DNA from: a virus | Lineage: Duplodnaviria; Heunggongvirae; Uroviricota; Caudoviricetes | Length of the DNA: 12,547 nt | Virus record (IMG/VR): IMGVR_UViG_2675903434_000005 | Strand: one strand, 5' to 3' | Part shown: positions 1-12,547 of the stretch, one piece after another | How positions within the stretch are numbered: the stretch's first letter is position 1 | Layout: each line of letters starts with the position of its first letter | Notes under the pieces: model-generated | What the model saw: the letters and a program-made list of their open reading frames with translations, nothing else | Told to the model about the DNA's origin: nothing | Databases searched by the model: none | Position numbers and translations under genes: made by a program

Positions 1-1
1 A

Positions 2-1282
2 TTAATTTTTCATTGCTTCGTTATGGGGCATGGTTGGGGCAAACTCGCTTAACTGTGTATTTAACAAAGCTACCTGTGCATTATTGTTTTCAGACATCCA
101 TTTTCCGTATACCTGAAATACCATTTGCGCATCTGCATGGCCCATCTGGTTTGCTATAAATGCCGGGTTAGCACCAGCTGTCAGCGACCAGCAGGCATAA
201 GTATGTCTCGACTGATATGATTTTCGATGGCGGAGTCCGGCACGTTTTATCGCTGCGTCCCACATCTGCCTTATTGAGTCAACGGTAAAATGGTCACCAT
301 AATTTTTTACTCTCGCTGACACTTCAGGTTGAAAAACAAAGGTGCATTTATGTTTTTCTGTTCTGCCATACTCTCTGAGGTGAACATCAATGATATGCTC
401 TTTGCTCAGTCTCGTTAATGTCATCTGACTCCGGAGAGCGTCGATTGCTGGCTTAATAAGATGAATGACCCGATTGGTTCCCGCCTGTGTTTTTGGTACC
501 GTGAAACGGTCTTTTGCTAAATTTCTCCTGATCATCATTGTTCCATTTTTCAGATCTATGTCCTCCCATCCAAGTGCACACAGCTCACCAGGGCGAACGC
601 CAGTATAAACAGAAACACACCATAAATTTTTGGCTTGCTGATTTCTGCACGCATCGATAAGACGGATGAATTCCTCCCGCGAAAGAGGATCCGGAATGGT
701 TCTTGATTCCTTTAATGGCGAGATCCCCTTAAACGGGTTATCTGCCAGGTAACCGTTATCAACACCAAACTGGAACACGGCGTTAAGATTTGTCATGTAA
801 TTATTTACAGTTACAGCCGATCTCCCTGGTTGTGTAACAATATAGTTACTTTTGGGGATCTGGTATCCAGTCAGTAGCTCTTTACGAACCTCCAGTAATT
901 TTTCTTTATTAATCGATGAGGCAAGATTTTTTTCACCGATTATGCTCAGGATATTTTTGATGACGGCACGGTATGTGTTGAGTGATGTTTTTGCGACTTC
1001 AGTTTCTTTCAGTGCCAGAAATTTTTCAGCCAGTTCTTTTATGGTTAAATCTTGTCGGGTCTCACCAAATTTTTCCAGATTGCGTGAGGAGGGAAACTGT
1101 TTTGCATAGTCGAAAACACCAGTTTTTATTGCGTAACAAACAGAGGCGCGTAGCTCACCTGCAGCGCGCCTGTTTTTTGCTGTGTCAGGAACCCCCAGGT
1201 TTTCCCTGACTCTTACGCCTTTATAAACAAACCAGATACGTAATTTCCCTCCATGGTTTTCCACGCCTGTCGGATATTTCAT
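2..1282 (-). CDS. Phage tyrosine integrase (site-specific recombinase); stop codon at bases 2-4
   Basis: ORF track 2..1297 (431 aa). C-terminus carries tyrosine-recombinase catalytic residues (HTYACW...GH...Y) and the N-terminus (MKYPTGVE..GK.RIWF) resembles lambdoid prophage integrases from memory. Start chosen at ATG 1282 (MKYPTGV), which has a weak AGAG Shine-Dalgarno; the upstream ATG at 1297 has none. Last gene of the leftward operon, as in lambda int. Confidence 0.85.
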   Translation of the reverse strand: MKYPTGVENHGGKLRIWFVYKGVRVRENLGVPDTAKNRRAAGELRASVCYAIKTGVFDYAKQFPSSRNLEKFGETRQDLTIKELAEKFLALKETEVAKTSLNTYRAVIKNILSIIGEKNLASSINKEKLLEVRKELLTGYQIPKSNYIVTQPGRSAVTVNNYMTNLNAVFQFGVDNGYLADNPFKGISPLKESRTIPDPLSREEFIRLIDACRNQQAKNLWCVSVYTGVRPGELCALGWEDIDLKNGTMMIRRNLAKDRFTVPKTQAGTNRVIHLIKPAIDALRSQMTLTRLSKEHIIDVHLREYGRTEKHKCTFVFQPEVSARVKNYGDHFTVDSIRQMWDAAIKRAGLRHRKSYQSRHTYACWSLTAGANPAFIANQMGHADAQMVFQVYGKWMSENNNAQVALLNTQLSEFAPTMPHNEAMKN

Positions 1283-1316
1283 TTCAATTTCTCTCATTAG
1301 TTAGTGTGGCTTTTAG

Positions 1317-1568
1317 TCAAGTAAGATGACGTCTTGGTCTTGCTGATGCCTGGCGCTCAATCCAGCGATCAATTTCTTCCAGGTTGTAAAAGCATGGACT
1401 GTTATCCCATGGCATACCGTCATGAGCGACATGCTTATATTCCCTTCCTTCCATAAACGATTTTTCCCGGGCCTTTTTTAACGTACCTTTTTTTATTCCT
1501 TTCAGCGCAATTAACTGCTCTTCGGATACCCATTTGCCGGGAGAGACAATCATGATTACTTCGCTCAT
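1317..1568 (-). CDS. Excisionase-like small DNA-binding protein (Xis)
   Basis: 83-aa ORF immediately upstream of int on the same strand, 19 bp from the int start; size and position are typical of a lambdoid xis. Identity is by position, not by a recognised motif. Confidence 0.6.
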   Translation of the reverse strand: MSEVIMIVSPGKWVSEEQLIALKGIKKGTLKKAREKSFMEGREYKHVAHDGMPWDNSPCFYNLEEIDRWIERQASARPRRHLT

Positions 1569-1640
1569 CGATTTCTTTATCTCTTACATCAGACGAGCGC
1601 CGGTTGCAGAATACCAGTCACAACCGGCGACAGTTGAACA

Positions 1641-4112
1641 TTAAGAATCAGCCTGACTCGGGATCAGTTTTTGCCAGATAACTGAAACGTATTTTGCCTG
1701 GTAACGGGCGTCATCAAGTGCATTATGGCGCTCACCTTCGAATGGAATAGCCGTTCTGGCATCGAAGTCTATGGCTTTCCCCAGCTCAACGATTGTGCGT
1801 ACATCGCGATCGTTGTAGTAACGCCACGGGCAGGGGATCCCCTGCCGTTCGTATGAACGGCGCAAAATCGTGTTGTCGAAGTTGGCTCCATTTCCCCAGA
1901 CCTGAACAAAAAATTCACCGGAGTTTTCGTCGATAAATTCCCACAATTGTAACAGTGCATCATCTAACGGGATTTCATCGGTCATAATGGCAGATTGCGC
2001 TTCGCGTGATTGCTTAAGCCACCATTTAATGGTGTCCCGATCAATGACTCCGCCAGCAGTTTCCAGATCGATAGTCTTACTAAATTCCGGTCCCATATCT
2101 CCGGTTTGCGGATCGAAAAATATTGCACCTATTGAGATGATCGGGGCATCAGGATTTTTTCCCATGGTTTCAAGGTCGATCATTAGATGGTCACACGTCC
2201 TGCTGGTGGATGTGATTTCTTGATGACCGTTCACCTTAATTGAGTGATCTGCCGTCTCGCCAGTTTCATTATCGCTATCGTGATGCTGATTGCCGCCAGT
2301 GTTCTCCTTGTGTGGATGTTCAGCGCCTTCCATTTCCTCCGGATCATCTTCCTGAACTTCAATCTGATACTCTTCATCGAATGTTTCCTGGTATGTTGCG
2401 TCGCCCATTACCGCGCCACAATCAGGGCAGTTGCCGCCGCCGGTCTGACCGCAGGCGGTGCAGACTTTTTCCACTTCCTGTTGCGCCACTGATTCAGGCT
2501 GTTTCGTTTCTGGCTCGTTTTGTAACGCATTTGGGCTGTTTTGTTCCGCTTTTTGGTAGTTCCGTTCCGATTCATGCTGGTTCTGGTTCACAGAATCGCG
2601 GGTCTGGATCCCCTTAACCCATTTCGGATCATTCGGGTCACTAATCCCTTCAACAAATTCACCACGTGATGCAGCAAGCAACTTATCGGCGTCAGGCTGG
2701 ATGATATTGGCTGCCTGCATAATTTTGTTTACTTCGTCAGCGGTAACTTTTATCGGCTCTGGTTGTTCTGAATCTTCAGCGGTATCTACATTTTGCGGTA
2801 AGCCCGTGTATGTGCCATTTTTTCGGGCAAAATATTCTTCTTTTGTGATTTCAGTGGCGCCAGCAGCCAGTGCCTTATCCAGACCAGAAAGTTTGTTTGC
2901 GCGACCGTATTTTTCTCCGTCCTTATCTGCGAAGAGGAAATAGAACGGCCCCTCACGCTCTACAGATGGTTCAGCTTCCGGCGCGGTTTCATTTTTTGGG
3001 ATATCAGATACCTCAGTTTCCACTGCATCAGTTTGTGTTTCTGATGACTGGAGAACATCAACAGTGCCCAGGTCTGTTTCTTCATTCTCAAACACGCCCT
3101 TTGTCGTCAGGTATTCGCAGATATATTTGTTCAGTGCTACGGGATCTTTGTGAATGTCGATCGGACGCTCACGGACAAGGCCAAAAATAGTTTGGCGGTC
3201 GTAGCGAAGGGCATCAGGCTGTTTGCGCATTGATGCCGAGATACGCTTCCAGTCTTCGCGGTCGTTGTCGATAACTTCATTTTTTGCCCAGCGATGGATG
3301 CTGCCGTCAATGTTTCCGGCATCCACATCACCAGGCCAGAGAGCGTAGGCCAGTTCGTCATCCAGTGTTTTCCATGTCTGCTTGTATTCGCGATGAATGG
3401 CAGCAATGACCGGGCTGATTTTTCCTGTTGAATTTTCAGTGTACTGTTGATTGGCTCTGGCGCGGGCGAGATCAACAACAGACGTGTATTTTCCGGTTTC
3501 CTTGCGTTCACCTTCGCGACGTTTTTTCCAGATGCGCATCTCTGCCTGAATTTCGGGCCATTTAGCACCAGGAATACATTTATGCTTAACCCACCCAATG
3601 GCGTGCAACTTAAGCTCCGGATACATGGCGTTAACTTCTGGCATTTTCATCAACGCTTCAACGATATGTCCGTCGAATGTTGCCATGTCTTCCTGCAACA
3701 ATTCCTGTGCGCTAATAACCATATCAACGGTGATGTTTTCACATGTGTCGAACTTAACCATGACAGCGTTCTGTACTTCAGGGGCCAGCTTGTCAAAAGT
3801 GACGTTCATCGGATCGGATTCAGTCTCAACCGGGACAAAAGAAGCAGACTCCTCATCCCAGCGGTTTTCCTGCATATATTCAGCATCCCATGAATCGAGG
3901 GCAGGGCGGGGTATGCCAGGTTTATCCTCGCAGACAATAAATTTATAAGCGCAGTCCTGAGCAGCCGGATAATGTTCCAGGAATTGCCAGTGAAATTTTG
4001 CTCGAGCACGGCGTTCGTCGCCAGCTTCAATGGCTGTGGCTACAGCCACAGCGCCTTCTTCCCTTGTTGCCAGTTCGTCAGGAATAGCGGCGCAAATAAA
4101 GACTTTACTCAT
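1641..4112 (-). CDS. Exonuclease, intact YdfE-like: RecE-like N-terminal region, central CxxC-x7-CxxC zinc ribbon, C-terminal DEDDh 3'-5' exonuclease domain
   Basis: ORF track 1641..4148. Start set at ATG 4112 (MSKVFICAA), which has a GAGG Shine-Dalgarno about 10 nt upstream. C-terminal ~190 aa show DEDDh motifs: MIDLETMG (Exo I), WGNGANFD (Exo II), HNALDDARY (Exo III). The middle holds CTACGQTGGGNCPDCG and Asp/Glu-rich linkers. Occupies the position of ydfE in the Qin gene order. Confidence 0.8.
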   Translation of the reverse strand: MSKVFICAAIPDELATREEGAVAVATAIEAGDERRARAKFHWQFLEHYPAAQDCAYKFIVCEDKPGIPRPALDSWDAEYMQENRWDEESASFVPVETESDPMNVTFDKLAPEVQNAVMVKFDTCENITVDMVISAQELLQEDMATFDGHIVEALMKMPEVNAMYPELKLHAIGWVKHKCIPGAKWPEIQAEMRIWKKRREGERKETGKYTSVVDLARARANQQYTENSTGKISPVIAAIHREYKQTWKTLDDELAYALWPGDVDAGNIDGSIHRWAKNEVIDNDREDWKRISASMRKQPDALRYDRQTIFGLVRERPIDIHKDPVALNKYICEYLTTKGVFENEETDLGTVDVLQSSETQTDAVETEVSDIPKNETAPEAEPSVEREGPFYFLFADKDGEKYGRANKLSGLDKALAAGATEITKEEYFARKNGTYTGLPQNVDTAEDSEQPEPIKVTADEVNKIMQAANIIQPDADKLLAASRGEFVEGISDPNDPKWVKGIQTRDSVNQNQHESERNYQKAEQNSPNALQNEPETKQPESVAQQEVEKVCTACGQTGGGNCPDCGAVMGDATYQETFDEEYQIEVQEDDPEEMEGAEHPHKENTGGNQHHDSDNETGETADHSIKVNGHQEITSTSRTCDHLMIDLETMGKNPDAPIISIGAIFFDPQTGDMGPEFSKTIDLETAGGVIDRDTIKWWLKQSREAQSAIMTDEIPLDDALLQLWEFIDENSGEFFVQVWGNGANFDNTILRRSYERQGIPCPWRYYNDRDVRTIVELGKAIDFDARTAIPFEGERHNALDDARYQAKYVSVIWQKLIPSQADS

Positions 4113-4204
4113 TTGTTTTAACCTCATGACAGATTTAAGGATGAACAAATCCCTGCCATTGCTGGCATATAAGAATGAAACCGGATATTTATTACGGAAC
4201 TGTT

Positions 4205-4396
4205 TTAAAGACCTGCCGGGATTTCGATATTATCCTGGTGAATAACTTTATCGACCGGGTAACAGTTACCGGGAATTTTCTGTTCGGTTGCTGCAGTCAT
4301 ACACTCCTGCATTGTCCTGTGAACACTGACTGCAATATCAACTGGCTCTCCGGAAACAAGAAAAACTGTCAGAACAAGCACAAATGCTGAATTCAT
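4205..4396 (-). CDS. ydfD: YdfD-like small protein with N-terminal hydrophobic segment (63 aa)
   Basis: ATG at 4396 forms an ATGA overlap with the upstream stop, and an AGGA Shine-Dalgarno sits 8 nt upstream. N-terminus MNSAFVLVLTVFLVSG is a predicted transmembrane or signal segment. The 63-aa length and position directly downstream of dicB match Qin ydfD; assignment is by synteny and length. Confidence 0.6.
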   Translation of the reverse strand: MNSAFVLVLTVFLVSGEPVDIAVSVHRTMQECMTAATEQKIPGNCYPVDKVIHQDNIEIPAGL

Positions 4397-4581
4397 TGTG
4401 CACATCCTTTTGGCATCAGACGTAAACGAGCCAGCATTGAAACAATGCATATTTTATTTAATAGCTCCCGTTCTTGTTTTCTCTTGTTAATGGCATCTTC
4501 AGTAAATACTGGGTTACTGATAGTGACACCAATTTCAAAACAACCTTCAGACGTATTAACGTTTGGTAATAACGTTTTCAT
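4393..4581 (-). CDS. dicB: DicB-like cell-division inhibitor (62 aa)
   Basis: ATG at 4581 is preceded by a GAGGA Shine-Dalgarno at 7-nt spacing. It is 62 aa and sits directly downstream of the DicF sequence on the same strand, as in the Qin dicB operon. Confidence 0.7.
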   Translation of the reverse strand: MKTLLPNVNTSEGCFEIGVTISNPVFTEDAINKRKQERELLNKICIVSMLARLRLMPKGCAQ

Positions 4582-4750
4582 TATCGCGTCCTCAACAATG
4601 AATTTTGTGATGCAGTGCCTGGTGCCTCCAGGTGACGTTAACCAGTTAACAATTAACGCCGGATACAGAGAATCCACCCATAACACTGTTTTTGGTTTTA
4701 ACTGTTCCGCGTGCGCTCAGCCGCATTCACCACATCACAAAATTCACTTT

Positions 4751-4808
4751 AAAAAGGGCGGCAGAGCAGTCACGGAGTAAAACTGATACCGCCAAACGTC
4801 ACCAGAAA
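4751..4808 (-). ncRNA. dicF: DicF small regulatory RNA (antisense regulator of ftsZ and other mRNAs)
   Basis: Minus-strand sequence TTTCTGGTGACGTTTGGCGGTATCAGTTTTACTCCGTGACTGCTCTGCCGCCCTTTTT matches the E. coli DicF sequence as I recall it, including the 3' U-tract terminator. It lies between the ydfC-like gene and dicB, as in Qin. Confidence 0.7.
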
Positions 4809-5148
4809 ATTGATAACAGAGGGCGTTGCAGCGGGGTTGTCACTTAAGCGTATGGTCAACCTGACAACCCGGTGTCCTCAACGGGGAAGAAATAACCCCG
4901 CCATACTTACCGCCGCACCATTTCGCGGGTTGCCACAACCGGAAGCGCACGGTCGACGAAAATTTAACGACAGGCTATCTATGAACCAGCTACCTCGCCG
5001 TGCGCTTTCGCGTTATGGTCTGACTTTTCAGGGAAATATCCTTTCAGTAAACTGTCAGTGCCGGATGCTCACCCGTGTCCGGCGCACGCACTCCACCTCA
5101 CCCGTGGAGAACTCCTTAATTACCAACCTTAGCTTCGTTGGTTAGCTA

Positions 5149-5367
5149 TTAACGCGGGTATGTAATCATTCTGGCAATGCTTAATGCCGCTGCTTTTTCC
5201 AGATTGGTGATATCCTGCTCCAGAGCGGACAGATTTTCAGCCTGCTTAGCCCTGGCTTCATTGGCCCATTTCAGATCCTGCGCTGCATTAATTTTCTGGC
5301 GCATCCACTCATAAAGTTCATCATCGGTATAGTCTGGCGCGATGATGACGGGTTCTCGTTTCTGCAT
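5149..5367 (-). CDS. ydfC: YdfC-like small protein (72 aa)
   Basis: ORF track 5149..5367. GAGGAA Shine-Dalgarno about 6 nt upstream of the ATG. The 72-aa length and position upstream of dicF match Qin ydfC. Confidence 0.6.
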   Translation of the reverse strand: MQKREPVIIAPDYTDDELYEWMRQKINAAQDLKWANEARAKQAENLSALEQDITNLEKAAALSIARMITYPR

Positions 5368-5396
5368 ACTGATTCCTCGCGGTGCTGTTTCGCTTA

Positions 5397-5525
5397 TCAG
5401 CCGTTAGATTTTGCCGAACTGGAAAGCGCCTGTTTAAATTCGTTGAAGCTGTGAGCTTCTTCGCCTTCGGCAAGGCCTTCGAAGTATTCTTCGTAAGCCT
5501 TTTCCATGATTGTGTCAAAATCCAT
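5397..5525 (-). CDS. ydfB: YdfB-like small protein (42 aa), not in the ORF track because it is under 60 aa
   Basis: Translated by hand: MDFDTIMEKAYEEYFEGLAEGEEAHSFNEFKQALSSSAKSNG. AGGTGA Shine-Dalgarno upstream; its ATG lies 1 nt after the stop of the upstream gene (TGATATG). Length and position match Qin ydfB. Confidence 0.55.
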   Translation of the reverse strand: MDFDTIMEKAYEEYFEGLAEGEEAHSFNEFKQALSSSAKSNG

Positions 5526-5526
5526 A

Positions 5527-5682
5527 TCACTCACCTGAGTTTCTTTCCAGCCAGCGACGGGCACCATTTTCGGTTTTAAACGTTTTGCTTTTGGTATACG
5601 TCATTGCGGTGAAGGTGCCGTCCTGGTTTGGAAACACGCCGTACACCAGAGATTCGTTGTTGCCAAGATCGATAGTATCCAT
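5527..5682 (-). CDS. ydfA: YdfA/YdaF-like (DUF1391-type) small protein (51 aa)
   Basis: Part of ORF 5527..5763. Start chosen at ATG 5682 (MDTIDLGNNESLVYGVF...), which has a GAGG Shine-Dalgarno 5 nt upstream, giving exactly 51 aa; the longer 78-aa form has no ribosome-binding site. First gene of the leftward small-gene operon. Confidence 0.6.
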   Translation of the reverse strand: MDTIDLGNNESLVYGVFPNQDGTFTAMTYTKSKTFKTENGARRWLERNSGE

Positions 5683-5861
5683 GCTGACCTCATTTCCCCT
5701 TAACGCCGGGGTAGCGGAACAAAAACCTGCTGCATAGTTATTAAAGTTGAACCCTGCCGTCATGTTCTTACGCCTCGGGCTGGCTACTTAACCCCTGACC
5801 ACTGCCTGGTAACTCGAAGTATTGCCCTGCATTCTGTAGGATGGGGTGAGGGAATGAATGA

Positions 5862-5910
5862 AGTTTAGAAAGACGAACTTTCCAGGTCAATGTTTTTTTA
5901 TCAAAACATT
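5862..5910 (-). promoter_or_regulatory. Candidate leftward early promoter (pL-like) with adjacent operator-like palindrome
   Basis: On the minus strand: TTGACC (-35, plus coordinates 5885-5890), 17-bp spacer, TAAACT (-10, 5862-5867), about 175 nt upstream of the ydfA-like start. Abutting the -35 is a perfect palindrome AATGTTTT-N6-AAAACATT (5889-5910) with the same TGTTTT/AAAACA half-sites found next to the repressor start codon. Confidence 0.4.
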
Positions 5911-5974
5911 TTAAGCAGGCAGCTGTTAAGCCATCACCACGATGGCATACAGTTAATCAAATAGATGAGGTTGG

Positions 5975-6613
5975 TTAAATATCTTGTTGAATTTTAAAGC
6001 ATACGCCCAATATGCAAGATAGATCATCCAGCATAATTGAAGGGTAGCGAGGATTCGTGGGGACTAAAAGAATATCCGGCCCTTCTATCTCCAGTTTACG
6101 AATGACAGGTGTTGTGGTCCCTTTGGGTAAGGCAAGGACAATATTTCCTGGTTGTACGGTTCGATCGGGATCAACAAAAACTGTTGAACCATTTGGGATG
6201 GAAACTCCCCCACCAGATGTTGACATACTGTCACTCTCTAGAACAACTGCAAAGGTATTGACCGGGATTTCTCCGACAAGCTGCACACAAGAGGTTATTG
6301 AGGAATTTTTCATATAATCACTCCAGCTTGCTGCCTGCTGAAGTGATAGTAGCGGAACCGTTTTTATCGGCGGTAAAGATAGATCAAGCGAATCACCTGT
6401 ATTTAACTCTCCTCCATTAAGAAGCCAATTTTCGTTTACTTTCAATATTTTTGCCAGTGAACTTATGTAACGCGAGGACGGCGCTCCTCCACCGTTCATC
6501 CATTGACTTACGGAGCCTTTTGATGCGCCAGTGCCATTGACAAGGTCTTTGCCTTTCAGGTTTAGCGCATGCATACGTTGGGTTATGCGTTCAGATATAG
6601 TTTGCTTGCTCAT
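5975..6613 (-). CDS. CI-like prophage repressor (N-terminal HTH, C-terminal S24 LexA-type autopeptidase domain)
   Basis: ORF track 5975..6613 (212 aa). C-terminal motifs align with lambda CI: LESDSM vs VEGNSM (Ser nucleophile), VFVDPDRTVQPGNIVLA vs ILVDPEQAVEPGDFCIA, IRKL vs FKKL (Lys), LVPTNPRYPSI vs LQPLNPQYPMI. N-terminus has an HTH (GASKGSVSQWMNG). Divergent from the Cro-like gene. Confidence 0.9.
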   Translation of the reverse strand: MSKQTISERITQRMHALNLKGKDLVNGTGASKGSVSQWMNGGGAPSSRYISSLAKILKVNENWLLNGGELNTGDSLDLSLPPIKTVPLLSLQQAASWSDYMKNSSITSCVQLVGEIPVNTFAVVLESDSMSTSGGGVSIPNGSTVFVDPDRTVQPGNIVLALPKGTTTPVIRKLEIEGPDILLVPTNPRYPSIMLDDLSCILGVCFKIQQDI

Positions 6614-6704
6614 GTTTTGATTTTAAAACACAGATGGTTTTGTTTCTTGACTTTCTTTGGTTTTGATTATTAAACTTTTGACGTTCAGTTTTATGGAGCG
6701 ACTC
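6613..6704. promoter_or_regulatory. Divergent switch region (OR-like): operator repeats, rightward promoter, leaderless leftward promoter
   Basis: Palindrome TGTTTT-N6-AAAACA at 6613-6630. GTTTTG starts at 6614, 6637 and 6660, exactly 23 bp apart. Rightward TTGACT (6647-6652), 18-bp spacer, TAAACT (6671-6676). Leftward TAAAAT -10 (6620-6625) ends 6 nt before the repressor ATG, implying a leaderless transcript as for lambda cI from PRM. Confidence 0.45.
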
Positions 6705-6935
6705 ATGAAAAAATCAGAAGTATTAGGCTATTTTGGCGGAGTTGTTAAAACAGCCGCAGCTCTAGGAACGTCAAAAACCACAGTCAGCATGTGGGGGGAA
6801 GAGGTTCCGTGGAAATGGGCGTTGCTAATTCAGGCAGTCACTGCCGGGGCGCTCAAATATGAGTTACACATACCGACGGTTGTCATTCCCGGTTCTGATC
6901 ATAATCCGCCTTCTAACCAAGGGGGGGATTCATGA
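6705..6935 (+). CDS. Cro-like HTH regulator of the YdaS family (77 aa)
   Basis: Part of ORF 6657..6935. Start chosen at ATG 6705 (MKKSEVLGYFGG...), with GGAG 6 nt upstream. HTH region VKTAAALGTSKTTVSMW. First rightward gene, divergent from the repressor. Confidence 0.75.
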   Translation: MKKSEVLGYFGGVVKTAAALGTSKTTVSMWGEEVPWKWALLIQAVTAGALKYELHIPTVVIPGSDHNPPSNQGGDS

Positions 6936-7357
6936 AAATCAAGCATGAACACATCCGCATGGCGATGAATGCCTGGGCGCATCCGGACGGCGAAAAAGTA
7001 CCGGCTGCGAAAATTACCAAAGCGTATTTCGAGCTGGGAATGACGTTCCCGGAACTGTATGACGACAGCCATCCGGAAGCCCTGGCTCGCAATACCCAGA
7101 AAATTTTCCGCTGGGTAGAGAAAGACACCCCTGATGCAGTTGAAAAAATTCAGGCGTTGTTACCAGCGATCGAAAAGGCAATGCCACCTTTGCTGGTGGC
7201 CAGAATGCGCAGCCACAGTTCAGCTTATTTTCGGGAGCTGGTGGAGACGCGGGAGCGACTGGTGAGAGACGCTGATGATTTTGTCGCAGTGGCAATCGCC
7301 GGTTTCAATCAGATGAACCGTGGTGGCCCGGCAGGAAATGCTGTGGCAGTACATTGA
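6932..7357 (+). CDS. ydaT: YdaT-like protein (reported functional analogue of lambda CII in cryptic prophages)
   Basis: ORF track 6932..7357 (141 aa). ATGA start/stop overlap with the upstream Cro-like gene. N-terminus MKIKHEHIRMAMN and the ~140-aa length match my recollection of Rac/CP-933P YdaT. Confidence 0.65.
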   Translation: MKIKHEHIRMAMNAWAHPDGEKVPAAKITKAYFELGMTFPELYDDSHPEALARNTQKIFRWVEKDTPDAVEKIQALLPAIEKAMPPLLVARMRSHSSAYFRELVETRERLVRDADDFVAVAIAGFNQMNRGGPAGNAVAVH

Positions 7358-7428
7358 CTGACAATAGCCATATCGAATCGCTTCCGGCAACTCGTGAGTA
7401 AAAAGATTCGGTATCAGAAGAGGTGAGT

Positions 7429-8499
7429 ATGGCTAACGCCTGGCTCAGATTATGGCATGACATGCCAAATGACCCTAAGTGGCGAACAATTGCCAGGGTG
7501 TCAGGGCAGCCAATTGCAACAGTGATGGCAGTGTATATCCACCTCCTGGTGAGCGCGTCACGAAATGTCACGCGAGGTCACATTGATGTCACGACAGAAG
7601 ATTTGGCAAGTGCGCTCGACGTGACAGAAGAGGTAATTGATTCAATTTTGCAGACGATGCAGGGGCGGGTACTTGATGGTGATTTAATCACTGGATGGGA
7701 AAAACGCCAGGTGCTGAAAGAGGACAACGGCAATATTTCGCAAACCGCAAAATCTCCGGCAGAGCGCAAGAGGGCGCAGCGAGAGAGGGAAAGAAAGCGG
7801 GAACAAAATGGCGATTGTCACGGCGCGTCACGAAATGTCACGCACATGTCACGACGAGTCACGACAGATAAAGATACAGATAAAGATACAGATCAAGAAG
7901 ATCAAAACACTATGGTCCATGGCGTAAAAAACGCCACGAACCAGGCAGGGGATGTTCAGACCGTCAATCCTGGTCAGCCAGCAGGCACGACACCGGAAGC
8001 CGATTCAGCGTATGCGCTGAAAGCCGATTCGGGCGCTGTGCAGCAGGTGATGACCCCAAGGCCGGAGCAATCACACCAACTGCAGCAGCCTGAAGCCGAT
8101 TCCGCCATTCAGCGGGAAGCCGATCGGGTAGTCCCGGAAAACACCGGGCTGTCTGTGGGACGAGTGGATTATCCGGATGTGTTCGAACAGGTCTGGCGGG
8201 AGTACCCGTTGCGTGCCGGAGCAAACCCGAAGAAATCCGCTTTCAGTGCCTGGAAGGCCAGATTACGCGAGGGGGTGCCACCAGAGGCCATGCTGGATGG
8301 CGTGAGGCGTTACGCAAGATACTTGGCGGCTACCGGGAAAACGGGAACGGAATTTGTTCAGCGAGCGACGACGTTTTTTGGACCGGACCGGAATTTTGAG
8401 AACCCCTGGTTGCTCCCGGTAAGCGGCACGAACAACCAGCGTTGTGTGAATCATATTTCTGAACCGGATACCGAAATTCCACCGGGCTTCAGGGGGTAA
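7429..8499 (+). CDS. Replication initiator (lambda O-like, replisome-organizer N-terminal domain), origin embedded in the gene
   Basis: ORF track 7423..8499. ATG 7429 is preferred, with AAGAGG about 5 nt upstream. N-terminus ANAWLRLWHDMPNDPKWRTIA resembles phage replisome-organizer N-terminal domains. The gene contains two iteron clusters and an AT-rich tandem repeat, as ori-lambda lies within O. Confidence 0.75.
   Translation: MANAWLRLWHDMPNDPKWRTIARVSGQPIATVMAVYIHLLVSASRNVTRGHIDVTTEDLASALDVTEEVIDSILQTMQGRVLDGDLITGWEKRQVLKEDNGNISQTAKSPAERKRAQRERERKREQNGDCHGASRNVTHMSRRVTTDKDTDKDTDQEDQNTMVHGVKNATNQAGDVQTVNPGQPAGTTPEADSAYALKADSGAVQQVMTPRPEQSHQLQQPEADSAIQREADRVVPENTGLSVGRVDYPDVFEQVWREYPLRAGANPKKSAFSAWKARLREGVPPEAMLDGVRRYARYLAATGKTGTEFVQRATTFFGPDRNFENPWLLPVSGTNNQRCVNHISEPDTEIPPGFRG
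7553..7600. repeat. Iteron cluster 1: four GTCAC(G) copies at 10-11 bp phasing (candidate ori)
   Basis: GTCACG at 7557, 7567 and 7588, plus GTCAC at 7577; helical-turn spacing, inside the replication initiator gene. Confidence 0.5.
7814..7866. repeat. Iteron cluster 2: five GTCACG copies at 10-11 bp phasing (candidate ori)
   Basis: GTCACG at 7817, 7827, 7837, 7848 and 7858. The 21-mer GCGCGTCACGAAATGTCACGC is shared with cluster 1. Confidence 0.5.
7867..7910. repeat. AT-rich tandem repeat next to the iterons (possible DNA-unwinding element with two GATC sites)
   Basis: Perfect 2 x 12-bp tandem GATAAAGATACA (7867-7890), then GATCAAGAAGATCAAAAC; encodes DKDTDKDTDQEDQ within the initiator. Confidence 0.45.
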
Positions 8500-8539
8500 G
8501 TGTTGATTTCTGGTCATGAGGTAATTTTCAGGAGGGCTT

Positions 8540-8962
8540 GTGGCAAAAGTTTTTACACAAGAAGAGCGAGAAAAAATTAAAGGGCAGGTTGTTGAACTCG
8601 TACGCCAGAGTGGGCGTGAGACGTTACGGCAACTGGAAGTCAAGACAGGTGCGACAAGATATCTGATGAGCGTTCTCGCAAGAGAGCTGGTTGCCAGCGG
8701 CGATGTATACAACTCCGGCTACGGGTTATTCCCCTCTGAACAGGCGCGTAAGGACTGGCAAAACGCCCGCAAAAAACTCTCGAGGGCAAAGGTGAAGAAA
8801 CCTGCTGTGGTTGATCCGGACCTTATCTGGTCATCACCTGACGGAGAAATACGTCGCTACGACAGTCGCCTAAACATAATCTGTCGCGAGTGCCGGAAGA
8901 GTGAAGCTATGCAGCGTGTACTGGCTTTCTATCAGGGTAATTTTCAGGAGGCGGTACTGTGA
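8540..8962 (+). CDS. Hypothetical phage protein (140 aa), GTG start
   Basis: ORF track 8540..8962. GTG at 8540 is preceded by GGAGGG; protein-like composition, C-terminal CRECRK; the stop abuts the next gene region. Confidence 0.6.
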   Translation: MAKVFTQEEREKIKGQVVELVRQSGRETLRQLEVKTGATRYLMSVLARELVASGDVYNSGYGLFPSEQARKDWQNARKKLSRAKVKKPAVVDPDLIWSSPDGEIRRYDSRLNIICRECRKSEAMQRVLAFYQGNFQEAVL

Positions 8963-9019
8963 GTGAAATTAGCTATCAGGCTTCAATTACCGCTGGCATT
9001 CGCATCAAAGGAGAGGAGC

Positions 9020-9376
9020 ATGGAAATAAAACCAGAGGATGAGTTAAGCAATATCGTTTTATTTCCGGTAAAAGAGGATGACCCTCGTAATCAGGTTAAT
9101 TTTCTTTATGAGCCATCGGAAAGACCATATTGTCATCACGCCTCTGTCCGGGTTGACGAAAAAGAGCGTCAGGTCCGCTGTAAAATCTGCGGTGCAGTTG
9201 TGGAGCCATTTGACTGGATGCTCTCTGTGGCGAAAAGAGAAACCAGACTGGCAGATGATGTAAGGCTCTTGCGTCAGGAGGAGCGGGAAAGGCGAAAAAA
9301 TATAGAAAAGCTAATTCAGATTGAGCGTAACGCGAAAGCGCGGATACGCAGGGCGACAAAATCCAGAACTGAATAA
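9020..9376 (+). CDS. Hypothetical protein with CHH...CxxC zinc-ribbon-like motif and basic coiled-coil tail (118 aa)
   Basis: Part of ORF 8963..9376. Start chosen at ATG 9020 (MEIKPEDE), with GGAGAGGAG immediately upstream. Motif PYCHHASVRVDEKERQVRCKICG. Confidence 0.6.
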   Translation: MEIKPEDELSNIVLFPVKEDDPRNQVNFLYEPSERPYCHHASVRVDEKERQVRCKICGAVVEPFDWMLSVAKRETRLADDVRLLRQEERERRKNIEKLIQIERNAKARIRRATKSRTE

Positions 9377-9469
9377 TTAAATTTAGCTCTGTTAAAAATT
9401 TAATCCTTAACCGGAGGGATTTCTGCACCCTCAGAACATCAGGAGGCCGCCCGAAAGGGCGGTAGTTAA

Positions 9470-9652
9470 ATGCGAAAGTTTAAAATAATTATTGAAACGG
9501 GAATAGCCGGTGGAGATTTCGAGGATGAATTCGAAGTGGATGATGATGCGACGCCTGATGAAATACATGACGAAGCAAAAGATATTTTCTTTAACTACTG
9601 CAATTACTCATATCACGAAATAAAAGACGAAGAGGAAGAACAAAATGGCTGA
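9470..9652 (+). CDS. Small highly acidic protein (60 aa, about 21 Asp/Glu against 5 Lys/Arg)
   Basis: ORF track 9470..9652. An AGGAGG Shine-Dalgarno lies 23 nt upstream, with a GC hairpin between it and the ATG. Confidence 0.55.
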   Translation: MRKFKIIIETGIAGGDFEDEFEVDDDATPDEIHDEAKDIFFNYCNYSYHEIKDEEEEQNG

Positions 9653-9821
9653 TTTTGGTTCAACTAAATACAACGTCAGTTTTGAAGAATGGCATGAACT
9701 GTTAATGGACTATGCAGAGTTACGTGGTGGCAGTGCTGCTGATGCTGAAGCATGGCGTGATGATTATGAAGCAGGAAAAACTCCGGTCGAAGCATATTGT
9801 GATGAGTGGGGCGATGAATGA
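9645..9821 (+). CDS. Small acidic Trp-rich protein (58 aa)
   Basis: Translated by hand: MADFGSTKYNVSFEEWHELLMDYAELRGGSAADAEAWRDDYEAGKTPVEAYCDEWGDE. GAGGAAG Shine-Dalgarno about 7 nt upstream; overlaps the upstream stop and ends in an ATGA overlap with the next ORF. Confidence 0.5.
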   Translation: MADFGSTKYNVSFEEWHELLMDYAELRGGSAADAEAWRDDYEAGKTPVEAYCDEWGDE

Positions 9822-10134
9822 GCGAGGTTAATTATCAGGAAGGGCATGAAACGGCGGGGCAAGCAAAAACAGTGGCATGGCGATATCGCTACGTGAAAAA
9901 AAAGGCGTTACGGACTTTCAGGGGAAGTAGTGGTCTGGTGACTGGAAATATGTACCGAAAAAAGAGGATTGTAACGACAGGCCGAACTATGAAATTCAGG
10001 CCTTATTCACTGCCCCGCCAGTCCCGGTTACATCAGAAGAACTGGTTAAAGCTGTGCACTTTTATGAACAACTAAAACGCGAAAATCCACCAGCATCCGG
10101 AAACCTGATTACAGATTCCCAGATAAGGCAATGA
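9818..10134 (+). pseudogene. Disrupted coding region: ATG-initiated frame and stop-coupled frame differ by -1 (frameshift pseudogene or programmed frameshift)
   Basis: Frame A (ATG 9818, coupled to the upstream stop) becomes Lys/Arg-rich and ends at 10075. The -1 frame holds a protein-like 67-codon stretch (WSGDWKYVPKKEDCNDRPNYEIQALF...DSQIRQ) ending in TGA 10132-10134 coupled to a downstream ATG, but has no start and follows TAG 9928-9930. A_AAA_AAG heptamers are phased in frame A at 9898-9904 and 9958-9964. Confidence 0.4.
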
Positions 10135-10229
10135 GCTACCTGGCGCAGAACGGGCTGATAAGTATGGGGAATGTTTTACGATGAATATTTAGACTAAAGA
10201 GTTTGTAACGCTATGTAAGTGATTTTTTC

Positions 10230-10258
10230 TGGTTTAGATATTTATATGTCCGGCCAAA
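10230..10258. repeat. Upstream copy of an imperfect ~30-bp direct repeat flanking the AT-rich membrane-protein gene
   Basis: TGGTTTAGATATTTATATGTCCGGCCAAA here versus TGGTTTAGTTGGATATTTACTGTGCCGGACAAA at 10501-10534. Confidence 0.5.
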
Positions 10259-10304
10259 TTGAGGTGTGTTTAAATGTAATTGCACATTGATTGTAGGAGG
10301 AATA

Positions 10305-10484
10305 ATGAAAAACGCATTGCAGTTTTTGTTTGTTGCGTTCTGGTTGTTCGTATCATGTATGCCCATCATCTTCACAGCAAGGTATATGGAAAAAGTTGAT
10401 GTTTTGATATTAATATTTGGATATATAAATGCCCTTTTTTTAGGGGTGTTCATGGCGGTCATGTGCATTGAATACTGGCGGTAA
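10305..10484 (+). CDS. Small two-helix membrane protein (59 aa) on an AT-rich islet
   Basis: Part of ORF 10266..10484. Start chosen at ATG 10305, with a perfect AGGAGG 5 nt upstream. Two hydrophobic helices (ALQFLFVAFWLFVSCMPIIF and VLILIFGYINALFLGVFMAVMCI). GC is visibly lower than in the flanks. Confidence 0.55.
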   Translation: MKNALQFLFVAFWLFVSCMPIIFTARYMEKVDVLILIFGYINALFLGVFMAVMCIEYWR

Positions 10485-10500
10485 ATACAGCGAACGCCAT

Positions 10501-10534
10501 TGGTTTAGTTGGATATTTACTGTGCCGGACAAAA
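10501..10534. repeat. Downstream copy of the ~30-bp direct repeat, immediately upstream of the candidate hok promoter
   Basis: See the repeat at 10230-10258. Confidence 0.5.
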
Positions 10535-10539
10535 ACGGT

Positions 10540-10567
10540 TTGCGGGGAAATCTTAGTTAAGTAGAAT
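10540..10567 (+). promoter_or_regulatory. Candidate hok mRNA promoter
   Basis: TTGCGG (10540-10545), 16-bp spacer, TAGAAT (10562-10567). The predicted transcript start falls at about 10574, inside the 5' element that is complementary to the mRNA 3' end. Confidence 0.4.
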
Positions 10568-10686
10568 GACTGCGGGTGCTTGAGGCTATCTGTCTCAGGC
10601 ATGAACACCAAAAGGCAGATAGAGAAAAGCCCCAGTTAACATTACGCGTCCTGCAAGACGCTTAACATTAATCTGAGGCCATATCT

Positions 10687-10746
10687 ATGCGACACATAGA
10701 GATTAGCCTCTTACGGACCGAAAGGTCAAGGAGAAGCAGGCTATGA
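10687..10746 (+). CDS. Short leader ORF translationally coupled to hok (mok-like, 19 codons)
   Basis: ATG 10687 with GAGG upstream; its TGA stop (10744-10746) overlaps the hok ATG (10743-10745) as ATGA. Confidence 0.35.
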   Translation: MRHIEISLLRTERSRRSRL

Positions 10747-10898
10747 AGCAGCAAAAGGCGATGTTAATCGCCCTGATCGTCATCTGTTTAACCGTCATAG
10801 TGACGGCACTGGTAACGAGGAAAGACCTCTGCGAGGTACGAATCCGAACCGGCCAGACGGAGGTCGCTGTCTTCACAGCTTACGAACCTGAGGAGTAA
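10743..10898 (+). CDS. hokD: Hok/Gef-family type I toxin (51 aa), RelF/HokD-like
   Basis: Translated by hand: MKQQKAMLIALIVICLTVIVTALVTRKDLCEVRIRTGQTEVAVFTAYEPEE, which has the Hok/Gef signature (single TM helix, TRKxLCE, conserved periplasmic tail). AAGGAG Shine-Dalgarno upstream. Position before the Rem-like and YdfU-like genes matches Qin hokD. Confidence 0.8.
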   Translation: MKQQKAMLIALIVICLTVIVTALVTRKDLCEVRIRTGQTEVAVFTAYEPEE

Positions 10899-10967
10899 GA
10901 GACCTGGCGGGGGAGAAATCCCTCGCCACCTCTGATGTGTCAGGCATCCTCAACGCACCCGCACGTA

Positions 10968-10993
10968 ACCCGCTTCGGCGGGTTTTGTTTTTT
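10968..10993 (+). terminator. Intrinsic terminator at the end of the hok transcript
   Basis: ACCCGC-TTCG-GCGGGT hairpin followed by TTTTGTTTTTT. Confidence 0.6.
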
Positions 10994-11065
10994 CCTGGCA
11001 TTCTGGTTTACAATTCGCACGCCAGCCTGAACAACTGGCACCTGCTGCGCCAGCAGAGACAACCG

Positions 11066-11344
11066 ATGGCGCACGATACCAAATTACACAATTCTAATGA
11101 TTCTGCCGTCTTTGCCAGTAGGTGCGGACGGCGTTTTCACGCATTCAAATCAGACTGGTTCCAGCATCCTCCATGCACTGAAGAGCAGGCGGAATGGATA
11201 ATTCAGTGTTACCGCAGGCGCGGATACGAGGTTAAGAAAGCTCTTAGCCTCGACTACCGTCACTGGATAATCTCAGTCAGACTCCCTTACTCCGAACGCC
11301 CACCGCGTTCATCCCGCACATACCAGCAACGGATCTGGAGGTAA
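11066..11344 (+). CDS. Small Cys/Arg-rich protein, Rem-like by position (92 aa)
   Basis: Part of ORF 10937..11344. The first ATG lying downstream of the hok terminator is 11066; it has no strong ribosome-binding site. The stop lies 1 nt before the next gene. Sits between hok and the YdfU-like gene. Confidence 0.45.
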   Translation: MAHDTKLHNSNDSAVFASRCGRRFHAFKSDWFQHPPCTEEQAEWIIQCYRRRGYEVKKALSLDYRHWIISVRLPYSERPPRSSRTYQQRIWR

Positions 11345-11345
11345 C

Positions 11346-12395
11346 GTGCGGGTATTACTTCGACCTGTTCTGGTACCGGAACTCGGGGTGGTGATCGTTA
11401 AGCCGGGCCGTGAATCCATGCCGGTATTCCACAATACCCGGGTACTGGTGGAGCCGGAACCGAAAAGCATGCGTAATCTGCCGTCCGGGGTCGTTCCTGC
11501 CGTTCGCCAGCCGCTGGTGGAAGACAAAACATTGCTGCCGTTTTTCAGTAACGCACGGGTGATTCGTGCTGCTGGTGGTGCTGGTGCATTGTCTGACTGG
11601 CTGTTGCGCCATATTAAATCCTGCCAGTGGCCACACGGCGATTATCACCACAGTGAAACCGTCATTCACCGTTATGGTACCGGCGCAATGGTGTTGTGCT
11701 GGCACTGCGACAACCAGCTGCGTGACCAGACATCCGAATCACTCGAGCAACTTGCTCATCAAAACCTGTCAGCATGGATGATTGACGTCATCGGTCACGC
11801 AATAAGCGGTACGCAGGAGCGTGAATTATCTCTGGCTGAATTATCCTGGTGGGCGGTCCGAAATCAGGTGGCGGATGCGCTACCTGAAGCGGTATTACGT
11901 CGCTCGCTGGGATTACCAGCGGAAAAAATCCGCTCAATGTACCGCGAAAGCGACATCGTACCGGGAGAGCAGACCGCCACCAGCATATTGAAACAGCGCA
12001 CAAAAAATCTTGCACTGTTGCCTCACGCCCACCAGGAACAACACCCACTACAGGAAAGGACGGTGGTAAGCATCACCGTTGATCCTGAGTCTCCGGAATC
12101 TTTCATGAAGCTACCTAAACGTCGCCGCTGGGTTAAGGAGAAATACACTCGCTGGGTGAAGACACAGCCGTGTGCTTGCTGCGGTATGCCAGCCGACGAT
12201 CCGCATCATCTGATTGGTCACGGGCAGGGCGGAATGGGAACCAAAGCACATGATCTTTTTGTGTTGCCTTTATGCAGAAAGCATCACGACGAACTGCATA
12301 CGGATACCGTGGCATTTGAAGAGAAGTATGGCTCCCAACTGGAGCTGATTTTTCGATTTATCGATCACGCGCTGGCAATTGGTGTGCTGGCCTAA
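11346..12395 (+). CDS. YdfU-like (DUF968-type) protein, 349 aa, with C-terminal HNH-like zinc-finger motif
   Basis: ORF track 11346..12395. GTG start preceded by GGAGG at 6-nt spacing. C-terminus CACCGMPADDPHHLIGHG...LCRKHHDELH resembles an HNH nuclease fold. Length and position immediately upstream of Q match Qin ydfU. Confidence 0.8.
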   Translation: MRVLLRPVLVPELGVVIVKPGRESMPVFHNTRVLVEPEPKSMRNLPSGVVPAVRQPLVEDKTLLPFFSNARVIRAAGGAGALSDWLLRHIKSCQWPHGDYHHSETVIHRYGTGAMVLCWHCDNQLRDQTSESLEQLAHQNLSAWMIDVIGHAISGTQERELSLAELSWWAVRNQVADALPEAVLRRSLGLPAEKIRSMYRESDIVPGEQTATSILKQRTKNLALLPHAHQEQHPLQERTVVSITVDPESPESFMKLPKRRRWVKEKYTRWVKTQPCACCGMPADDPHHLIGHGQGGMGTKAHDLFVLPLCRKHHDELHTDTVAFEEKYGSQLELIFRFIDHALAIGVLA

Positions 12396-12412
12396 TTTTG
12401 TGGAGTAAGTTG

Positions 12413-12459
12413 ATGCGTGATATTCAGATGGTTCTTGAGCGTTGGGGAGCGTGGGCGGC
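12413..12459 (+). CDS. N-terminal fragment of a Q-like late antiterminator, interrupted by an N gap
   Basis: ATG 12413 with GGAG 7 nt upstream. MRDIQMVLERWGAWAA matches my recollection of lambdoid Q-family N-termini. The reading frame after the gap cannot be established. Confidence 0.45.
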
Positions 12460-12469
12460 NNNNNNNNNN
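12460..12469. other. Run of 10 ambiguous bases (assembly gap or mask)
   Basis: Literal n x 10 in the sequence. Confidence 0.99.
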
Positions 12470-12547
12470 GCTTTGCCACAAGGTTTCTCCTCTTTTATCA
12501 ATTTGGGTTGTTATCAAATCGTTACGCGATGTTTGTGTTATCTTTAA

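Follow-up and report, generated by a model that had tools for sequence, protein, structure and literature searches.

YdfU, encoded directly upstream of Q in a Qin-type lambdoid prophage, carries a C-terminal HNH domain with a predicted structural zinc and may act as an accessory nickase

The C-terminal ~95 residues of the YdfU-like protein encoded just before the antiterminator gene Q form, as shown by sequence comparison and structural modelling, a His-Me finger (HNH, beta-beta-alpha-metal) nuclease domain stabilised by a predicted zinc ion. Taken as a whole, the evidence is best explained, with a probability we put at roughly 60%, by a delayed-early, zinc-stabilised HNH nickase that would act in an accessory capacity on recombination or replication intermediates; the nuclease activity, the substrate, and any link to RecA are assigned by analogy with studied relatives. 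The DNA analysed, hereafter the window, is a 12,547-nucleotide stretch of one tailed-virus genome. The HNH domain noticed in its initial annotation is both correctly observed and correctly interpreted, but it is already known. DUF968, with YdfU named, and DUF1364/YbcO were placed in His-Me finger group 7 with a proposed role in recombination (Jablonska et al. 2017, PMC5714182), and the zinc-finger HNH motif of DUF968 proteins has been described, together with an Orf/NinB-like N-terminal domain in the Gram-positive members (Curtis et al. 2014, PMC4118853). Homologs in SfV, mEp390, HannyBb, and P1 carry the label 'HNH endonuclease' in GenBank/RefSeq. As the domain is on record in Pfam, PHROG 96, GenBank, and the literature, the motif itself brings no new biology.

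The window comprises the left and early part of a Qin/PPompW-type lambdoid prophage. Its gene order runs from an integrase, an excisionase, and an 835-aa protein with a C-terminal DEDDh exonuclease domain, through a cI-like S24 repressor, a Cro/YdaS-like gene, and a YdaT gene, to a replication gene, a DUF977 gene, and several small ORFs, and ends with hokD, a 92-aa hypothetical gene, ydfU, and the start of Q. The 835-aa ORF of the early-left region (1641-4148, minus strand) combines a Rv2179c-like DEDDh 3'-5' exonuclease domain (E 1e-66) with a long acidic N-terminal part lacking a family match, and it gave a weak PADLOC DEDDh match. The features in and around ydfU are the following.

11066..11344, plus strand: Cys-rich 92-aa hypothetical gene, annotated in locus L001 at 6166-6444
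11337..11341, plus strand: Shine-Dalgarno sequence GGAGG, 4 nt before the ydfU GTG at 11346, read from the sequence
11346..12395, plus strand: ydfU coding sequence, 349 aa, GTG start and TAA stop, from the ORF list and the sequence
12413..12547, plus strand: 5' part of the Q-family antiterminator gene, from the sequence; the homologous gene of L001 is annotated 'antiterminator Q family protein'

The first methionine of YdfU is invariant in an N-terminal alignment of 32 homologs, and the GTG start is also used in the annotations of K-12 and of ET358, the closest E. coli genome. The upstream 92-aa ORF stops with the TAA at 11342-11344, 1 nt before the ydfU start, and the overlap of GGAGG with the end of this ORF suggests translational coupling with ydfU. 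At the other end, the ydfU TAA (12393-12395) is separated by 17 nt from the ATG of the Q-family gene at 12413, which bears out the placement directly upstream of Q. The Q gene contains 10 N at 12461-12470, marking either an assembly gap or a masked stretch, and runs past the end of the window. Two minus-strand ORFs (11355-11705 and 11788-12048) are regarded as unsupported; they overlap a gene under purifying selection. A hairpin resembling a strong intrinsic terminator (AACCCGC-TTCG-GCGGGTT followed by a T-run; 10967-10994, plus strand) lies between hokD and the 92-aa gene/ydfU, so transcription into ydfU and Q probably needs antitermination or a separate promoter.

The name 'YdfU-like' is well founded. 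The protein is 90% identical over 349 aa to K-12 YdfU (b1560, Qin prophage), which has the same GTG start and the same position before Q, and it matches DUF968 at E 1.2e-76. The 35 substitutions, three of them in the HNH domain, are only allelic differences. The upstream neighbor differs, being rem in K-12 and the 92-aa hypothetical gene in the window; rem thus fills in Qin the slot held here by the 92-aa gene. The latter matches no Pfam family and resembles neither K-12 Rem nor P1 PdcA nor the genes that precede ydfU homologs elsewhere. The idea of a small gene conserved as a partner in front of ydfU was rejected, as the genes in that slot are mutually unrelated. The domains and motifs of YdfU are arranged as follows.

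11346..11819, plus strand: N-terminal domain, aa 1-158, conserved and confidently folded, without a Pfam model
11622..11714, plus strand: Cys/His motif of the N-terminal domain, aa 93-123, C93-Q ... H101 ... C118-W-H-C121-D122-N123, a putative structural zinc site
11820..12110, plus strand: middle helical region and linker, aa 159-255, corresponding to the first half of the DUF968 profile (positions 2-80)
12111..12392, plus strand: C-terminal His-Me finger (HNH) domain, aa 256-349
12171..12299, plus strand: core motif, aa 276-318, from conservation counts and a residue-by-residue alignment to PhiNM1 Gp16

Several profile searches agree on the class of the C-terminal domain. Pfam DUF968 (PF06147) scores 257 bits against a cut-off of 27.8, with the whole profile (1-171 of 171) aligned to aa 160-346, and PHROG 96 'HNH endonuclease' matches over the full length at E 4e-174. 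HNHc_6 (PF16784; cut-off 26.6) scores 27.5 bits on the isolated C-terminal 94 aa and 23.9 bits on the full-length protein, in a match that spans only profile positions 123-184 of 204, and RecA_dep_nuc (PF16786) stays below its cut-off of 26.9 (15.4 bits with the whole protein, 23.2 bits with the C-terminal fragment). Aligned profile to profile, the C-terminal domain matches PhiNM1 Gp16 with 93% hhalign probability (E 3e-7), P1 Ref with 81%, and YbcO with 78%. No PDB entry was matched by the single protein or by the full-length profile, and a PDB search with the C-terminal profile returned only YbcO (E 0.015); an NCBIfam search with YdfU gave no model.

An AlphaFold2 model built on a 26-sequence alignment (mean pLDDT 84) is in keeping with this assignment. 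Its strands at 285-288 and 306-309 and its helix at 311-319 make up a beta-beta-alpha unit, with H288 as the last residue of the first strand. Structure prediction had been proposed as a check on the reading of the C-terminus as an HNH-like zinc-finger nuclease core, and it did not yield a non-HNH fold; PHROG 96, the HNHc_6 match of the 94-aa fragment, and the alignments to the Gp16, Ref, and YbcO profiles point the same way. A Foldseek search of the PDB with the full-length model found no significant match.

The motif on which the initial annotation rested, CACC...DPHHL...CRKHHDELH, is present at the C-terminus and comprises C276-A-C278-C279 (nt 12171-12182), D285-P-H287-H288-L, and C310-R-K-H313-H314-D-E-L-H318 (to nt 12299), the catalytic pattern being HH-x14-D-x10-H-x3-H. 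Conservation was assessed in 26 full-length homologs that are 26-81% identical to the window protein and come from a library clustered at 50% identity. Positions of the zinc type are kept in most or all of them (C276 in 26/26, C279 in 21/26, C310 in 22/26, and Cys or His at 313 in 21/26), as are those of the catalytic type (H287, H288, H314, and H318 in 23/26 each, D303 in 26/26). Retention at such divergence, in 21-26 of the 26 sequences, argues that the motif is not a chance pattern. From the sequence we infer that C276, C279, C310, and H313 are the ligands of a structural zinc; by homology, H288 at the end of strand beta1 would be the general base, and H287, D303, H314, and H318 would position the catalytic divalent metal. 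Codon comparison with K-12 and ET358 identifies the HNH domain as the most constrained part of the protein, with dN/dS of 0.05-0.06, against 0.17 for the whole gene, 0.06-0.16 for the N-terminal domain, and 0.37-0.47 for the middle region, which is the least constrained part.

The nearest experimentally studied relative is Gp16 of the Staphylococcus aureus phage PhiNM1, an HNHc_6 protein that passes the thresholds of the HNHc_6 and DUF968 profiles alike. In vitro it nicks DNA; it also binds dsDNA and interacts with RecA, which stimulates it. Gp16 is needed for normal replication, and its loss impairs phage DNA replication (PMC12817073). Its HNH core aligns with that of YdfU over 67 columns at 34% identity, with the zinc and catalytic residues in one-to-one correspondence. 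In the hhalign register the following residues are equivalent.

Gp16 C148 and YdfU C279: zinc finger in Gp16
Gp16 H157 and YdfU H288: nuclease center in Gp16
Gp16 C181 and YdfU C310: zinc finger in Gp16
Gp16 H184 and YdfU H313: zinc finger in Gp16
Gp16 H185 and YdfU H314: nuclease center in Gp16
Gp16 H189 and YdfU H318: nuclease center in Gp16

Mutation of the Gp16 residues equivalent to C279, C310, and H313 abolished its growth-inhibition phenotype, and in vitro DNA cleavage depends on Gp16 C181, the counterpart of C310 (PMC12817073). The HH pair of YdfU is represented in Gp16 by a single His. Like ydfU, gp16 is an early phage gene; it lies near SSB and replication genes, and RusA is also present in PhiNM1.

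P1 Ref (PDB 3PLW, RecA_dep_nuc), which cuts DNA inside D-loops made by RecA (PMC4330346), is the best structural match. It differs from YdfU in what precedes the nuclease domain, as Ref has a disordered basic N-terminus of 76 aa and YdfU a folded N-terminal region. Gp16 differs again in having an Orf/NinB-like N-terminal domain (PMC12817073), whereas the N-terminal 250 aa of YdfU have no similarity to Orf or YbcN. Since YdfU has neither the basic N-terminus of Ref nor the Orf/NinB-like domain of Gp16, its choice of partner may differ. The third relative, YbcO of DLP12 (PDB 3G27, YbcO/DUF1364), is a stand-alone domain of 96 aa that lacks the N-terminal 250 aa altogether; its counterpart of the YdfU 'HH' is 'AH', and its cysteine pattern is not the same.

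The same relatives offer grounds for seeing YdfU mainly as a weapon or conflict factor that damages or condenses the DNA of the host or of competing phages, in the service of host shutdown or rival exclusion, with phage recombination not its main role. PhiNM1 Gp16 inhibits host growth and replication (PMC12817073), P1 Ref is reported to raise the lethality of ciprofloxacin (PMC4713147), and the toxin gene hokD lies near ydfU in the window, as relBE-hokD does in K-12. We consider this explanation unlikely, as no PADLOC defence model matched ydfU at E<=0.01, the hokD and relBE neighbors are not kept in the contexts of other homologs, and the gene holds a fixed early-operon position in many active temperate phages, unlike the content of a variable cargo island. 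A packaging function, in which YdfU would be an HNH protein aiding terminase at cos in the manner of HK97 gp74, is extremely unlikely. HNH proteins that assist terminase are well known among phages (mentioned in PMC12817073), but ydfU is an early gene, with Q and the lysis cassette lying between it and the terminase genes, and the terminases found with it are of the lambda Nu1/GpA type, with a Pfam GpA_nuclease domain in the large subunit.

A more distant relative shows how far the catalytic residues can be lost within the family. PdcB of P1 is homologous to YdfU along its whole length (26% identity, E 9e-37; DUF968 E 3.6e-50). It retains the N-domain motif and the zinc cysteines, but HH is replaced by PY, H314 by Q, and H318 by E, and it probably lacks nuclease activity even though RefSeq labels it 'HNH endonuclease'. 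The pdcB gene (L016:1405-2448; P1 NC_005856 88859-89902) is non-essential in P1 and lies directly upstream of the late activator gene lpa, as ydfU does before Q. Three metagenomic homologs, P0205, P0228, and P0249, have likewise lost the catalytic histidines and kept the rest of the protein. The existence of this branch implies that the family has some function independent of catalysis, and it could be taken to mean that YdfU itself is a non-catalytic zinc-finger protein that binds DNA or serves as a scaffold, possibly tied to the late-gene switch, with its HNH residues a relic. The retention of architecture and zinc cysteines in PdcB and the three distant homologs without H287/H288/H314/H318, and the location of both genes directly before late regulators that are unrelated to each other, would fit such a role. 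It is very unlikely for YdfU, in which every catalytic residue is intact, unlike in the PdcB branch, as is also the case in 23/26 homologs, and whose HNH domain, at a dN/dS of 0.05, is under the strongest constraint in the protein. A separate C1-controlled promoter also lies between pdcB and lpa in P1, so the adjacency of these genes need not be functional.

The position of ydfU invites comparison with the recombination nucleases of other lambdoid phages. The initial annotation had stated that lambdoid nin regions encode such nucleases at the equivalent position, and this holds for NinG/Rap of lambda and for YbcO-RusA of DLP12, both just upstream of Q. YdfU could accordingly be seen as the prophage's own Holliday-junction or branch resolvase, replacing lambda Rap/NinG or RusA, a reading that draws further on the inclusion of the group of Rap/NinG among the His-Me finger families (PMC5714182) and on the window itself, where the stretch from the replication genes to Q contains no other gene of the resolvase type. 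Against this, Rap and YdfU share a nin-region position upstream of Q and little else, their sequence likeness being limited to a PCxxCG turn. YdfU has no Pfam match to NinG (PF05766), and comparison with lambda Rap gave BLASTP E>1 and an hhalign probability of 8% over 13 columns, leaving no detectable similarity.

The gene neighborhoods of related phages bear more directly on the question. In SfV, mEp390, and metagenomic relatives, the YdfU-like gene lies between the replication genes and Q, and a resolvase-type gene is found close by.

L006 and L007: RusA directly after the YdfU-like gene, the RusA start overlapping its stop
L008: VRR-NUC directly after the YdfU-like gene
L009 and L010: RusA three genes upstream of the YdfU-like gene
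L011-L013: PD-(D/E)XK (DUF1064-like) gene between the YdfU-like gene and Q
SfV: RusA two genes before the YdfU-like gene
mEp390: RusA directly before the YdfU-like gene

Coordinates of the resolvase-type genes include L006:1936-2319, L008:7029-7499, L011:4733-5095, L013:1112-1450, L017:2227-2616, and L018:3067-3456, and the PD-(D/E)XK DUF1064-like protein carries the motif PDFLV...EVKG. A YdfU-like gene that usually sits beside a resolvase gene is itself unlikely to encode a resolvase, as a redundant resolvase beside another would be improbable, and replacement of Rap or RusA is therefore quite unlikely. By this analogy YdfU looks like an accessory nuclease and not a resolvase substitute. Between the two roles that the initial annotation had left open, the co-occurrence with RusA, VRR-NUC, or PD-(D/E)XK proteins speaks for the accessory nuclease, and a functional analogue of the nin-region recombination nucleases fits less well, given that YdfU has no similarity to lambda Rap.

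The first 158 aa of YdfU fold alone at a pLDDT of 90 in the predicted structure, and none of 32 aligned members has a Pfam match in this domain. The Cys/His motif is conserved at C93 (26/26 homologs), C/H101 (25/26), C118 (26/26), H/C121 (26/26), and D122 (24/26), and is modelled as a beta-hairpin (strands 105-110 and 113-118) followed by a helix (119-125). The interchange of Cys and His at two of these positions is typical of zinc ligands and points to a putative zinc site. An Orf/NinB-like N-terminal domain, as in Gram-positive DUF968 proteins, was considered for YdfU and rejected, since the YdfU family profile shows no similarity to lambda Orf/NinB or DLP12 YbcN (hhalign probability 0.1%). 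Toward the HNH domain, aa 225-242 form a low-confidence linker (pLDDT below 50), followed by a short basic segment (KLPKRRRWVKEK at aa 255-266) that includes the conserved P257-K258-R-R-R-W, with K258 kept in 26/26 and P257 in 25/26 homologs. In the database homologs P0144, P0190, P0191, P0247, P0125, and P0010, the N-terminal part of YdfU is joined to fragments of tail-tip protein J, tail-fibre, or portal proteins, or the full-length protein is joined to Q. The N-domain and Q fusions were rejected as true domain architectures, as they look like deletion or read-through chimeras of decaying prophages.

A bolder proposal is that the N-terminal Cys/His unit is an ancient, catalytically dead duplicate of the C-terminal His-Me finger that would serve in targeting to RecA filaments or branched DNA, the whole protein being a nickase guided by RecA that initiates recombination-dependent replication shortly before the late switch. 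Such a two-module protein would explain why members of the family immediately precede two late regulators that are unrelated to each other, Q in lambdoid phages and Lpa in P1. Alignment of the N-terminal against the C-terminal domain by hhalign gave E 0.18 with the A1 slices and E 0.014 (probability 3%) for A2 against A3, scores that are not significant in a register that is sensible, and comparisons of the N-terminal domain with Gp16 and with Ref were not significant. The duplication proposal is distinctly improbable.

The favored account of YdfU as an accessory nickase can be set out in more mechanistic terms. The protein would be the final product of the delayed-early operon, its gene being the last one ahead of Q, and, by analogy with Gp16 and Ref, would nick DNA in a divalent-metal-dependent manner without strong sequence specificity. 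Likely substrates are recombination and replication intermediates such as D-loops and branched or stalled-fork DNA, and RecA may help. The structured N-terminal ~250 residues, including the separate conserved Cys/His module of zinc type, would give specificity for a substrate or a partner. YdfU would in this way support recombination-dependent phage DNA replication and repair just before the late genes are switched on and, in most related phages, would work beside a dedicated junction resolvase (RusA, VRR-NUC, or a PD-(D/E)XK protein).

The ydfU gene belongs to the uncharacterised 'y' genes of E. coli K-12, and it is widespread. A 1648-bp query containing ydfU was at least 80% covered by near-identical sequence in 3482/5426 complete E. 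coli genomes, and homologs occur in active temperate phages of Escherichia, Shigella, Klebsiella, Salmonella, Yersinia, Morganella, and Vibrio. With Gp16, a relative was for the first time shown to be a RecA-stimulated nickase on which phage replication depends (NAR 2026, PMC12817073). The practical value of the comparison lies in a sharper testable hypothesis, as the zinc and catalytic residues of YdfU map onto residues mutated in Gp16. If YdfU is indeed a RecA-dependent nickase, it could affect the SOS response, antibiotic synergy, and prophage induction in many lysogens of E. coli, Shigella, and Stx phages.
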